Shown: positions 1-64,000 of the stretch, one piece after another
Layout: every line of letters starts with the position of its first letter
Position numbering within the stretch: the stretch's first letter is position 1
Origin: Acidobacteriota bacterium
GTDB taxonomy: Bacteria > Acidobacteriota > UBA6911
Direction of reading: 5' to 3'
Assembly: GCA_963664705.1 (NCBI GenBank)
Contig: OY761556.1
Span: forward strand, 1,280,001 to 1,344,000
DNA: 64,000 nucleotides
Notes under the pieces: model-generated
Told to the model about the DNA's origin: nothing
Seen by the model: the letters and a program-made list of their open reading frames with translations, nothing else
The model's database searches: none
Position numbers and translations under genes: made by a program

Positions 1-22
1 ACGATGCGCCCCTCATTTTGTC

Positions 23-50
23 TTGACAATGCCTCATGCCAGTTTAAGAT
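23..50 (+). promoter_or_regulatory. sigma70-type promoter for the leu leader/leuA
   Basis: TTGACA (23-28), 16-nt spacer, TAAGAT (45-50), about 40 nt upstream of the leader ORF. Confidence 0.65.
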
Positions 51-89
51 ACGGAATACGGTTACTTAAAACCAGCAGGGATATTTATT

Positions 90-152
90 ATGAAACTGCA
101 TAAGCCCACTCGTTGTGACGCGATCTTCTACCTTAGTATCCTCCTCCTTTAA
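90..152 (+). CDS. leucine-rich leader peptide (attenuation uORF), MKLHKPTRCDAIFYLSILLL
   Basis: ATG at 90, TAA at 150-152; ends CTT AGT ATC CTC CTC CTT (L-S-I-L-L-L) directly upstream of leuA. Confidence 0.75.
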   Translation: MKLHKPTRCDAIFYLSILLL

Positions 153-234
153 GCCGCCTTTCTTCTGCCTTGACCCTTAATTTCAGGAACACCGGGTTCG
201 AGGCAAAACCCCGAAGCAATTAGTGAAAGGATCC

Positions 235-1776
235 ATGATGACAGACCGAGTATTGGTTTTTGATACGACTTTGAGAGATGGAGAGCAATCTCCTGGGGCC
301 AGCATGACCATTTCCGAAAAGCTGATGCTGGCGCGGCAACTGGAACGCTTGAGGGTGGATGTTATCGAAGCCGGCTTTCCTATTTCCTCGGAAGGGGATT
401 TCGAGTCCGTTAAGAGAATAGCCGAGGAAATCAGAACCATCACCATCGCAGGACTGTCGAGAGCCAGCAAGGGCGATATTGATCGATGCTGGGAAGCGGT
501 TCGCCATGCCGCAAAGCCCAGGATTCATACATTCCTGGCCACCTCGGATATTCACCTCGAGTATAAGCTGAAAAAGACCCGGGACGAGGTTCTGCAGATC
601 GCGCGCGAAGCGGTGGCTTACGCGAAAACGCTCTGCCAGGATGTGGAATTCTCTGCCGAAGACTCAACGCGTTCCGACCTTCCTTTCCTGGCAAAAGTGG
701 TGGAAGCGGTCATCGAAGCCGGTGCGAATGTCGTCAATATCCCCGATACAGTCGGGTATACCATTCCCGAGGAATACGCGCGGCGGATCAAGTATCTGTA
801 TGATCACGTTCCGAACATCGGCAAAACCATCCTGTCCGTGCATTGCCACAACGATCTTGGCCTTGCGGTTGCGAATACCCTGACGGCTATTCAGAACGGC
901 GTTCGGCAGGTGGAGTGCACCGTCAACGGGATCGGCGAACGCGCCGGCAATGCTTCGCTCGAAGAGATTGTCATGGCGCTGTATACGCGCAAGGACCTCT
1001 TCAAAATCGAAACCGGAATCAATACCCAGGAAATATGGTCCTCCAGCGCCATGGTCACGAACCTGACCGGCATGATGGTGCAGCCCAACAAGGCGATCGT
1101 GGGAAGAAATGCCTTTGCCCACGAAGCCGGCATCCACCAGGATGGCGTCATCAAATCCAAGCTGACCTATGAGATCATGCGTCCTGAGGATATCGGGATC
1201 AAGGAAAGCACGCTGGTCATGGGCAAACACATGGGCCGGCATGCGCTCAAGCAGAAATACCAGGAACTGGGCTTCGATTTAAGCGATGCCGAAATCGATA
1301 AGGCTTATGTGCTGCTGAAGAAGGTTGCGGACAAGAAGAAGGAAGTATTCGATGACGACTTGATCGTCACCGTTCGCGACGCCCTTCGAATCTCCACGCC
1401 GGTGTACAAGCTGAAATACATCCAGTCTACGGGCGGGAACCAGATCATCGCTACCGCAACCATCATGCTGGAGAAGGAAGGCCAGACGTTCAAGGATTCC
1501 GCTACCGGCGATGGGCCGGTCGATGCAGTCCTGCGCGCGATCGATCGAATCACCGGGCTTGAAGGCAAGCTTGTGGAATACGCTGTCCGCAGCGTAACCA
1601 AAGGCGCCGATGCCGTGGGCGAAGTTTTTATGAAAATCGATTTTGGTAAAGCTTCCTTCATCGGGAAAGCCGCCAGTCTCGATATCGTGGACGCCAGCGC
1701 CCGTGCTTATGTGGATGCCGTCAACAAGCTCATCAACTACCAGAGCGCACTGGTCGCACACCAGGCCAATAGCTGA
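235..1776 (+). CDS. leuA: 2-isopropylmalate synthase
   Basis: FDTTLRDGEQ, HCHND, GIGERAGNA, AHEAGIHQDG motifs and C-terminal regulatory domain (GDGPVDA); ATG at 235/238 after AAAGGA. Confidence 0.96.
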   Translation: MMTDRVLVFDTTLRDGEQSPGASMTISEKLMLARQLERLRVDVIEAGFPISSEGDFESVKRIAEEIRTITIAGLSRASKGDIDRCWEAVRHAAKPRIHTFLATSDIHLEYKLKKTRDEVLQIAREAVAYAKTLCQDVEFSAEDSTRSDLPFLAKVVEAVIEAGANVVNIPDTVGYTIPEEYARRIKYLYDHVPNIGKTILSVHCHNDLGLAVANTLTAIQNGVRQVECTVNGIGERAGNASLEEIVMALYTRKDLFKIETGINTQEIWSSSAMVTNLTGMMVQPNKAIVGRNAFAHEAGIHQDGVIKSKLTYEIMRPEDIGIKESTLVMGKHMGRHALKQKYQELGFDLSDAEIDKAYVLLKKVADKKKEVFDDDLIVTVRDALRISTPVYKLKYIQSTGGNQIIATATIMLEKEGQTFKDSATGDGPVDAVLRAIDRITGLEGKLVEYAVRSVTKGADAVGEVFMKIDFGKASFIGKAASLDIVDASARAYVDAVNKLINYQSALVAHQANS

Positions 1777-1831
1777 GATTGACGATTGACGATTGACGAT
1801 TGGAAGACCGAGCGTTTTCCAATCGTCAATC
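1777..1831. repeat. GATTGAC heptamer tandem repeat forming a 15-bp hairpin
   Basis: (GATTGAC)x3; GATTGACGATTGGAA (1791-1805) is the reverse complement of TTCCAATCGTCAATC (1817-1831). Confidence 0.85.
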
Positions 1832-1864
1832 ATTGCATGCCAACCATTACTCTGCGTGTTCAAA

Positions 1865-2707
1865 ATGACAAAACACCTGTCGGTACCGGATGGGACTCCC
1901 ATCGCTTTCCAGGGGGAACTCGGATCTTTCAGCCATCGGGCGGCCCTGAAAGTCTTTGGCTCTTCAATCGAGCCGTATCACTGCCATTCTTTTGATGATG
2001 TATTCAGCGCCGTTGCCCGGAAGAAGGCCGAATGCGCGGTCATCCCGATCGAAAATACCCTGGCAGGCAGCATTCACCAGAATTTTGATCTGCTCGCGCA
2101 TCATTCGCTGGAAGTCGTGGGAGAGACTTCATTGCGCGTGCAACACAATCTGATTGTTCATCCCGGCGCCAGCCTGCGGCAGATCCGCCAGATCTACTCG
2201 CATCCCGCAGCCCTCGAACAGTGCAAAAGCCTGCTGCGCCGCCTGAGATCGGTCGAGAAGGTGTCCTATTACGATACCGCCGGAAGCGTGAAGCATATCC
2301 GGGATCGGGAGCTTCGGAACGCTGCGGCCATTGCATCCGCGGACGCCGCCCAGATTTACGGGATGAAAATCCTTCGCCGCGACATAGAGGATGATCCGGA
2401 GAATTACACGCGGTTCCTGGCGTTGGCTCGCCACAAGCGATTCTCCCAGGGCGGGAAGAAAACCAGCATCGTTTTCGGACTGAAAAGCGAGCCGGGCGCG
2501 CTTTTCAAGGCGCTGTCCGTGTTTGCCCTGAGAAACATCGACCTGAGCAAGATTGAGTCGCGCCCGATTCGCGGCACGCCGTGGCAATACCTGTTTTACC
2601 TGGATCTTCAGATTGACGTTCACAGCCAGGAATGCACCAATGCTTTGCGGCACCTGCGCGAGCTGGCTCCGTATCTGAAAGTTCTTGGTTCCTACATGAC
2701 ATTCTGA
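1865..2707 (+). CDS. pheA: prephenate dehydratase with ACT domain
   Basis: AFQGELGSFS, PIENTLAG, SHPAALEQC, NYTRF, LSKIESRP motifs. Confidence 0.93.
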   Translation: MTKHLSVPDGTPIAFQGELGSFSHRAALKVFGSSIEPYHCHSFDDVFSAVARKKAECAVIPIENTLAGSIHQNFDLLAHHSLEVVGETSLRVQHNLIVHPGASLRQIRQIYSHPAALEQCKSLLRRLRSVEKVSYYDTAGSVKHIRDRELRNAAAIASADAAQIYGMKILRRDIEDDPENYTRFLALARHKRFSQGGKKTSIVFGLKSEPGALFKALSVFALRNIDLSKIESRPIRGTPWQYLFYLDLQIDVHSQECTNALRHLRELAPYLKVLGSYMTF

Positions 2708-2737
2708 GCCCTGCGACGCGAGTGAAGCACCAGGCCC
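2701..2737 (+). repeat. dispersed intergenic repeat, copy 1 (copy 2 at 20084-20120)
   Basis: 33/37 identity between the copies; both lie between convergent gene ends. Confidence 0.75.
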
Positions 2738-2814
2738 TCGGGGGCTGGATTTTTGTTCCGGATGCAGATTTGCTCTTGCCTGCGAGACTCCGGCGGTCCC
2801 AGCAGCTCCCAGTG

Positions 2815-4440
2815 CTATTTGCGGGAGTATTCGGAAGCAGGCTTCCATTTGGGGAAGTGGTCCGCGTTTGCAACTTCCCACCCCACCATCCACAGCAACT
2901 GAACATCCTCCACCATGCCGCTCAGATCCCAGTCCGGTTTGATCACGTCGGACGGGTTGTGATAGTCGTGCATCGTATATTCGTCCCGCACCTTTTGCGA
3001 AAACCCGGGCGATTTGCCGATGTAGTTGGTCCCCTCATCCGAATTGAGGGCCGGGATTCCTTTTTGGGCAAAGGGGAAATGATCCGACCGGTAATAGCCC
3101 CCTTTTTCCGGCTCCGGATCCGGCACGAGCACGCGTCCCTGCCGGCTTGCGACCTTTTGCGCGTAATCATCCAATTCCGAATTTCCCAGTCCTATGATGG
3201 TCAGGTCCCTGGTTCGGCCATAGGTGTTCATCCCATCCATATTAATTGCCGCGAGTGTTTTTGCCAGAGGGTAAACCGGATGGTCGGCGTAATACTGCGA
3301 CCCGAGTAATCCCTGTTCCTCGCCCGTGACCGATACAAATAGAATGGACCGCTCCGGCTGGACCGTCTGTTTCTTGAACGCCCTGGCGATCTCAATCAGC
3401 GCCGCTACGCCCGTTGCATTGTCCTTGGCTCCATGATAAATCCTGTCTCCATTCACAGGCTCGCCAATTCCAAGATGATCCCAGTGCGCAGTGTACAGAA
3501 CGTATTCCTCTTTCAGCTTCGGGTTTTTCCCCTCGAGCTTGGCCATAACATTGCGCGAATTGATTGTTCGTAAGCTGTTGTGAAAACTGATTGAAGCGGT
3601 GACATTCATCGGAACCGGACGGAAGGCGCGCGTGGTTGCCAGCTTCTTTAACGCATCATAGTTCTGCCCGGCCATGGCAAAAAGCTCGCGGGCTTTTTCC
3701 ACCGTAATCCAGGATTCCACTTTGGGTTTGCTCAGGTTTTTGTCCGGCGCGATCAGCTCGAACCTTTCGCCCCCAAATCCCTGAACCACCGACCACGGGT
3801 ATCCGGCCAGCGCGGTTTCGTGAACCAGGAGGACTCCCGCCGCCCCCTTTTCCCCGGCGATGTCGTATTTGTAAGTCCATCGGCCGTAGTAGGTCATAGC
3901 TTTGCCGCCAAATACCTTCGGATCGAGTTTTTCCGAGTTGGCAGGGTCGGGAACCGGCGGATCATTGACCAGCATGACAAGGACTTTTCCCCGGACATCC
4001 ACTCCCTTATAGTCGTCCCATTTGAACTCGGGAGCCTGTACGCCATAGCCAACGAAAACCAGGTCGGAGTTTTCCAGTTTCGTATCCGGTATAGCCTGCC
4101 GTGTCCAGGCGACAAAGTCCTTTAGATATTTCAGCCGGAGGTTTCTGGCTCCCCGCTGAAGAACCATAGACATGGTGGAATCAGGCGTTGTTCCGACCAT
4201 GGGCACCTTCTGAATGTAGGTGCCGTCGGTATTCCCGGGCTTCAGACCCAGTCCTTTGAACTGATCCTGGATATAGGCTACGGTCAGGTCTTCTCCGCGC
4301 GTTCCCGGCGCGCGCCCTTCAAATGCATCGGAGGACAGCGTCCGGATATGCTGCAGCAAAGCACGGGAGTCGATCTTTGGAAAGTCAACCGCCATTCCAT
4401 TCAATGCAAATAAGATACAGAATATTGCCCATCGAGTCAT
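2815..4440 (-). CDS. M28 family metallopeptidase with PA domain, secreted
   Basis: signal peptide; AHWDHLG, GAKDNATG, GEEQGLLGS, RSDHFPF, DYHNPSD. Confidence 0.9.
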   Translation of the reverse strand: MTRWAIFCILFALNGMAVDFPKIDSRALLQHIRTLSSDAFEGRAPGTRGEDLTVAYIQDQFKGLGLKPGNTDGTYIQKVPMVGTTPDSTMSMVLQRGARNLRLKYLKDFVAWTRQAIPDTKLENSDLVFVGYGVQAPEFKWDDYKGVDVRGKVLVMLVNDPPVPDPANSEKLDPKVFGGKAMTYYGRWTYKYDIAGEKGAAGVLLVHETALAGYPWSVVQGFGGERFELIAPDKNLSKPKVESWITVEKARELFAMAGQNYDALKKLATTRAFRPVPMNVTASISFHNSLRTINSRNVMAKLEGKNPKLKEEYVLYTAHWDHLGIGEPVNGDRIYHGAKDNATGVAALIEIARAFKKQTVQPERSILFVSVTGEEQGLLGSQYYADHPVYPLAKTLAAINMDGMNTYGRTRDLTIIGLGNSELDDYAQKVASRQGRVLVPDPEPEKGGYYRSDHFPFAQKGIPALNSDEGTNYIGKSPGFSQKVRDEYTMHDYHNPSDVIKPDWDLSGMVEDVQLLWMVGWEVANADHFPKWKPASEYSRK

Positions 4441-4594
4441 AGCCCAAGTCCCCAAGGAAAAACCACCGGTCCCTAATTCCGAGTTTAACCCAAAAATTGG
4501 AGGACTCAAAGGTGGAAGCCCTTATTCAAAAACTTAATCTTCTGCCCCCAGGCGTGTTACAATCACCGTTCTGTTTTTCACGAAAGGGAGTTCT

Positions 4595-5659
4595 ATGCCT
4601 CGATCGGTTATCATTGGGAGCGGAACGTGTATTCCTCCCAACCTGGTTACCAATGACATGTTGTCCCGGATCATGGACGCTACCGACGAATGGATCCAGC
4701 AGCGGAGCGGGGTCGAGGCGCGGCACTTCGTTGATGAGGGGACGTCCACATCCGATCTCGGCCTGACGGCGGCTACCCAGGCTATCCAACTCGCCGGCAT
4801 TGACAAAAACGACCTGGACCTCATCGTCTTTGCCACCATGACTCCCGACTACTATTTCCCGGGATGCGGCGGATTGCTTCAATCCAAGCTGGGCATTAAA
4901 GATGTGCCCTGCTTCGATATCCGCCAGCAATGCGCTGGTTTCCTGTACGGCATGCAGTTGGCCGATGCACAGATCCGCGCCGGCGCGGCCAGGACCGTCC
5001 TGCTGGTCGGAGCCGAAACCCATACCGGCTTCATGCCCTGGACCAAGGACAATTACAACTATCTCTACGGCCGTATCGAAACTCCCCCGACCCCGGAGGA
5101 GTATGAATGGAATACTCGGTTCCGCAATGTGACGGTGCTGTTTGGAGATGCCGGCGCTGCCGTCGTCCTGAAAGCGGAAGAAACCGCCGATCGCGGCGTC
5201 ATCGACTGTATTCTTCGGACCAACGGGAGCGATTACGAACGGATTTATGTCCCGGGCGCCGGGTTCAAACATCGGCCATATATCGACATAGAACAGATTC
5301 AGCGGGGCGACCACATTCCTGTAATGAACGGGATGTATGTTTACCGGAATGCCACCCACGCGATGGTGAATGTCACCCGGGAAATCCTTGAACGCAATAA
5401 CCTGAAGCTCGAGGATATCTCCATGGTCCTGATGCATCAGGCCAATAAGCGCATCAATGAACGCGTCCAGAAAATGCTGGAGATCCCGGACGAAAAAGTA
5501 ATTTCCAATATCCATAAATACGGCAATACCACCGCCGCAACCATTCCACTGCTGTGGGATGAAGCGGTGCGCAGCGACCGGATCCATCCTGGAGATCTGG
5601 TTTTAATGGTTGCCTTTGGCGCCGGGATGAATTGGGGAGCCCTGCTGCTCCGGGCCTAG
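4595..5659 (+). CDS. 3-oxoacyl-ACP synthase III (FabH-like)
   Basis: Cys-His-Asn triad: DIRQQCAGF, MHQAN, YGNTTAA; LFGDAG; AFGAG. Confidence 0.92.
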   Translation: MPRSVIIGSGTCIPPNLVTNDMLSRIMDATDEWIQQRSGVEARHFVDEGTSTSDLGLTAATQAIQLAGIDKNDLDLIVFATMTPDYYFPGCGGLLQSKLGIKDVPCFDIRQQCAGFLYGMQLADAQIRAGAARTVLLVGAETHTGFMPWTKDNYNYLYGRIETPPTPEEYEWNTRFRNVTVLFGDAGAAVVLKAEETADRGVIDCILRTNGSDYERIYVPGAGFKHRPYIDIEQIQRGDHIPVMNGMYVYRNATHAMVNVTREILERNNLKLEDISMVLMHQANKRINERVQKMLEIPDEKVISNIHKYGNTTAATIPLLWDEAVRSDRIHPGDLVLMVAFGAGMNWGALLLRA

Positions 5660-5823
5660 CGGATGCCGGATCTAACAAGTCCGCCCCGGTGCATTAGAAT
5701 TATTGATTTGTAAACTCGGCCAATTTTAGGCAAAAAGAGGACTTTTATTTCTGGGGATAGTCTACGTAAAGGGTTGAATTGGTGATTCGTCACCTTCACT
5801 TTATTGGGTAACTACTGATAAAT

Positions 5824-7485
5824 ATGGAAAATAAAGGATTGGACAAGGAAGCACTCGATCTGACACTGGAAGCGTTGAAGGACTTCGCTGAAACCCATTT
5901 GCCGGAAAAAAAGATATTGGAGCTCGATGCGACGGAGGAATTCCCGGTCGAGATCGTCCGCGAAATGTGTAACCCGGGGGGACTGGGTATTCAGCTGCTC
6001 TTCATCCCAGAGGAGTTTGAGGGGATGGGTGGGGGAGCATTTGATGTTTACAGGGTTTGCGAGGAACTGGCCCGCATCGACCTTGGAGTTGCGACGGGCG
6101 TATTAGCCACTTTCCTTGGAAGCGACCCGATTATTTTCGGCGGCACCTACGAACAGAAGAAGCTCTGGATGACCCGCATTGGCCAGGAAGGTCTGTTGAT
6201 GGCCTATGGCGCCACCGAGCCGGAAGCCGGGAGCGACCTTGCGGCGCTGCGAACGGTAGCCGATCCCGTTATGGAAGACGGCAAGATCGTCGGATACAAA
6301 ATCACCGGAAACAAGCAATGGATCAGCAACGGCGGCTACGCGGATCTCTATTCCGTATTGGCCAAAACGCCTGGCGGTCCGACCTGGTTTATCGTCGAGC
6401 AGGGCGTTGATGGATTGAGCCATGGGAAGCCGGAGGACAAGCACGGCATACGCGCCAGCAATACTTCAACCGTGTCGCTCGAGGGAGTCCGGGTTGGCGT
6501 GGAAAGACTCATTGGCGGCGTGGAAGGCCAGGGCCTTATCCAGGCGCAGCTGGTGTTTGGCTATACGCGGCTGATGGTCGCCGCTTTCGGGTTGGGCGCC
6601 GGTTGGGCTGCCCTGGATCGCGCCATTCCCTACTCGATGGGCCGCATCGCCGGCGGAGCGCCGCTGTCGGAAAAGCAGGGATACACCCATAAGCTCATCA
6701 TTCCCAACGCCGTACTGCTGGAAGTCGGCCGTTCCTATATAGAAGAAACCGCTGAACGGATTGACAGCCAGGAAGGGAACCTCAATACGGAAGGCGCTAT
6801 TGCGAAATACCTGTCCACTGAAGCCGGAAATCTGGCCGCGGATGCTTCCATCCAGGCGCTGGGCGGATATGGCTATACCCGTGAATATATGGTTGAAAAG
6901 TACAAACGGGATGCCCGGATCACCCGAATCTATGAAGGGACGTCCGAAATCATGGAAATGACGATCTGCCGCGATCGTTGGCAGATACACCTGAAGACCC
7001 ACGGTCAGTTCTACCATGACATGGCTCGTCAGGCGGAGGAGCTTCATAAGCAGAACAACAAGCTGGGTGCCGATGTGGTGGCCTATTGCCTCCACGGTCT
7101 GGCCGATCTGCTCGAAGTGGCTCGGGCCCAGAGATTAACGCGGCATCAGCACATTCTTTTCCGGCTGGGCGAGTGGATTGCTCATGCCGAAGGCGTCTCC
7201 AGTCTTGCAAGGCGTGCCGGCAGAGCCGCCCAGGGGACCTTAAATCCAAAGTCTCACACCCGCTTCAATGCGGAAACGCTGGCTGCCCTCAGCCGGATTG
7301 CCGCCCGGGAAGCCGCCATGAAAGTGGTGAGCGAAGGGATGCGCTGGATCGGTGGTTTGATATCCGAAGCCGATGCGGCCGCCCTTGAGAAGAAATTGTT
7401 CATCCCGCAAATCCATCGCGCACAGGTTGGATTGCTCCAAGATATGGACTTCGTTGGAGACGTTTTATACGGAAGAAATAAATAG
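5824..7485 (+). CDS. acyl-CoA dehydrogenase family protein with C-terminal extension
   Basis: [34 protein letters not shown] (catalytic Glu), plus about 170 extra C-terminal residues. Confidence 0.9.
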
Positions 7486-7702
7486 GTTTCCCGTTTTGCG
7501 TTCCCCGTTTTCCCTGCAAAATTCGGCAGGGGACGCGGGGAACGGGAATCCTCATTCCTGAAACAAAGAAACAAGCAGGTGCAGCTATAGAATGTTTATG
7601 GTTGCCCGGTTTGCTTTTTCCGGTGCCGCGCATGGATTCATGCCGCGGGAGACGGAAACAAGGAACGGGAGACCTGCAGTTTAGTCCGGAGGCATTGCAC
7701 TA

Positions 7703-10700
7703 ATGAAAGTATCTGCAGCGGAAAGAGCAGTTGCAATAGTTGGCGTCGGAGCCCTGATGCCGGATGCGCCGAATGCGCCGAAATTCTGGCAGAACGTCCG
7801 AGGGGGCGTTTACAGCATCAAGGATGTCGTGCAAGAGCGTTGGGATCCCAATCTGTATTACGATGCGGATCCGAAGGCTCCAGATAAGACCTATTCCAAG
7901 ATCGGCGGATGGGTTCGTGACTGGGAGTGGGATCCGCTAAAATGGAAGCTCCCCATTCCTCCCCGAGTCAGTCTCGCAATGGACCTGACCCAAAAGTGGG
8001 CCGTTGTCACCGCGAGAGAAGCCTTGGCGGATTTCGGCTATCCCAGCCGCGCCCTGAACGCTGAACGCACCGCCGTCATTTATGGCAATGCAATGGCCGG
8101 AGATACGCATCTGTATTCCGCCGCCAGGATTCTCTTTCCGGAGTTTGCGGAAGAACTGATCAAATCCACCAGCTATTCGGCCCTGCCGCCCGCAGTGCGC
8201 GAGTCGATCATGGAACAGCTCCATGAAGGCGTCCGACGCAAGACTCCTCCAATCACGGAGGATACGATGCCCGGGGAACTGGCCAACATCGTGGCCGGCC
8301 GCATCGCGGCTCTGTATGATTTCAAAGGGCCGAACTATGTAGCCGATGCCGCCTGCGCATCTGCCATGGCCGCGATGAGCGCCGCAATCGAGGGATTGAA
8401 TGCCCACGATTACGATGCCGTCCTGACCGGCGGAATCGACACGAACATGAGCCCCTCCACCTTCGTAAAGTTCTGCAAAATCGGCGCCCTGTCCGCAACC
8501 GGGTCCCGCCCTTATGCGGAAGGCTCCGACGGGTTCGTCATGGGGGAAGGCGCCGTTACGTTCCTGCTGAAGCGGTTGGCCGATGCCGAGCGGGATGGCG
8601 ATAAGATTTATGCGGTTATCCGCGGGATGGGCGGATCGAGCGATGGCAAAGGGAAGGGAATCACAGCGCCCAACCCGGCCGGACAAAAGATCTGTGTCCG
8701 CCGGGCCTGGCAGAAGGCCGGCGTGCTGCCCACGGTTGGCGATCTGATTGAAGGGCACGGCACCTCGACCGCAGTCGGCGACGTCGCCGAGTTTGAGAGC
8801 ATTGCCGAAGTCTTCAATGATTTCGGGCTGCCCAAGCAATCGATTCCGCTGGGCTCCGTGAAGTCCAACATCGGACATCTCAAAGGCGCGGCCGGATCCG
8901 CAGGTATTTTGAAGGCAATGTTCGCGCTGCATGCCAGAGAACTGCCGCCCAGCCTGAATTTCAATGAGCCCAACCACAACATCAATTTCAAAGACTCGCC
9001 GTTCTATGTGAATACGCAGTTGAAGCCCTGGGATGTGGAACCGGGAAAGGCACGCCGCGCGGCGGTCAGTGCCTTTGGATTCGGCGGTACCAATTTCCAT
9101 ATTGTTCTTGAAGAATACATCCCCGGCCGGATTGCCGGAGAGATCAAGACAACCACTTCCGTCCCGGTCTCTGCCGTGGCCTCCGCCCCTGCGGAGTTGA
9201 AGACGCCGCTGCGCGGAGCCCTCGTTTTGGGCGCTGATAACGAAGCTGCGGTCGTTGCCCGGCTGCGCGACATAGTCAAGGACGCGGAAGCCGGCAAAGC
9301 CCCGGCACCTGCCGTTCCGATGGAATCGGATCTGCGCGCTTCCGTCCGCCTGGCCATCGATTATGGCAATGCGGCTGAGCTTGCCGACAAGGGCGCCAAG
9401 GCGCTCAAGGCATTCGAGGAAAATCAGGTCGGGCGTTGGAAGGCGCTGCGCGCCAAGGGCATTTTCCTCGGCAAAGGCCCGGCTCCCAAGGTAGCTTTCC
9501 TGTTCACCGGGCAGGGCTCGCAGTACGTCAACATGATTCAGCACCTGCGGGAAACAGAGCCAATCGTTACCCGGACATTTGAGGCCGCCGATCGCATTAT
9601 GGAACCGCTGCTCGGCAAACCGCTGACCGAATGCATCTACCTCGACAAGTCGGATGCGGCGGCATTGGCAGCAGCCGAGGAAGGCCTCAAGCAGACCGCA
9701 ATCACGCAGCCCGCGGTTCTGGCCACAGAGACGGCGCTGGCGCGCATGCTGGGCGCCTACGGTATTCAGCCTGATATGGTGATGGGCCACAGCCTTGGCG
9801 AATACGGCGCCCTGGTTGCCGCCGGCGCCATTTCGTTTGACGAGGCTCTGAAGGCCGTCAGCGCACGCGGCAACGAGATGACCAAGTGTGCCTTCGATGA
9901 CAACGGTATGATGGCCGCTGTCGGCGGGCCGATTGACGAGATCCAGAAAGTCCTGGAAACGATCGACGATTACGTGGTTGTCGCCAATATCAACAGCACC
10001 AAGGAAGCGGTCATCGGCGGTTCCACCCAGGGAATCGAAAAAGCGATCGCTGCCCTGGGCACCGCCGGATACACGGCAAAAGCGCTGCAGGTAAGCCACG
10101 CGTTCCACACCAAGATCGTCGCGCCTGCGGGCGATTCCCTGGCCCGGATTCTCGGCGGCATGAACCTCCGTCCGCCGCAAATCCCGATTGTGACGAATGT
10201 GACCGGCGAGTTTTATCCCATGGGACCGGGCGTGGTTCCGGAGATGATCGGTCTGCTCGGGAAACAGGTGTCGTCCCCGGTTCAGTTCATCAAGGGGCTC
10301 AATACGCTCTACAATGCCGGTGCTCGGATTTTTGTCGACATCGGTCCAAAGCGAATCCTGTATGGATTTGTGGATGATGTGCTTGGCGCCAAAGATGGTG
10401 TTGTCCCCCTGTTCGGGAATCACCCGAGAATCGGCGATGCGGCCTCTCTGAATCTCGCGCTGTGCGGTCTCTATGCCGCGGGCCTGGGATTTGGTGAACC
10501 GGCGAAAGCGGTGGCTGTCGTTCCGGCGGCTCCGGTGGTCGCGGTTCCCGCGGTGCAGGCTTCCCTCACGGCGGCTCCGTCTGCGCCATCCTATCGGATG
10601 GAAAAGCTCGATCAGCCGCAGCGCGTGGCTCCTGCGTCATCCGACCGGTATGTCGAATTGGGCAAACTGTTCACCGAATTCATGGACCGCGGCTTCCAGC

Positions 10701-13700
10701 TTTACTCCGGCGGCGGACAGCGTGGACAGGCTCCCGTGGACATTTGTATCACAGGGGCGGCTCTGGGCCTGCCGGGCGTGAATGGCGTTTTCGACGATAC
10801 GAACGTTGAAAAGATTCTCCGCGGCGATGTATTCATCGACAAGATCCCTGCGCATTTGCGCGAGGCGATGGTTGAAAAGAACATTACGCGGCTGGTGAAA
10901 TCCGAAGGGGGCGAAGGAAGATTCGAAACCATCGGAAGTACGGCGGATGTGATCAAGCTGGCGGCGCGCGCCAAGGAATTCGATATCGTTCGCGATTTCG
11001 GCTTCCCAGAGGACCGCATGCCTGCGCTGGACCGCGTGACGCAGCTGGCCATTGGCGCCGGTATCGATGCGCTGCGCGATGCCGGCATCCCGCTGGTTAT
11101 GCGCTACAAGACCACCACGAAAGGAACTTTGCTTCCCGATCGTTGGCAGCTGCCTGAAGAGATTCGTGATGACACGGGAATCCTCTTTACTTCGGCATTC
11201 CCGGGATACGATTCCTATGAAAAGATCATCGCCGATTTCTACAAGGACAAGAATCGTCGTCAGCGCCTGGAAGAACTCAGCAGCCTGCGCGAACTGGCCG
11301 CCAGAGCCGGTTCCGGCAACGGCGTTTCCCAGGAACTCGACAAGCGAATCAAAGACCTGACGGAGGAGATCGAAAAGAATGTATATCATTTCGATCGCCG
11401 TTTCCTGTTCCGCGTTCTTTCAATGGGCCATTCCCAGTTCGCCGAATACATCGGCGCCCGCGGGCCCAACACCTCGACCAACGGAGCCTGCGCAAGCGGC
11501 ACTCAGGCCGTCGGGCTCGCCAGCGACTGGATCCGTACCGGACGCTGCAAGCGCGTCATCATTGTTTCCGCGGACGATATCACTTCTGAAAACCTCATGG
11601 GCTGGTTCGGTTCCGGATTCCTGGCTTCCGGATCGGCTGCGACGGATGAGATCGTCGAAGATGCGGCCACTCCGTTCGATCGCCGGCGCCATGGCCTGAT
11701 CATTGGAATGGGCGCATCCGCCGTCGTGATCGAAAGTGTGGACTCGGCCCGCGAGCGCGGCGTCCGCCCGATCTGCCATGTGCTGGGATCGGTGGTGGCC
11801 AACAGTGCGTTCCACGGAACCCGTCTGGACACGAGCCACATCCGCCACGTGATGGAAAGACTGATTTCCACGGCGGAAAAGGAATGGGGTATCAATCGGT
11901 TCGAGATAGCTCCCGAGACGGTATTTGTTTCCCATGAAACATACACGCCGGCCCGCGGCGGCAGCGCATCGGCGGAAGTCTTCGCGCTGCGGCACGTGTT
12001 CAAGGATGCGACCGATCAGATTATCGTGGCCAATACCAAAGGTGCCACCGGGCACCCGATGGCCGTGGGTATTGAAGATGTCGTTTCGGTCAAAATCCTG
12101 GAAACCGGCATCGTTCCCGCTGTTCCCAATTTCAAGGAAGTGGACCCCGAACTTGGCCAGCTGAACCTCTCAAAAGGCGGACCGTACCCCGTGCGCTATG
12201 CGTTGAGACTGGGTGCCGGCTTCGGATCGCAGATTTGTATGACCCTGCTGCGCTGGGCGCCCACCCCCGATGGGAGACGTCCGGCTCCGACAGGGCTCGG
12301 TTACCAATACAGAATCGAAGATCAGACCGCCTGGAACAACTGGCTGAAGCGCCTTGCGGGCAATAATGCGGCGGAGCTGGAAGTGGTACAGCGCACGCTC
12401 CGGATCAAAGATCAGGGCGTTGCCGCAAGAATGGAAAACGGGAATGGATCGGCTGCCGCCACAATTCCTCAGATTGCCGCCCCGGCGGCTGCAATATCGG
12501 AACCGGCGCCGGCTGTTTCTGCTCCTGCTGCGACGGCTGTGCCTTCAGCGGTGGAGCCGGCTGCGTCCATCTCCGACCCGGTGAAAGATGCGGTCATGCG
12601 GATTATCGCCGAAAAGACCGGCTATCCCTCCGACATGCTCGATCCCGATCTTGATCTGGAAGCGGATCTCGGCATCGACACGGTAAAACAGGCGGAGATG
12701 TTTGCCGCCATTCGAGCGGAATATGACATCCCGCGCGAAGACAACCTGAAGCTGCGCGATTTCCCGACGCTGGCGCACATCATCCAGTTCGTGTATGACC
12801 GCCGGCCGGATATGAAGCGCGCGGCAGCCCCTGTTCAGGCTGCCAAAGTTTCCGAGCCTGCTCCTGCAGCAGCGGCGACAGCACCGGCTCCGGTGCAGGC
12901 CGCCGCGGCGCCGGCCGATTCCGGCGATGATGCCGTGAAGGAAATGGTCCTGAAGATCATCGCGGAAAAAACCGGGTATCCCTCCGACATGCTGGACCTG
13001 GATCTCGATCTCGAGGCAGACCTCGGGATTGACACGGTAAAGCAGGCCGAAATGTTTGCCTCAATCCGCGCGGCCTACGACATTCCGCGCGAGGACAATC
13101 TGAAGCTGCGCGATTTTCCGACGCTGGCGCACATCATTCAGTTTGTGTACGACCGGAAGCCCGATCTGAAACCGTCGGCCAAACCGGCCGCGGCGGCAGC
13201 ACCCGTTGCCGCACCGGCGGCAGTGGCTCCTGCGGCAGCCGCAACCGAAGATGATGGCGTTAAAGACATGGTCCTCAAGATCATTGCGGAAAAAACCGGC
13301 TATCCACCGGATATGCTGGATCTCGATCTCGATCTCGAAGCAGATCTTGGGATCGATACCGTAAAGCAGGCCGAGATGTTCGCGACCATCCGCGCGGCTT
13401 ATGACATCCCGCGCGAAGACAATTTGAAGCTGCGCGATTTCCCGACGCTGGCGCATATCATTCAGTTCGTGTACGACCGGAAGCCCGGGTTGAAGCAGTC
13501 CGATGCGACCGGGACTCCGGCCGAATCGAAGGCTGCGGAACCACCGGCAACGGCGGAAGCGCCCAAACCGGTAGCGGCCAGTTTTGATGCCGCCAACGCC
13601 GTGCCAAGGCGTCTGCCCGTTCCCAAACTTCGGCCGGCGCTGAGTGTCTGCAAGCCAACCGGCGTTGCTCTGAAACCGGGAAGCCGGGTCGTCGTGATGC

Positions 13701-16120
13701 CGGACCAGGGCGGAGTAGGAAAAGCTCTGATCGGAAGACTCGAGAAGCTCGGAGTCCAAGTCCTTGTGATCGACGGCGTGCCCGATGTGAAGTTCCTCGC
13801 GAAATACATCGAGGGATGGAAGGCCGAAGGCCCGATCCAGGGGATTTACTGGCTCCCCGCGCTTGATCAGGCCGGCGATGTTTCCTCCATGACTCTTGTT
13901 CAGTGGAAGGAAGCGACGCGGGTGCGGGCAAAGCTGCTGTTTGCCACGATCCAGAGTCTTTACGATCAGATCGGCGAGCCGGGAACTTTCCTGGTTTCCG
14001 CGACGCGATTGGGCGGCCAGCATGGATACGATGAAGCCGGCGCGGCCGATGCCCTGGGTGGATCGGTGTCCGGGTTCACCAAAGCCTTCAAACGTGAGAA
14101 GCCGAATGCAACCGTAAAGGTGATCGACTTCGAGCCGAGCCGCAAGACAAGCGCACTCGCGGATCTCCTGGTGGATGAAACGCTCCGGGATCCGGGAGCG
14201 GTGGAAATCGGCTACAAAGATGGCCAGCGTTTTACGGTTGGTCTGGTTGAAAGGCCGGTTGCGGAAGCGACACCGGTTCAGCTCAACAAAGATACGGTCT
14301 TTGTGGTAACCGGCGCGGCAGGAAGCATCGTTTCCGCCATCACCGCGGATCTTGCGGCCGCTTCGAGCGGAATCTTCTACCTGCTCGACCTCACGCCGGA
14401 GCCGGATGCGGCAAACAGCGACCTCGCTCGCCTGGTGACCGATAAAGAAGGCTTGAAGCGCGATATCTTCGAACGGTTCAAAGTGCGTGGCGAACGCGCG
14501 ACACCGGTCATGGTCGATCGCGAAATCGCCTCGCTCGAACGGTCCCGCGCTGCACTGGATGCCATCCTGGCCGTCAAGAACGCAGGCGGAACGGTTCACT
14601 ACTGCAGCCTCGATTTGACCGATCAGGGTGCGGTGGGCAAAGTCGTCAAGGATATCGCCGACCGGTATGGCCGCATCGATGTTTTGATGCACGCTGCCGG
14701 CCTCGAAATCAGCCACATGGTTCCCGACAAGAAGACGTCGGAATTCGACCTTGTCTTCGATGTGAAGAGCGATGGCTGGTTCAACCTTCTTTCCAGCATG
14801 GGAGAAATGCCGCTCGGCGCGGCGGTGGTATTCAGCTCCGTTGCCGGACGCTTCGGCAACTCCGGGCAGACCGATTACAGCTCGGCCAATGATCTGCTCT
14901 GCAAATGCATCTCGAATTTCCGCACGACGCGGCCACAGACAAGAGGTATCTCGATTGACTGGACGGCGTGGAGTGGAATCGGAATGGCATCCAGGGGCTC
15001 CATTCCTGTCATCATGAAACAGGCCGGCATCGATATGCTTCCTCCCGAGGCCGGTATCTCGATCGTGCGCCGCGAACTGCTGGCCGGCACGGGTGGAGAG
15101 CTTGTGATCGGGCAGAAGTTGGGAATCCTGGTTCAGGAATTTGATCCGCAGGGCGGACTGGATGTGACTGCTGGCGGAACGCTTGAAGCGTCGCTGAAGG
15201 ATCGCGGGATCATGATCGGAGCCGTCGAGGGCATGGGTCTGTACGGTGGATTGACGATTGAAACAACTCTCGATCCAACCCAGCAGCCGTTCCTCTTCGA
15301 CCACCAGATCAGTCAGACCCCGGTGCTTCCGGGCGTCATGGGTCTGGAAGCCATGGCGGAAGCCGCCAGGCTTCTCTTCCCGGACCGCTATGTCGGAGCC
15401 ATCACCGATGTCAGCTTCATGACTCCGTTCAAGTTCTATCGCAACCAGCCGCGCGCGATTAAGATCTACGTGGACTTCTTCGCGGACAACGAGGATATCG
15501 TCGCGGATTGCAGGCTTGTCGGTTCTCGCCTGCTGCACGGGCATGCGGAACCGGAAATCACGACGCATTTCACCGGTCGTGTGCGCCTGACAACGCAACC
15601 GCCCAAGGCTGCCAAGGAAAACGCCGTCTCCGCGCGAACGAGCGGTGCCAGGGCGGAAGCGGCGCAAATCTACAAGGTTTACTTCCATGGACCGGCGTAT
15701 CAGGTGATCGACAGCGCATGGCAGTCGGGCGGCAACATTGTCGCATCGTTTGCCAGGGAACTGCCGGTCAACCATGTGCCGGCCGAACTGCCGGTGCTGG
15801 CTTCGCCAAGGTATGTGGAACTCTGCTTCCAGGCGGCCAGCCTGTCCGGACTCGCCGGACAGTCGCGGCTTGGTTTGCCGAATTCCTTCAAGGAGCTGCG
15901 AGTCCTCTCGATGCCTGAGAAGGAGTCGGATGGAAACTTCTTCTCCGTGGTTGCCACCAACCCGGATGGGACCTATGATGCGAAGGTGCTGGACGGCAAG
16001 GGAAAGGTTTATCTGACCCTCCGCGGCTACCAGACCATGGATCTCCCGGATCCGGTTCAGGCGGATCTCATTCAGCCCATCAAGGCAGCGTTGCAGCCGG
16101 AGCTGTCGGAGAAAGCATAA
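7703..16120 (+). CDS. iterative type I PKS/FAS-like megasynthase, KS-AT-KS-ACPx3-KR-DH (PfaA-related)
   Basis: KS1 DAACAS/EGHGTST/NIGHL; AT GQGSQ/GHSLG/HAFH; KS2 NGACAS/SHETYT/TGHPM; three DLEADLGIDTVKQAE ACP repeats; KR TGAAGSI, GNSGQTDYSSAN; DH DHQISQTPVLP, FHGPAYQ; GGAGG RBS. Confidence 0.93.
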   Translation: MKVSAAERAVAIVGVGALMPDAPNAPKFWQNVRGGVYSIKDVVQERWDPNLYYDADPKAPDKTYSKIGGWVRDWEWDPLKWKLPIPPRVSLAMDLTQKWAVVTAREALADFGYPSRALNAERTAVIYGNAMAGDTHLYSAARILFPEFAEELIKSTSYSALPPAVRESIMEQLHEGVRRKTPPITEDTMPGELANIVAGRIAALYDFKGPNYVADAACASAMAAMSAAIEGLNAHDYDAVLTGGIDTNMSPSTFVKFCKIGALSATGSRPYAEGSDGFVMGEGAVTFLLKRLADAERDGDKIYAVIRGMGGSSDGKGKGITAPNPAGQKICVRRAWQKAGVLPTVGDLIEGHGTSTAVGDVAEFESIAEVFNDFGLPKQSIPLGSVKSNIGHLKGAAGSAGILKAMFALHARELPPSLNFNEPNHNINFKDSPFYVNTQLKPWDVEPGKARRAAVSAFGFGGTNFHIVLEEYIPGRIAGEIKTTTSVPVSAVASAPAELKTPLRGALVLGADNEAAVVARLRDIVKDAEAGKAPAPAVPMESDLRASVRLAIDYGNAAELADKGAKALKAFEENQVGRWKALRAKGIFLGKGPAPKVAFLFTGQGSQYVNMIQHLRETEPIVTRTFEAADRIMEPLLGKPLTECIYLDKSDAAALAAAEEGLKQTAITQPAVLATETALARMLGAYGIQPDMVMGHSLGEYGALVAAGAISFDEALKAVSARGNEMTKCAFDDNGMMAAVGGPIDEIQKVLETIDDYVVVANINSTKEAVIGGSTQGIEKAIAALGTAGYTAKALQVSHAFHTKIVAPAGDSLARILGGMNLRPPQIPIVTNVTGEFYPMGPGVVPEMIGLLGKQVSSPVQFIKGLNTLYNAGARIFVDIGPKRILYGFVDDVLGAKDGVVPLFGNHPRIGDAASLNLALCGLYAAGLGFGEPAKAVAVVPAAPVVAVPAVQASLTAAPSAPSYRMEKLDQPQRVAPASSDRYVELGKLFTEFMDRGFQLYSGGGQRGQAPVDICITGAALGLPGVNGVFDDTNVEKILRGDVFIDKIPAHLREAMVEKNITRLVKSEGGEGRFETIGSTADVIKLAARAKEFDIVRDFGFPEDRMPALDRVTQLAIGAGIDALRDAGIPLVMRYKTTTKGTLLPDRWQLPEEIRDDTGILFTSAFPGYDSYEKIIADFYKDKNRRQRLEELSSLRELAARAGSGNGVSQELDKRIKDLTEEIEKNVYHFDRRFLFRVLSMGHSQFAEYIGARGPNTSTNGACASGTQAVGLASDWIRTGRCKRVIIVSADDITSENLMGWFGSGFLASGSAATDEIVEDAATPFDRRRHGLIIGMGASAVVIESVDSARERGVRPICHVLGSVVANSAFHGTRLDTSHIRHVMERLISTAEKEWGINRFEIAPETVFVSHETYTPARGGSASAEVFALRHVFKDATDQIIVANTKGATGHPMAVGIEDVVSVKILETGIVPAVPNFKEVDPELGQLNLSKGGPYPVRYALRLGAGFGSQICMTLLRWAPTPDGRRPAPTGLGYQYRIEDQTAWNNWLKRLAGNNAAELEVVQRTLRIKDQGVAARMENGNGSAAATIPQIAAPAAAISEPAPAVSAPAATAVPSAVEPAASISDPVKDAVMRIIAEKTGYPSDMLDPDLDLEADLGIDTVKQAEMFAAIRAEYDIPREDNLKLRDFPTLAHIIQFVYDRRPDMKRAAAPVQAAKVSEPAPAAAATAPAPVQAAAAPADSGDDAVKEMVLKIIAEKTGYPSDMLDLDLDLEADLGIDTVKQAEMFASIRAAYDIPREDNLKLRDFPTLAHIIQFVYDRKPDLKPSAKPAAAAAPVAAPAAVAPAAAATEDDGVKDMVLKIIAEKTGYPPDMLDLDLDLEADLGIDTVKQAEMFATIRAAYDIPREDNLKLRDFPTLAHIIQFVYDRKPGLKQSDATGTPAESKAAEPPATAEAPKPVAASFDAANAVPRRLPVPKLRPALSVCKPTGVALKPGSRVVVMPDQGGVGKALIGRLEKLGVQVLVIDGVPDVKFLAKYIEGWKAEGPIQGIYWLPALDQAGDVSSMTLVQWKEATRVRAKLLFATIQSLYDQIGEPGTFLVSATRLGGQHGYDEAGAADALGGSVSGFTKAFKREKPNATVKVIDFEPSRKTSALADLLVDETLRDPGAVEIGYKDGQRFTVGLVERPVAEATPVQLNKDTVFVVTGAAGSIVSAITADLAAASSGIFYLLDLTPEPDAANSDLARLVTDKEGLKRDIFERFKVRGERATPVMVDREIASLERSRAALDAILAVKNAGGTVHYCSLDLTDQGAVGKVVKDIADRYGRIDVLMHAAGLEISHMVPDKKTSEFDLVFDVKSDGWFNLLSSMGEMPLGAAVVFSSVAGRFGNSGQTDYSSANDLLCKCISNFRTTRPQTRGISIDWTAWSGIGMASRGSIPVIMKQAGIDMLPPEAGISIVRRELLAGTGGELVIGQKLGILVQEFDPQGGLDVTAGGTLEASLKDRGIMIGAVEGMGLYGGLTIETTLDPTQQPFLFDHQISQTPVLPGVMGLEAMAEAARLLFPDRYVGAITDVSFMTPFKFYRNQPRAIKIYVDFFADNEDIVADCRLVGSRLLHGHAEPEITTHFTGRVRLTTQPPKAAKENAVSARTSGARAEAAQIYKVYFHGPAYQVIDSAWQSGGNIVASFARELPVNHVPAELPVLASPRYVELCFQAASLSGLAGQSRLGLPNSFKELRVLSMPEKESDGNFFSVVATNPDGTYDAKVLDGKGKVYLTLRGYQTMDLPDPVQADLIQPIKAALQPELSEKA

Positions 16121-16124
16121 CCTC

Positions 16125-16844
16125 ATGATTTCAGATGCCGGATTTCAGATTTCAGAATGTCCTGATGGACAGAGCTGGAATCTGAAATCCGGGGACTGGA
16201 ATCTCCTCTGCATTACCCGTACCTCGAAACAGATTCCCCTGGATGATAACTGGCTAAGCAAGGAAGAGCGTGAGGTGGTGTCGGCATTTCGCTTCCCAAA
16301 GCGAAGAACCGATTGGCGCCTGGGTCGCTGGACGGCAAAACAGACCATTTGTCTGCTTAAGAATTGGGGCGATTCCGCGCTTGCATCGCTGGAAATACGT
16401 TCGGATTCCAATGGAGCGCCGGAAGTTTTTTTTGAAGGAAAGCCGGCCGACGTCTCCATCTCGATCAGCCACAGCGGGGACCGGAGTTTTTGTCTGGCCG
16501 GCCCGCGAACCCTGGCCGCCGGGTGCGACCTCGAGTGGATAGAACCGCGCGAGAAAAATTTTGCGCCCGATTATTTTACGGATGAAGAACTTGCGTTTGT
16601 GCTGCAGGCGCAGGATAAACGCGAAATGGCCGAAACGCTTATCTGGAGTGCGAAGGAATCCGCCCTTAAAGTCATCCGCAAAGGATTGACGCTGGACACG
16701 CGCAGCGTTGGGATTCGGCCGGATTTCGCCGAGCCGAGTGAAGTCTGGCAGCGCTGGACCGGTAAGTCCCTGGATCCGCCAAGGATCTACCATGGCCTCT
16801 GGCGCGCAGCCGACAGTTTTATCTATACGCTGGCTGTAGCGTGA
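16125..16844 (+). CDS. 4'-phosphopantetheinyl transferase (Sfp-type)
   Basis: GAP, SISHS, GCDLE, WSAKESALK; 4 nt downstream of the PKS stop. Confidence 0.9.
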   Translation: MISDAGFQISECPDGQSWNLKSGDWNLLCITRTSKQIPLDDNWLSKEEREVVSAFRFPKRRTDWRLGRWTAKQTICLLKNWGDSALASLEIRSDSNGAPEVFFEGKPADVSISISHSGDRSFCLAGPRTLAAGCDLEWIEPREKNFAPDYFTDEELAFVLQAQDKREMAETLIWSAKESALKVIRKGLTLDTRSVGIRPDFAEPSEVWQRWTGKSLDPPRIYHGLWRAADSFIYTLAVA

Positions 16845-16885
16845 GCTTTCCCTGAAAGCGCCGCCGTCTCGTTCTCCAGCCTTGG

Positions 16886-16930
16886 TCTGGAATCTGGAAT
16901 CCGGAATCTGAAATCTGGAATCTGGAATTC
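16886..16930. repeat. TCTGGAA-type heptamer tandem repeat
   Basis: about six units TCTGGAA/TCCGGAA/TCTGAAA downstream of the PPTase. Confidence 0.85.
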
Positions 16931-16994
16931 TATCCAGTGTTCTTTCAGGAAAGAGGCTCCTGACTTCCAGTCCCTTTTTCGTTACTATCACTTC

Positions 16995-17927
16995 ATGAAA
17001 ACAAGGAATCTTGGCAAATCTGGACTAGTTGTTTCCGAAGTCGGGTTGGGCTGCAATAACTTCGGCATGCGCATTGACTTGGAAGAATCGCGTGCGGTGA
17101 TCGATAAGGCGATTGAATTAGGCATCACGCTCTTCGATACGGCCGACGTATACGGAAAGCGTGGCGGCTCCGAAACCATCCTGGGTCAAGTGCTCGGATC
17201 CCGTCGAAAGGACATCGTCCTGGCGACGAAATTCGGAATGATCATGGATGGGGCCGAGACCAAAAAAGGAGCGTCGCGACGCTATATCCTGTCGGCGGTC
17301 GAATCCAGCCTTCGCCGTCTGAATACCGACTGGATTGATTTATACCAGGTCCATACCCCCGATCCCAAAACCCCGCTGGACGAAACCCTGCGTACCTTGG
17401 ACGATCTCGTGCGCCAGGGCAAAATTCGTTATTTTGGCTGCTCCAATTATCCCGCCTGGCAGGTGGTTGAAGCGTGCTGGATCAGCCGGGACCTCGGCAT
17501 CAATTCCTTCGTGTCCTGTCAGGACGAATACAACCTCCTCGTGCGTACGGTGGAACGCGATCAAATCCCGGTGATGGCGAAATACGGGCTCGGGCTGCTC
17601 CCCTATTTCCCGCTGGCGAGCGGCATGCTGACCGGCAAGTACAAAAAGGGAGAAATGCCTGCAGCCGGCACCCGTTTCTCGGCCTGGAAGTCGGTTTCAC
17701 AGCGGTATATCAGTGATCAGAATTGGACGGTGGTGGAATCGTTGGATAAATTCGCCGTTCATCGAGGGCATACGCTTCTGGATCTGGCTTTTGGCTGGCT
17801 GCTCGCCAAACCGGTGGTGTCGAGCGTTATCGCCGGTGCTACGCGCCCGGAGCAGGTGGAGCGGAATGTAGCTGCCGCAAGTTGGGAGCTGTCGAGCGAG
17901 GATCTCGCGGAAATCGACAAAATCTGA
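16995..17927 (+). CDS. aldo/keto reductase
   Basis: GLGCNNFG, FDTADVYG, LATKFG, IDLYQVH, YFPLASG. Confidence 0.93.
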   Translation: MKTRNLGKSGLVVSEVGLGCNNFGMRIDLEESRAVIDKAIELGITLFDTADVYGKRGGSETILGQVLGSRRKDIVLATKFGMIMDGAETKKGASRRYILSAVESSLRRLNTDWIDLYQVHTPDPKTPLDETLRTLDDLVRQGKIRYFGCSNYPAWQVVEACWISRDLGINSFVSCQDEYNLLVRTVERDQIPVMAKYGLGLLPYFPLASGMLTGKYKKGEMPAAGTRFSAWKSVSQRYISDQNWTVVESLDKFAVHRGHTLLDLAFGWLLAKPVVSSVIAGATRPEQVERNVAAASWELSSEDLAEIDKI

Positions 17928-18007
17928 ATGGCTCGGCCTCCGCGGATGGAATCTTAACCGAGCTTTTTGCGGCCATCCTGCGCCGGAAAATGATATCCTA
18001 AGCTCCT

Positions 18008-18730
18008 ATGGCCAAGGAATTTCAGCCGGCGCAACCGTTCCCGCGCACGGCAATAGGTTTTCTGCCGGAATACCTCGATTTTGAGCGGGGCATCCATGTG
18101 GGGAACCTTGAAGAAAATCAGCGCATCACCCGCATCCTGAAACTGGCGCTTGAAGCGCGCTACCGGGAGCCGTTTGTGACGGAACGCTTCGGACGCGGGG
18201 TCTACTGGCAGTGGATTGGTTTTCTGCCGCGCGCCAATCGGAGTGCCAAACCGATCTCCTCAAAGGTCAGTTTCGGGTGCTCCAAGTTTTATTTAACGGT
18301 TGATACGGAGACCAAGGTTTTCAAGTGCGGATTCTCCGTGGAGCGCGGATTCCTCGAGTCCCCGGATTTTCCCGCGATTGAACTGAAGTCCGATTTTGAC
18401 TGGCATCGGCTGACGGCCGCATTGAAGCCTTCGGGCGCAATGGAGCGTGAGTTGAAACGGCTGGTGGTTCGCGAGGGATTCAGAGTCGATGCCGGCAGCT
18501 GGGAGCGTCCGTTTTCGGCGACGAAGAGCCGGTTCCCCAGTATGGCCAAGCTGAAAAGCGCCCTCGATGAGGCCCCGGGCGCATCATGGGCAGGTTTTCA
18601 GGTATACTACCCGATGCCGGAAAAAGATGTGCGCGGCTCATCCGGAGTCGATTTGATTGAATCGATGATGGCCATTTTTGACGAGGTCACTCCGGCGATG
18701 AATTTGTGCATGCAGATCCGGCTCGAGTAA
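18008..18730 (+). CDS. hypothetical protein
   Basis: 240-aa ORF with host-like codon usage; no motif recognised. Confidence 0.75.
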   Translation: MAKEFQPAQPFPRTAIGFLPEYLDFERGIHVGNLEENQRITRILKLALEARYREPFVTERFGRGVYWQWIGFLPRANRSAKPISSKVSFGCSKFYLTVDTETKVFKCGFSVERGFLESPDFPAIELKSDFDWHRLTAALKPSGAMERELKRLVVREGFRVDAGSWERPFSATKSRFPSMAKLKSALDEAPGASWAGFQVYYPMPEKDVRGSSGVDLIESMMAIFDEVTPAMNLCMQIRLE

Positions 18731-18774
18731 GCGCGCGTTTAATCATCCAACTTTCTATTTGCAGGTGTTTCGAA

Positions 18775-20037
18775 ATGAATCAGTCGATATCAGAGTCCGC
18801 ATCGATGGCGGCCGGCGAGCCGCTTACCAGGGAGGAACCCAAAATTCTGCTGCTGGAGAACATTCATGCAGCGGCCGAAGAGAATTTTCGCAGCGGCGGA
18901 TTCAGCCGGATCGAAAGGATGTCGAGCTCTCCGGTAGAGGATAAACTGGTCGGTATGATCGGCGATGTGCATGTCCTGGGTATTCGTTCGAAGACCGAAA
19001 TCAACGAGCGGGTTCTGGCCGCTGCCCCCAATCTGGTGGCTGTCGGGTGCTTCTGTATTGGAACCGACCAGGTCGATATCGAGGCCGCGACGCGGAGAGG
19101 CGTCGCCGTTTTCAACGCACCCTTTTCCAATACGCGCAGCGTCGCGGAATTGACCATTGCCGAAGTGGTGATGCTGGCACGGCGCGCCGCGCAGCGATCG
19201 ATGGAACTGCATTCCGGTCGGTGGGAAAAGTCGGCAAAAGGCTGCGTGGAAGTGAGGCGCAAGACGATCGGGATCATCGGATATGGCCATATCGGTCCCC
19301 AGGTCGGATTGCTGGCTGAAGCCCTTGGAATGAAGGTTGTATTCCATGACATCGTCAAAAAGCTGGCGCTGGGCAATGCGCGCCAGGTATCCGGACTCGA
19401 GGAATTGCTGAAGGTGTCCGATTTTGTCACGCTGCATGTGCCGGATACGGCGCTGACTAAAAACATGATCGGCCGGGAACAGCTTGCCATGATGCCGCAG
19501 GGAAGCTACCTGCTGAATCTGAGCCGGGGCTCGGTCGTGGATATCGCCGCGCTTCACCAGGCCCTGGTCGGCGGACACCTGGCTGGTGCCGCCCTGGATG
19601 TATTCCCGCGCGAGCCGCATTCCGGCAAAGATCCGTTCCAGTCGGAGTTGAGAGGACTCGAGAATGTCATCCTGACACCGCATATCGGAGGCAGCACGGA
19701 AGAGGCCCAGCGAAATATCGGTCTGGAAGTGTCGGAATCGTTGATGGCCTATGCGCAGACAGGAAGTTCGATCGGCTGCGCCAACGTCCCGGAGGTGCAG
19801 CTTTCAGCGATTGAAGACAGCTATCGCGTGCTCAATATTCACCGGGATATGCCCGGCGTCCTCAGCCGCATCAACGGACTGGTCGCGGCTATGAGCGTGA
19901 ATATCAAGGCGCAGTCCTACAACACGCGGGGCGGCATAGGTTATTTGATCATGGATGTGGAGAGAAGCCTGTCCCGCGCGGTTCAGCAGCAGATCCAGGC
20001 GCTCGACAGCAGCATTCGCACCCGCCTGCTATTTTAA
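18775..20037 (+). CDS. serA: D-3-phosphoglycerate dehydrogenase with ACT domain
   Basis: GCFCIGT, NAPFSNTRSVAE, GIIGYGHIG, TPHIGGSTEEAQ. Confidence 0.94.
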   Translation: MNQSISESASMAAGEPLTREEPKILLLENIHAAAEENFRSGGFSRIERMSSSPVEDKLVGMIGDVHVLGIRSKTEINERVLAAAPNLVAVGCFCIGTDQVDIEAATRRGVAVFNAPFSNTRSVAELTIAEVVMLARRAAQRSMELHSGRWEKSAKGCVEVRRKTIGIIGYGHIGPQVGLLAEALGMKVVFHDIVKKLALGNARQVSGLEELLKVSDFVTLHVPDTALTKNMIGREQLAMMPQGSYLLNLSRGSVVDIAALHQALVGGHLAGAALDVFPREPHSGKDPFQSELRGLENVILTPHIGGSTEEAQRNIGLEVSESLMAYAQTGSSIGCANVPEVQLSAIEDSYRVLNIHRDMPGVLSRINGLVAAMSVNIKAQSYNTRGGIGYLIMDVERSLSRAVQQQIQALDSSIRTRLLF

Positions 20038-20083
20038 CGGCTCACTGGGAGCGCCGCGTCCCGGCTAATGCCGCATATTATTT

Positions 20084-20168
20084 ATTCTGAGCCCTGCGAT
20101 GCGAAAGAAGCATCAGGCCCGGAGAGCCGAAAGTGAGTTGCCAGGGGTGAAGCGGAGCGAACCCCTGG
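20084..20168. repeat. REP-like element: dispersed repeat copy 2 plus CCAGGGG...CCCCTGG palindrome
   Basis: matches 2701-2737; hairpin at 20141-20168 between convergent serA and the TonB receptor. Confidence 0.65.
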
Positions 20169-20245
20169 TAAATAGCGAAAAAGCAGGAACCCTGAGGGGC
20201 GAAAGATCGGCAATTGATAAGCCGTCCCCGTCTGAAATCCGCGCT

Positions 20246-22687
20246 CTATCCCACCAGGCGAATGCGTCCCGTAAAAGATCTCCTCTGTCCGCCGAGGTAC
20301 CTCAAAAAATCGGGTGAATCGATATTATTGATGACTCCATCCGGGTGATGGTGGTTGGTCAGATTCATAATCGAAATGCGAATGGCCCAGTCCCGAGTAA
20401 AGAGGTGCAGACGCTTTTCGAATCCCACGTTCAGACTCAGATAATTGGGCAGTCGTTTTTGATTGGCCGGGCCAACAAGCTGCTGCTGTTCGTTGACAAT
20501 GCTGAACGGGAACCCCGACCGATACTCCAGAAAGTAGCTGAGGAACAGCTTCCAAACCGGAGTCGGCGTCCAGCCGGAGCAGATGAACCGATCCGGCGCG
20601 TCCCAGTCCAGCGGGCCGGCCTGCTGCGGAGTGAATACCAGTGTTTTTAATGCATAATCAAAAACATGATTGCTGCGTGAGCTGGACCGCGTATAGCTGG
20701 CGGACATGGAGGCCTTGTCCGAGAAGGCGTGCTTTAATGAAACCTGGAACGACCGGTAGTGATCCCGCCGGTTGTTCTGCAGCTGGAAAATGTTTTCGAG
20801 CGGATTGACCGGGCTCTCCCGAAGCTTGTCATAAGCCAGCCCGAAGCGTCCCCTCCTGTTTGTGAGATTCAACTCGAGCTGAGTTTTAGCGCTCAGCGCC
20901 TGTTCGAGCCCGAAACTGATGGTATAGAATCGCGGCTGCTTCAATGACTCTTCCACCTGGATGAATCGACTCACCACGGGGCCGATTGCCGGTTGTCCGG
21001 GCAGCTTGCCGTAAAACAGATCGGAGCGTTGTTGATCGTACGCTGGGCCGAGATTCGAAAGTGTCACCGGCTGCAGGAAAACGCCCCACGCGGCGGTGAA
21101 CTTGGTCTTGTCGTTTTTGAAAGGAAGGATGTTCACCGCTATGCGCGGGGATGGGGTCGTTCGGCCGATTATCCGGTTCCAATCCGCTCTTAATCCGAAC
21201 TGAAGCACCATGGCGCGGGATACGCGCCACACATCGTGTCCATACACTCCGACGGAGGCATCCGTGAGATTGAAGTTGGCGGGTCCTGAAAACGTGGTGC
21301 GCTGCGCGATGGATCCGTCCGCCCTGATTACTTCCATCGCCGCCCGCTGGGCCGATTGATCCCATTCCAGACCCGAGGCATTGAATCCGACCTGGAGATC
21401 GTGCGTCCCGTTCCAGTGACGCGTCGGCATGCTTGCGTTTCCGAGGCTTTGCCATCGGTGCCTCTTTTGCCACAGAGCCTCAAAATAATTCCCGGAGGAT
21501 CCGTCGGGCGTGACCTGGTAGGTATCAAATCCATGCGGCAGGCTCTCGTTATGAGAAAAATCGGCAGCAAAACCGAGTTCGTAAAAGGTCCTGCCACTCC
21601 ACATCTGATCCTTTACGGAGAAAAAGGATCGATAAGCGCGCGTGCGCCGCGTGGTTGAAATCGGCGAAAGAGGCGCAAGCCCGATGTTGGAAGCCTGCAG
21701 CTGATTGTACAGGAAGCTCCCCTGCAGCAGGTTCTTGGGCGTCAGCTTCAGCTGCGTCCGCAGCATATTGTCCCCGGACCATTGCGTAACGGAATCTTCG
21801 TCGGCTGGAAGGTCTTCGATCAGGCTGACCGTGCGCTGAATGCTGAGCGCCTCCGAGAACCACGCCCGCTCCTTGCGGATCGGGCCCGAAAGAGTGAACC
21901 GCGGATACCAGCTGGTCAGATGCAGGCCACGCTGCAGGCTGAGCCCCGGAAAAAAGTTGTTGGCGCTTGCTCGCAGTCGGTCGTCGCCCACAGCGGTATC
22001 CATGGACAGCACGCCTGCCCCGGCGTTCCCATACTGAGCGCTGTAGCGGCCCGACTCCACTTGGGCAGAATGGAGACTGTCCACGTTGACCCGGACGGAA
22101 AGGTTTCCCGTCACCGGATCTCCGATGTCAAACCCATCCAGCAGGTACTGCGTTTCTCCTGTTCGTCCGCCTGCGATGTGAAGCTGTCCGTTGCCGTCCC
22201 GGACTACCTCCGGAAGAACCTGCAGGCTGTTTCTGAGGTCGTGAGTGGACTGTACGGGAATATCGCGGATCTCGCGCGCAATCAGCCCCTCCTGGTGCGA
22301 CGTCACCGTTGGTTGGATGTTTTCCGAGGAGGAATAAACCTCGACTTCTTCGTGGATTTCGGTTTCATGGGCGGCGGTGAAGGTGATTTCGTTGTGGCCC
22401 GGCTTCAGAACAAAGGGCTGCCGGGAGACGCGGAAGAAGCCGATCTTGTTCAGGCTCACTCGATATTCGCCGTCACGGTCCGCGGAAAACTCGAATATCC
22501 CCGCGGCATCGGTGTGCATCGTGCGCGATTGATTGTCCGGAGTGTGGATCGTCACTTCGATATTGGCTACAGGCTTGCCGTCCTCATCTACCACACTGCC
22601 GCGCAGCCTTGCCGCATCGGCGGCAGGGAAGGCAAATAAAGCGGAATAGATCAGGGCAACAAAGGCCCAGGCTGTTTTTAGTCGCAT
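20246..22687 (-). CDS. TonB-dependent receptor-like outer membrane protein with N-terminal carboxypeptidase-regulatory-like domain
   Basis: signal peptide, GSVVD..G.PV domain, plug region (YLLDGFDI, SAQYG), amphipathic beta strands. Confidence 0.85.
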   Translation of the reverse strand: MRLKTAWAFVALIYSALFAFPAADAARLRGSVVDEDGKPVANIEVTIHTPDNQSRTMHTDAAGIFEFSADRDGEYRVSLNKIGFFRVSRQPFVLKPGHNEITFTAAHETEIHEEVEVYSSSENIQPTVTSHQEGLIAREIRDIPVQSTHDLRNSLQVLPEVVRDGNGQLHIAGGRTGETQYLLDGFDIGDPVTGNLSVRVNVDSLHSAQVESGRYSAQYGNAGAGVLSMDTAVGDDRLRASANNFFPGLSLQRGLHLTSWYPRFTLSGPIRKERAWFSEALSIQRTVSLIEDLPADEDSVTQWSGDNMLRTQLKLTPKNLLQGSFLYNQLQASNIGLAPLSPISTTRRTRAYRSFFSVKDQMWSGRTFYELGFAADFSHNESLPHGFDTYQVTPDGSSGNYFEALWQKRHRWQSLGNASMPTRHWNGTHDLQVGFNASGLEWDQSAQRAAMEVIRADGSIAQRTTFSGPANFNLTDASVGVYGHDVWRVSRAMVLQFGLRADWNRIIGRTTPSPRIAVNILPFKNDKTKFTAAWGVFLQPVTLSNLGPAYDQQRSDLFYGKLPGQPAIGPVVSRFIQVEESLKQPRFYTISFGLEQALSAKTQLELNLTNRRGRFGLAYDKLRESPVNPLENIFQLQNNRRDHYRSFQVSLKHAFSDKASMSASYTRSSSRSNHVFDYALKTLVFTPQQAGPLDWDAPDRFICSGWTPTPVWKLFLSYFLEYRSGFPFSIVNEQQQLVGPANQKRLPNYLSLNVGFEKRLHLFTRDWAIRISIMNLTNHHHPDGVINNIDSPDFLRYLGGQRRSFTGRIRLVG

Positions 22688-22835
22688 CTCCGGTGTGTCC
22701 TTTTTATCCCAAAACCCCGAGTGTGTCAGGTCCAAAATAGCCGCTTTAGTAAGAAATAATGATCCACATTGACCGCGCAAAAAAATGGATTTTTATCCCC
22801 CACAGCTCTTACACTAGCCGCGGAGGAACTTGGGG

Positions 22836-23957
22836 ATGACCAAACAGGTTGGCGTGTTGACTGCGGGCGGCGACAGCCCCGGATTGAATGCCGTTCTTCG
22901 CGGCATCGGTAAAGCGGCACAGGAGCAATTCCGCATGGAAGTAATGGGCTTTCGCGACGGCTTCCGCGGGCTGATGGAAAACCGGGCAATCGAGCTGAAT
23001 GAGAACGCCCTGTCCGGAATTCTAACCCTGGGTGGCACCATCCTGGGAACCAGCCGCGAGAAACCCCATCGGATGCGCGTTGGCCGCCGCTTCATGGATA
23101 TGACGGATGCCATCGTGGAAAATTACCGAAGAAATCACCTGGATGTGCTCGTATGCATAGGCGGGGGAGGGACACAAAAAAACGCCTACCGGCTGATGCA
23201 GAAGGGGCTGAACGTCATCACACTGCCGAAAACCATCGACAACGACGTTGTCGGAACGGATGTCTCTTTCGGTTTCGATACGGCGCTCGGGATCGCGACC
23301 GAGGCCATCGACCGGCTGCACAGCACCGCGCATAGCCACCACCGGATCATTCTGGTTGAAACTATGGGGCATCGGGCGGGATGGCTCGCTCTGGGCGCCG
23401 GCGTGGCCAGCGGCGCCGATGTGATCCTGATTCCGGAAATTCCCTATAGCATCGAAAAGGTGGCAAAAGCTATTTTGAGCCGCCGCCGCGGCGGAAAACA
23501 CGCCAGTATTATCGCGGTTGCCGAAGGAGCGCAGTCCCTGGAGGATGTTGCGGCCATTCAAAAGGCTGAAAAAAGGAAAAAGAACAAGGGACCGAAGAAC
23601 AGCAAAGGCAAACCTGGCGAAGAAGCATTGTCGAATGAAATGGGGCATGGAGGCAATACGCTGCATCTGGCGCGCCAACTGGAAGAACTCACCGGGCTGG
23701 AATCGCGCGTGACAATCCTTGGATACCTCCAGCGCGGTGGGACGCCGTCGGCAAACGACCGGATCCTGGCAACGCGCCTTGGGACGGCCTGTACCAGCCT
23801 GATCAACGAGGGCATCAGCGGTGTAATGCTGGCCGCACGGGGAGATAGGGCAGAGCCGGTCCCTCTGGAGGAAATCGTCGGGAAAATCAAAACGGTGCCG
23901 CTCGACCATTCCTGGATCGAAAGCGCACGGCGCGTCGGCACAGGCTTTGGCGATTGA
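22836..23957 (+). CDS. pfkA: 6-phosphofructokinase (PfkA family)
   Basis: [42 protein letters not shown]. Confidence 0.92.
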
Positions 23958-24094
23958 ACGGAAGCTCCATCGGCTCCCGGTAGAACCCTACAGAACTGCC
24001 TTTGAAAGTGCTCGCTGAAATGCTACATTATCGGGCGAAGCATCAAGCGCTTGCTGTGGTTTTTTGCGATGGAATGCTTTTCTGCAGTGACAGT

Positions 24095-24171
24095 GCGCCC
24101 ATAGCTCAGGTGGATAGAGCATCTGCCTTCTAAGCAGAGGGTCGCAGGTTCGAATCCTGCTGGGCGTACCA
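24095..24171 (+). tRNA. tRNA-Arg(UCU)
   Basis: acceptor GCGCCCA/TGGGCGT, anticodon loop CT-TCT-AA, GTTCGAATC T-loop, encoded CCA. Confidence 0.96.
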
Positions 24172-24226
24172 GAAAAAACAAGCCATATCAACCACTTAGC
24201 CATCCTGCCATTTTTAGCCAATTCCG

Positions 24227-24347
24227 GAAAACCTGAAGAAAACCTGAGGAAAACCTGAAACCGAAAACCTGGACACCCACGAAAAAGGAAAAACCTGGAC
24301 ACCCATGAAAACCTTTGAGGGAATTGAGGAAAAACCTGGACACCCAC
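24227..24347. repeat. left-end repeat cluster of the Y1 transposase element
   Basis: reiterated AAAACCTG units; GGACACCCA at 24271, 24297 and 24338. Confidence 0.85.
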
Positions 24348-25777
24348 GATTTGTTCGTCTGACCGAATGAGGAGTTTCGGAAAGGTCTTGGCGGAAATTC
24401 CCGACCGATGATTCATGTTGCTGAGGAATACGGGAAGAAAGCTTGTAATGGGCTTAGCTGTTACTGCTTGAGGCGAGTAAACAAGCCTGTTGCGAGGAGA
24501 GATGCGAAGTCTGAAGGGGCGCGTAGTTTAGATCCGGAATAGATCCTATTGATCTGGAATGCAATTGGCCTTGAGGCTATGTAAAAGCAGACCGAGCGGC
24601 CGACAAGCCCTTTATCCAATGCCGGTTGAGCCGTCCCGCGAATTCACGCATGTGCGTCAGGCTGCCGGCGGCCACCTGGAATGCGGAACCAAAATGCGAC
24701 ACTGTTTCAATCCATTCCTTGGGAATAACTCCAATGCGATTCAGGATCGGGGCAAGACGGCTATCAATGAACCCGCGCTTGTCAGAGCGAATCATGCGTC
24801 CCGATCGGTCGACCAAATCAAAATACTCGGCTGTGGATGTGTCGAGGATACCACGCCGGCTCGGGGTTGATTGAATTGGGGCCAACCAACAGTCTGCAGA
24901 ATCCCGAAGAGAAGAGCTCGAAGCAGTTCCGGGTGTTGAGGGAGCATTAATCGTGTCATCAGTTTGACAAGGAGAACAATCGAAAGCCGGGCCCGAATCA
25001 CTGGGTTGAGGGGCTGGTTGCTGGGACAAGGATTGGCGATGCCAGGCGCGGATACGCTCCTGAATGCTGGTGAAGTCGCTGTCTTCGGGAGTGGAGGCAG
25101 CGCCGGCCCGAACCATATTCAGATCCACATAGACCAAGCAAGCTGTAATGGCAGAAGCATCCAGAAGCACCAGGCATTTAAAGCGAGATTCCCAGAAGCG
25201 GCCCTTGACCTTATCTTCCTTGTTAGCCTTGCGAGCGATGAATTCACTGAGTTTGGCCACGAACCAGCTCAGGCTGCCCAGCCGCTTGCGCAGAACAGTA
25301 ATGTGTTCCGGACAATCTGCTAATGCCTGGATCTGTTCGACCCTAGGAGGAAGAGGCTTTTTGCTGGTGCGCGGTTTTCGGGGGCAGAGTTCTAGCCATC
25401 GGGCGGCGACGTCGAGATCGGACCAGGACTCAAGAATGTCGGGTCGGGTTCGCAAGATGGAATGCACGTGGTTTTCCATGATGGCATAACCGCACACGTC
25501 AATGGCGAAGATGCCGGCAAGTTGTTTCAAACGATCGAGAATCCATTTTTTGCGATGGGAGAAATCCCGGCCGCTAAGAGGGTCATACCCGCAAAGAAAA
25601 GATCTGCGGACACATCGACTGATGCAATGATAAACGCCTTCCTCACCTTCGATGACATAGATGTTTCTTGCCAATCCCATGGTTTGCCTCCTTGCATAGT
25701 TACTAATGGCGAACCTTGGGAATTGAGCGAAGAAAAATTGGAGGCAATGGAACAAAACAGTGGGTGTCCAGGTTTTT
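24330..25777 (-). mobile_element. RAYT-like (IS200/IS605-superfamily HUH Y1) element with 18-bp inverted ends
   Basis: AAAAACCTGGACACCCAC (24330-24347) and its reverse complement (25760-25777) flank the transposase gene. Confidence 0.75.
24577..25680 (-). CDS. HUH/Y1 tyrosine transposase (RAYT-like)
   Basis: VYHCISRCVRR, GYAIMENHVH (HUH), FWESRFK, YVDLNMVRAG (catalytic Tyr); GGAGG RBS. Confidence 0.88.
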   Translation of the reverse strand: MGLARNIYVIEGEEGVYHCISRCVRRSFLCGYDPLSGRDFSHRKKWILDRLKQLAGIFAIDVCGYAIMENHVHSILRTRPDILESWSDLDVAARWLELCPRKPRTSKKPLPPRVEQIQALADCPEHITVLRKRLGSLSWFVAKLSEFIARKANKEDKVKGRFWESRFKCLVLLDASAITACLVYVDLNMVRAGAASTPEDSDFTSIQERIRAWHRQSLSQQPAPQPSDSGPAFDCSPCQTDDTINAPSTPGTASSSSLRDSADCWLAPIQSTPSRRGILDTSTAEYFDLVDRSGRMIRSDKRGFIDSRLAPILNRIGVIPKEWIETVSHFGSAFQVAAGSLTHMREFAGRLNRHWIKGLSAARSAFT

Positions 25778-25787
25778 TCCAGGTTTT

Positions 25788-26645
25788 TCAGGTTTCCCAG
25801 GTTTTTCTACCGGGGCTGATTTTTCCGGCGAAGAAAGCCCAGGCCAAAATTGCCAGAAGGGCTCCCGCGAGGACATCGGTTACATAATGTTCGCCAATAT
25901 GAACCAGCGAATAGCCCATCAGGACGGCATAAATCCATCCATAACGGCCCATTCCTAAGCCTACAACCGTGGCTACCGCCATATGCACGCTGGGCATGGC
26001 CGCCACATCATTAGCTCCTGAAACCGCCATTCCGTAGGTATAGAGTTCAGGAAACAGAAGGGAAAAAAGCTGCCGCTGGATGCCGGCTGCGTGCCCCTGT
26101 TCTGCTGCAAGCCATGGGGGCGCGGTGGGCACAAGGGCATGAATAACAAGCGCGACTGCATATACGGATACAAGGGAGAAGACAAATCGTGAAAAGCACT
26201 CTTTCCTGCGCCAGATGTAAAAGCCAGCCAACGGGGGAGCAAAGTAGTATGTCATGTGGACCACAACCCCCAACCAGTCAAGAAACGGCAGGTGCAGAGC
26301 CTGCAGCCGAACCGTCGGAAGCGTCCCAAAACCAATAATCCGGTCCACGATCATTGGATAGTGCACCCTGACCGGTTGGCCAAGGTTGTCAAGCATCGGA
26401 CGCGTAAGCGCGAATGCGACAAAACTGAGCGCATAGATAGTCCACAATTTGAAGTCGCCGGACTCTCTTTCCCGAACCGCAACCCAAGCCAGTGGCAGAG
26501 CAAAAAGCAACGCATAGGAGCCGGGCGCAAGCCTCGTTTTAGGGAATAGTAATGCGCAAAGTGTCAAAAGTATTATGGCGGGGCGCCAGAGCTTTTGAGC
26601 AACAGAGCTCAGGCTGTTCAGAGTGGTCGCTGCGTGGCCGTTCAC
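25788..26645 (-). CDS. PAP2/Aur1-like membrane phosphoesterase or phosphotransferase
   Basis: multiple TM helices; PTAPPW, AAMPSVH, GEHYVTDV; stop codon lies inside the transposon-end repeats. Confidence 0.8.
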   Translation of the reverse strand: MNGHAATTLNSLSSVAQKLWRPAIILLTLCALLFPKTRLAPGSYALLFALPLAWVAVRERESGDFKLWTIYALSFVAFALTRPMLDNLGQPVRVHYPMIVDRIIGFGTLPTVRLQALHLPFLDWLGVVVHMTYYFAPPLAGFYIWRRKECFSRFVFSLVSVYAVALVIHALVPTAPPWLAAEQGHAAGIQRQLFSLLFPELYTYGMAVSGANDVAAMPSVHMAVATVVGLGMGRYGWIYAVLMGYSLVHIGEHYVTDVLAGALLAILAWAFFAGKISPGRKTWET

Positions 26646-26734
26646 AATCCTCCAATCACGATGTGCCAGCAGTATTTATCGACTCGAGATTATGATTTAT
26701 TAGCGGAATATAATAAAGATCCTATCATACGAAT

Positions 26735-27445
26735 TCAGAACTTGACGCCAAGCAGGAATTCGAGCTGGTTTTGACCCGATCGAAGCCCGGCACGCATCCC
26801 GGGGAGTTCAGCAAAATTCCCGTTGATCCATCGCGTGTAACGCAGTTCAGGTGAAATACCCAGGATCCCCCGGCGTAACTCGCAGCCGCCTCCCACCGCG
26901 ATTCCGCCCGTGCTCACCCGGCGCAGTTCCACGGGATTCCCGGTCAATGTCTGTCTGGATCTGAAATCAATGACATAATGCTGCTCGATTGTCTCAATCG
27001 ATTGCGACCCGCTGACATAATTCAGGCTGGGTCCTGCCGATACATAAAGGATGCGCTGCTTCACCGGCAGCCGGTATTTCAGCAGCAAAGGAAATTCCCA
27101 TCGGTCCAGGGAGTTCTGCCTGAAACTCAGCAACGATTTGGGCGCATAAACATAAACGCTCGTATAGTCATAGTTCAGGTGCTTGTATAAAGCATCGAGC
27201 TCGATCGACAGATGCCACGGCAATCCAAACTCAAGGGATGGCCCCACCGTATATCGACTGGTTTTGGAGAAATAATTCTGGCTTCCCGTTGCCGGGTAAA
27301 TGTCGGGCACGATAGTATAGCCTGAAAACTGAAAGGCATCCGTCAAGGGAACCCCACCCTTGAAGCCAAACCGCAGCGTCTCCGCAGATAATGTCTGAAC
27401 CGTCAGAAATAGCAGCAATGCACCGATTACATTTCTTTTTCGCAT
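26735..27445 (-). CDS. outer membrane beta-barrel protein
   Basis: signal peptide, FGFKGG, WEFPLLLKY, PELRYTRW, C-terminal Phe. Confidence 0.75.
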   Translation of the reverse strand: MRKRNVIGALLLFLTVQTLSAETLRFGFKGGVPLTDAFQFSGYTIVPDIYPATGSQNYFSKTSRYTVGPSLEFGLPWHLSIELDALYKHLNYDYTSVYVYAPKSLLSFRQNSLDRWEFPLLLKYRLPVKQRILYVSAGPSLNYVSGSQSIETIEQHYVIDFRSRQTLTGNPVELRRVSTGGIAVGGGCELRRGILGISPELRYTRWINGNFAELPGMRAGLRSGQNQLEFLLGVKF

Positions 27446-27580
27446 AGGCCCATACTAAAAGCAAAAACGCCTGAACTCAATACCGCCAATCGCATGGATC
27501 CATACACTTTCACGATGCTTTTCCGCTTTTTGTCCGATATGGGCACTGGTCGTGAACGCTTTTAAAAAAGTGAGAGATAT

Positions 27581-29221
27581 ATGCGCAAATTCCCGGTGCC
27601 CGCAATTACAAAAGTTATTCTGTTTATCCTATTAGCCCTATCGATGCCATTGCCCCGTAACCTAGCGGCCCAATCACAGAGAGAACAAATTCGCATTATC
27701 GGCGCCATCAGCAAATACCTCGAACGTGTGGGCGAGGTTCAGGCAGCCCAGCGGCTGCGAAGGATGTTGCAGGAGGGAACGATTCAGGTCGTGCCTCAGA
27801 TCAAAGACGACGCCGGCGGCCAGATTTTTGGAGAACTGGACAACCGGGTCATCCGCCTGAACAAAAGCATGTTCGGCAATATCTTCGATCCCGATACGAC
27901 GGGGGGAGCGGTCTTCTCCGATACGGTCAAAGCCGCCCAGACTCTATATCATGAGATGCTCCATGCCGAGCAATCGACCCTGACCCTCATGAACACAACC
28001 AAGAAGGAAACCGAAGCGTGGACCCAAACCGCGGATGCATCGGCCCTCTGGGTCAGCAGACTGCGGGCCAAATATGAGGCGGCCAGCGACCCGGAGGAGC
28101 GCAAACGACTCCTGCTCCTCCTGCGCGATACGGTGTCGGCATGGGCCGATTATCTGGCGACCATTGCAAATGACAAAATTCCAAGCAAGGAAGTCAACGA
28201 CAACGGAAAATGGCTCGGTTTGGATGGGAATCGCGGCACCATCAAAGAAGTAACCAGTGCCGCCAGGAAATACCGGGACAGCCTGAATGCCGAGGTGCGG
28301 AGCTATTGGCCCGGCCGCTCCGGTCCGACGGCGAAAGGCCCTGCGCCCAAACGCTATGTGGACGACCTCGAGGCTCCGGAGCTTCAAAGTATCCTGGATT
28401 GTGCCTGTCGCCTCTCCACTTCCTGCACGGCCACGGCAAAGTACGACACTCGCCCGATGGATGCTTCGGGTTCCTGCCGGGAAACCGCTAACGGCCCCTG
28501 CTACTGCATGGGTTTTGGCTGCCTGCGTTCACCCCTGAATCCAGATCATCTCTCCCGATGCCTCCAGGATGCCTCCGTTGTCTCCGACTCGGATGTGGTC
28601 AACAGATTGCTCAAAACAATGCAGGCCGATACTGCAAAGAATGGCCGCAAGCCGGACGGTTCCTGGAAAGCAACGAATGGAGATACCACTGCCCGGATGA
28701 ATGTTTTCGGACAGTCCTGGACGCTGAAGCAGGCCCATGCGGCCAATGACAAACCCGCAACCACCGTCTACACGGTCCTGAAGACCGGGAATGTTACCTC
28801 TGCCGGAACCTATGTACACACCGATGTCAAAGGAAACTGGACCGGGTCATGGGAAGCAACGATGGTTTCCAATAACGAATTGAGCCTGGCCTGGCACGAC
28901 GATGCCTCCGGTGCCAACGGCATCGTGGTCTTTGCGCGCGATGGCGCCGCCGCCCCCCCTGAGCCTGCTCAAAGCACCGGAAACCGGTGGCAGTGCAGCG
29001 GAAAAAACTATGGATTTGAGAAACGCAATGGTTCCTGGGTGGAGTTTATGGAAAACGGTTCCGTTCGGTTTCGCCTGGTTGAGGTGAGCCGCAACAGCCA
29101 ATACCTCGAATTGCTGGATCAAGGCCGAAACGTTTCTGTCCGCATCTTTTCGGATCGCTTTGCCTGGTCTGACGACCGGAAAAACTGGACCGATGAATGC
29201 AAAGGCGGCGGCTGGAAATAA
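27581..29221 (+). CDS. secreted multidomain protein with HExxH zincin motif
   Basis: signal peptide; YHEMLH...ETEAW; central 8-Cys segment; beta-rich C-terminal domains. Confidence 0.7.
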   Translation: MRKFPVPAITKVILFILLALSMPLPRNLAAQSQREQIRIIGAISKYLERVGEVQAAQRLRRMLQEGTIQVVPQIKDDAGGQIFGELDNRVIRLNKSMFGNIFDPDTTGGAVFSDTVKAAQTLYHEMLHAEQSTLTLMNTTKKETEAWTQTADASALWVSRLRAKYEAASDPEERKRLLLLLRDTVSAWADYLATIANDKIPSKEVNDNGKWLGLDGNRGTIKEVTSAARKYRDSLNAEVRSYWPGRSGPTAKGPAPKRYVDDLEAPELQSILDCACRLSTSCTATAKYDTRPMDASGSCRETANGPCYCMGFGCLRSPLNPDHLSRCLQDASVVSDSDVVNRLLKTMQADTAKNGRKPDGSWKATNGDTTARMNVFGQSWTLKQAHAANDKPATTVYTVLKTGNVTSAGTYVHTDVKGNWTGSWEATMVSNNELSLAWHDDASGANGIVVFARDGAAAPPEPAQSTGNRWQCSGKNYGFEKRNGSWVEFMENGSVRFRLVEVSRNSQYLELLDQGRNVSVRIFSDRFAWSDDRKNWTDECKGGGWK

Positions 29222-29420
29222 GACCTACTCACGGAATGGGTGGCGTTTCAGGAGGCTCTGCCCCCTTTTCCCGCCCATTCCAAAAATTGTAAAAACTCCC
29301 CCTCAAAAAACAATCCAGGTTTGACTATAATCTCCTCACCCCCTTCGTCGCGGGAAGTTCTCCCGCAGCTATACCAGCAAATCGACATAAAAGTTTTTCC
29401 AGCTTTGCGGCGAGGAATGT

Positions 29421-30542
29421 ATGAAATCAGCGCAGGTGTTGAAGAGAATGCTGTCTGTTGTGAAACTCACCATGGTGGTCCTGATCCTGTCCATTTGCGT
29501 CTTCGGAGGGCAGTTGCCGGACCAGGCCCTGAACTCGGCCAGTCCGCGCATTCGGGAAATCATGAATGCCCAGGAGGAAGCTACTCCGGAATTGATGGCG
29601 ATCGAGGATGTGATCGGCACGGCGATCGGCCAGGATGACGACGGCGAACCGACCATCCTGGTTTTTGTCAATCTGGAGGGGAAAAATCCTTCGGCCAACA
29701 GCCGCAAGATTCCCAAGGCCATCAAGGGCGAACGCGTTACGGTCTCAATTACCGAGCCTTTTCGCGCATTTGCCGGGAAGAACAGTCCCACCACCACGGT
29801 ATCCCATACGGCAAAACAGGCGCTTCCGATCAAACTTGGAACTTCCGGCGGATGGCGCAACGATCTTGCCAACGGCTACTGCTGCGGTGGAACCCTGGGC
29901 GCGCTGATTCAGGTCAATGGCCAACAATATATTCTGAGCAACTATCACGTGTTCGAAGCCGATATCGTTCCCGGAGGGAATGGAGTTGTTGCCACCAACG
30001 GGAGCTATGCCATTCAACCGGGGTTGATCGATGTGGGATGTGGGGCCCCAAGCGCGCAAAATGTGGCGACTCTCCAGATACTCAAGTCCCTGCCCAACAG
30101 CAATGTGGATGCCTCCATCGCCCAGGTGCTTAGCGGAGCCGTCAGCGCCGAGATCCTGGAAATTGGCCCCATCTCCTCACAAACTGTTCCCGCTGCCCTG
30201 AATCAGAAGGTCAAAAAGAGCGGCCGGACCACCGGATTGACGCGCAGCTCTGTGAGCGGACTGAATGCCACAATATCCGTGACGTATGAGAACGAATGCG
30301 CCGGAGGTACGGCATTTACCAAAATCTTCACGGGGCAGATCGTCCTGGCCAATCGGAGCAGCCGGTTCCTCAACAGCGGCGATTCCGGATCGCTGCTGGT
30401 TGAGGATTACACCACCAATCCGCGCGCGATCGGACTGTTGTTTGCCGGCAGCAGCTCGCTCGCCATTGCCAATCCAATCAACCAGGTGCTTGCGTTTGTG
30501 GGAAACGCACTGGGGGGATCCGCGACGATGGTTGGCAACTGA
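29421..30542 (+). CDS. secreted trypsin-like (S1/Nal1-like) serine protease
   Basis: LSNYHV (His), VDASIA (Asp), GDSGS (Ser), KSGRTTG. Confidence 0.85.
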   Translation: MKSAQVLKRMLSVVKLTMVVLILSICVFGGQLPDQALNSASPRIREIMNAQEEATPELMAIEDVIGTAIGQDDDGEPTILVFVNLEGKNPSANSRKIPKAIKGERVTVSITEPFRAFAGKNSPTTTVSHTAKQALPIKLGTSGGWRNDLANGYCCGGTLGALIQVNGQQYILSNYHVFEADIVPGGNGVVATNGSYAIQPGLIDVGCGAPSAQNVATLQILKSLPNSNVDASIAQVLSGAVSAEILEIGPISSQTVPAALNQKVKKSGRTTGLTRSSVSGLNATISVTYENECAGGTAFTKIFTGQIVLANRSSRFLNSGDSGSLLVEDYTTNPRAIGLLFAGSSSLAIANPINQVLAFVGNALGGSATMVGN

Positions 30543-30622
30543 GTTTGTCGGAAAGATTTCAGGTTTGATTCCAGATTCGAGCGCACTAGGAGTGCCGGCA
30601 AGAGGCCGGCACTCCCGGTAAG

Positions 30623-32083
30623 CTATTCTCCAATCAGCCTGGGAAGCCGCAGGAATTCCTGGATGCGCGCGAGCAGCGGCCGCTGCGCCTCGGTTGAAGC
30701 GGGCTGCCCTGCCACCGCTACCGCCCTATGCCTCTCAATCGCTGCCTGGCGCGCCGATACCACGGAGCCGATTCGTTGCACAACGTCCGGGTTTGCGAGC
30801 GCGATGTCCCGCAGCGCTTCCGAGGTCAGTTCCACCAGTTCGCATTCTTCCAGCGCTTCCACCGTGGCGGATCGCGGCTGGCCGGTCAGCAGCGACATCT
30901 CCCCGATATAGCCTCCCGCCTCCACCACCGCCAGTTCACCCGCAGCGTTCTCCACAACCCGGACGCGGCCGCATCGGATCACAAACATCGATCCTCCCGC
31001 ATCCCCCTGGCGGACGATCCGCTCTCCCTTTCCATAAATTCTCTCAAGGGCTCCCGCCGCCAGCGCATGCCGCTGCTCCTCTGTCAGGGGCGCAAACAGC
31101 TCCAGCGGCGCGAGGATGCTGTCGATCCTGCGTGTGCGGCTTGAAGCGCTCTCCGGTGCCTCCTGCCTCGGAATTTCCACCTGGATCGGGAACGGAATTT
31201 CATAACCGTGGCGCCGCAGCGCATAATAAATGGCCGATTGCATCTGATCCCGCGCCGCCGCATCACGACCGAAATCTTCCACCCAGAAACGCACGCGATA
31301 GACAATGGCTGAGGGGCCGAAGCTGACCAGCACCGCGTCCGGAGAAGGTTCTCTCAATGCCATCGACACATTGCCGGCAGCTTCGAGAAGAGCCGACTTG
31401 ACGCGGTCCGGGGATACCGAATAGCTGACCCCGACTTCCACCTCCAGCCGCGTCGGCACCGCCGGCTGCGAGTAATTGACGATGGCTTCCTTGGAAAGCA
31501 TGGAGTTCGGCAGGATCACCATATTCCCGGTCTTGGTCCGCAGCCGCGTGGCCCTCCAGGTGACTTCACTGACCTGCCCCTCGTGGCTCGCCACCCGGAT
31601 CCAATGGCCTACCCGAAAAGGCTTTTCGACCTGGATTGCCAGCCCCGCAAAAGTGTTGCCCAGCGTATCCTGCAGCGCAAAACCGATGACAACGGCGCCC
31701 ACCGCCGAAGTGGTGAGAAATTTCTCCTGCATGACCAGCGTGGCTACGACAAAAAACAATCCGATGATGATCGTGTCCTGAAGAATATTGGGGAAGCGCT
31801 CCGGGACCCGATCCTCCCGCAGCGGATTGATAGCCGTGATCACCACGATATTGATCACCGCGAGCGCAAAGCACAGCTCGATCACGGACTGAATGCGTAC
31901 CGCATTGGCCGCAGACAACCCTGTATAGTGCAGTACCGCCGTTCCCAGCACATAAACGGCCGCGAGCAGGAAGGATATCCGCAGTTTGCGCCGGATAAGC
32001 CGGTTGATGCTGGCCGCCCGAATCAGTACCGCTACAAGGATGACCCCAATCCCCAGCGCCATGCGCAACGCGAAGTCCGTCAC
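30623..32083 (-). CDS. MscS-family channel with C-terminal cNMP-binding domain
   Basis: GFALQDTLGN, PFRVGHWI, PNS, IPFP; cNMP motif GEMSLL...RSATV. Confidence 0.9.
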   Translation of the reverse strand: MTDFALRMALGIGVILVAVLIRAASINRLIRRKLRISFLLAAVYVLGTAVLHYTGLSAANAVRIQSVIELCFALAVINIVVITAINPLREDRVPERFPNILQDTIIIGLFFVVATLVMQEKFLTTSAVGAVVIGFALQDTLGNTFAGLAIQVEKPFRVGHWIRVASHEGQVSEVTWRATRLRTKTGNMVILPNSMLSKEAIVNYSQPAVPTRLEVEVGVSYSVSPDRVKSALLEAAGNVSMALREPSPDAVLVSFGPSAIVYRVRFWVEDFGRDAAARDQMQSAIYYALRRHGYEIPFPIQVEIPRQEAPESASSRTRRIDSILAPLELFAPLTEEQRHALAAGALERIYGKGERIVRQGDAGGSMFVIRCGRVRVVENAAGELAVVEAGGYIGEMSLLTGQPRSATVEALEECELVELTSEALRDIALANPDVVQRIGSVVSARQAAIERHRAVAVAGQPASTEAQRPLLARIQEFLRLPRLIGE

Positions 32084-32257
32084 AATATGTGTCCTCCCTT
32101 AGTCGTGATCCAGTGGCATCTTACAATGGAATGAAAACCGGCCGGAAAGGAATTCCCATTTTCCCGGTATGGGAAATCAAAGATGAACAATTTAGTAAAA
32201 TACAGCATCTAAGTTATTATTGTCATAAAGCTCTGACCGGAATGAGGAACTTCAATC

Positions 32258-33169
32258 ATGAAACGCAGTCGGACACCCGCCTGTCTGGTCGCGGTATCTC
32301 TCTTCTGTGTGCTTCCGTTGCTCCACGGCCAGGACCGCCGGCCGATTCCGTCCTTTCGCGCTGATGTGGTGAATGTGTTTGTGAAGGTCGCGGTCACCGA
32401 TCCGTTGAACCGCTATGTCACCGGCCTCGAAAAGGAGCATTTCAGGATTTACGAGGACCGTGTTCTGCAGACCATCACCCACTTTAGCCAGGAATCGGCT
32501 CCCATCAGTGTCGGCCTGATTTTCGACGTCAGCAGCAGCATGGGATATCGCAAGAATTTCCGGCTGGCTAAAAAGGATTTTCTCCCTTTCCTGGAATCGC
32601 GCAATCCGGATGACGAGTATTTTCTGGTGGCCTTCAACCGGACCGTCCGCCTGATTGAGGCATTTACCGAAGACAGCGCCGAAGTCCAGAACGGCATCGC
32701 AGTGCAGAAAAGCGGCGGCACTACCGCCTTATACGATGCCGTGTATATGGCACTGGACCAGATCAAGAGAGGGAAGAACGAAAAGAAAGCGCTGATCCTC
32801 ATAACCGACGGCGAAGACAACAGCAGCCGATACAGCGTCAACGAGGTCCGGGAATTCAGCAAAGAGTCCGGCGTCCAGATCTACGCGATCGGGCTGACCG
32901 GGCCGGAAGGGTACGGCAGTGGTCTGCTGCGGCAGCTGGTCGGAGTGACCGGAGGACGCGTGTTTTTCCCGAGTGGTTTGAACGATCTGGACTATTACAT
33001 CGATCTGATTCACACGGAATTGCGCAATCAATACCTGCTGGGCTATGTGCCCAACAATCCCGCGCGCGATGGCAAATGGAGGGAGATTACCATCAAGCTG
33101 GACGCGCCCCGCGGATTTCCCAAGCTGTCGATTCGTGCAAAAAAAGGATACTACGCGCCTCCAAACTAA
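32258..33169 (+). CDS. VWA domain protein (Acidobacteria type)
   Basis: signal peptide, MIDAS DVSSS, TALYDA, ITDGED, QYLLGY. Confidence 0.88.
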   Translation: MKRSRTPACLVAVSLFCVLPLLHGQDRRPIPSFRADVVNVFVKVAVTDPLNRYVTGLEKEHFRIYEDRVLQTITHFSQESAPISVGLIFDVSSSMGYRKNFRLAKKDFLPFLESRNPDDEYFLVAFNRTVRLIEAFTEDSAEVQNGIAVQKSGGTTALYDAVYMALDQIKRGKNEKKALILITDGEDNSSRYSVNEVREFSKESGVQIYAIGLTGPEGYGSGLLRQLVGVTGGRVFFPSGLNDLDYYIDLIHTELRNQYLLGYVPNNPARDGKWREITIKLDAPRGFPKLSIRAKKGYYAPPN

Positions 33170-33226
33170 ACGTCCCACATCCAACATCCAACGTCCAACG
33201 TCCAACGTTTCAACGTTTCAACGTTC
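33170..33226. repeat. short AACGTCC-type heptamer array
   Basis: AACGTCC/AACATCC/AACGTTTC units between convergent genes. Confidence 0.85.
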
Positions 33227-33565
33227 CACAACCTCTCCATTGGCACGGATCAGATAGGTGTGCTTGTTGGGAGCCAGCACGGTGGCTTCAATCATCTTAT
33301 TGTTGGCAAACTTTACCGTGAGCACCGAATCTCTTCCCCCCTGCCAGCGGTATTGAACCGTCGGCGGGTTTCCTTTGGGATCTTCGCCGGTTTTGGCACC
33401 GGGTGCGCCGGCAAGTTTGACCACCTGTTCGTAGGTCATTGACGGCTTGATTGTTGGAATGAACCTTCGATTAAAAACCGTTTCGGTAACCCCCGGCTGT
33501 CCTGCGAAGCAGACCAGCGTCGCCATACAAAGCAGTAATCCCATCCACAGCTTGCATCTATCCAT
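33218..33565 (-). CDS. small secreted hypothetical protein
   Basis: signal peptide (MDRCKLWMGLLLC...), MTYEQVVKLAG.PG motif reminiscent of BLIP/SmpA-like domains. Confidence 0.7.
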   Translation of the reverse strand: MDRCKLWMGLLLCMATLVCFAGQPGVTETVFNRRFIPTIKPSMTYEQVVKLAGAPGAKTGEDPKGNPPTVQYRWQGGRDSVLTVKFANNKMIEATVLAPNKHTYLIRANGEVVER

Positions 33566-33581
33566 CACGCCGCCCCCTGCC

Positions 33582-33885
33582 ACGTCCCCCATCCCCCACG
33601 TCCAACGTCTCAACGTCCCAACGTTCCACGTCCCACGTCCCAACGTCCAACGTCCCAACGTCCCAACGTCCCAACGTCCAACATCCCACGTCTAACGTCC
33701 CAACGTCCAACGTTCATCGTCCCAACGTCCAACGTCCCAACGTCCAACGTCCAACGTCTCAACGTCCCACGTCCCAACGTCCAACGTTCCAACGTCCAAC
33801 GTCCAACGTTCCAACGTCCCAACGTCCAACGTTCACCGTCCCAACGTCCAACGTCCAACGTCCAACGTTCACCGTCCAACGTTCA
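33582..33885. repeat. long AACGTCC(C) hepta/octamer tandem array (about 300 nt)
   Basis: dozens of AACGTCC, AACGTCCC, AACGTTCC and AACGTCTC units. Confidence 0.95.
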
Positions 33886-35661
33886 CCGTCCCCCACGCTC
33901 TCTCCTCAACAGCCAGACATCTGCTTCCGTGGTAGTCTGGCTGAAGTAAATCAGCCGGTCATCCGCGGAGACCGCGAAACCTCTTTTTGCAACCGACTGC
34001 GGAGCCACCGAAAGGACCGGATGCGTTCTTCCCGTGCGGCTGTCCAGAAGGTCGATCCCGCCATCGTGCGAAAACAGCAATCGCCGATCGTCGCTGAGCC
34101 AAACCGGATCCATTCCGTAGCGGGTGAGGCGTTCGAATTTATTCGAAGCCACGTGGTAAATTCCTATCCCCGCTTCCGATCCATCCGGGTTGATCAGCTG
34201 ACCCGCGATCATACTGCCTGTTTTTGACCAGGACCACGCCTGAAAATAGCCGCCAAACTGATCCAGGTGAATATCGAGCGGCACCTCCACCTTTTTCCTG
34301 AAATCCATCAGGAACGAACGGATGCCATAGATGGATCCGGCAATGCCCTTGCCGTCGGGAGACCAGAAGGGGGAGACCACCATGTGTTCGGGATAGTTCG
34401 TGATCCGCCGCAGCCCGGTCCCTTCGAAGTCAATGGTCCAGGCTTCATATTTGCCGCTGCGATTGGAAAAGAACGCCAGTTTTTTCCCGTCCGGCGACCA
34501 GCGCGGACCGCGATCCTGGTAAACATCGTTGGTCAGTTCCCGCAGCCCGATTCCGTCTGTTCCCACAACAAAGAGGTCTTCCTGTTTAGCCCAGGTGTTG
34601 AAGGCCAGCCACTTTCCATCGGGAGAAAGGGAGGGACGCGTGGCCTGCCTGGATCCGTGGGTGATCGCCAGCGGTTCGCCCCGGGCCAGTTCAGAGACGC
34701 TGTCGAACGGCACTTTATACAGGTTTGCGGTAAACGAGTACTGAACATAGGCGAGCCTGCCGCCGTTGGGGGCCACACTGATGTGCGAGCTGTCCGCGGA
34801 GGGGGTGGAGACCAGTTCCGGCTGCCCGAGCACTTTCCCTGTTTCCTCATCCATCGGAACGCAATACAGATTCATGTTGCCGGACCGGTCGCTGGAGAAG
34901 TAGAGCGCGTCTCCGGTGGCCGACCAGACCGGATTCCAGTTGATTGATCCCGTTGTCACCCGCACTGGCTGCGGGCTGGCTCCTTCCGGAATCTGCGCGG
35001 GGATCGTCCAGACATTCCGGCCGCCGCCGGTATCAATCGCCCAGAACGCAATGCGCTTGCCATGCGGCGACCACTGCGGCTGCACTGCATCCCCTTTATA
35101 GAGAAGCCGTCGTTCGCCCCGGGGATAATCGGCAATCCAGAGGCCGCTGCCGGTGGCCGCGCGGTCTTCGGGGCGTGTAATGCTCTCGCCGGCCAGCAGG
35201 ATTTTTCGCCCATCCGGCGACCATGCGGGATTGTAGCCAAAGTCCGTAACCTGCTGCACCGCATTGGTGGTTGCGTGCATGACAAAAATGCCGCCACCAT
35301 TCCGTTCGGAGCGGAATGCAATCAGCTTTCCATCGGGGGAAAATGCGGGCTGCGTGTCGTCGTCGGGGCAGTCTCGCGTGAGGTTCATTGGGATCCGGCC
35401 CCCGACTTTGGCCAGCATGATATCCCAGTTGCCCTCGGTGCGTGCGCTGTAGACGAATGTATTCTCCGCCGGGGAAAGGCTGGGGAAATACTCCGGTCCC
35501 GGCTGGCTCGTGAGCTGCAGAAAGGAAACAGTTTCATCCGCCCCGTTGCCGAAAAGGGTGCCTTTCAAATACGCGTGGATGATGAATGCCAGCGCAATGA
35601 CCACGCAGAGGCCCGCGATAATCTTGATAAGCTTCCCTGGAATGGATCCTGCGGACGACAT
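33883..35661 (-). CDS. membrane-anchored TolB-like PD40 beta-propeller protein
   Basis: N-terminal TM helix; repeated P.WSPDG..IAF.S.R.G motifs. Confidence 0.88.
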   Translation of the reverse strand: MSSAGSIPGKLIKIIAGLCVVIALAFIIHAYLKGTLFGNGADETVSFLQLTSQPGPEYFPSLSPAENTFVYSARTEGNWDIMLAKVGGRIPMNLTRDCPDDDTQPAFSPDGKLIAFRSERNGGGIFVMHATTNAVQQVTDFGYNPAWSPDGRKILLAGESITRPEDRAATGSGLWIADYPRGERRLLYKGDAVQPQWSPHGKRIAFWAIDTGGGRNVWTIPAQIPEGASPQPVRVTTGSINWNPVWSATGDALYFSSDRSGNMNLYCVPMDEETGKVLGQPELVSTPSADSSHISVAPNGGRLAYVQYSFTANLYKVPFDSVSELARGEPLAITHGSRQATRPSLSPDGKWLAFNTWAKQEDLFVVGTDGIGLRELTNDVYQDRGPRWSPDGKKLAFFSNRSGKYEAWTIDFEGTGLRRITNYPEHMVVSPFWSPDGKGIAGSIYGIRSFLMDFRKKVEVPLDIHLDQFGGYFQAWSWSKTGSMIAGQLINPDGSEAGIGIYHVASNKFERLTRYGMDPVWLSDDRRLLFSHDGGIDLLDSRTGRTHPVLSVAPQSVAKRGFAVSADDRLIYFSQTTTEADVWLLRRERGGR

Positions 35662-35731
35662 GCACGAGCCTCAAAACACGAGAATGCGGCCACGAAATCG
35701 GCATCTGGATGGAATGCAATTCGTGACGAAT

Positions 35732-37126
35732 TTAGCGGCTGACCACCAGGTCGTGAATCGCTTCCACAGCCTTCCGCGCATCAGCCTGTTCGACCAGCAA
35801 AGAGATGTTCAGCTCCGAGGATCCCTGGGCAATGGCAACGATGTTCACCCCGGCCTGCGCGACCGCGGAAAACGTTCTTCCCGCGATTCCTCGCAGTCCT
35901 TTCATCCCTTCCCCCACAACCGCCACGATCGACATCGGTTCCTGCAGCTTGATATCATCGATCGTCTTCCGGGCGATGTCCATTTCGAATTCCGCGCGCA
36001 GCTCTCTGACGGCCCGGGCGCAATCCTTTTGCGGAATGACCACGCAGATATTGTGCTCCGAGGATGCCTGCGAGATCATCATGACGTTGACCTGCACGCG
36101 GGCGAGTGTGTCGAAAATTCTCGCCGATACACCAGGCACGCCCACCATCCCGTTTCCTTCCACTGCGACAAGTCCCAGGTTGTCGATGGAAGTGACGTTC
36201 TTGACGACGCGCTCCACCGAATTGGAGACAGCGGCGATCAGCGTGCCGGGATGCGAAGGATTGAAAGTGTTCTTGATCCGGATCGGAATCTCATTTTCTA
36301 TCGCGGGGAGCATGGTTTTGGGATGAATCACCTTCGCCCCGAAATAGGACATCTCCGCCGCTTCCCGATAGGATATTTGCGGCAGCACCACCGCTCCCTT
36401 TACATAACGGGGGTCGGCCGTCATCACGCCATCCACATCCGTCCAGATCCAGATTTCCTCGCTCCCGAGCGCAGCTCCCACGATGGAACCGGTATAGTCC
36501 GATCCGCTTCGGCCGAGCGTTGTCGTCAGCCCATCCTCGGTGCTACCGATGAACCCGGTCACGACCGGTACGATTTTCTTCAGCAGCAGCGGCAGAATCC
36601 GCTCCCGGATCCTGTCGTTTGTCACCGAAAAATCAACCCCTGCCTCCCCAAACCTGGAATCGGTGCGCACCAGTTGCCTGGAATCGACAAATTCCGCGGC
36701 AATGCCGCTGTCGCTCAGAATGGCCGCGATCTGCATGCAGGACAGGATTTCTCCAAACGAGGCGATGGCATCCAGGGAACGGATGCTTAATTCCCTCAGC
36801 AGGCTGACGCCGTGATATAGATTTGCCAGTTCCTGAAAATTCCTCGAATGGCCTTCGAGCAGATCCCTTTTGCGATCCGGGTTCTGCACCAGGGCTTCAA
36901 CGATAGAAAAGTGCTTTTCCCGAAGCAGCTCGATATTTTTTTCGACGCGGAGAGCGTCCCGCTGCACGGCGAGCTGGGCGGTTTCGAGCAATATGTTGGT
37001 AACCCCGCCCATGGCTGAGGCGACAACCACGGGGTTGTTGGGCAGATTCGACCGCACGATCGAAGCGACTTCGCGGAGGCGCTGGATATCGCCTACAGAG
37101 GTTCCACCGAATTTCATCGTGATCAT
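35732..37126 (-). CDS. aspartate kinase with two ACT domains
   Basis: MKFGGTSV, TTLGRSGSDY, WTDVDG, YFGAKVIHP, SQASSE, AQGSSE. Confidence 0.93.
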   Translation of the reverse strand: MITMKFGGTSVGDIQRLREVASIVRSNLPNNPVVVASAMGGVTNILLETAQLAVQRDALRVEKNIELLREKHFSIVEALVQNPDRKRDLLEGHSRNFQELANLYHGVSLLRELSIRSLDAIASFGEILSCMQIAAILSDSGIAAEFVDSRQLVRTDSRFGEAGVDFSVTNDRIRERILPLLLKKIVPVVTGFIGSTEDGLTTTLGRSGSDYTGSIVGAALGSEEIWIWTDVDGVMTADPRYVKGAVVLPQISYREAAEMSYFGAKVIHPKTMLPAIENEIPIRIKNTFNPSHPGTLIAAVSNSVERVVKNVTSIDNLGLVAVEGNGMVGVPGVSARIFDTLARVQVNVMMISQASSEHNICVVIPQKDCARAVRELRAEFEMDIARKTIDDIKLQEPMSIVAVVGEGMKGLRGIAGRTFSAVAQAGVNIVAIAQGSSELNISLLVEQADARKAVEAIHDLVVSR

Positions 37127-37242
37127 ATTTTCAAACTCCAGGGGATTTTCCCTATTATCTGCTAGTATGGACAATTCGGAAAGAAAAACGCCGCGAATTC
37201 AACCATTATACGAACGGCTGGTCGATTCGTTCCATTCATAGC

Positions 37243-39198
37243 ATGGAGGAGGGCCGCGTGAAGATATTCGTTCCCGGGCGCGTCTGTTTGTTTGGTGAGC
37301 ATTCCGACTGGGCCGGAGGGCATCGCAGAATCAACTCCGAGATTGAAAAGGGGTATACGCTGCTTGCGGGTACGGACCAGGGAATCCATGCCAATGTGGA
37401 ATCGCACCCGAATGCGCTCGTGATCCACTCCACAACGCCCAGGGGAGAAAAGCAGGGCCCCTATGAGATTCCCATGCAGCCGAAAGCGCTGCTCGAAGAG
37501 GCACAGAAGGGAGGCTTCTGGAGCTATATCGCCGGCGTTGCCTACCAGGTGCTTACCCATTACCACGTGCGCGGCCTCGTAATCGATAACTACAAAACCG
37601 ACCTTCCCATGAAGAAGGGATTGTCTTCGAGCGCGGCCGTCTGTGTGTTGACGGCGCGGGCCTTCAATCGCATCTATGATCTGAAAATGACCGTGCGCGG
37701 CGAGATGGAACTTGCCTATCAGGGGGAGATCACAACTCCATCGCGCTGCGGCCGCATGGACCAGGGCTGCGCTTTCGGAAATCGGCCCATTCTGATGACC
37801 TACGACAGCGACCGCCTGGACGTCAAGGAACTGCGCGTGCGCGAAAATATGTACCTGGTGCTCGTGGACCTGGGCGGACAGAAAGATACCCTGGAAATTC
37901 TCGCACGGCTCAATCGCGCCTACCCCTTTGCTAAAAATGAGATGGAAGAGAAGATCCAGGAGCTATTCGGGTCGATCAACAAGCGGGTCGTGCACCAGGC
38001 CATGGACGCGCTGGAAAAGTCAGATGCGCAAAAGCTGGGCGAACTGATGGTCGAGGCGCAGGGTTATTTCGATCGCTATGCCCTGCCGGCCTGCCCGGAG
38101 GAGCTCACCGCTCCGCTGCTCCACAAAATTCTGGATTATGCGCCGCTCAAACCGCACATCTGGGGCGGCAAGGGTGTCGGTTCGCAGGGAGACGGGACCG
38201 CGCAACTGCTGGCGCGCAGCGAGTCGGACCAGAAGTCGGTTGTGGAAATCGTGGAGCGCGACCTGCGAATGTCCTGCCTCCCGCTGACGCTGAAAACAGG
38301 ACAGAAGGTGCGGAAAGCCGTCATCCCCGCGGCCGGGTTCGGCACGCGCCTGTTCCCGGCTTCCAAAGCCACAAAAAAGGAACTGTTTCCGATTGTGGAC
38401 CGCGACGGCATTGCCAAGCCGGTCATCCTGTTGCTCGTAGAGGAGGCACTGAACGCCGGCATCGAAGAAGTGATCCTCATTGTCCAGGAGCATGACCTCG
38501 GCGACTTCCGATCTTTCTTCGAAGAACAGGTGACCATCGAGAACTACAACAAACTTCCTAAGCACTTTCAGGACTATTCCCGGCGGCTCCTGGAAATGGG
38601 GCGACGCGTTTCGTTTGTGACCCAGCGGGCTCAGGAGGGATTCGGTCATGCGGTTTATTGCGCGCGGGAGGCCGTCGGCAATGAGCCCTTCCTTCTGATG
38701 CTGGGAGACCACCTGTACCGATCAAACACGGAAATGTCGTGTGCGCAGCAGTTGATCGCTTCCTTTGAAGAACATGGGATGAGCGCCCTCGGGCTGCGTC
38801 GTACCCCCGAGGCGCAGTTGGCCAACTTCGGAACCGCAACCGGCGTATGGCTGGAGAGTGAGCGGCTGCTGAGCATCAGCGAGTTTGCCGAAAAGCCGAC
38901 GGCGGATTATGCGCGCAATAACCTGAGAGTGCCCGGCCTTGGCGAAAACGAATACCTGACCGTTTTCGGCCAGTATATTATCAAGCCCATGCTCTTTGAC
39001 TATCTCGAGGAACACATCAAAAACAATGTGCGCGACCGCGGCGAATTCCAGCTTACGTCCGCGCTGGACCGGCTGCGGAAGGAGGATGGTTTCCTCGGCC
39101 TGATGATCGACGGCCAGCGCTATGATATCGGGCTGCCGGAATATTATCTGGAAACATTGCAGGCTTTCGCCTCGAATTCCGCGAAGCTCACCCCATGA
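37243..39198 (+). CDS. GHMP sugar kinase fused to GalU-like sugar-1-phosphate nucleotidyltransferase
   Basis: PGRVCLFGEHSD, PMKKGLSSSAA, CGRMDQ; then AVIPAAGFGTR, GFGHAV, LGDH, FAEKP, YDIG. Confidence 0.9.
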   Translation: MEEGRVKIFVPGRVCLFGEHSDWAGGHRRINSEIEKGYTLLAGTDQGIHANVESHPNALVIHSTTPRGEKQGPYEIPMQPKALLEEAQKGGFWSYIAGVAYQVLTHYHVRGLVIDNYKTDLPMKKGLSSSAAVCVLTARAFNRIYDLKMTVRGEMELAYQGEITTPSRCGRMDQGCAFGNRPILMTYDSDRLDVKELRVRENMYLVLVDLGGQKDTLEILARLNRAYPFAKNEMEEKIQELFGSINKRVVHQAMDALEKSDAQKLGELMVEAQGYFDRYALPACPEELTAPLLHKILDYAPLKPHIWGGKGVGSQGDGTAQLLARSESDQKSVVEIVERDLRMSCLPLTLKTGQKVRKAVIPAAGFGTRLFPASKATKKELFPIVDRDGIAKPVILLLVEEALNAGIEEVILIVQEHDLGDFRSFFEEQVTIENYNKLPKHFQDYSRRLLEMGRRVSFVTQRAQEGFGHAVYCAREAVGNEPFLLMLGDHLYRSNTEMSCAQQLIASFEEHGMSALGLRRTPEAQLANFGTATGVWLESERLLSISEFAEKPTADYARNNLRVPGLGENEYLTVFGQYIIKPMLFDYLEEHIKNNVRDRGEFQLTSALDRLRKEDGFLGLMIDGQRYDIGLPEYYLETLQAFASNSAKLTP

Positions 39199-39968
39199 CA
39201 TTAATCGAACACATCAACAGAAACGCCGATCTTCATCCCGGGAAACCCGCGGTAATTTGCGGCGACCGCAGAATCACCTGGCAACAGTTTCAAGAGCGAT
39301 CGAACCGCGTTGCCAACCGCCTCACACGGCTCCGCGTGGCCAGGGGAGAGCGTGTTGCGATCGTTGCCGGAAACTGCCTGGAATATCCGGAAATCCTGTT
39401 CGGCGCCCTGAAAGCAGGCACCGTCACGGTCCCTGTCCCGATTGACACGACGCCGGAGGGCGTGGCGAAAGAGCTGCTGAAAGCGGATGCGAAGGCTGTC
39501 TTTGTGGCGCACCCGGCTTTGCCGCTGGCTGCCGGCTTCAGAAAATTATGCACCCGCGTCGTGTTCGAGGGGAGGGAAGAGGGCTGGCTTTCCTACGAAG
39601 GATTTCTGCTGGCCGGATCCGATTCGACCCCGACACAGGTTCCTTCGCCGGAGGATCTCTTCAGCCCCGGGACCACCCATGGCGAACGTCTGCGCTTCGC
39701 CGAGGCGTGCCGCCGTGAATGGCAGATCGAGGAAAATTCGGTCAGCCTGATCGGCACTCCGCTATACGCGGAGGCCACGCAGCGCCTATCCTTGCCGACG
39801 ATCCTGGCCGGGGGGACGCTGGTGCTGATGCGCTCGTTCGATCCTGTTGATTTTGTGGAGCTTGTCCGGCGGGAATCGTGCACCCACGCGATCCTGTTTC
39901 CGGAGCAAAAGGACACGAATTCCGACAATTTTGCAAAAAATGAAATTACCTACGTGGAATTCGTGTAA
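39195..39968 (+). pseudogene. truncated AMP-binding enzyme (acyl-CoA ligase-like)
   Basis: N-terminal ANL domain only (257 aa); P-loop reduced to FSPGTTH; the C-terminal part is missing and the ORF ends in a palindrome. Confidence 0.65.
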
Positions 39969-40004
39969 TTCCCGGTAAATTTTGCTATTATTTCGCGGCA
40001 CTGT

Positions 40005-40078
40005 GGTGAGCGTAGCTCAGCTGGTAGAGCTCTGGATTGTGGCTCCAGCGGTCGCGGGTTCGAATCCCGTCGCTCACC
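40005..40078 (+). tRNA. tRNA-His(GUG)
   Basis: G-1 plus acceptor GTGAGCG/CGCTCAC, anticodon GTG, C discriminator; CCA not encoded. Confidence 0.95.
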
Positions 40079-40092
40079 CTTCCTCAAAAAAA

Positions 40093-40582
40093 TTCCAGAT
40101 TCCAGATTTCAGATTCCAGACGGGGTTCCGGCGGCATCAGCGCCATGCAAGCAGCCAAGCCCTTGCCGGCCAGACGCTGCCTCCTGCCTCCTGACTCCTG
40201 CCCAATTGTGGACACCCATGAATTGAGGATAAAAAACAGTGGGTGTTCACAATTGTGATTCCAGATTTCAGATTTCAGATTCCAGACTGGGTTCCGGCGG
40301 CATCAGCGCCATGCAAACAGCCAAGCCCTTGCCGGCCAGACGCTGCCTCCTGTCTCCTGTCCCCCTAACCACTAACCACTAACCTCTAACCAATTGTGGA
40401 CACCCATGAATTGAGGATAAAAATCGGTGGGTGTCCACAATTGTGCCACAATTGTCGATTCCGGATTCCAGACGGGGTCCCGGCGGCATTAGCGCCATGC
40501 AAGCAGCCCAGCTCCTGCCTGCCAGACGCTGCCTCCTGACTCCTGTCTCCTGACTCCTGCCTCCTGTCTCCTGTCCCCCTAA
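40093..40582. repeat. triplicated about 90-nt unit interleaved with two 53-bp GGACACCCA palindromes and heptamer repeats
   Basis: units start near 40112, 40278 and 40464; palindromes at 40203-40255 and 40391-40443. Confidence 0.9.
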
Positions 40583-40641
40583 CGACTTATTTGCATCGAA
40601 GCCCATAAACCAATATTATCTTCGCATAAGGGACCGGATTC

Positions 40642-41574
40642 ATGAGACCTATCATTGACGCGCATGTCCATATTGTGCCCCCGCATCTGTTGGGCAAAGC
40701 CGACGAACGCTTTGGCGTACGCGTGGAGCCTCACGGCATCAAACGATTTGCCGACGGCAGCGTTTACCAGTTCATGCCCGATTACATGGCCGACAGCTGC
40801 TTTCCCGTTGAGAGCCTGGTCCGGGCCATGGACAATCTCGGCGTCGAACGAGCCGTGATCCAGCAGTCTCCCTGTTTCAGCTTCAATGACGATGTAATCC
40901 AGGCCATTCAGAAACACCCGGACCGCCTGGCCGGCTCCATGATCATTGAACCCTGGAGCGAAGCGTGTCTCGATGAGATGGATAACGCCTGTCGATGCGG
41001 GCTGCGCATCATGAAATTTGAGATGTCGGGCGGGCTGGGATTTACGCACCCGAACATGTTTCCCGGTCTGAAGTTTGATTCCGCCCTGTTTGAAAAAATA
41101 TGGGCGAAGGCAGAGGCGCTCGGAATCGCCGTTACAATCGATCCGAGCCCCATCGGCAGCGCGGGATATCAGGTGGAGCGGCTGGAGCGCATGATTCTCC
41201 GGTTCCCGGGGCTGCGCTGGATCCTTTGCCATTTGGGTTTTCCTTTTCCCGGGATGCGAAATGACGTGGACAAATACCGTCGCTGGAGACAAATGATGGA
41301 CCTGGTCCGGCACCCAAATGTTTGGGTCGACATATCGGCGCTGCCGGCTCTCTTCAGCGAAGAGGGATATCCGTTCCCATCCGCGATGGATTTCCTACGG
41401 GAAGTCATTGAGGCGTACGGGGCAGACAAGCCGGTATGGGGATCCGACATCCCTGGTACGCTGTGTTTCGGAACCTACGCGCAATTGGCGGATGCTTTTG
41501 AAAAGTGCGCCTTGTTTACCGAAGAGCAAAAACAACGGATGTTTTACGCGAACGCGCTCCATGCCTATTTCTAG
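40642..41574 (+). CDS. amidohydrolase family protein
   Basis: IDAHVH, LCHLG, WVDISA, WGSDIP. Confidence 0.88.
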   Translation: MRPIIDAHVHIVPPHLLGKADERFGVRVEPHGIKRFADGSVYQFMPDYMADSCFPVESLVRAMDNLGVERAVIQQSPCFSFNDDVIQAIQKHPDRLAGSMIIEPWSEACLDEMDNACRCGLRIMKFEMSGGLGFTHPNMFPGLKFDSALFEKIWAKAEALGIAVTIDPSPIGSAGYQVERLERMILRFPGLRWILCHLGFPFPGMRNDVDKYRRWRQMMDLVRHPNVWVDISALPALFSEEGYPFPSAMDFLREVIEAYGADKPVWGSDIPGTLCFGTYAQLADAFEKCALFTEEQKQRMFYANALHAYF

Positions 41575-41630
41575 GTCGGCAGTTTGCCTGCGCGCCACAG
41601 ATTAATCCTGTCCATGGAGGATGAAACACA

Positions 41631-42269
41631 ATGGAAGTTACTGAAGCGATTCAGAAGAGAGTTTCGATACGAAGGTGGAAGCAGCAGCCGGTGGAAAAGG
41701 AAAAGATTCTGCGCGTGCTGGAATCGGGAAGACGCGCCCCGTCCTGGGGAAATACGCAGCCGTGGCGCTTTGTTGTCGTTCAGGACCCGGCGAAAATCCA
41801 GGAGCTTGGCAAGGCGGCGGCCGGGCAGCCGCACGTCGCCACGGCTCCGGTTGTGATCCTCTGCTGCGGGGAAAAGGAGGCGTTTTCCCGGAAATTGCAC
41901 CGGGAGTCGCTGAAGCAATTGATTGCGGCGGGCGTGATGGACTGGCCCGACGAAATGCTCGACAACGTGGTTCTGGATAGCGAGGTGTTTGCTCCCTACA
42001 AGCTCGGCGACCAGGCGATGATTATCAAAGCCAGCGAGCAGCTCATGATATCGATTGCCTACATGACGCTGGAAGCCACGAATCAGGGATTGGGAAGCTG
42101 CTGGGCCGGCGCCATCCTGCCCAAAGATGCGCAGGAAGCCCTGAATCTGCCGGCCAACTGGTTTGTGCACGATTTTCTGCTCCTGGGATATGCGGAGGAA
42201 GCGCCGCAGCCGCGGCCGCGCAAGCCGATGGATGAGATTGTGTTCTGGGAAAATGGCCCGAAGGCTTAA
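41631..42269 (+). CDS. nitroreductase family protein
   Basis: RVSIRRW, APSWGNTQPWRF, GLGSCW, LGY, PRPRK. Confidence 0.9.
   Translation: MEVTEAIQKRVSIRRWKQQPVEKEKILRVLESGRRAPSWGNTQPWRFVVVQDPAKIQELGKAAAGQPHVATAPVVILCCGEKEAFSRKLHRESLKQLIAAGVMDWPDEMLDNVVLDSEVFAPYKLGDQAMIIKASEQLMISIAYMTLEATNQGLGSCWAGAILPKDAQEALNLPANWFVHDFLLLGYAEEAPQPRPRKPMDEIVFWENGPKA
42226..42268 (+). repeat. 43-bp direct repeat, left copy (3' end of the nitroreductase gene)
   Basis: identical to 49204-49246. Confidence 0.95.
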
Positions 42270-42328
42270 GGCCACCGCCGAATCGAGACGCCGACATACG
42301 CCGACTTCGCCGACGCATGCGGATAGGA

Positions 42329-45082
42329 TTAAGGCTCAATTAGTGCGCGCAGCTCTCTGCCGATGCGAGAGCCTGTCGTGTACGTGGGCGAACCAGGAAG
42401 AAGAGCCAAGCCTTCCTTTGCCGCCCGGCGAGCCATTTCGGGCTGGCCGGCAGCATGATAGGCGCGGGCCAGCGTGAGAAGAAAGCCCGGTTTCACATGA
42501 TGGCTGCTTTCCACAATGAGCCGGGCGCATTCCAGCGCAAGGTCCGCGTCTCGAAGTTGGCCCGGCTCCACAATCGTCAATCCTGTGGCAACCGCATCAA
42601 GATCCGATGCCTGCGCATCCGCCTGTTTCCCCACGCTCTTCAGTAACGACACGCCGCGCGCGGCTAAATGCTGCGCCTGATCTGTTTGCTGCAGGCGTCT
42701 TTGCTGCAGGCTTATCCGGATCAGCAATAAGCCCATGGTTGATTTCCTCGAAATATTGTCAGGTTGAGCCTGTAGCAGCTTTTCGCTGATCGTCTGAACT
42801 TTCGTCAAAACGCGAAGGACTTCGGCCGCATCTGCGTTACGATCTCTATTCCCCTCCGCAAAAATTCGTTCAGCGCGATCTTCGTAGCACTCCGCTTCAT
42901 TTTCCATGACGGCCTGGAAATCATTGAGCGCGCGGATGTCATTTGGATCCGCCTTGACATAGGGTTCGGTAAGCAGTCTGGATTTTTCCATAAAGGACAA
43001 TGCATCCTGGTACCGGCCGGTCTCCTTGAGTGCCAGTCCTGCCTTACGCAGAATGGAAGCCTCAATGCGGACAATTGAAACGGTTTTCCTTACATCGGGC
43101 GGAAGAGCTTCAATCCCCTTGAGCGCTTCGCGGTAATCTTTGAGTGCGGCTTGCGGGTCGGTTTCGGATTCGATGTTGGCGATCTTCATGCGGTTTACGG
43201 CTGTCCCGCGCAATGCGTGAACAAATGTGGGATTGCTTTGAAGAATACGCGCATCCATTTCCATCGATTTGCGGAATGCAGCCAGGGCGCCCGCGGGATC
43301 TCCCATGCTTGCCACGCCGGCTTGTCCCAGTTCATCGCCGAGTCCTCCATAGGCTGTAGCCGCTTTGAACAGGTCTTCGGTCCGTGTTCCCGGGGCGAGC
43401 GCCAGTTTTTCGTAAATGGATGCGGCGTCGCGCATCATGGTTACGGCTTCCGGCGTTCTGCCTATCCCGAACAGTACTTCGCTTTGTGATTGCTTTGCCC
43501 AGGCAAGCGCCTGCTGCGATGGGGCATGGTCCGGTTGCCCGGAAACGAGAGCGGATGCATGCACGATTGCTTTATTCAGACTGGCGACCGCGCCCTGCGT
43601 GTCCCCGATGTTCTGATCATAAGGATTGCCCTGAATGTTGCCCAGGCGCGTGTAGGCGTTGGCAAGGTCCAGTTTCATTTGCAAGTCGCCGGAGGCGTCT
43701 TTTGCCGCCCGGTCCAGATGCTCGGCAATCGTGCTCACGAGGAGTCGCTGGGCGGCGGTAGATCCTGGAATCTTCTGAATAGCCTCATCAATTTCCGACA
43801 GCAGCTGATTGCTCAGTTTGCGCAAATCCTCCGCGCGCGCCTCCGCAATAGTTCGCTGCCTTTGCGCAATCCGTGACTGCCACAGGATGCCCGCCATTCC
43901 GGTGAGAATACTGGCTCCCAGCAAGGCTGCCGCGATGATGGCTCGTCTGTTCCGGCGCACAAACTTGACGGCGAAATAGCGGAAGCTGCCTTGATGTGCT
44001 ATGACCGGTTGGCCGTCGAGATAGGCCTGAAGATCCGCGATCAGCTGATCGACGCTACTGTAGCGCTGCGGCGGTTCCTTGCGAAGAGCTTTGAGAACAA
44101 TGGCGTCCAGGTCGGCATCTACCGCACCTTTAGCGGCCTTTGTACTGGGCTTGGGTGGCTGTTCCTCACAGATCACGCGGATCATTTCATCGGTCGTGCC
44201 GCTTTTCAATTCGTAGGGCGGAGCGCCTGCCAGTAGCAGATATAAGAGGACCCCCAGAGAATAGATGTCGCTGGCAGTCGAAATTGGAGCGCCCTTCACC
44301 TGCTCGGGGCTTGCATACTGCGGCGTAAATGAATGCATGCCGTGGCGTGTAAGTTCGCTTTCCGCGGTGGAATCCAGCGGCGTAAGCAGCCTGGCCGTGC
44401 CGAAATCGAGAAGCTTTGCCGTTCCATCCTCTTGCACCAGGATGTTATCGGGTTTCAGATCTCTGTGGACGACAAGGTTCTGGTGCGCAAATCGTACCGC
44501 CAAGCAGACCGATAAAAAAAGTTCAATGCGCCCGCGCACCGGCAGAGCATGCTCGGCGCAGTATTTCTGGATGGAAGACCCGTTGATATATTCCATGACC
44601 AGGTAGAGTTCCCCATCCTGGCTGACGCCTCCGTCCAGCATGCGTGCAATGTTCGGATGGCTGAGTGTTGCAAGGATCTGCCGCTCCTGGCGGAATCGTT
44701 CCTGGAAAAGGCTCGTGACAAAAGGCATGTCGATCAATTTCAGGGCAACCTGCTGTTCGAATTGCCCATCCGCCCTGTGCGCAAGGTAGACGGCGCTCAT
44801 GCCTCCATGTCCAATCAGCCGGTCGATTTCATACGGCCCGATGCTCTTTCTGCCGGACCATGTTTCTATACCCCCCTTGCCCGCCTCCAGTTTTGAGGAT
44901 GCCGTGGCCGATTCCTCCTGCGCATGTGCTTTCAGCAGCGATTGGATCTCCCTTAGCAATGCCGTGTTGTCGCCGCAGAGCGTCGCCACCGTTGCGGCGC
45001 GCTGTGCTTCCGGGGACTCAAGCGCTTTCTGAAAGATCTCCTCAGCCTGGTGAAAAAGGGCAGATAAATCAGGCATGGCCAT
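42329..45082 (-). CDS. transmembrane Ser/Thr kinase with TPR-like C-terminal region
   Basis: GHGGMSAVY, VALK, HRDLKPDN, DFG, YASPE, one TM helix, helical repeats. Confidence 0.93.
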   Translation of the reverse strand: MAMPDLSALFHQAEEIFQKALESPEAQRAATVATLCGDNTALLREIQSLLKAHAQEESATASSKLEAGKGGIETWSGRKSIGPYEIDRLIGHGGMSAVYLAHRADGQFEQQVALKLIDMPFVTSLFQERFRQERQILATLSHPNIARMLDGGVSQDGELYLVMEYINGSSIQKYCAEHALPVRGRIELFLSVCLAVRFAHQNLVVHRDLKPDNILVQEDGTAKLLDFGTARLLTPLDSTAESELTRHGMHSFTPQYASPEQVKGAPISTASDIYSLGVLLYLLLAGAPPYELKSGTTDEMIRVICEEQPPKPSTKAAKGAVDADLDAIVLKALRKEPPQRYSSVDQLIADLQAYLDGQPVIAHQGSFRYFAVKFVRRNRRAIIAAALLGASILTGMAGILWQSRIAQRQRTIAEARAEDLRKLSNQLLSEIDEAIQKIPGSTAAQRLLVSTIAEHLDRAAKDASGDLQMKLDLANAYTRLGNIQGNPYDQNIGDTQGAVASLNKAIVHASALVSGQPDHAPSQQALAWAKQSQSEVLFGIGRTPEAVTMMRDAASIYEKLALAPGTRTEDLFKAATAYGGLGDELGQAGVASMGDPAGALAAFRKSMEMDARILQSNPTFVHALRGTAVNRMKIANIESETDPQAALKDYREALKGIEALPPDVRKTVSIVRIEASILRKAGLALKETGRYQDALSFMEKSRLLTEPYVKADPNDIRALNDFQAVMENEAECYEDRAERIFAEGNRDRNADAAEVLRVLTKVQTISEKLLQAQPDNISRKSTMGLLLIRISLQQRRLQQTDQAQHLAARGVSLLKSVGKQADAQASDLDAVATGLTIVEPGQLRDADLALECARLIVESSHHVKPGFLLTLARAYHAAGQPEMARRAAKEGLALLPGSPTYTTGSRIGRELRALIEP

Positions 45083-45160
45083 GAACGCCTTTCAAATAGA
45101 CGGCAGAACCTCTTTTTGTATGCCGCGAAAAAAACGGGAGGATTGGCTCAATCCTTGGCG

Positions 45161-45748
45161 CTATGCTTCGGCATTCGGAATTGCATCCGGATAAATGCGC
45201 CGGTAAAGCCAGCTCCGTATGAATTTCAGGTCACGATCCACGGTGGCCTTGGACGTCTGCATGATGGCAGCGGTTTCCTCCGAGGTACACCCGAGAAAAT
45301 AGCGAAGCTCGACGAGTTGCACTTTGTGGGCATCGATCGAATTCAGCTCATCCAGGGCGCTGTTAAGGTCGATCAGAGTTTCGCTTCCGATCCCTATCCA
45401 CGGAATCTGCTCATTGAGGGGCACATGCTGCGCGCCGCTGCCTCGTTTTTGCGCATAGACAGACCGGGCGTGATCCGTGAGAATCATGCGCATTACCTTG
45501 GCTGCGAAAGTATAAAAATGGGCGCGGTCCACCCAGGTGGCTTTTTTCTGGTTGATAAGGCGCAGGCAGAGTTCGTTCACCAGAGTGGTCGCCTGAAGTT
45601 CTCCCGGGTTCTTCTCGCGATTGATGTAGGCGGCGGCGACTTTATGAAGATGCGGATAGACAAGCGGCATCAGATCTTCGAAAGCGGATGACTCTCCGTC
45701 TCTCCATCTTCCCAGAAGCAGCGTCACTTCTCCCTGAACCGGATCCAC
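45161..45748 (-). CDS. ECF sigma factor of the kinase-associated type (TIGR02999-like)
   Basis: VTLLL..W..G, LQATTLVNE, RAHFY..AA..MR.IL.DHAR, VELRYFLG. Confidence 0.9.
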   Translation of the reverse strand: MDPVQGEVTLLLGRWRDGESSAFEDLMPLVYPHLHKVAAAYINREKNPGELQATTLVNELCLRLINQKKATWVDRAHFYTFAAKVMRMILTDHARSVYAQKRGSGAQHVPLNEQIPWIGIGSETLIDLNSALDELNSIDAHKVQLVELRYFLGCTSEETAAIMQTSKATVDRDLKFIRSWLYRRIYPDAIPNAEA

Positions 45749-45990
45749 GCGCAGCCCTCCTTCCGGCTATTAGGTTCGTTGCGGTGCCCCGATCCTACCA
45801 TTATGCGGATAGATCCTCCTACTGATTTTCAGGCTGCCGACCCAACCCCAAAAAAGTTGAGGCAATTTCCCGCTGTTTCCCGCTGACTGAATTGAAAGAA
45901 CACGAAATGGTCTGAACTGCAGCCGGGTCCGCGCAGAGGCGAGGCAAAATCTGCCGCACAAAACCCCGCGCGTTCAAGGAGATTGGAATC

Positions 45991-48009
45991 ATGAAGAAGG
46001 CAGCTTTTGTCGTGGCGCTGTTCTCGTTGCTTTCAGGCACCGTCGCCGCCCAGTCGATCGGCAAATCTCTGGCATTTGCGCAAATCGCAAGCGGTGGAAA
46101 CTGGGAGACGGTGATTAATATCGCCAATCGGGGGACAACGACTTATACGGGACTGCTCAATCTGTATACCATGTCTGCTACCGGTACGCCGCTTCAGTGG
46201 AATCCGTCTGTCAACGGGATGAAGATTTCGAACGGCCGGCTGTCCATCCTGATTCCCGCGGGCAGCATGCAAACGCTGACGATTACCGCAGCGGATCTGG
46301 AAACTGGCTTTGCAACAATTTCTCCGGCCGCCCCATCCGATGCTGATCAGACGAGCTTTATCGAGGGCTCATTGACCTACTATTATTTCTCCGGGAAAGA
46401 TGTCGTGGACAGTATTGGAGTTGAGCCGTCAGCGCCAACCTATCTGACGACGATTCCCTTCGACAATTTCTCTGAGATTGCGTTCGCACTTGCGAATACC
46501 AATGCCAAAACGGCATCTGTAAATCTATCCGTGTATGCGGCAAGTTCGCCGGGGCAGGTGTTGGGCACGACAGTGATTTCTTTGGCGCAGAATGCGCATG
46601 TTGCGGAATACCTCAGCCAGGTGTTTGCAGGCATTCAGGATGGGACGCCGGGCAGGCTCGAGATAGAATGCGATATTCCGATATACGGGCTTGCATTGAC
46701 GCAGGCGGGTTCCCAGTTTTCATCGCTTTCATTCCAGCCGGCGGTCAGAGCCTATACGTGGACAGAAAATTTCACGCCCACCGGTACCCTCAAAACAGGG
46801 ACGATGAGCCTCTCGCTAAGCGGATCCCTGCTGCAGTATCAAAAAACAACGATGACCCCATCCCAGGAAGCTCCAAGATTGATTACCGGCATATTCTCCG
46901 GCGGTGATTTTACAACAGTTGACTATGATCAGACTGCCGGGCAGGTCCGGTACTGGCGCTTCAGCGCTTTTTCTCTCTCGATGTCCTCAATCGTCGGCAC
47001 AGTGAAAATCTACAGTCTCACTCCTTCCTACAGCTACCTTGGGCAAGGCACCGTGACGCTGGTCGCCGCATCGACAAGCCCGGCAAATACGCGTATTGTG
47101 CAGCGGGCCTTGGCACAAACCGGATTGGCGATGGGACAGGCTTCCACCGTCATGCAAAGCCAGTACCTGATGGTCCTTGCAAAAATGTCCGGCAGCACGT
47201 CGTGCCAGGCCTTGCCAGGTGGAGGAAGCGTACAGGCGGGCGCCAGCACCCTGTCGGTTTTCTATGATGCCAATTGCACCAGGCCTTACGTCGTAAGCAC
47301 TCCCACGATTCAGGCCAACAATGGCGTCCTCAATGTTTCGGAAACAGCGATCTATTACGGATTGACCGGGAAAAACCTCGGATCCATGGCCATGATAGAA
47401 ACTGCGGATTTCGGTGCTTTCAACGGAACGATTTCTCTGAACGGCATGGCCACGTTTACGCCGGCCGGGGGAGGGCAAACGGCGCAGCTGGGGATGTATT
47501 GCACTCTGAAGAGCACGGGCGTCGGTCAGTGCGGAGGAGGCATCGTTCAGGATTTTACCGATCTGGGAATTTCTATCGGAGCCGTCACTCCACTTACCCT
47601 TACATATGATCCGGAATCCAGTGCGTCTCCAATGACCTTTACCGGCGGCGGAGTGGCTGTTACCGGCCCAATGAAATCCTTAACACTGACGAGTCCATCT
47701 GCAATGTCCCTGGCGATACAGGGCGGAACAGCATTTGGAGTGTCGTCGGCAAGCGGAGGCGCCGCCGGTTTTGAACTTTTCCCTCCGACTCCAACGGGGT
47801 GGACGTTGACAGATCTTGCCCATGATGCGCGATTTGAGATGAATGTGATCGACAATCAAACGCGCAATCTGACTCTGAAAATCACGCAGATCAGCACCGG
47901 CGCCATACTGGCAACCGGTTCCATTGATCAGTCAGGAAGCGGCTCGATTACTTGGTCCGACAGTACCGTTTCCTCCGTCGTTAACTGGCTGGCGGATTCG
48001 ACAAAGTAG
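45991..48009 (+). CDS. secreted hypothetical protein; N-terminal half paralogous to 48067-49146
   Basis: signal peptide; FAQIASGGNWETVINI; Ser/Thr/Gly-rich beta domains; extra C-terminal region of about 310 aa. Confidence 0.8.
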   Translation: MKKAAFVVALFSLLSGTVAAQSIGKSLAFAQIASGGNWETVINIANRGTTTYTGLLNLYTMSATGTPLQWNPSVNGMKISNGRLSILIPAGSMQTLTITAADLETGFATISPAAPSDADQTSFIEGSLTYYYFSGKDVVDSIGVEPSAPTYLTTIPFDNFSEIAFALANTNAKTASVNLSVYAASSPGQVLGTTVISLAQNAHVAEYLSQVFAGIQDGTPGRLEIECDIPIYGLALTQAGSQFSSLSFQPAVRAYTWTENFTPTGTLKTGTMSLSLSGSLLQYQKTTMTPSQEAPRLITGIFSGGDFTTVDYDQTAGQVRYWRFSAFSLSMSSIVGTVKIYSLTPSYSYLGQGTVTLVAASTSPANTRIVQRALAQTGLAMGQASTVMQSQYLMVLAKMSGSTSCQALPGGGSVQAGASTLSVFYDANCTRPYVVSTPTIQANNGVLNVSETAIYYGLTGKNLGSMAMIETADFGAFNGTISLNGMATFTPAGGGQTAQLGMYCTLKSTGVGQCGGGIVQDFTDLGISIGAVTPLTLTYDPESSASPMTFTGGGVAVTGPMKSLTLTSPSAMSLAIQGGTAFGVSSASGGAAGFELFPPTPTGWTLTDLAHDARFEMNVIDNQTRNLTLKITQISTGAILATGSIDQSGSGSITWSDSTVSSVVNWLADSTK

Positions 48010-48066
48010 TTCCATGTCTGCAGGCTTTGCGGGCAATGGAGTTGAACAGATTCGGGAAAGGCGGTT

Positions 48067-49146
48067 ATGAAGAAACTCGCAGGTGTTTTCATGTTGTTGG
48101 CATGTCTGTCGGCGTCCGCCAGGGCACAGTCCATTGCCAAAGCGCTGACCTTTGCGCAAATTGCCAGCGGAGAATCCTGGGAAACGGTGATCAATATTAC
48201 AAACCGGGGAGTGACGGCATACACGGGGCAGCTCAATCTCTTTACCATGACTGCCAACGGAGCCGGCTCTTTGCCATGGAATCCGATGGTGAATGGTCAG
48301 TTTGTTACAAATGGACACATCGCGGTTTCGATCCCGGCAGGCAGTACTCAATTGCTGATGATAACGGCTCCGACGCTTCAGGTCGGATTCGGCACTATTA
48401 CGCCGAGTGCGCCATCGGATATGGATCTGACCAGCTTTGTCGAAGGTTCGCTGACCTATTATTACCTTTCGGGCAAAGACGTGGTGGACAGCATCGGAGT
48501 CGAGCCGTCGGGTCGCATCTACAACACAACCATTCCGTTTGACACCTTTTCGGAGATTGCATTTGCTCTTGCGAATACGGACCCCAAGACCGCATCCGTG
48601 AAGCTGACCGTATATTCTGCTTTGACGCCGGCAAGCGTCCTGGGCACGGCGGTGTTATCCCTGGGGCCGAATGCACACATAGCCGAGTATTTGAGCCAGG
48701 TTTTCCCCGGCATTCCCGCGAGCACGGCAGGCAGATTGGATATCGAGTGCGCGATTCCCATTTATGGCCTGGCTTTGACGCAGGCGGGCAGCCAGTTTTC
48801 GTCCTTGCCCTTCCAGCCTGCGGTCAAGACCTATAACTGGACGGTCAATTCTCCGGGTGGCGCCAAAACCGGAACCTTAAGTGCACGACTTAACGGCACG
48901 GTTATGGATTATGTGACCGTTACCCAGACTCCGTCGCTGGAGGCACCTCGATATGTTGCGGGCACCTTCGTAAATGGGGGATGCTCTTTAGTGGATTATG
49001 ACGTGACCAATAACCAGATCAAATACTGGAATTTCGGTGCCTATTCCCCGACGGACGCTGTCGTCAATGGCACCGTTCAGGTATGGACCCTCGACACGTT
49101 TACATATCTCGGCCAGGGGACCGTCACATTGACGGCCACTAACTGA
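48067..49146 (+). CDS. secreted hypothetical protein (tandem paralog)
   Basis: shares SGKDVVDSIGVEPS, IPIYGLALTQAGSQFSSL and YLGQGTVTL with the upstream gene. Confidence 0.8.
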   Translation: MKKLAGVFMLLACLSASARAQSIAKALTFAQIASGESWETVINITNRGVTAYTGQLNLFTMTANGAGSLPWNPMVNGQFVTNGHIAVSIPAGSTQLLMITAPTLQVGFGTITPSAPSDMDLTSFVEGSLTYYYLSGKDVVDSIGVEPSGRIYNTTIPFDTFSEIAFALANTDPKTASVKLTVYSALTPASVLGTAVLSLGPNAHIAEYLSQVFPGIPASTAGRLDIECAIPIYGLALTQAGSQFSSLPFQPAVKTYNWTVNSPGGAKTGTLSARLNGTVMDYVTVTQTPSLEAPRYVAGTFVNGGCSLVDYDVTNNQIKYWNFGAYSPTDAVVNGTVQVWTLDTFTYLGQGTVTLTATN

Positions 49147-49203
49147 GCCTCACAAAATGAGAAGAAGCAACTTCCGCCTGCTTTTCAAAATACATCGGCG
49201 CAT

Positions 49204-49246
49204 CGATGGATGAGATTGTGTTCTGGGAAAATGGCCCGAAGGCTTA
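49204..49246 (+). repeat. 43-bp direct repeat, right copy
   Basis: identical to 42226-42268. Confidence 0.95.
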
Positions 49247-49257
49247 GTCTGGTTATG

Positions 49258-49309
49258 GCCGCGAATTGCCCGAGCCTTCAATGGCCGCGGGTAATTCGCG
49301 GCGTTTTTT
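49258..49309 (+). terminator. hairpin plus T-tract (intrinsic terminator candidate)
   Basis: GCCGCGAATTGCCCG ... CGGGTAATTCGCGGC followed by GTTTTTT. Confidence 0.6.
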
Positions 49310-49324
49310 CGCTGAAATTTTTGC

Positions 49325-50824
49325 TTATGGAGCGGCTTTCCAGTTGATCGTGATGGAAGTGTATTTCTGATTCCCGCTGTACAGGATGATCAGTTTCCAC
49401 CCGTTTGTCGCGTTTGGCAGTTGGCGGATGACGACCTCCTTCGGGTCCACCTCAATCGAAATCGGTCTTCCGGGGAACTGTCCCTCGATAGCTCCGATGG
49501 AAGCCTGTTGATCCTCAAGAATCAATACCGAATTTTTCTGCAGTTCACCTGTCCAGATGATCGTGCCCGAGTTGAGCTGGGCCGGCTGTGCCCTTTTGGG
49601 CGCGGGCTTTGATGGCTTGAGAGCCGCCGCGGATTGAGCAAAACTCACAGGCTGTGTGACGGCTGTACCGGGGCGGTCCGTTTCGTTTCGGAGTTCCTGT
49701 TTTTCGGAAAGGACCGGTTGGACCGGTGCGCTTGCAGTCGTCGTCAGCGGCCGAGCAGCAGGTATGGGTTCGGGCGCAGCCGTTGTGCCGACCGTGCTTG
49801 CCCCTTCTGAAGCTGCGGGCGGTTGCCCTGGAGCCGGAACCTCAGGGTTGTGAATGCTCTTCATTGCGAAGAGGAGGATCCCCAGCAGGACAGCGGCGGC
49901 AATAGTCGCCAGCCACGCGGTTGATGAGATTTTTTTGCGGGCTGCCGGATTTGCCGATGGCTCAATTCTTGGCGGGGCAGTCGGAGATGCTGAAATGCTC
50001 TCCCTGTCTTTGCGCTGGACAAAGGCGATTTCCAGTGCCTGCACGAAATCCAGGCAATTGTCGAACCGATTCTGGGGATCTTTCGAGAGAGCTTTTTTGA
50101 ATACAGCGAGTAGCGACGGGCGGAAGCCCGATTTATCGTAATCCGGCTCCTCCCATAGAATTTTTGCCAGCAGTCCCGTCAGGGTTGAGGCAACGAAGGG
50201 AAGACTTCCGGTCAAAATCCGGTACGCAACGACCGCGAGCGAAAACTGATCCGAGCGGCCATCCACCTCGCGGCCCTGTGCCTGTTCGGGAGACATATAG
50301 CTCGGCGTGCCGAGAACAAATCCCGATTGCGTCATGGAGGCGGATGCCGTGAGCTTCGCAATTCCAAAATCGGCGACCTTCACCCTGCCATCTTCACAAA
50401 TCATGATGTTCGAGGGCTTGACGTCGCGGTGAATGATCCCCTTGCCGTGCGCATAATCGAGAGCATCGGCCGTTTGTCTTAGGATTGGGAAATATTTTTC
50501 GGCGTGCTCCGGTGAATCGGAAGCGAGCAAGTCTTCGAGGGGCCGCCCCGCCACGAACTCCATGACGATGTAGGCGTCTTCGCCCTGTTCGCCAATATCG
50601 TAGATGGTGATGATTCCAGGATGGGACAGGATTCCCGCCGATTGAGCTTCCCGATACAGCCGTTTCGTCAGTTCGTCGTGATTGTCGCCGCTATCCAGCG
50701 AACTGAGGCGGATCGTTTTGATGGCTACCGAACGGCCGATCAGATGGTCCGTCGCAGCGTAAATGACCCCCATCGCACCGCGGCCCAGCTCTTTCGTAAT
50801 CTTGTATCTGCCAATCTGTTCCAA
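49325..50824 (-). CDS. transmembrane Ser/Thr protein kinase
   Basis: LGRGAMG, VAIK, HRDVKPSN, DFGIAK, GTPSYMSPEQ, TM helix, Pro/Ala linker. Confidence 0.92.
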   Translation of the reverse strand: MEQIGRYKITKELGRGAMGVIYAATDHLIGRSVAIKTIRLSSLDSGDNHDELTKRLYREAQSAGILSHPGIITIYDIGEQGEDAYIVMEFVAGRPLEDLLASDSPEHAEKYFPILRQTADALDYAHGKGIIHRDVKPSNIMICEDGRVKVADFGIAKLTASASMTQSGFVLGTPSYMSPEQAQGREVDGRSDQFSLAVVAYRILTGSLPFVASTLTGLLAKILWEEPDYDKSGFRPSLLAVFKKALSKDPQNRFDNCLDFVQALEIAFVQRKDRESISASPTAPPRIEPSANPAARKKISSTAWLATIAAAVLLGILLFAMKSIHNPEVPAPGQPPAASEGASTVGTTAAPEPIPAARPLTTTASAPVQPVLSEKQELRNETDRPGTAVTQPVSFAQSAAALKPSKPAPKRAQPAQLNSGTIIWTGELQKNSVLILEDQQASIGAIEGQFPGRPISIEVDPKEVVIRQLPNATNGWKLIILYSGNQKYTSITINWKAAP

Positions 50825-50843
50825 GGCGCGTCTCCGCGGTCAA

Positions 50844-51953
50844 CTAATCCGTGACACGAAAGGTAAAAATCTTGCCTGATTTTGTGCTGGATACGTCGGC
50901 GCCGGCCAGCAGAAAACCGTACTCTCCCTCATTCAATCCAGGCAGTTTGATCGAATAGCCGCGGCTAGGCATCTTTGTGCTTTCGTATTTGACCAGATCT
51001 CTCGTAGCTCCACCCGAAGAGCTGAAAATGCCTCCCACAACCGCGAGAAATTCGCGGGCATCCCGCTGCTGCTGTAAATGAATCAGCTGATATTCCGTGA
51101 TCACCACCCCTTCGGGCGGGATCACCAGGAATTCCAGCGGAGATTTCAGGACATTGGCGCTGTGCGCTCCGGTGACTCTGCCGTTCAGGTCGTTCTGGAC
51201 AATGCCGGCGGTTGCCAGGCGCGCAAAGGCTCCGCCCGTGCGATAGGTGACGATTTCGGGTTGCAGATCAACCCATTGTTCGGCTTTTTTTACATACACT
51301 CCCGCCTCCGTGGGGATTTTAACCGGTATCGCGGGAGCGGTGGTTTCGGCGGGTTTCGGCAGAGGTTCTTTGGGCGGGATCGGTTTGACGGAGGCTTCCA
51401 GAAAGGCGTGCGTGGTCGGAGCGGTCTTCACTTCCGGCAGCCTGGTCGGGTTGAGCAGGACTCCCATGAGCCGGTCGCTGACCCCGTTTTCTTTGAGGCT
51501 CACCATTCCGTTGACCGAGAGGTCAAAATTACTTTGACTTTCCAGCACCTTGGAAATGATGACATCTTCATGGATCCCCACCTTCACCAGTTTGATGATG
51601 GATTCATTCGTCAGGACCTCGTCCGACCCCACCATCATCAACACGATGTCGATGCGCATCGTCTGAGATCCGAGGATCGCGGCGCCCGTGCGGATGTAGG
51701 GTTTGAATCCGCGTACCGAGGTGGAGATCTGATAAATGCCGGCCGGCAACTGCGCGGTGTAATTGCCGGAGGCAGTGCTCGATATCTGGTGCGACAACCC
51801 CGAGTCGGTATTCCTTATTTCAATCCGTACTCCCGGCATGAGGGCCCCGGCGGAATCGGTCACCGTGCCCGTGACGGTGCCGAGATCGCCTTGTGCGCAG
51901 ATCGATCCCAGTGCCAGGAGTAGAAAGGTGAATCCAAACCGGATGATAGACAT
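50844..51953 (-). CDS. secreted carboxypeptidase-regulatory-like domain protein
   Basis: signal peptide, GTVTDSAGA.MPG, LTNESIIKLVK, Pro-rich linker. Confidence 0.78.
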   Translation of the reverse strand: MSIIRFGFTFLLLALGSICAQGDLGTVTGTVTDSAGALMPGVRIEIRNTDSGLSHQISSTASGNYTAQLPAGIYQISTSVRGFKPYIRTGAAILGSQTMRIDIVLMMVGSDEVLTNESIIKLVKVGIHEDVIISKVLESQSNFDLSVNGMVSLKENGVSDRLMGVLLNPTRLPEVKTAPTTHAFLEASVKPIPPKEPLPKPAETTAPAIPVKIPTEAGVYVKKAEQWVDLQPEIVTYRTGGAFARLATAGIVQNDLNGRVTGAHSANVLKSPLEFLVIPPEGVVITEYQLIHLQQQRDAREFLAVVGGIFSSSGGATRDLVKYESTKMPSRGYSIKLPGLNEGEYGFLLAGADVSSTKSGKIFTFRVTD

Positions 51954-52196
51954 GGCGCATATCCTCTTGAATGGCGTGGATCCGGTGCTGCCCGAGTTTC
52001 GCTGTTGAGGTAGCCTCGCTCAACAGGTAAAGAATCTACACAGAAAGATAAGGCGTGATGGTAAGACTTTTGATGAGTTAAATATGTTGACGGCAATCCT
52101 TTGATGTCAAGAGAAATATGGCGTGTGGATCGGGACAAAACCGCTAAGAAGCGACTTCCGGACCACCGGCGATTAGTGTATTATTCTGCGGTCAGC

Positions 52197-52273
52197 GCAC
52201 CCGTAGCTCAGTTGGATAGAGCGTCGGACTTCGAATCCGCAGGCCGCCCGTTCGAGTCGGGCCGGGTGCGCCA
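52197..52273 (+). tRNA. tRNA-Arg(UCG)
   Basis: acceptor GCACCCG/CGGGTGC, anticodon loop CT-TCG-AA, GTTCGAGTC, encoded CCA. Confidence 0.93.
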
Positions 52274-52373
52274 GCTTACTTATTGCCGCTGTTGCACTTA
52301 TCTGCCTGCTTCATTGGATCCTCCGTCCCGCCTTTTATTGCTTGCAGGATAGTTGCAGGAATTCGGGTCTTAC

Positions 52374-53498
52374 TTATGCGGTTTGGGACTGCTCCGTTTC
52401 ATTTTGTTCTTTCGGCTGGAGTGCTGCTTCCAGGGCAGCCATAGCAGCCTTTTTGTGAGCCGGGGCAAGATGCGAATAACGCAAAGTCATATCAATCGAT
52501 TTGTGACGCATGATCTCTTTTACGGACACGAGGTCAATTCCAGCCATAACCAAGTGCGATGCGCAGGTGTGTCGAAGTATGTGGAATGTCACTCCCGCCA
52601 ACTTGGCATTCTCCACCGCTTTCTCGAACTGCCTCTTGAGGTCATAAAAGGGCTTGTCTGAGGTCTTTCCTGTAAATACGTATTTGGAATCCAGTCGACG
52701 GGGAATGGAACGTAATGTCTCCAGAGCTGTTGCAGTGAGTGGAATTGTAGACCTTTCTCCATTCTTCTGGTCGGATCCTGTTAGCTCGATGAATTTATCC
52801 CGAAGATTGACGTTATCCCATTTCAAATTGAGGATCTCCCCTCGTCTCATGCCAGTGTGAATGGCCAGAGTAACGACCTGCTTCATTGTTTGGGAAGGGC
52901 AGGCCTCAATAAGCTGTTTGCACTCTTCGGGTGTGAGGTAACGCAAACGACGGTTATTTTCTTTTTTCAGTTTTACTCCCTTAGCAGGACTTTGGCTTAT
53001 CCACTCCCACTCGGTGGCTTTTGTGAACATGTGCTTCAAAAGGGCCATCTCGCGATTGACAGTTGCAGGTTTCAGGACCTCGCCACTTTTTGTTGATAAG
53101 GACGAAAGCCGATCTGCCTGAAAGTTTTCCACCTTCGCTCGGGTTATGGTCGAGAGTTGAGTGTCTTTTTTAAAGATGTCTTCGATAACCTTTGCGCGTT
53201 GTTTCTTGCTCCGGACGTCCTTTTGCCCGATCTTCTCGCACCACTTTAAATATTCGGTCTTGAGGTCACCAAAGGTCTTTTTGCACTCCTTCTTTTTATC
53301 AAGGTATTTGCCTTCATCTATAAGCGATGTGATCTTGTGCAGATTGGCTTCTGCAGATTCGGGAGTCGCGTATGTTTCCCAGATCTTGTGTCCCTTGTAA
53401 GTTGTATCAATGATCCACCTTGTTTGAACCTTTCCATCCTTCTTATGTTTTTTTCCTGCCCGCTCTCTTATTCCTGGCGGCAACTTCTTCTTACTCAT
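52374..53498 (-). CDS. tyrosine recombinase/integrase
   Basis: TGMRRGEI, FHILRHT, IMRH, TLRYSH. Confidence 0.94.
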   Translation of the reverse strand: MSKKKLPPGIRERAGKKHKKDGKVQTRWIIDTTYKGHKIWETYATPESAEANLHKITSLIDEGKYLDKKKECKKTFGDLKTEYLKWCEKIGQKDVRSKKQRAKVIEDIFKKDTQLSTITRAKVENFQADRLSSLSTKSGEVLKPATVNREMALLKHMFTKATEWEWISQSPAKGVKLKKENNRRLRYLTPEECKQLIEACPSQTMKQVVTLAIHTGMRRGEILNLKWDNVNLRDKFIELTGSDQKNGERSTIPLTATALETLRSIPRRLDSKYVFTGKTSDKPFYDLKRQFEKAVENAKLAGVTFHILRHTCASHLVMAGIDLVSVKEIMRHKSIDMTLRYSHLAPAHKKAAMAALEAALQPKEQNETEQSQTA

Positions 53499-53694
53499 GC
53501 TTTATTCCCCTTTCATTTAATGACTCAAGCAAGTGAATAAACTTTGCTGCCATCTGAGAGACCTCACGGCCACCGTTTTCCCAATAACACACCGATGAAC
53601 GATTGACCCCCAGTTGGCGAGCAAACTGACTTTGCGTCAAACCCAACTTCTTTCTAATTTTTTCAACTTGTTTGGCTGTCATGAGTGTTGTCAT
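53491..53694 (-). CDS. XRE-family helix-turn-helix regulator
   Basis: IRKKLGLTQSQFARQLGV...WENG; overlaps the integrase start. Confidence 0.85.
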   Translation of the reverse strand: MTTLMTAKQVEKIRKKLGLTQSQFARQLGVNRSSVCYWENGGREVSQMAAKFIHLLESLNERGIKHE

Positions 53695-53868
53695 AGACAA
53701 CACAATAAAACTTGCTGCGATTTATTGTCAAGCGGTTTTCGTTTGTGTGAAAATTTTTTCATCAATATTATTTCTGCCGTAATACGGCAGAAATGCAGCA
53801 GCCCAGGCGGAGGCTGATTAGCTTTTTCCCAAACTCAAGTTCATGGGCTTGACCCTGCATTCTCCAGG

Positions 53869-53975
53869 TGCGAAGGTTGCGAAGGGTAAAGAGGGGTCTC
53901 CAGTAAAGTATTTATAGTAATCTCTCGCGATAGATACTTTATAAAAACACCCTCTTGCCCTTCGCAACCTTCGCA
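53869..53975. other. large palindrome, candidate replication origin
   Basis: 18-bp perfect IR TGCGAAGGTTGCGAAGGG plus an inner near-perfect AT-rich IR, just downstream of the primase. Confidence 0.6.
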
Positions 53976-53992
53976 GGCAACCACCTTCGGGA

Positions 53993-56566
53993 TCACTGCC
54001 CGACTTGAAGATCACGGACGAGGTGCAAATTTTGGTTCGCCGTGTACTCCTCAAGAACTATGTCTTGATGTCGGATTCGTATACCAAAATACACTGCTAG
54101 TCTCGACCGAGGGTGAAGTCCTCGCTCGATTCTAGGGCACGCAGCAACCATTCGACGGAATTGAGTTTTATTGGGTTCTCGATAGCCCCCCAGCCGACAA
54201 TATCCACAAAAGATCTGATACAGATCGTCTGGACGCAGCATTTCAGAACGGGGCGCTTTTTCCGTCCGCTCATCAAGGAACTGGCCGAAAATATCGTTTT
54301 CGTCTCGATACTCCTTGCCAGCTTTGATTACATCAGGAGGCGTGCCAAGCCCGCCGATCCGTTGCCATTCAAGGCAACCTTGTACCGCCCAATTGAGAAT
54401 GCCGGGTGCCTCTTCCTTGAGCTTCTCCAGAAGATTGGCATCAACATCCTCATCGGGAATGCGAACGTCAAAAGGTATTAGGCGGATCCGGTCCCAGATT
54501 GCTTCATCCGTGCCCCTAACGTCTGGTTTGTGATTGCAATCGAGAAAAATATGATGAGTAGGGGCAAATTCGGTATAGCCCTGATACAGCCCCCTCGCCT
54601 TAACAGTGTTTCCTCCAGTGAGCAGCTTGATAGTTGATTCGGCCAAAGCTTGCCCATCCTCGGTTTCCGAGGATGTAACAAACCGCAAGCCCCTCAAATC
54701 CGCGAACTCGGGCGTAGCATTCAGCCCGCCCCCGTTCTTTTGCGACATTAAAGCCCGGATTGGAATCTGACCGGCATAGTCGCCGAGTACAAAGCGGATT
54801 ATCTCCAGTAGAGTTGTCTTCCCATTCCGACCCCCGCCCTGGAGCACAAACAGCACACGCTCGCTTTGCTGCCCGGTAAGGCTGTATCCGATGGCTCTTT
54901 GCACGTAGGAGATAAGATCTTGTTTCCCTGCATAGATCTTGTTCAGAAAAGCATGAAACAACACGCTCTTTGCCTCCCGATCATACACCACAGGCGCAAG
55001 CTTTGTGATCATATCTGCCTGCCTCTGCGGGTAGCAATCGCCGGTCCTAAGATCGATCGTTCCATTTTCACAATTTAATAGCCAGTTGTTGGAATCAAAA
55101 TCTTCTGGCTGTGCTTCTATCTCTGGCTGACTTTCTCCAACCTTCATCATTGCCTTCAGACGTTGCTCCCCCAGAGATTTCAATCCATGTGCAGATTGGC
55201 TCCGCTGGAATGCAGGATCGGCGTTATTAAGCGCATCCTGATACACCCCCTTGGCGACATCCTGACACATGCGGGAAACCGCCTTCTCGGCCTTCGGCTC
55301 CCACCTCTTGCCGGTCCACGCGAGCCAGCCCCAGCCGGTAACATGGCGCACTTCCGCCCCGTGACGCTCAGCAAAAATACGAGCGTTACCCCAATCGGTG
55401 AGTTGTTCTTTCCCCCCAGCCTGGAGGGTTGACCTGTTGTTCAAGTTGATCGGCGATGTAATCCGCCTCCAGTTGGGGCACGCGGAGCAGTAAGGCTCCC
55501 CCCCATTCTGGCGGATATTCACACAGGTTCGCGGGCCGAAACTCCAAATGCGGTCAAGCTCCGCTTCTGTTTCCTTGCGGGTGTACCCCGGATAGGGCTT
55601 GCTCCACTCATGCGCTAATTCTCGCCCGCCCTCGCATCGGCCGACAATCTCAAGCATGATCTTCCATTCGGGGTTAGGAAGGATGGCTGCATCATCCCGG
55701 TAGTGTCGGACACACGCGCACCCCTCAAGTATTGGTTCAATCCGATCAGGAGGACGATTGAATTGGGCGTTTGCATCCCCACCGGATCCCCGTTCCGCCC
55801 GATGCCCCCCCACCGTTTCCGGCGAATTACCCTCCAGGAGAAAGGGCTCAAAGCCGCTCGGGTTGTACCGACACTCAGGATGCCATTCGATAAGCTCCAC
55901 GGGTCTCGGTTGTTCAAGCTTCCGGTTAAACGTTCTCGGCAAACGAAGAACCCTGGCAAGATCTGGGGTACTGTCAATCTCCCATCCAAATGTTGAAGCT
56001 TGAGCTTGAAGGGTAGACTGGAATCTTGACGATAACTTGGCGGCTTCCCGCCATTCATCCTTGCCTTCAAAAATCCACGGTTCTCGAAATAAATAATAGG
56101 CGTGTATGCCGCCACCGGACGAGATAAGGATCGTAGGCTTCAGCGGCAGGGCTTCCAGTATTCTGCGGGCATCTTGCATAGTTGGAGGCAAATTCTCCTT
56201 TGTGTGTCCCGGACCCTTTACGTCAATCTCAATCCAGAGTCCAGGGATTGCTGATACCTTCTCGGCCCCCGCCCTCCCCGTCTGGGGGTGCAGGCCCAGA
56301 CCGAAGTACACATCATGCGTTTGGCTTAATCGCTCCGCTTCCTTCCCGGCTTGCTCCCAGTCCGAAACAGCGAACGTTTTGCCTCGCCAGTCTCGCTCGG
56401 TGCAGATTGCAATGTACCCATGCAAGTCCTCATCGCCGAATAAACAGCGAAGAAACTCACCAGGGGTGTGGGGTGTTGCCGAAGAACCGGCTCCCCCTAC
56501 AGCAGGAGGAGCCGATATTTCAGGAACAGTTTCTACTTCGTCAACTTCGCAAATATTGAAGGCCAT
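53993..56566 (-). CDS. primase-helicase (AEP/RepB-like primase, Cys-cluster domain, D5_N, P4-type SF3 helicase)
   Basis: WIEIDVK, SGGGIHAY; TDWGNA; LNCENGTIDL; Walker A GGGRNGKTT; NHKP; AIWDRI. Confidence 0.9.
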   Translation of the reverse strand: MAFNICEVDEVETVPEISAPPAVGGAGSSATPHTPGEFLRCLFGDEDLHGYIAICTERDWRGKTFAVSDWEQAGKEAERLSQTHDVYFGLGLHPQTGRAGAEKVSAIPGLWIEIDVKGPGHTKENLPPTMQDARRILEALPLKPTILISSGGGIHAYYLFREPWIFEGKDEWREAAKLSSRFQSTLQAQASTFGWEIDSTPDLARVLRLPRTFNRKLEQPRPVELIEWHPECRYNPSGFEPFLLEGNSPETVGGHRAERGSGGDANAQFNRPPDRIEPILEGCACVRHYRDDAAILPNPEWKIMLEIVGRCEGGRELAHEWSKPYPGYTRKETEAELDRIWSFGPRTCVNIRQNGGEPYCSACPNWRRITSPINLNNRSTLQAGGKEQLTDWGNARIFAERHGAEVRHVTGWGWLAWTGKRWEPKAEKAVSRMCQDVAKGVYQDALNNADPAFQRSQSAHGLKSLGEQRLKAMMKVGESQPEIEAQPEDFDSNNWLLNCENGTIDLRTGDCYPQRQADMITKLAPVVYDREAKSVLFHAFLNKIYAGKQDLISYVQRAIGYSLTGQQSERVLFVLQGGGRNGKTTLLEIIRFVLGDYAGQIPIRALMSQKNGGGLNATPEFADLRGLRFVTSSETEDGQALAESTIKLLTGGNTVKARGLYQGYTEFAPTHHIFLDCNHKPDVRGTDEAIWDRIRLIPFDVRIPDEDVDANLLEKLKEEAPGILNWAVQGCLEWQRIGGLGTPPDVIKAGKEYRDENDIFGQFLDERTEKAPRSEMLRPDDLYQIFCGYCRLGGYREPNKTQFRRMVAACPRIERGLHPRSRLAVYFGIRIRHQDIVLEEYTANQNLHLVRDLQVGQ

Positions 56567-57298
56567 CTATGCTACCCCCTGACTGAGTCTCTCGATCTCC
56601 TGACTGAGTACCTCATAGGCTCGATGGAATGTTATGGAATCCGCAAGGCGGTGACGCCTGTTCCTGATCTGATAGAAATCTTGCTCCACAATTGCCCTTT
56701 GTACTTCCGTCGCTGTGACGGCCCTTGCAGCCGATATCAACCACCCTCTTGTTTCGCTCCAATCTGGGACTTTATTGGGTTCCACGTAGAGGCCGGAAAT
56801 AAATCTCTGTGCAAAATCGATTTGATCTGTCGGCAGTTGATCCTTGAATTCCACATATCCCGTTCTTGGATCTTCGATGAAGAGCACATAATTCGAATAT
56901 CCGGTAATAGGATCCTGTGTGACCAATAGGTCGGTGATATCAAGGCCGAGGGCAGTGCCAGCTCGTTTTAGCCCCCAAGCGGGCTCCGAAACAAACTCCC
57001 TGCATTTCTGGAGTTCAGGGCCTGGCACCCCCAAATTGACCAGCTCCGGGTACTTTGTTCGCCACCGGGCTAGACCCTCATCCGACATATGGTAGATGAG
57101 GCGTTTCTTCACTGGCTTGGTGGCTGCGATTGAATCCGGCTGGCTGGATTCACCTTGACTCGGATGATTCTGCTCGATCATAATGTTATCCTCGATAAGT
57201 TGATTGACATTGGCCCGGGTCGCTTTACCAGAGCGAGATCGGGCCGTTTCTTTTTGCTGAGACATTCCCAGACTGTCCGCACTATGCAACCCTGACAT
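56567..57298 (-). CDS. hypothetical protein
   Basis: GGAGG RBS; abuts the primase and overlaps the Xis-like gene. Confidence 0.7.
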   Translation of the reverse strand: MSGLHSADSLGMSQQKETARSRSGKATRANVNQLIEDNIMIEQNHPSQGESSQPDSIAATKPVKKRLIYHMSDEGLARWRTKYPELVNLGVPGPELQKCREFVSEPAWGLKRAGTALGLDITDLLVTQDPITGYSNYVLFIEDPRTGYVEFKDQLPTDQIDFAQRFISGLYVEPNKVPDWSETRGWLISAARAVTATEVQRAIVEQDFYQIRNRRHRLADSITFHRAYEVLSQEIERLSQGVA

Positions 57299-57500
57299 TA
57301 CTAACCTCCATGCCCCGTAACCATGCCTCAAACGATTCGGGCCGCACTCTGAAAGTGCGCCTCTCCGCTCCCTCGCAGATAAGCAGGGTGCCGGGTATCT
57401 GGCCCGTAACTAGCATTTCCCAAACTTTGGAGCGAGATATACTTAAGCGACGAACTATGTCGGAAGGCTTCAAAAACTGTTGTTGCTCAGTCATACACAC
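57282..57500 (-). CDS. excisionase/AlpA-like HTH protein
   Basis: FLKPSDIVRRLSISRSKVWEM...GQIPG...FRV...FEAWL. Confidence 0.8.
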   Translation of the reverse strand: MCMTEQQQFLKPSDIVRRLSISRSKVWEMLVTGQIPGTLLICEGAERRTFRVRPESFEAWLRGMEVSNVRVA

Positions 57501-57575
57501 AATTCTCCTTCTCTGCCCATGGGTTTAAGCGAGCGGCAACAGGGCAGATAATGCCTGCTCGCATGAACTCAATTC

Positions 57576-58139
57576 CTAAGATTGTGCGGATTCTCCAGGT
57601 AGACCATCTCCAGCGGGCAAAGAGAGCTTTGCAGGCGTTATATCAATGATCCGGTTTCGTTCATCAAGCCGCCTCTGATCCCGGGCTGTAAGGGTGATCT
57701 CAATCTTTGTGTTTGCCGGGAGTACAAATGCAGGCTGCTGAGTGCTCTGCGTGAAATCAGCCCCTTGCCCGATCTGTCCGGTGAGCCTCGCAACAAATTC
57801 GAGATTGGACCTGATTTCTTTCACGGCTCCAAGACATACCTTGAGGTTCTGGGCTTTCTCGGCCCGCTCCAAGACGCGCAGAGTCCTTTGTGTGAGGTTC
57901 TCCAGCCTTTCAAGCAGTGCGGTCCCGCGCTCAATTTCTGCCTGCTCTCGTTGTTTGGCTATCCCTGCCTTAGCGGCTTTCTCAAGGGAAGTTGAAACGT
58001 GATTTTTAAAATGCGCATGTACCACCGATTTGCTCAAACCATACCGTCCTGCTATGACCCGGACAGACGTCCCGCTTGCTAATAGTAGGTCGATATTTTC
58101 GTGCTCAATATGGGTACATGCTCCGCATGGTCTTGGCAA
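57576..58139 (-). CDS. CxxC/HxxxH HTH protein, possibly terminase-small-subunit-like
   Basis: TTG start after GGAGG; CGACTH...VIAGRYGLSKSVVHAHFKNH followed by coiled coil. Confidence 0.6.
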   Translation of the reverse strand: MPRPCGACTHIEHENIDLLLASGTSVRVIAGRYGLSKSVVHAHFKNHVSTSLEKAAKAGIAKQREQAEIERGTALLERLENLTQRTLRVLERAEKAQNLKVCLGAVKEIRSNLEFVARLTGQIGQGADFTQSTQQPAFVLPANTKIEITLTARDQRRLDERNRIIDITPAKLSLPAGDGLPGESAQS

Positions 58140-58504
58140 ATCTGTCCTCCCAAAATGAAATTTCCAGGCCACTCAGGCACTTATCTTTTAAGCCCCCCCT
58201 GGAGGTATCTCGCTTTCAAATTTCACAAGTAACAAACTTCATTATTTCATGGGTTCCAGACAAAGGGTGGACACCGAACCAAAGCTGAACAGGCATGCTT
58301 TACTAAATCGAAGAACCAACATGAACTCGGCATCCGTCATAACTCTCCTCTTCATACTTAGCCCCCTCGCGTTGGTTTTTGTCGGGGTGCTGTCGCCTAA
58401 ATATTTGCAGGGAAAGTGGATGCAATTATCGCAAAGGTCTCTTCGAGAATTAATGTGAGGGGTGGGGATGCTGTATTGGATTGAAGGGTGAAGCAGTTAA
58501 ATAA

Positions 58505-59029
58505 TTATTCCTTGATCTTTTGCCATTTTTCGCCGGTATCCGTGCTGGCGGATTTCCTTGCTACTCTATGCTTTTCTTTTCTCTGCATATGGGCTGAACG
58601 GTCAATGCGGTCCTTTGCTCTTTTTAGATGTTCAATAACGGTGGTCCTGTGAACTCCCAATTTTCTTGCGATATCAGAGGGGCTCAAACGGTATTCCCAG
58701 CTGAGTGAGGCACATTCTTGCTGCTTCTCTGTAAGCTTTGCGTCGGCAAACATGTTGGAAAGGTCGTGGATTTTAATCAGCCTTTTCTTCAAACTACCCT
58801 TAGGAATCCCCCCTGTGGTGGCCTCCTTTTTTGAAGCATCGCGGAGAATTGCCCTGTACTTCTCCGCGTCAGCCTTGTCTCTCTGCCTTTCAATCTGTTC
58901 CGGGTGAACACCTTGCTGTCTCAGTATGTGTTCGCTTATGGCTTTCACCAATTCGTCCCTTGCATGTTCCTGCTCTGAACGATTGGCCTCTTTCTTCGAG
59001 TTATTCATAAGTCCAACCTGACAATTCAT
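58505..59029 (-). CDS. sigma-70 region 4-like HTH protein
   Basis: LTEKQQEC...LSPSDIARKLGVHRTTVIEHLKRA. Confidence 0.7.
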   Translation of the reverse strand: MNCQVGLMNNSKKEANRSEQEHARDELVKAISEHILRQQGVHPEQIERQRDKADAEKYRAILRDASKKEATTGGIPKGSLKKRLIKIHDLSNMFADAKLTEKQQECASLSWEYRLSPSDIARKLGVHRTTVIEHLKRAKDRIDRSAHMQRKEKHRVARKSASTDTGEKWQKIKE

Positions 59030-59337
59030 CCTGAGAATTAGTTGCTGACCGGGTACGCTGCATAGCCTATCAAATTAACCATGTCGAACACACTATTTCA
59101 TTACCGATCGAGCATATTTTTTCATCCAAAAGGCAGCAGGATGTTGTGTGATTTGTTCAGTGGTGCCCCCTTAAAATACAGTTCGATACTGGCCCAGAAG
59201 AAACCAATTTGCCCCTTATAGTTAAAGTTATTAGGAATGGGATTTTTCTTAATAGCAGCACGCCAAAAATGAGCTACAATCGCCGAAACCTAAACAAAGC
59301 TCGCGTTATTGCGGGAAGTGATAGCTCGGAATAGATC

Positions 59338-61788
59338 ATGAACAAAAAGGCACTGAGCGAGCGTGACATCTGCACAAAATTTATTACCCCGGCCATCAGG
59401 AAATCGGGCTGGGATGAGATGTCTCAGATCCGCGAAGAGGTAAGCTTCACAAAAGGCCGCATCATAGTCCGTGGCAAATTGGTCAGCCGGGGAAAGCCAA
59501 AACGTGCAGATTACATCTTGTACTACAAACCCAACATCCCCATTGCTGTGGTGGAGGCAAAAGACAACAATCACAGCGTCGGTGACGGCATTCAGCAGGC
59601 GCTCGATTATGCTACCACCCTAGATGTCCCGTTTGTCTTTTCGTCCAACGGTGATGGCTTTGTATTTCACGATCGCACCGGCACCTTTCCACAAAAAGAG
59701 ACAAACCTAACCCTGGATAAATTCCCATCACCAGAAGAACTCTGGACTCACTATTGCCAATGGAAAGGTCTATCTGCGGAGGCTGAAAAAATCGTCAGTC
59801 AGGAATACTACGATGACGGGAGCGGCAAAGCTCCACGCTATTACCAATGCAATGCCATCAATGCAACAACCGAAGCCATCGTGAAAGGACAAGACCGGAT
59901 TCTTTTGGTAATGGCCACGGGCACCGGCAAAACATATACGGCTTTCCAGATAATTTGGCGGCTATGGAAGGCTGGTATCAAAAAACGCATTTTGTTCCTG
60001 GCCGATCGCAATGTGCTGGTAGATCAAACCATGGTCAACGACTTCAGACCCTTTGGCTCTGCCATGGCAAAGCTCAGCACCGGGACTAAAACAATTGGGC
60101 GGGAGGATGGAACTGAAGTCACACTGACAACGGCTCTAGATAAAAAGCGCCGTATAGACACAGCCTTTGAAATCTACTTGGGACTGTATCAGGCTATTAC
60201 AGGCCCAGAAGAGCGCCAGAAGCTTTATAAGGAATTCTCCCCTGGCTTCTTTGACCTGATCGTTGTGGACGAGTGCCACCGTGGCAGTGCAGCTGAAGAT
60301 GCAGCTTGGCATGAGATCTTGACTCATTTCTCCAGCGCCACTCAAATCGGTCTAACCGCCACGCCCAAAGAGACCAAATACATTTCAAATATCAACTACT
60401 TCAACAAACCCGTTTATTCGTACTCTCTAAAGCAAGGCATTCAAGATGGTTTCCTTGCGCCGTACAAAGTGATTAAGGTCCATATCGATCGAGACATTGA
60501 AGGGTATCGGCCCGAGAAGGGGCAGCTTGATCGAGACGGTTACGAGGTTGAGGACCGGATTTATAACCAGAAGGATTTTGACCGCAATTTGGTCATTGAT
60601 GACCGTACAAAGCTCGTAGCCAAAAAAGTCACAGAATTCCTGAAGGAGAGCGGAGACCGTTTTCAAAAGGCCATATTTTTCTGTGTTGATACGGAACACG
60701 CTGCAAGAATGCGGCAAGCTCTGGTCAATGAGAACTCTGATCTTGTACAGCAGAATTCCAGATACGTGATGCGGATAACGGGGAATGATCCTGATGGATT
60801 GGACGAGATTGGCAACTTCATCGATCCTGAAGCACCGTATCCCGTTCTAGTAACAACTTCTCGCCTACTTTCTACCGGGGTGGATGTACAGACCTGTCGC
60901 CTGATTGTGCTAGATCGGGAAATAGGCTCCATGACCGAGTTCAAACAGATTGTCGGTCGTGGGACGCGCGTCCATGAGGACACAAAGAAGTTTTACTTCA
61001 CTTTGATTGATTTTCGGGGCGCTACCAATCTGTTCGCCGATCCCGAATTCGATGGCGAGCCGGTCCAAATCTACAATCCTGGCAAGGGTGATCCTATTAA
61101 GCCGCCCGATGACGAGCCGCCACCAGAAGGGCAAAAGCCTCCTTACGATTCAGAAGAAGAAGTCATTGTAGATGGCCCCCCACCGGATATAGGGATCGGA
61201 TCTGACGATGGGCAGGAAAGCCGAAAAAAGGTCTACGTTGACGGTATCGGCGCAACGATTGTTGCTGAGCGCATCGAGTACCTTGATGAAAATGGAAAGC
61301 TTGTTACCGAGAGCCTGCGGGATTTTACGAAAAGGGCTTTACGAAAACACTTTGCCAGCCTGAATGAATTTCTAAATCGCTGGAGTGAAACAGATCGCAA
61401 ACAGGCAATCCTTGACGAGCTTGGTGAGGAAGGTTTGCCTCTCCAGCCGCTAACAGAAGAGTTCGGAGATAAGTTCGACCCATTTGATTTGATTTGCCAC
61501 GTGGCTTTTGGCAAGCCGCCTCTCACCCGGCGAGAAAGGGCTGAGAACGTGCGAAAACGAGACGTGTTCACAAAATACGGACCGCAGGCTCGGGCCGTGT
61601 TGGATGCACTCTTGGCAAAGTACCAGGATGAAGGAGTGTTGAACCTGGACGATCCACGCTTGCTCCAAGTCCCTCCCTTTAGTTCAATGGGAACACCAAT
61701 TCAGCTAATAAAACAATTCGGTACCCGCAGCAATTATGAAAACGCAGTCCACGAACTCCAGACCGCGCTTTACCAGGAGGTCGCTTGA
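59338..61788 (+). CDS. hsdR: type I restriction enzyme R subunit (EcoEI/EcoAI-like)
   Basis: ADY...VVEAK nuclease, MATGTGKT, DECH, LTATP, QIVGRGTR. Confidence 0.95.
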   Translation: MNKKALSERDICTKFITPAIRKSGWDEMSQIREEVSFTKGRIIVRGKLVSRGKPKRADYILYYKPNIPIAVVEAKDNNHSVGDGIQQALDYATTLDVPFVFSSNGDGFVFHDRTGTFPQKETNLTLDKFPSPEELWTHYCQWKGLSAEAEKIVSQEYYDDGSGKAPRYYQCNAINATTEAIVKGQDRILLVMATGTGKTYTAFQIIWRLWKAGIKKRILFLADRNVLVDQTMVNDFRPFGSAMAKLSTGTKTIGREDGTEVTLTTALDKKRRIDTAFEIYLGLYQAITGPEERQKLYKEFSPGFFDLIVVDECHRGSAAEDAAWHEILTHFSSATQIGLTATPKETKYISNINYFNKPVYSYSLKQGIQDGFLAPYKVIKVHIDRDIEGYRPEKGQLDRDGYEVEDRIYNQKDFDRNLVIDDRTKLVAKKVTEFLKESGDRFQKAIFFCVDTEHAARMRQALVNENSDLVQQNSRYVMRITGNDPDGLDEIGNFIDPEAPYPVLVTTSRLLSTGVDVQTCRLIVLDREIGSMTEFKQIVGRGTRVHEDTKKFYFTLIDFRGATNLFADPEFDGEPVQIYNPGKGDPIKPPDDEPPPEGQKPPYDSEEEVIVDGPPPDIGIGSDDGQESRKKVYVDGIGATIVAERIEYLDENGKLVTESLRDFTKRALRKHFASLNEFLNRWSETDRKQAILDELGEEGLPLQPLTEEFGDKFDPFDLICHVAFGKPPLTRRERAENVRKRDVFTKYGPQARAVLDALLAKYQDEGVLNLDDPRLLQVPPFSSMGTPIQLIKQFGTRSNYENAVHELQTALYQEVA

Positions 61789-61791
61789 TTT

Positions 61792-63246
61792 ATGTCTGTT
61801 CGCAATCTTGTTAAATCCATTCAAGACATCATGCGCCAAGATGTCGGCGTTGATGGAGATGCACAACGAATATCCCAACTGTGTTGGATGTTCTTTCTGA
61901 AAATAATAGATGACCAGGATCAGCAGCTCGAAATAATGCAGGATGGCTATCGTTCTCCGCTTCCATCCGAGTATCAATGGCGCAATTGGGCAGCAAACCC
62001 TGAAGGTATCACTGGGGATGCGCTTCTAACTTTTATTAACTCCGAATTGTTTCCGGCCTTAAAAGAGCTATCTATCTCGGGGAAATCAGGGGACCGTCGG
62101 CGTGTGGTACGGGCGTTGTTTGAAGATGCTTATAACTACATGAAATCTGGGCAGCTAATGCGGCAGGTCATTAACAAAATCAATCAAGTTGATTTCAATG
62201 ACTTGGCCGAGCGTCAGCATTTTGGCGACATATATGAGCAGATCCTGAATGATCTACAAAGTGCCGGGAATGCAGGCGAATATTACACCCCAAGGGCTGT
62301 TACTAGTTTCATGGTGGATCGAATTGACCCCAAGCCTGGCGAGATTTTGCTGGATCCCGCTTGCGGCACTGGTGGTTTCTTGACTTGTGCGTTGCGCCAC
62401 ATGCGTGAACGCTATGTGAAGAAGGTTGAAGACGAACAAAAAATGCAGCAGTCATTGCGAGCAGTCGAAAAGAAGCAGCTCCCCCACATGCTCTGTGTCA
62501 CCAATATGTTGTTGCACGGGATCGAGGATCCCGGTTTCGTCCGTCATGACAATACTCTAGCCCGACCTTACATCAGCTACACTGCAAGCGATCGTGTCGA
62601 CATTATCGTTACAAACCCACCTTTCGGAGGACGCGAGGAAGATGGCATTGAGAATAACTTCCCAAAGCACTTTCAGACTCGTGAAACTGCAGATCTATTT
62701 CTAGCTCTCATAATAAGGCTGCTTAAGCCCGGTGGTCGGGCAGCTGTGGTTTTGCCCGATGGCTCCCTTTTTGGTGAAGGCATCAAATCCAGATTAAAAG
62801 AGCATCTGCTGGAAGAGTGCAACCTGCATACAATAGTTCGCTTACCAAATAGCGTATTCAAACCGTATGCCAGCATTGGGACAAACCTGCTGTTCTTCGA
62901 GAAGGGCGAGCCAACGAAAGAGGTTTGGTTCTACGAGCACCAGATACCCGAGGGGCAAAAGGCCTACTCAATGACAAAACCTATTCGAATCGAACATTTC
63001 AAATCGTGCATTGATTGGTGGGGAGGTGCAAAACGGAAAGGCCGCAAAGAAATAGAATCAGCCTGGAGAATTTCGGCAGAAGAAGTTAAACGCCGTGGCT
63101 ATAATCTTGATTTGAAAAACCCCCGCACAGTTTTAGATAAATACGAAACCTCAGACAATCTTATTGCCAAGCTTATCGAAGCCGAGGGGCAAGTGGCGTC
63201 ATTACGAGAACAGCTGAAGGCCGCATTATCTGAGGCGCTGTTATGA
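61792..63246 (+). CDS. hsdM: type I R-M methyltransferase subunit
   Basis: GEYYTPR, DPACGTGGFL, NPPF. Confidence 0.95.
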   Translation: MSVRNLVKSIQDIMRQDVGVDGDAQRISQLCWMFFLKIIDDQDQQLEIMQDGYRSPLPSEYQWRNWAANPEGITGDALLTFINSELFPALKELSISGKSGDRRRVVRALFEDAYNYMKSGQLMRQVINKINQVDFNDLAERQHFGDIYEQILNDLQSAGNAGEYYTPRAVTSFMVDRIDPKPGEILLDPACGTGGFLTCALRHMRERYVKKVEDEQKMQQSLRAVEKKQLPHMLCVTNMLLHGIEDPGFVRHDNTLARPYISYTASDRVDIIVTNPPFGGREEDGIENNFPKHFQTRETADLFLALIIRLLKPGGRAAVVLPDGSLFGEGIKSRLKEHLLEECNLHTIVRLPNSVFKPYASIGTNLLFFEKGEPTKEVWFYEHQIPEGQKAYSMTKPIRIEHFKSCIDWWGGAKRKGRKEIESAWRISAEEVKRRGYNLDLKNPRTVLDKYETSDNLIAKLIEAEGQVASLREQLKAALSEALL

Positions 63247-64000
63247 CAAATCCGAATCTACTCCTCAAGCATTTTAGTGGAAATATCGAAGCGCCCGGTG
63301 CAGTTTCACGACTGCGCCAGCTTATCCTAAATCTTGCGGTTCGTGGAAAGCTCGTCGATCAGAACCCAGATGATGAACCGGCGTCAGAGTTTCTGCTTCG
63401 CATTGATGCTGAGAAGACACAACGGGCAATAAAGTATTCTAGAACTGCGGCACCTTCTTTGCCGATTGCCAAACAGGGTATGGATTATGAACTGCCTAGT
63501 GGATGGCAATGGGTCCGAATGGCCGAGATAGCAAAGCTCTGGAATGGCTTTGCTTTTGGTAGTGGAGATTTTACGTCGGATGGCATTCCGGTTGTTCGCA
63601 TTGGAGATCTTCAGAATGGTGCGGTTGTTTTGGACAACGCTGTTTGCGTTTCCGAGAAAATAGCAAATGCATTAAAACCTGAGATTTGGATTCCTCCAGA
63701 TGCACTCCTTATAGCTATGTCTGGCGCTACCACAGGTAAAGTAGCTTTTAACTTTACTGGTCGTCGTCTTTTGCTGAATCAAAGAGTCGGACGAATTGAG
63801 CTTTTTTTAGTAAATGCCAAATTCATCAAGCTTTTTTTCGAAACTATTATAGCTCGAAATCTCAGCATTTCTTCGGGGACAGCGATTCCCAATTTAAGCA
63901 CAGAACAAATTAACAACACTATCGTGCCCCTTGCTCCACTCGCCGAACAACACCGCATTGTTTCCAAAGTAGATGAATTAATGAAACTTTGTGAACGCTT
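63243..64000 (+). CDS. hsdS: type I R-M specificity subunit (partial, runs off the window)
   Basis: ATGA overlap with the hsdM stop; LRQLILNLAVRGKLV, ELPSGWQW, LAPLAEQHRIVSKVDELM. Confidence 0.92.
   Translation, partial: MTNPNLLLKHFSGNIEAPGAVSRLRQLILNLAVRGKLVDQNPDDEPASEFLLRIDAEKTQRAIKYSRTAAPSLPIAKQGMDYELPSGWQWVRMAEIAKLWNGFAFGSGDFTSDGIPVVRIGDLQNGAVVLDNAVCVSEKIANALKPEIWIPPDALLIAMSGATTGKVAFNFTGRRLLLNQRVGRIELFLVNAKFIKLFFETIIARNLSISSGTAIPNLSTEQINNTIVPLAPLAEQHRIVSKVDELMKLCER

Follow-up and report, generated by a model that had tools for sequence, protein, structure and literature searches.

Multifunctional, iterative type I fatty-acid synthases are known from animals and from fungi and corynebacteria; they use one ketosynthase (KS), and the animal enzyme has its enoyl reductase (ER) and thioesterase (TE) on the same chain. 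Enediyne polyketide synthases (PKSE), with the order KS-AT-ACP-KR-DH-PPTase, also have one KS and no reductase partner, and make polyenes; their domain order presumably resembles that of the PPTase-fused variants mentioned below. Reductive acyl-CoA dehydrogenases (ACADs), such as the clostridial Bcd/Etf and acryloyl-CoA reductase AcrC, act on CoA thioesters in catabolism. In PUFA synthases, elongation is split between two KSs, and PfaB is the terminal acyltransferase (Lofeudo 2026, PMC12895367, available text). The closest described system is the Type R secondary lipid synthase of Acidobacteria and other groups, a single pfaA homologue with the layout KS-MAT-CLF-ACP(3-6)-KR plus a phosphopantetheinyl transferase (PPTase) with an uncharacterised product, of which the available text names members from Koribacter, Solibacter, Elusimicrobium and Roseiflexus; for Types M and S, the absence of fabA/fabZ led there to the proposal of a role as core fatty-acid synthase (Shulse & Allen 2011, PMC3098273).

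The window, i.e. the 64,000-nucleotide stretch of acidobacterial DNA analysed, contains a gene of this kind (Table 1). Its architecture is not new, having been catalogued in 2011 as Type R: a single gene of the order KS-MAT-(KS-fold domain)-ACP3-6-KR is followed downstream by a PPTase gene, and many of the related loci have an acetyl-CoA carboxylase gene between synthase and PPTase, as does Koribacter. The paper on Type R labels the second domain as a chain-length factor (CLF), whereas the corresponding domain here (KS2) keeps the catalytic triad; as judged from these residues, the CLF label is probably wrong. A C-terminal DH, an ACAD/ETF partner and loss of FAS II are not mentioned in the available text on Type R (PMC3098273), and the literature searched, mostly without subscription papers, contained no functional study of this type.

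Table 1. Features of the synthase locus (positions in the window; codon starts in parentheses)
Feature	Position	Strand	Remarks
FabH-like KAS III	4595..5659	+	C-H-N motifs present
Acyl-CoA dehydrogenase-family flavoprotein (ACAD), proposed enoyl reductase	5824..7485	+	Constant upstream partner
Type R megasynthase ORF, 2805 aa	7703..16120	+	KS1-AT-KS2-ACPx3-KR-DH
KS1, PfaA-like ketosynthase, aa 8-472	7724..9118	+	C218 (8354), H352 (8756), H392 (8876)
KS1 residue at FabF I108 position	(8093)	+	Met131
AT, malonyl-type	9488..10417	+	GHSLG, Arg722, HAFH
KS2, FabF-fold ketosynthase, aa 1012-1517	10736..12262	+	Own clade; C1263 (11489), H1411 (11933), E1412, K1446 (12038), H1451 (12053), F1507 (12221)
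KS2 residue at E. coli FabF I108 position, back gate of acyl pocket	11198..11200	+	F1166
Charged insert of KS2, variable, modelled as a helical hairpin; aa 1169-1225	11207..11377	+
KS2 residue at FabF F202 position	(11618)	+	F1306, partner of F1166
Three tandem ACPs	12578..13480	+	12578-12802, 12935-13156, 13259-13480; LGIDT in each
KR	14273..15142	+	K2355, S2379, Y2392 invariant in 61/61
DH, PKS-type	15203..16117	+	H2534, E2706, Q2710 invariant in 165/165
Sfp-type phosphopantetheinyl transferase (PPTase)	16125..16844	+	Starts 5 bases past synthase stop

The second KS that the initial annotation placed between AT and ACPs is real, and all motifs quoted for it lie in frame in the megasynthase ORF, with Cys1263 in NGACAS, His1411 in SHETYT and His1451 in TGHPM. 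KS1 has the canonical motifs described for it, DAACAS, HGTST and GHL (at aa 215, 352 and 391), and the KS1-AT region matched best to TIGR02813 (PfaA), with 971 bits against a cut-off of 1010. A Pfam and NCBIfam domain search of the ORF revealed neither ER nor TE. The synthase shares with the PUFA synthases PfaA/PfaC of Moritella and Shewanella a PfaA-type KS1 and AT, tandem ACPs, and two KSs that appear active, but its second KS is FabF-like, resides on the same chain and has no accompanying CLF, and the cluster lacks a FabA-type DH pair. PfaB AT, PfaC KS-CLF-DH2 and PfaD ER were found neither among the neighbours in the window nor among the recurrent neighbours of related loci. Promoter and terminator scans gave output near chance level.

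Type II FabF gave the best matches to KS2 among both families and PDB entries, i.e. FabF HMMs with an E value of 4e-42 and FabF crystal sequences, albeit with a score on the FabF equivalog TIGR03150 (144 bits) below the curated cut-off of 493.75. An AF2 model of the domain (21 sequences, pLDDT 86.9) superposed on FabF with Z 48.6 and an rmsd of 2.1 Å over 402 residues (VIA-align), and Foldseek gave a TM of 0.88 of the target. Taken together, the HMM and crystal-sequence matches and the superposition indicate that KS2 is not a chance call; its predicted fold is the thiolase/KAS II fold of elongating KAS I/II-type ketosynthases. In addition to the fold, KS2 shares with FabF/KAS II of E. coli and Pseudomonas the Cys-His-His triad, the Lys, F400 and T305/T307. 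It differs in having about 24% identity, in forming its own clade, in its position inside a type I chain, in reading HET where FabF has HGT due to an invariant Glu1412 beside His1411, in lacking the D265-N404 pair, and in carrying three inserts.

In a wide set of KS2 domains (151 rows, i.e. the query and 150 representatives at 50% clustering), the Cys, His1411, Lys1446, His1451 and Phe1507 are kept in 149, 145, 144, 146 and 137 rows, respectively, and the stretch SHETYTPARGG is about 95% conserved. Among 62 aligned, diverse homologues longer than 2300 aa, the KS2 residues C, H, E, T, K, H, E and F are all invariant (62/62). The two Thr residues corresponding to FabF T305 and T307, which bind pantetheine according to the available text of PMC9006962, are also kept, so that sequence and profile alignments place the complete residue set of a KAS I/II-type enzyme (Cys-His-His, Lys, gate Phe, two Thr) in KS2. 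Those long representatives that are complete enough have a canonical KS1 upstream of KS2, and their ACP positions vary. The mean identities of the 62 to the query are 0.48 for KS2, 0.49 for KS1, 0.45 for AT, 0.37 for KR and 0.30 for DH. By this measure KS2 is under as much constraint as KS1. KS2 is thus very probably catalytic, and the earlier proposal of two active condensing sites finds strong support in these alignments. A clear case of a stand-alone KS2 was not found among proteins of 279-891 aa, the matches being mostly labelled partial or apparently truncated.

The phylogeny that had been suggested as a check put KS2 in a clade of its own, apart from KS1: in a quick IQ-TREE tree of 60 domains, a long branch with full support separates the 24 KS2s from all others. 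Since the tree was midpoint-rooted and CLF, FabB and FabY references were left out, it speaks for the distinctness of KS2 only. KS1 and KS2 matched each other by BLAST with an E value of 0.044; this and the tree argue against an origin of KS2 by duplication of KS1. A coupling test (MI-APC, 185 paired sequences, Meff ~100) gave no convincing contacts even within domains and was without power.

Alignment of KS2 with FabF by MAFFT, HMMER (against 1b3n/1kas via the short-insert homologue P0193) and hhalign consistently set S-A-F-P-G on S106-G107-I108-G109-G110, which puts a Phe, F1166, at the I108 position. This site is F, Y or W in 148 of the 151 rows, and 136 rows have F at the F1306 site. In KS1, the I108 position is occupied by Met or Leu in 60 of 72 sequences. 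In FabF, I108 and F202 form a gate at C7-C8 (PMC9006962, available text), and the engineered variant I108F, which has Phe at position 108 as does KS2, elongates mainly C6 to C8 (PMC9006962; bioRxiv 10.64898/2026.02.26.708327, available text). The Met at this site of the mitochondrial KS can shift to admit long chains (PMC9006962). The difference between Phe and Met/Leu at this position suggests initiation and short chains for KS2 and long chains for KS1. FabB, however, bypasses the same block at the I108 site by an alternative, second pocket (bioRxiv 10.64898/2026.02.26.708327, available text). The pair D265-N404, a gate feature of KSs (PMC9006962), is retained in KS1 and missing in KS2 (S1368, I1511). 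As this pair is missing, and as KS2 also has a Glu in place of FabF G304 and contains two additional hairpins as inserts, its pocket may not act like that of FabF I108F. On balance, we consider it fairly probable from these residues that KS2 starts and extends short chains; F1166 lends specific support to the earlier suggestion that the two KSs divide the work by chain length.

The ACAD gene upstream of the synthase matches the AcrC model NF042972 with 209 bits, under the cut-off. In 80 genome loci (Acidobacteriota, Actinomycetota, Gemmatimonadota, Calditrichota and others), an ACAD gene was present upstream in all 70 with enough flank, an ETF in 26/65 and an Fe-S/CCG oxidoreductase in 25/65, and the downstream region contained a one-chain acetyl-CoA carboxylase in 45/59 and a PPTase in 38/59. 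In some relatives, a FabK-type ER and the PPTase are part of the same chain. The 80 metagenome loci included 64 informative ones, of which 59 had ACAD only, 5, which look like one clade, a fused FabK-type ER only, and none both or neither. The ACAD is thus upstream at all 129 informative loci without a fused ER (70/70 and 59/59) and absent from all five with one, suggesting that it is the likely enoyl reductase. With AT, KS, KR, DH, ACP and PPTase present, the ACAD would supply the ER of a fatty-acid cycle at this locus. In catabolism, Bcd/Etf offers a precedent for an ETF-linked ACAD that reduces an enoyl thioester, and the neighbour resembles such reductive ACADs in its match to AcrC and in clustering with ETF and an Fe-S oxidoreductase; it would differ from them in acting on ACP-bound chains in biosynthesis. 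The ACAD probably acts reductively, as enoyl reductase; alternatively, it may act oxidatively and introduce double bonds. The FabH-like gene occurs in 29 of 30 genomes of the genus and in 2 of the 21 genomes from the family's other genera. Neither a thioesterase nor a second AT was found in the cluster.

In the host genome (closed, 6.9 Mb, 98% complete), the AT of the synthase alone matches the FabD family, and no FabF exceeds the cut-off; the sole other KAS II, which scores below it, belongs to an ACP-KS-type III PKS-methyltransferase cluster. FabI and DegV/FakB were not found in this genome. It retains AccA/AccD-like genes, AcpP, AcpS, PlsX, PlsY, FabZ and LpxA, one FabG-like SDR and two thiolases over the cut-offs, and a separate OleA/C/D cluster. 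A FabK/NMO-family protein, missed by a motif scan, was detected by HMM search below the cut-off (288.6 bits), as in 17 of the 30 genomes of the genus. The family sample comprised 51 genomes, 30 of the host genus and 21 others; many of the genomes in this and the wider surveys are incomplete MAGs, and related genomes do not count as independent. In the 30 genomes of the genus, FabD and FabF over cut-off and FabI were each found in 0 (FabD apart from a 157-aa fragment in G493), KS2 was present in 27, and 26 had no KAS II at E<=1e-100. In the 21 other genomes, FabD was found in 9, FabF in 18, KS2 in 15 and FabI in 3; these three, the only family genomes with FabI (3/51), are all KS2-negative. Nearly every genome of the family keeps a stand-alone FabF or FabH. 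By gene content, the genus is thus without a working FAS II, albeit with residual FabZ, FabG-like and FabK-like genes. Since stand-alone FabD and FabF were not found in the 30 genomes, the synthase is likely the main source of membrane fats, and as the main fatty-acid source of this genus we regard it with reasonable confidence.

Synteny of the plsX-acpP region reveals a stepwise deletion series. The outgroup G270 has the order yceD-rpmF-plsX-fabD-fabG-acpP-fabF-etfBA, and G235, of another family, plsX-fabG-acpP-fabF; the region reads plsX-acpP-fabF in the sister genera (G063, G210, G280) and plsX-acpP-etfBA in G000, G220, G290 and G300. The position of etfBA after acpP was ruled out as a synthase-specific trait, being present in G270 too; FabI and FabV were not found in G270 either, although this genome has no synthase. 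All 20 tested genomes of the same class without KS2 keep FabD. Outside the family, FabD was found in 12 carriers of the synthase, out of 14 (other Acidobacteriota) or 20. In a survey of 50 of the 80 loci, in which divergent FabDs score below the cut-off, at least 28 of the 50 carrier genomes across phyla have FabD, 4 of them close relatives of the host. As most carriers outside the family keep FabD, the synthase is not their sole fatty-acid synthase and may make a special lipid.

Our preferred reading, with a probability of roughly 0.55, is that the protein works iteratively as a type I synthase, has both KSs intact and serves as the main fatty-acid synthase of this bacterium, KS2 taking the short and KS1 the long rounds. 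The AT would load malonyl onto the tandem ACPs. KS2 would perform the first rounds, to about C6-C8, by condensation with a small primer, either acetyl or a short acyl group supplied by the FabH-like neighbour, and KS1 would take the later rounds to membrane length. KR and DH would act in every round, and the adjacent ACAD, fed by ETF, would reduce enoyl-ACP. Finished chains would pass to stand-alone AcpP and on to PlsX/PlsY, probably by transacylation via the single stand-alone condensing enzyme, i.e. FabF in the sister genera and the FabH-like protein in this genus.

Other functions of KS2 have to be weighed against this reading. It could be a non-catalytic chain-length factor paired with KS1, as labelled in 2011 (PMC3098273) and as its long stem branch and non-canonical motifs would allow. 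Such a factor should have lost its triad; with the Cys, both His, Lys and Phe invariant in 62/62, KS2 does not qualify. Moreover, some variants do hold a third KS beside KS1, intact or truly triad-less and CLF-like, yet retain KS2, and KS2 is no duplicate of KS1; we therefore regard this alternative as highly improbable. The joining of two acyl chains had also been put forward in the initial annotation, but finds no support. In a head-to-head reaction, as in mycolate, OleA or ketone formation, Glu1412 would serve as base, and the carboxylase would activate one chain; the invariant Glu of HETYT, the carboxylase clustered at 45/59 loci and the missing D265-N404 pair are in line with this. The signature of KS2 is, however, that of a short pocket, the AT is of the malonyl type, Phe1507 (F400), thought to disfavour alpha-branched substrates (PMC9006962, available text), is kept, and the clustered carboxylase carries ACC_central, a domain of acetyl-CoA carboxylases. 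With a separate OleA/C/D cluster in the genome, and with the loss of FAS II genes from the host lineage left unexplained, such joining appears very unlikely.

An off-loading role of KS2, in which all elongation falls to KS1 and the completed chain is handed by KS2 from the internal ACP to CoA or to stand-alone AcpP, would account for the lack of a TE or a PfaB-type second AT in the cluster, PUFA synthases ending with PfaB (PMC12895367). The host needs acyl-AcpP for PlsX and LpxA, and KS2, with its invariant Glu by His1411 and its altered front gate, is the sole extra invariant catalytic domain. Transacylating KSs, however, usually lack the first His, whereas both His, the Lys and Phe1507, which serve decarboxylative condensation, are invariant in KS2; its aromatic I108 gate should shut out long chains, and the stand-alone FabF or FabH of nearly every family genome could do the transfer. 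We consider off-loading decidedly unlikely. The synthase as a whole could instead make a special lipid, with the bulk chains stemming from a hybrid route (AT malonylating AcpP in trans), reverse beta-oxidation, or uptake. The MAT of PfaA does load soluble ACP and replaces FabD in vivo (Allemann & Allen 2021, PMC8174602, available text), the sister genera without FabD keep FabF, many carriers retain FabD, and FabZ, FabG-like, FabK-like and thiolase genes remain in the host genome. In the genus, however, KAS II over cut-off is lacking, and at E<=1e-100 in 26 of 30 genomes, so that chains on AcpP could be elongated only with the help of KS1 or KS2; besides, the FabK-like gene is patchy, the host genome yielded no DegV/FakB for uptake, and the cluster extends throughout most of the genus. 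Production of a special lipid by this genus is thus unlikely, and the two-KS fatty-acid synthase remains our preferred reading.

The architecture is common, with at least 572 relatives in a genome scan, and homologues occur in records of Korobacteraceae, Bryobacteraceae and Chloroflexales. Desulfobacter P0258 has the order ER-KS-KS'-AT-KS2-ACP4-KR-DH. All or part of ER-KS-AT-KS2-ACP-KR-DH-PPTase is found on one chain in Thermoplasmatota P0226 and in proteins labelled as Asgard by NCBI, of which P0154 is complete, and P0149, P0152 (Heimdallarchaeota) and P0156 (Thorarchaeota) are partial. On two long, low-GC contigs (L138, L144), the neighbours of the gene are an alpha/beta hydrolase gene and genes for carboxyltransferase, biotin carboxylase, BCCP and BirA. 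A PUFA-like KS had been noted in a Heimdallarchaeota MAG, with no reading as fatty-acid synthase in the available text (PMC7472256). We tentatively propose, though with less than even confidence, that this family adds a third to the known kinds of type I fatty-acid synthase; it would derive from PfaA, hand over from a short-chain, FabF-like starter KS to a long-chain KS, use an ETF-linked ACAD or a fused FabK, and have taken the place of FAS II in several lineages of bacteria; in Asgard and Thermoplasmatota, one self-activating chain beside acetyl-CoA carboxylase genes would make fatty acids de novo. This would turn a catalogue entry of 2011 without a product into a testable pathway. If true, membrane fats of some bacteria would stem from a two-ketosynthase relay on one chain rather than from FAS II, the enoyl-ACP reductases would include one more type, an ACAD working in reverse, and nature would have in KS2 an equivalent of the engineered short-chain variant FabF I108F; the one-chain form in Asgard-labelled proteins would bear on fatty-acid synthesis in archaeal relatives of eukaryotes.

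The charged insert described for KS2 (DKNRRQRLEEL...DLTEEIEK) is present at aa 1182-1225. Its sequence is not conserved, and 13 of the 77 measurable representatives lack some 40 of its residues; the insert lengths do not scale between the two domains (47-58 for KS1 in 24 sequences, 28-81 for KS2). We therefore rejected it as an essential feature. In the AF2 model, the insert is predicted to form a two-helix hairpin (H158-191 and H195-214 in model numbering).

The FabH-like gene upstream of the megasynthase gene was found in 29 of the 30 genomes of the genus, as opposed to two of 21 genomes of the sister-genus set. The genomes of the genus lack FabF, which is mostly retained in the sister-genus genomes; either way, a single stand-alone condensing enzyme, FabH-like or FabF, is retained. 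In two synthase carriers, fabF (genome G205) and fabD (genome G452) are disrupted, due to either gene decay or sequencing error.

The etfB-etfA pair, which closes the fab operon at loci L120 and L131, likewise closes it in the outgroup genome G270, which has no synthase. Searches of G270 for FabI and FabV found neither, and FAS II of this outgroup may likewise use an ETF-linked enoyl reductase.

Feature coordinates in the window, at other loci and in the host genome (G000)
Feature	Location	Strand	Remark
FabH-like gene	window 4595-5659		
240-aa ORF	window 18008-18730	+	
392-aa ORF	window 24577-25755	-	transposase-like
etfB-etfA	L120:4862-6665		end of fab operon
etfB-etfA	L131:581-2363		end of fab operon
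fabF	L130:626-1864 (G205)		broken by TAG; synthase carrier
fabD	G452:C14:717734-718562		split; synthase carrier
One-chain synthase gene	L138:9989-20734		
One-chain synthase gene	L144:9977-20716		
Olefin cluster	L024:2878-7676 (G000:C1 about 5.053-5.058 Mb)		OleA-, OleC-, OleD-like
ACP - KAS II - type III PKS - methyltransferase cluster	L023:7932-11906 (G000:C1 about 6.267-6.271 Mb)		

Eight homologues (P0168, P0206, P0208, P0212, P0213, P0216, P0234, P0246) carry an N-terminal domain of 250-350 aa, which gave no Pfam match in the members scanned. The fused ER is weakly similar to this domain over its first half; the domain is perhaps a degenerate or split ER. In three-KS variants (P0211, P0218, P0259; P0252, P0256, P0258), AT-KS2 is preceded by an additional KS-type domain, either a KS1 duplicate retaining the Cys or a CLF-like domain without the triad.

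All or part of an ER-KS-AT-KS2-ACP-KR-DH-PPTase layout occurs on a single chain in P0154, P0149, P0152, P0156 and P0226, whose NCBI protein labels are Asgard and Thermoplasmatota. At L138 and L144, the one-chain gene is adjoined by genes of acyl-CoA carboxylase subunits and BirA, and is neighbored at both loci by a recurring alpha/beta hydrolase gene, whose product could be the release thioesterase.

The host Ole cluster could possibly consume chains made by the synthase. The only stand-alone KAS II of the host genome lies within the type III PKS cluster.

The 392-aa ORF presumably resembles a REP-associated tyrosine transposase. Pfam and NCBIfam searches with the 240-aa ORF gave no match; it is kept close to the synthase cluster in three close loci.

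Follow-up and report, generated by a model that had tools for sequence, protein, structure and literature searches.

TnpA-Y1 subclass 2.3, as delineated by Quentin, Siguier, Chandler and Fichant (2018; PMC6006769), groups proteins with an NHYH-type HuH motif, a WE pair and a YVDLNP motif, a median HuH-Tyr distance of 110 residues, a 55-aa insertion, a long C-terminal tail and a median length of 325. Neither REP-like flanks nor typical IS features are reported for this subclass, and its intragenomic identity is low, with a mean of 74.8% (PMC6006769). Y1 genes lying between terminal inverted repeats (TIRs) are known as TIRtrons or TIRYTs (Di Nocera, De Gregorio and Rocco 2013; PMC3733652), most of which Quentin 2018 takes as subclass 2.1. 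In the passages of PMC3733652 considered here, none of the 26 published TIRtron examples is assigned to subclass 2.3, and neither end stutter nor near-identical mobile copies are described. As for the REPtrons, i.e. E. coli TnpA-REP and its REP/BIME sequences (Ton-Hoang 2012; PMC3333891), a BIME amplification model has been proposed (Fig. 7B), consisting of a nick, extension, a second cut and an attack on the Tyr-5'P link.

The window, i.e. the whole 64-kb stretch of DNA analysed, contains a HUH/Y1 transposase gene (24577..25680, minus strand), recognised from its motifs and by structure comparison. Its ORF start at TTG 25755 was replaced by ATG 25680, which stands behind GGAGG and is the most likely start, giving a protein of 367 aa. 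The motifs are N70-H71-V-H73 (NHVH, 70-73), W163-E164 and YVDLNM (184-189, with the catalytic Y184), and H73 and Y184 are separated by 111 residues in the window protein. Among 126 proteins, H73 is invariant, and H71 and Y184 are conserved in at least 90%. YVDLN is found in 63/63 intact relatives and YVDLNP in 46/63, the window protein having M for the final P. The predicted structure model displays a helical insertion (80-134) and a folded C-terminal part. Its nearest solved fold is E. coli TnpA-REP 4ER8 (Z 13.2, rmsd of 2.7 Å over 159 residues), and 2VHG, of the IS200/IS605 type, is matched at Z 9.9; the RAYT-like HUH/Y1 enzyme proposed in the sequence-only reading is therefore supported. 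Pfam and PDB sequence searches with the single window protein gave no match, and no Pfam match to the C-terminal helix-turn-helix of subclass 2.1 (Bac_DnaA_C, HTH_23, HTH_28) was found among the 126 whole proteins. Clustered at 50% identity, the homologues at E below 1e-30 form more than 1,100 groups, and those of Alteromonadales/Vibrionales are 33-48% identical to the transposase. The protein fits subclass 2.3, an assignment drawn from the motifs and from this 33-48% identity rather than from the authors' profiles. HuH, WE and Y-x-D-L-N motifs, a HuH-Tyr spacing of about 111-113, a long C-terminal tail, several copies per genome and Alteromonadales homologues are all shared with the subclass, whereas inverted GGACA[CT]CC[AG] ends, copies with 99-99.9% identity and stuttering ends differ from it as published.

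The element, measured from one GGACACCCA end motif to its inverted partner, is a unit of 1,432 bp, bordered by a perfect 18-bp inverted repeat (left arm 24330..24347, plus strand; right arm 25760..25777, minus strand), each arm being made of 8 nt outside and 10 nt counted from the G of GGACACCCA. Homology with two other near-identical copies begins at the innermost left end motif (24338..24346, plus strand). The motif is present three times on the left side (24271, 24297 and 24338) and once on the right, within the arm (25761-25769, as TGGGTGTCC). Outside the motifs, short repeats are piled up. The left stutter (24228..24337, plus strand), at the downstream end of the element, has seven units, in which AAAACCT ends at 24234, 24245, 24256, 24270, 24296, 24314 and 24337; a complete GGACACCCA is contained in two of them (24271-24279 and 24297-24305). 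The right stutter (25770..25807, minus strand), at the upstream end, has four units with AAACCT endings on the inward-reading strand, seen as four AGGTTT in 25770-25804. Over the whole window, AAAACCT counts 11 and 8 copies on the two strands. A PAP2_3-family gene (25788..26645, minus strand), convergent with a tRNA gene, has its final six codons and stop inside the right stutter (C-terminus GRKTWET*). The perfect inverted repeats, triplicated left end, repeated flanks and neighbouring reading frame stopping in the repeats were thus all confirmed. Concerning the assembly, runs X1 and X2 provide Logan contigs that cover 24124-24359 and 25719-26500 with neither differences nor gaps, runs X1-X3 being possibly the source sample itself, and those of run X5, from a second sample and study, cover 24245-24372 and 25708-25957 with 0 differences. 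Since independent contigs, one set of them from a second study, span both piles without differences, the repeats are genuine and no misassembly. The pile of a miniature element was likewise reproduced by independent contigs.

At the family level, the ends carry a conserved inverted consensus, GGACA[CT]CC[AG], found at both ends of 57/75 elements and at one or both ends of 74/75. In an independent metagenome set, the motif was present at 33/38 ends of close and 33/67 ends of distant homologues, with 3 and 1 wrong-strand motifs, respectively. The inverted ends are conserved in homologues down to 36-45% identity. The ends fold weakly (raw energies between -4.7 and -6.7 kcal/mol for stretches of about 70 nt), and no GTAG-tagged hairpin was seen in either end region of the window element.

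Within the window genome (G000), nine full copies and one truncated copy were found, every one with different flanks; copies A1-A3 are 99.0-100% identical end to end, and B1, B2, B4 and B5 98-99.9%. Elsewhere, near-identical copies occupy unrelated sites in G034 (seven, 97-99%), G029 (five, 97-99%), G014 (two, 100%) and G072 (two, 99.6%). GGACACCCA itself is observed 117 times genome-wide vs. about 34 expected under a fourth-order Markov model. The window also holds two 39-bp miniature derivatives: one (40210..40248), 131 nt behind tRNA-His, consists of the end motif, a 21-nt spacer and the inverted end motif with one mismatch, and the second (40398..40436) has its own short outer stutter. With nine full copies in differing flanks and miniature derivatives, the behaviour of the element is that of an insertion sequence, and the copies are evidence of its recent spread.

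Y1 enzymes with TIRs are already known from the TIRtrons (PMC3733652). The present family resembles them in having a Y1 gene between TIRs unrelated to GTAG REPs and TIR copies scattered singly, as dimers or in clusters, and GGACAC fits the final six positions of GGGGWSAS, the consensus of the majority of published TIRs. It differs in that the complete GGGGWSAS occurs at 3/131 ends (published TIRs may themselves fall outside the consensus) and in that the TIR is a 9-10-nt core instead of a long repeat. With the REPtron (PMC3333891), it shares the nearest fold, an amplification model that fits the units and small non-coding derivatives scattered in spacers. Unlike REPtrons/RAYTs (subclasses 2.2, 2.4, 2.5, 2.7 and 2.8), it is without a GT[AG]G-tagged REP hairpin and has nine copies vs. 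a single one; its protein is twice as long and scores 26 bits against profile NF047646, far under the cut-off of 80. REPtrons are apparently immobile as a unit, whereas the copies of the present element indicate movement. The IS200/IS605 elements (IS608, ISDra2) have in common with it the HUH/Tyr core fold, multiple near-identical copies and the lack of a fixed target duplication, but here the terminal motif is inverted in place of subterminal hairpins on one strand, the tyrosine motif is of class 2 (Y-x-D-L-N, not the Y---Q of subclass 1.1), the protein has 367 aa and is not a short core-only one, and neither tnpB nor a fixed target word is present. No literature on this stutter or on subclass 2.3 ends was found among open papers.

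The stutter was counted on 131 ends from 74 elements, the downstream end of copy C1 being placed at its inner degenerate motif in the end, unit and joint counts. An end's own outer 6-mer recurs in the outer 65 nt at 64/131 ends and in the inner 65 nt at 8/131; it was found 200-265 nt out at 1/130 ends, and foreign 6-mers recurred in 305/16,424 cases (1.9%). A search seeded with a 4-mer plus GG yielded 172 units. Their common outer length is 6-9 nt in 126/172, and only 13 units have 4 nt, vs. more than 100 predicted from chance extension; the piece of end motif measures 2-3 nt in 112/172, and additional peaks lie at 5 and 9-10. Extra bases stand between the two matched parts in 92/172 units, the short fillers being purine-rich (G or A in 148/220 bases). 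Filler-free units peak at 9-12 nt (55/80), and unit lengths have a long tail, up to 44 nt. At the filler-free joints, microhomology is 0-1 nt in 61/80 (null 69), as expected for ligation-type joining, with a mild excess at 2 nt or more (19/80, null about 11). Within a pile, adjacent repeats are in some cases distinguished by substitutions, which suggests error-prone synthesis. Sequences from two isolates, Photobacterium sp. GJ3 and Catenovulum adriaticum, show a related pattern in which the motif is a variant one, and a similar stutter without the full end motif was observed at a truncation joint (L245).

The outer sequences are A-rich and comprise 77 distinct 6-mers among the 131 ends. With most ends having an outer 6-mer of their own, the repeated flank does not faithfully mirror target DNA, and flanks in mirror orientation, present at the window locus and in its subfamily, do not hold as a family rule: the outer 6-mer is common to the two ends in 6/56 elements, four of which are in the window genome. 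Even between elements at least 97% identical, the outer 6-mer is the same in only 21/86 end pairs.

At orthologous loci of two species (L043/L096), the flanks are 96.5 and 97.2% identical and the piles differ; L084/L103 give the same picture, with near-identical flanks and unlike piles. Both pairs could represent independent insertions at a hot spot. The same gene end is occupied by elements in G000 and G007, the same spacer bears different end piles in G006 vs. G028 and in G069 vs. G071, and nested older ends are carried inside newer ones. A fixed target-site duplication was rejected, since 1/57 elements has a repeat of at least 8 bp near the piles (null of 0.7% per pair). A wider repeat search gave a 59-bp direct repeat for C1, which occurs nowhere else in the genome, as well as a 13-bp match lying at a distance from the element ends; for B2, the target resembles a degenerate end and an 8-bp direct repeat is present. 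In the element with one long direct repeat, the sequence of the empty site is matched by the unit of neither end. Of ten flanks searched for in relatives, two led to empty sites that were not clean, one to a site occupied by other DNA and three to sites bearing remnants of other ends, and for four no close orthologue was found. The two empty sites, both in G017, are such that the filled G029 sites are longer by 50-250 nt beyond element and piles. For the window site, the tRNA anchor string matched 0/14 pfk loci, and no empty allele was obtained.

The reading we prefer, with a probability of roughly one half, is that the piles are scars of repeated nick-copy-reseal cycles by the element's own HUH enzyme. 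The enzyme would bind the motif, nick 6-9 nt outside it on the inward-reading strand and remain linked to the 5' side through Tyr184. Host polymerase would extend the free 3'-OH across the outer bases, until extension ends or the strand is cut within the bound motif, in most cases after 2-3 nt (sometimes 5 or 9-10, up to about 20); the new 3'-OH would then attack the enzyme-DNA link and reseal, with one unit gained. Joining of the linked strand to a distant 3'-OH would instead move the element, the joint then lying at a variable position 2-8 nt outside the motif. The copies at unrelated sites, the one-sided recurrence, unit starts at 6-9 nt, joints mostly free of microhomology, differing piles at orthologous loci, the unclustered presence of stutter on the protein tree, the failure to find Ku and LigD in four of five stuttered genomes and the conserved catalytic residues are consistent with such cycles, for which the BIME model of TnpA-REP is a precedent. 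The nick-and-copy amplification first proposed stands as the best reading. If the nick lies 6-9 nt outside, the element should carry its outer 6-mer along when it moves; given the few identical pairs, the variable joint is needed, by which every site would receive a new outer sequence, later re-copied in place. Likewise, the fillers call for untemplated addition or a further step. The mild microhomology excess, the substitutions between repeats, the L245 stutter and the unclean empty alleles were counted against this reading.

Possible, if rather doubtful, is that the piles were made once, at insertion, by host polymerase through iterative template switching, the outward-growing strand running off its template 6-9 nt past the motif, re-priming inside and finally landing on the target. 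The same unit anatomy is predicted, and fillers, substitutions between repeats, the microhomology excess, the C1 direct repeat, a stutter without full motif and the degenerate-end-like target of B2 with its 8-bp repeat are all accounted for. Nevertheless, most joints are without microhomology, the B2 repeat is near chance, and a one-time scar is at odds with unlike piles between flanks 96-97% identical, unless both elements inserted independently. It is unlikely that both strands are nicked about one helical turn apart, outside and just inside the motif, with fill-in and end joining duplicating the interval: the 9-12-nt peak and microhomology-free joints agree with this, as do the purine-rich fillers, LigD end joining being known for purine-rich additions, but the unit lengths tail to 44 nt and no fixed-length duplication is seen at insertion sites. 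Moreover, of five stuttered genomes G000 alone yielded Ku and the LigD Prim-Pol, neither being found in the four others (drafts, 95-99% completeness), which leaves a dependence on Ku/LigD unsupported.

Site reuse and the nesting of older ends in newer ones would also be expected if each unit had been left behind by its own insertion at a favoured site, followed by imprecise excision. This is quite improbable, since the units of one pile have one outer sequence, where different insertions bring different ones, and seven units at one end would require as many visits. The A-rich outer sequences, and the fact that most genomes are metagenome assemblies, might raise the suspicion of ordinary slippage during replication of A-rich runs or of an assembly artefact; this is very improbable in view of the base-for-base agreement of independent contigs with both piles and one miniature's pile, of the one-sided, motif-anchored and microhomology-free character of the piles, and of the related pattern in the two isolates.

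Under nick-copy-reseal, the locus family supplies a candidate substrate, GGACACCCA, for subclass 2.3, previously without any known one, together with a predicted cut for the enzyme family 6-9 nt outside the motif and resealing after 2-3 nt, and it offers a natural test case for the nick-extend-reseal amplification proposed for BIMEs. To our knowledge, all Y1/HUH transposases studied act on one strand only, their cut being located by a hairpin and a short guide. Tentatively, the present family may represent a new mode of HUH transposition, in which, jointly, both inverted ends would be rolling-circle-like nicking origins on opposite strands and the cut would be set by distance from the 9-bp motif instead of hairpin-and-guide pairing. 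If so, abortive initiations would constitute a base-resolution chromosomal log of the enzyme's cuts, the same chemistry would make miniatures and capture host DNA between ends, and a widespread IS family would bridge the IS200/IS605, IS91-like and REP systems.

Several minor observations concern the elements and their surroundings. Carriage of flanks from a donor site was rejected, the outer 260-nt flanks of nine G000 elements having no second copy (tRNA genes and weak gene paralogues excepted, C1 being examined apart), and the extra DNA beside L094 gave only short weak matches. No excision joint was found in four runs for the two stretches examined, and the transposase gene is absent from the phage records searched. 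A strand bias is not supported, with five leading and five lagging elements (small n). On a protein tree covering relatives alone, stutter presence is unclustered, with 19 changes vs. a shuffled mean of 18.4. The window PAP2 gene has no close homologue among 60 relatives, and an Rfam search returned tRNA matches only. A tRNA-Arg(TCT) gene (24095..24171, plus strand) adjoins the left pile, its 3' end lying about 56 nt outside, a possible target preference.

The minus-strand transposase ORF of the window (367 aa; ATG at 25680, stop at 24577) lies, within the feature at 24227..25807, between two end motifs read from the sequence, GGACACCCA on the left (24338) and its complement on the right (25761-25769). 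The perfect 18-bp inverted repeats of the sequence-only reading were found again, as were its reiterated flanks, its triplicated left motif and the PAP2 gene running into the repeats. Outside the inverted repeat, the left pile of short imperfect re-copies of the element end (units) comprises seven units ending in AAAACCT, two of them carrying a further full motif, and the right pile comprises four, in which the PAP2_3 gene terminates as GRKTWET*. The piles are real: Logan contigs of sequencing runs X1 and X2 (possibly the source sample) span both of them with zero differences from the assembly, and those of X5 (second sample, second study) cover 24245-24372 and 25708-25957, again with zero differences, so that the suspected assembly artefact was not borne out.

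Searched alone, the 367-aa protein matched no Pfam family and gave a weak match to NF047646 (26 bits; cut-off 80), Y1_Tnp being matched by 64 of 126 aligned relatives. The best structural match of an AlphaFold model built from the alignment of relatives (pLDDT 90.8) is E. coli TnpA-REP 4ER8 (Z 13.2, rmsd 2.7 Å, 159 residues), followed by IS608 TnpA (Z 9.9), which upholds the proposed RAYT-like HUH transposase. With 1,140 clusters at 50% identity (E up to 1e-30), this is a sizeable family; close relatives carry the label Acidobacteriota, and matches at E up to 0.001, often weak, turned up in 87 of the 151 related genomes. The motifs NHVH, WE and YVDLNM and a HuH-to-Tyr distance of 111 residues appear to fit subclass 2.3 of Quentin 2018 (PMC6006769), where no REP-like flanks were found for this subclass, which shows a mean intragenomic identity of 74.8% and is nested inside subclass 2.1. 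Most TIRtrons, i.e. Y1 genes between TIRs, named by Di Nocera 2013 (PMC3733652), belong to subclass 2.1 according to the same paper, and Bertels 2017 (PMC5581495) places it (group 1 there) second only to group 6 among RAYT groups in resemblance to IS elements. TIR-flanked Y1 genes are thus already known. As for the subclass 2.3 end motif, IS-like spread or stutter, no account was found in open-access text, ISfinder lying outside this search; four supplement files of PMC3733652 gave no match for the motif, and the paper's figure with TIR sequences, outside that search, may bear on novelty. The stutter would allow this enzyme family, as yet unstudied, to be put to an incisive and inexpensive test.

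The genome holding the window (G000) contains ten matches to the element, nine full and one truncated. Copies A1 (in the window), A2 and A3 measure 1,432 bp each and differ at 12-14 positions; B1, B2, B4 and B5 measure 1,335 bp each, with one difference between B1 and B2. Homology among copies stops at the motif, the flanks being unrelated. GGACACCCA occurs 117 times vs. about 34 expected. Beyond the elements, it marks some twenty miniature or solo sites, stuttered in many cases; positions 40210 and 40398 of the window are two of these. Convergent-gene gaps, 17% of the total, host 5 of the 10 elements (P 0.015, with a crude gene caller), three elements are less than 100 nt from a tRNA 3' end, and element orientation relative to replication is evenly split (5 leading, 5 lagging). 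A tRNA points at the element end from 41-154 nt away at 6 of 131 ends vs. about one expected, kin not being independent; selection rather than target preference could produce this excess. As a whole, a mobile TIR-bounded Y1 element with one-sided, site-specific end stutter is well supported.

Concerning the motif sites of G000, 27 of the 117 fall in 1.0-1.5 Mb and 37 in 4.0-5.0 Mb, hinting at local hopping or islands. At G000:C1:4155541-4159301, the truncated element retains its first 131 codons and stops at a 10-nt duplication, to which a new end motif is attached. Between this motif and the far end of B5 lie B5 itself and another 1.9 kb with an exported-protein-like ORF of 245 aa, possibly a cargo-carrying composite. 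Imperfect heptamer arrays of ACGTCCA type flank a small minus-strand ORF of the window (33169-33225, about 6 copies; 33598-33891, about 40), others lie at 16886-16928 and 40092-40575, and GGACACCCA sites at G000:C1:1362800-1363005 have an array of this sort beside them. Behind tRNA-His, a 186-bp unit in about two copies (40202-40547) carries in each a 39-bp miniature GGACACCCA element amid heptamer repeats.

Across 75 elements (nine from G000, truncated copy excluded, and 66 best matches in relatives, four places fetched twice having been removed), GGACA[CT]CC[AG] was found at one or both ends in 74 and at both in 57. Position 10 of the element end alternates between C and T, even among copies within one pile. 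An independent metagenome set (72 of 80 loci, eight partial or interrupted matches excluded, only ends with enough flank counted) gave the motif at 33/38 ends for homologues of at least 50% identity (wrong strand, 3) and at 33/67 for those of 36-45% (wrong strand, 1); 8/33 and 13/33 of these motif ends, respectively, are stuttered. Since homologues down to 36-45% identity have the motif, the prospect that homologous transposases lack it does not refute the sequence-only reading. Four isolate sequences were compared: in Aeromonas and Shewanella the upstream end alone has the motif, or a version of it altered at one base, and in Photobacterium and Catenovulum repeats accompany a variant word of GGACAG type. 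At the upstream end of locus L021, a different, palindromic end word stands in place of GGACACCCA before a homologue that is close (73% over 78 aa).

Just outside the motif lie six bases rich in A, with a final T at 85% of ends and 77 forms among 131 ends. An end's own outer 6-mer reappears within 65 nt on the outer side at 64/131 ends, within 65 nt on the inner side at 8/131 and far outside at 1/130; for foreign 6-mers the rate is 1.9% of trials. Parsing with a 4-mer+GG seed, which imposes at least 2 nt of end, gave 172 units, of which 126 share 6-9 nt of outer sequence, 112 take in 2-3 nt of the end (further peaks at 5 and 9-10, tail to 21) and 80 are filler-free, short fillers being 67% purine. 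When a 6-mer served as the seed and GG was no longer required, 187 of 204 repeats continued into the motif by its first G or more. Given this near-constant outer part and varied end piece, each unit reads as a copy with a fairly fixed start outside the end and a variable stop inside. Filler-free joints have 0-1 nt of microhomology in 61/80 (null 69) and at least 2 nt in 19/80 (null about 11). At L245 (G028:C7), a host gene is joined to the mid-part of a broken transposase gene via about 16 short CCT-G(G)-type repeats and no full end motif, a cryptic site showing the grammar of the stutter.

Cutting by HUH enzymes yields a free 3'-OH and a 5'-phosphotyrosine, according to PMC3333891, whose BIME amplification model would here apply to a terminal motif. 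The inward strand would be nicked 6-9 nt outside the motif, the 3'-OH extended until the polymerase reaches the bound motif, and the extended strand resealed onto the enzyme-linked 5' end, each cycle adding exactly one unit without microhomology. The nick-and-copy amplification proposed earlier agrees with the unit anatomy and joints, and its steps are those that we infer; we give it a probability of about 0.5. Iterative template switching at insertion would build units in the same way and accounts better for fillers and errors, but leaves the divergence of orthologous piles unexplained, and is a weaker contender. This divergence was seen in two orthologous pairs of related genomes G017/G029 (L043/L096, flank identity 96.5/97.2%; L084/L103, 91/88%). 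Because these piles differ within kept flanks and stutter is unclustered on a quick protein tree (19 changes vs. 18.4 shuffled), pile turnover in place at resident elements is favoured from the comparison; independent insertions at hot spots might also yield differing piles, several sites holding different end remnants in different species.

Footprints of repeated insertions fit less well than nick, extension and resealing, and are improbable. End joining after staggered double nicks also fits less well and is unlikely, if slightly less so; no fixed-length target duplication was found at insertion sites, and Ku and LigD Prim-Pol are present in G000 and were not found in four other stuttered genomes. 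Slippage or artefact fits less well too and is very improbable. At two empty sites in G017, the difference from the filled sites amounts to 50-250 nt over and above the piles.

The outer 6-mer is only partly inherited and only partly target-derived: it is identical in 21/86 end pairs of elements with at least 97% identity, a unit of the truncated copy overlaps the host stop codon, and element C1 is flanked by a unique 59-bp direct repeat, the unit of neither end matching the inferred empty site. Mirror-orientation flanks hold in the window and not family-wide: both ends share the 6-mer in only 6/56 elements, which makes them a trait of the window's subfamily. One and the same host gene carries an element at its 3' end in two species (G000:C1:4159301 and L016:2830), the G000 unit overlapping the stop codon. 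The downstream ends of L091 and B3 (G000:C1:376066) resemble the sequence of an upstream end, which suggests that a copy of one end can take the place of the other. Finally, a loose-end consensus of two X5 contigs (L238:10378) hints, too weakly to count, that the second sample has an end of B type with a B1-like pile and another outer base and flank.
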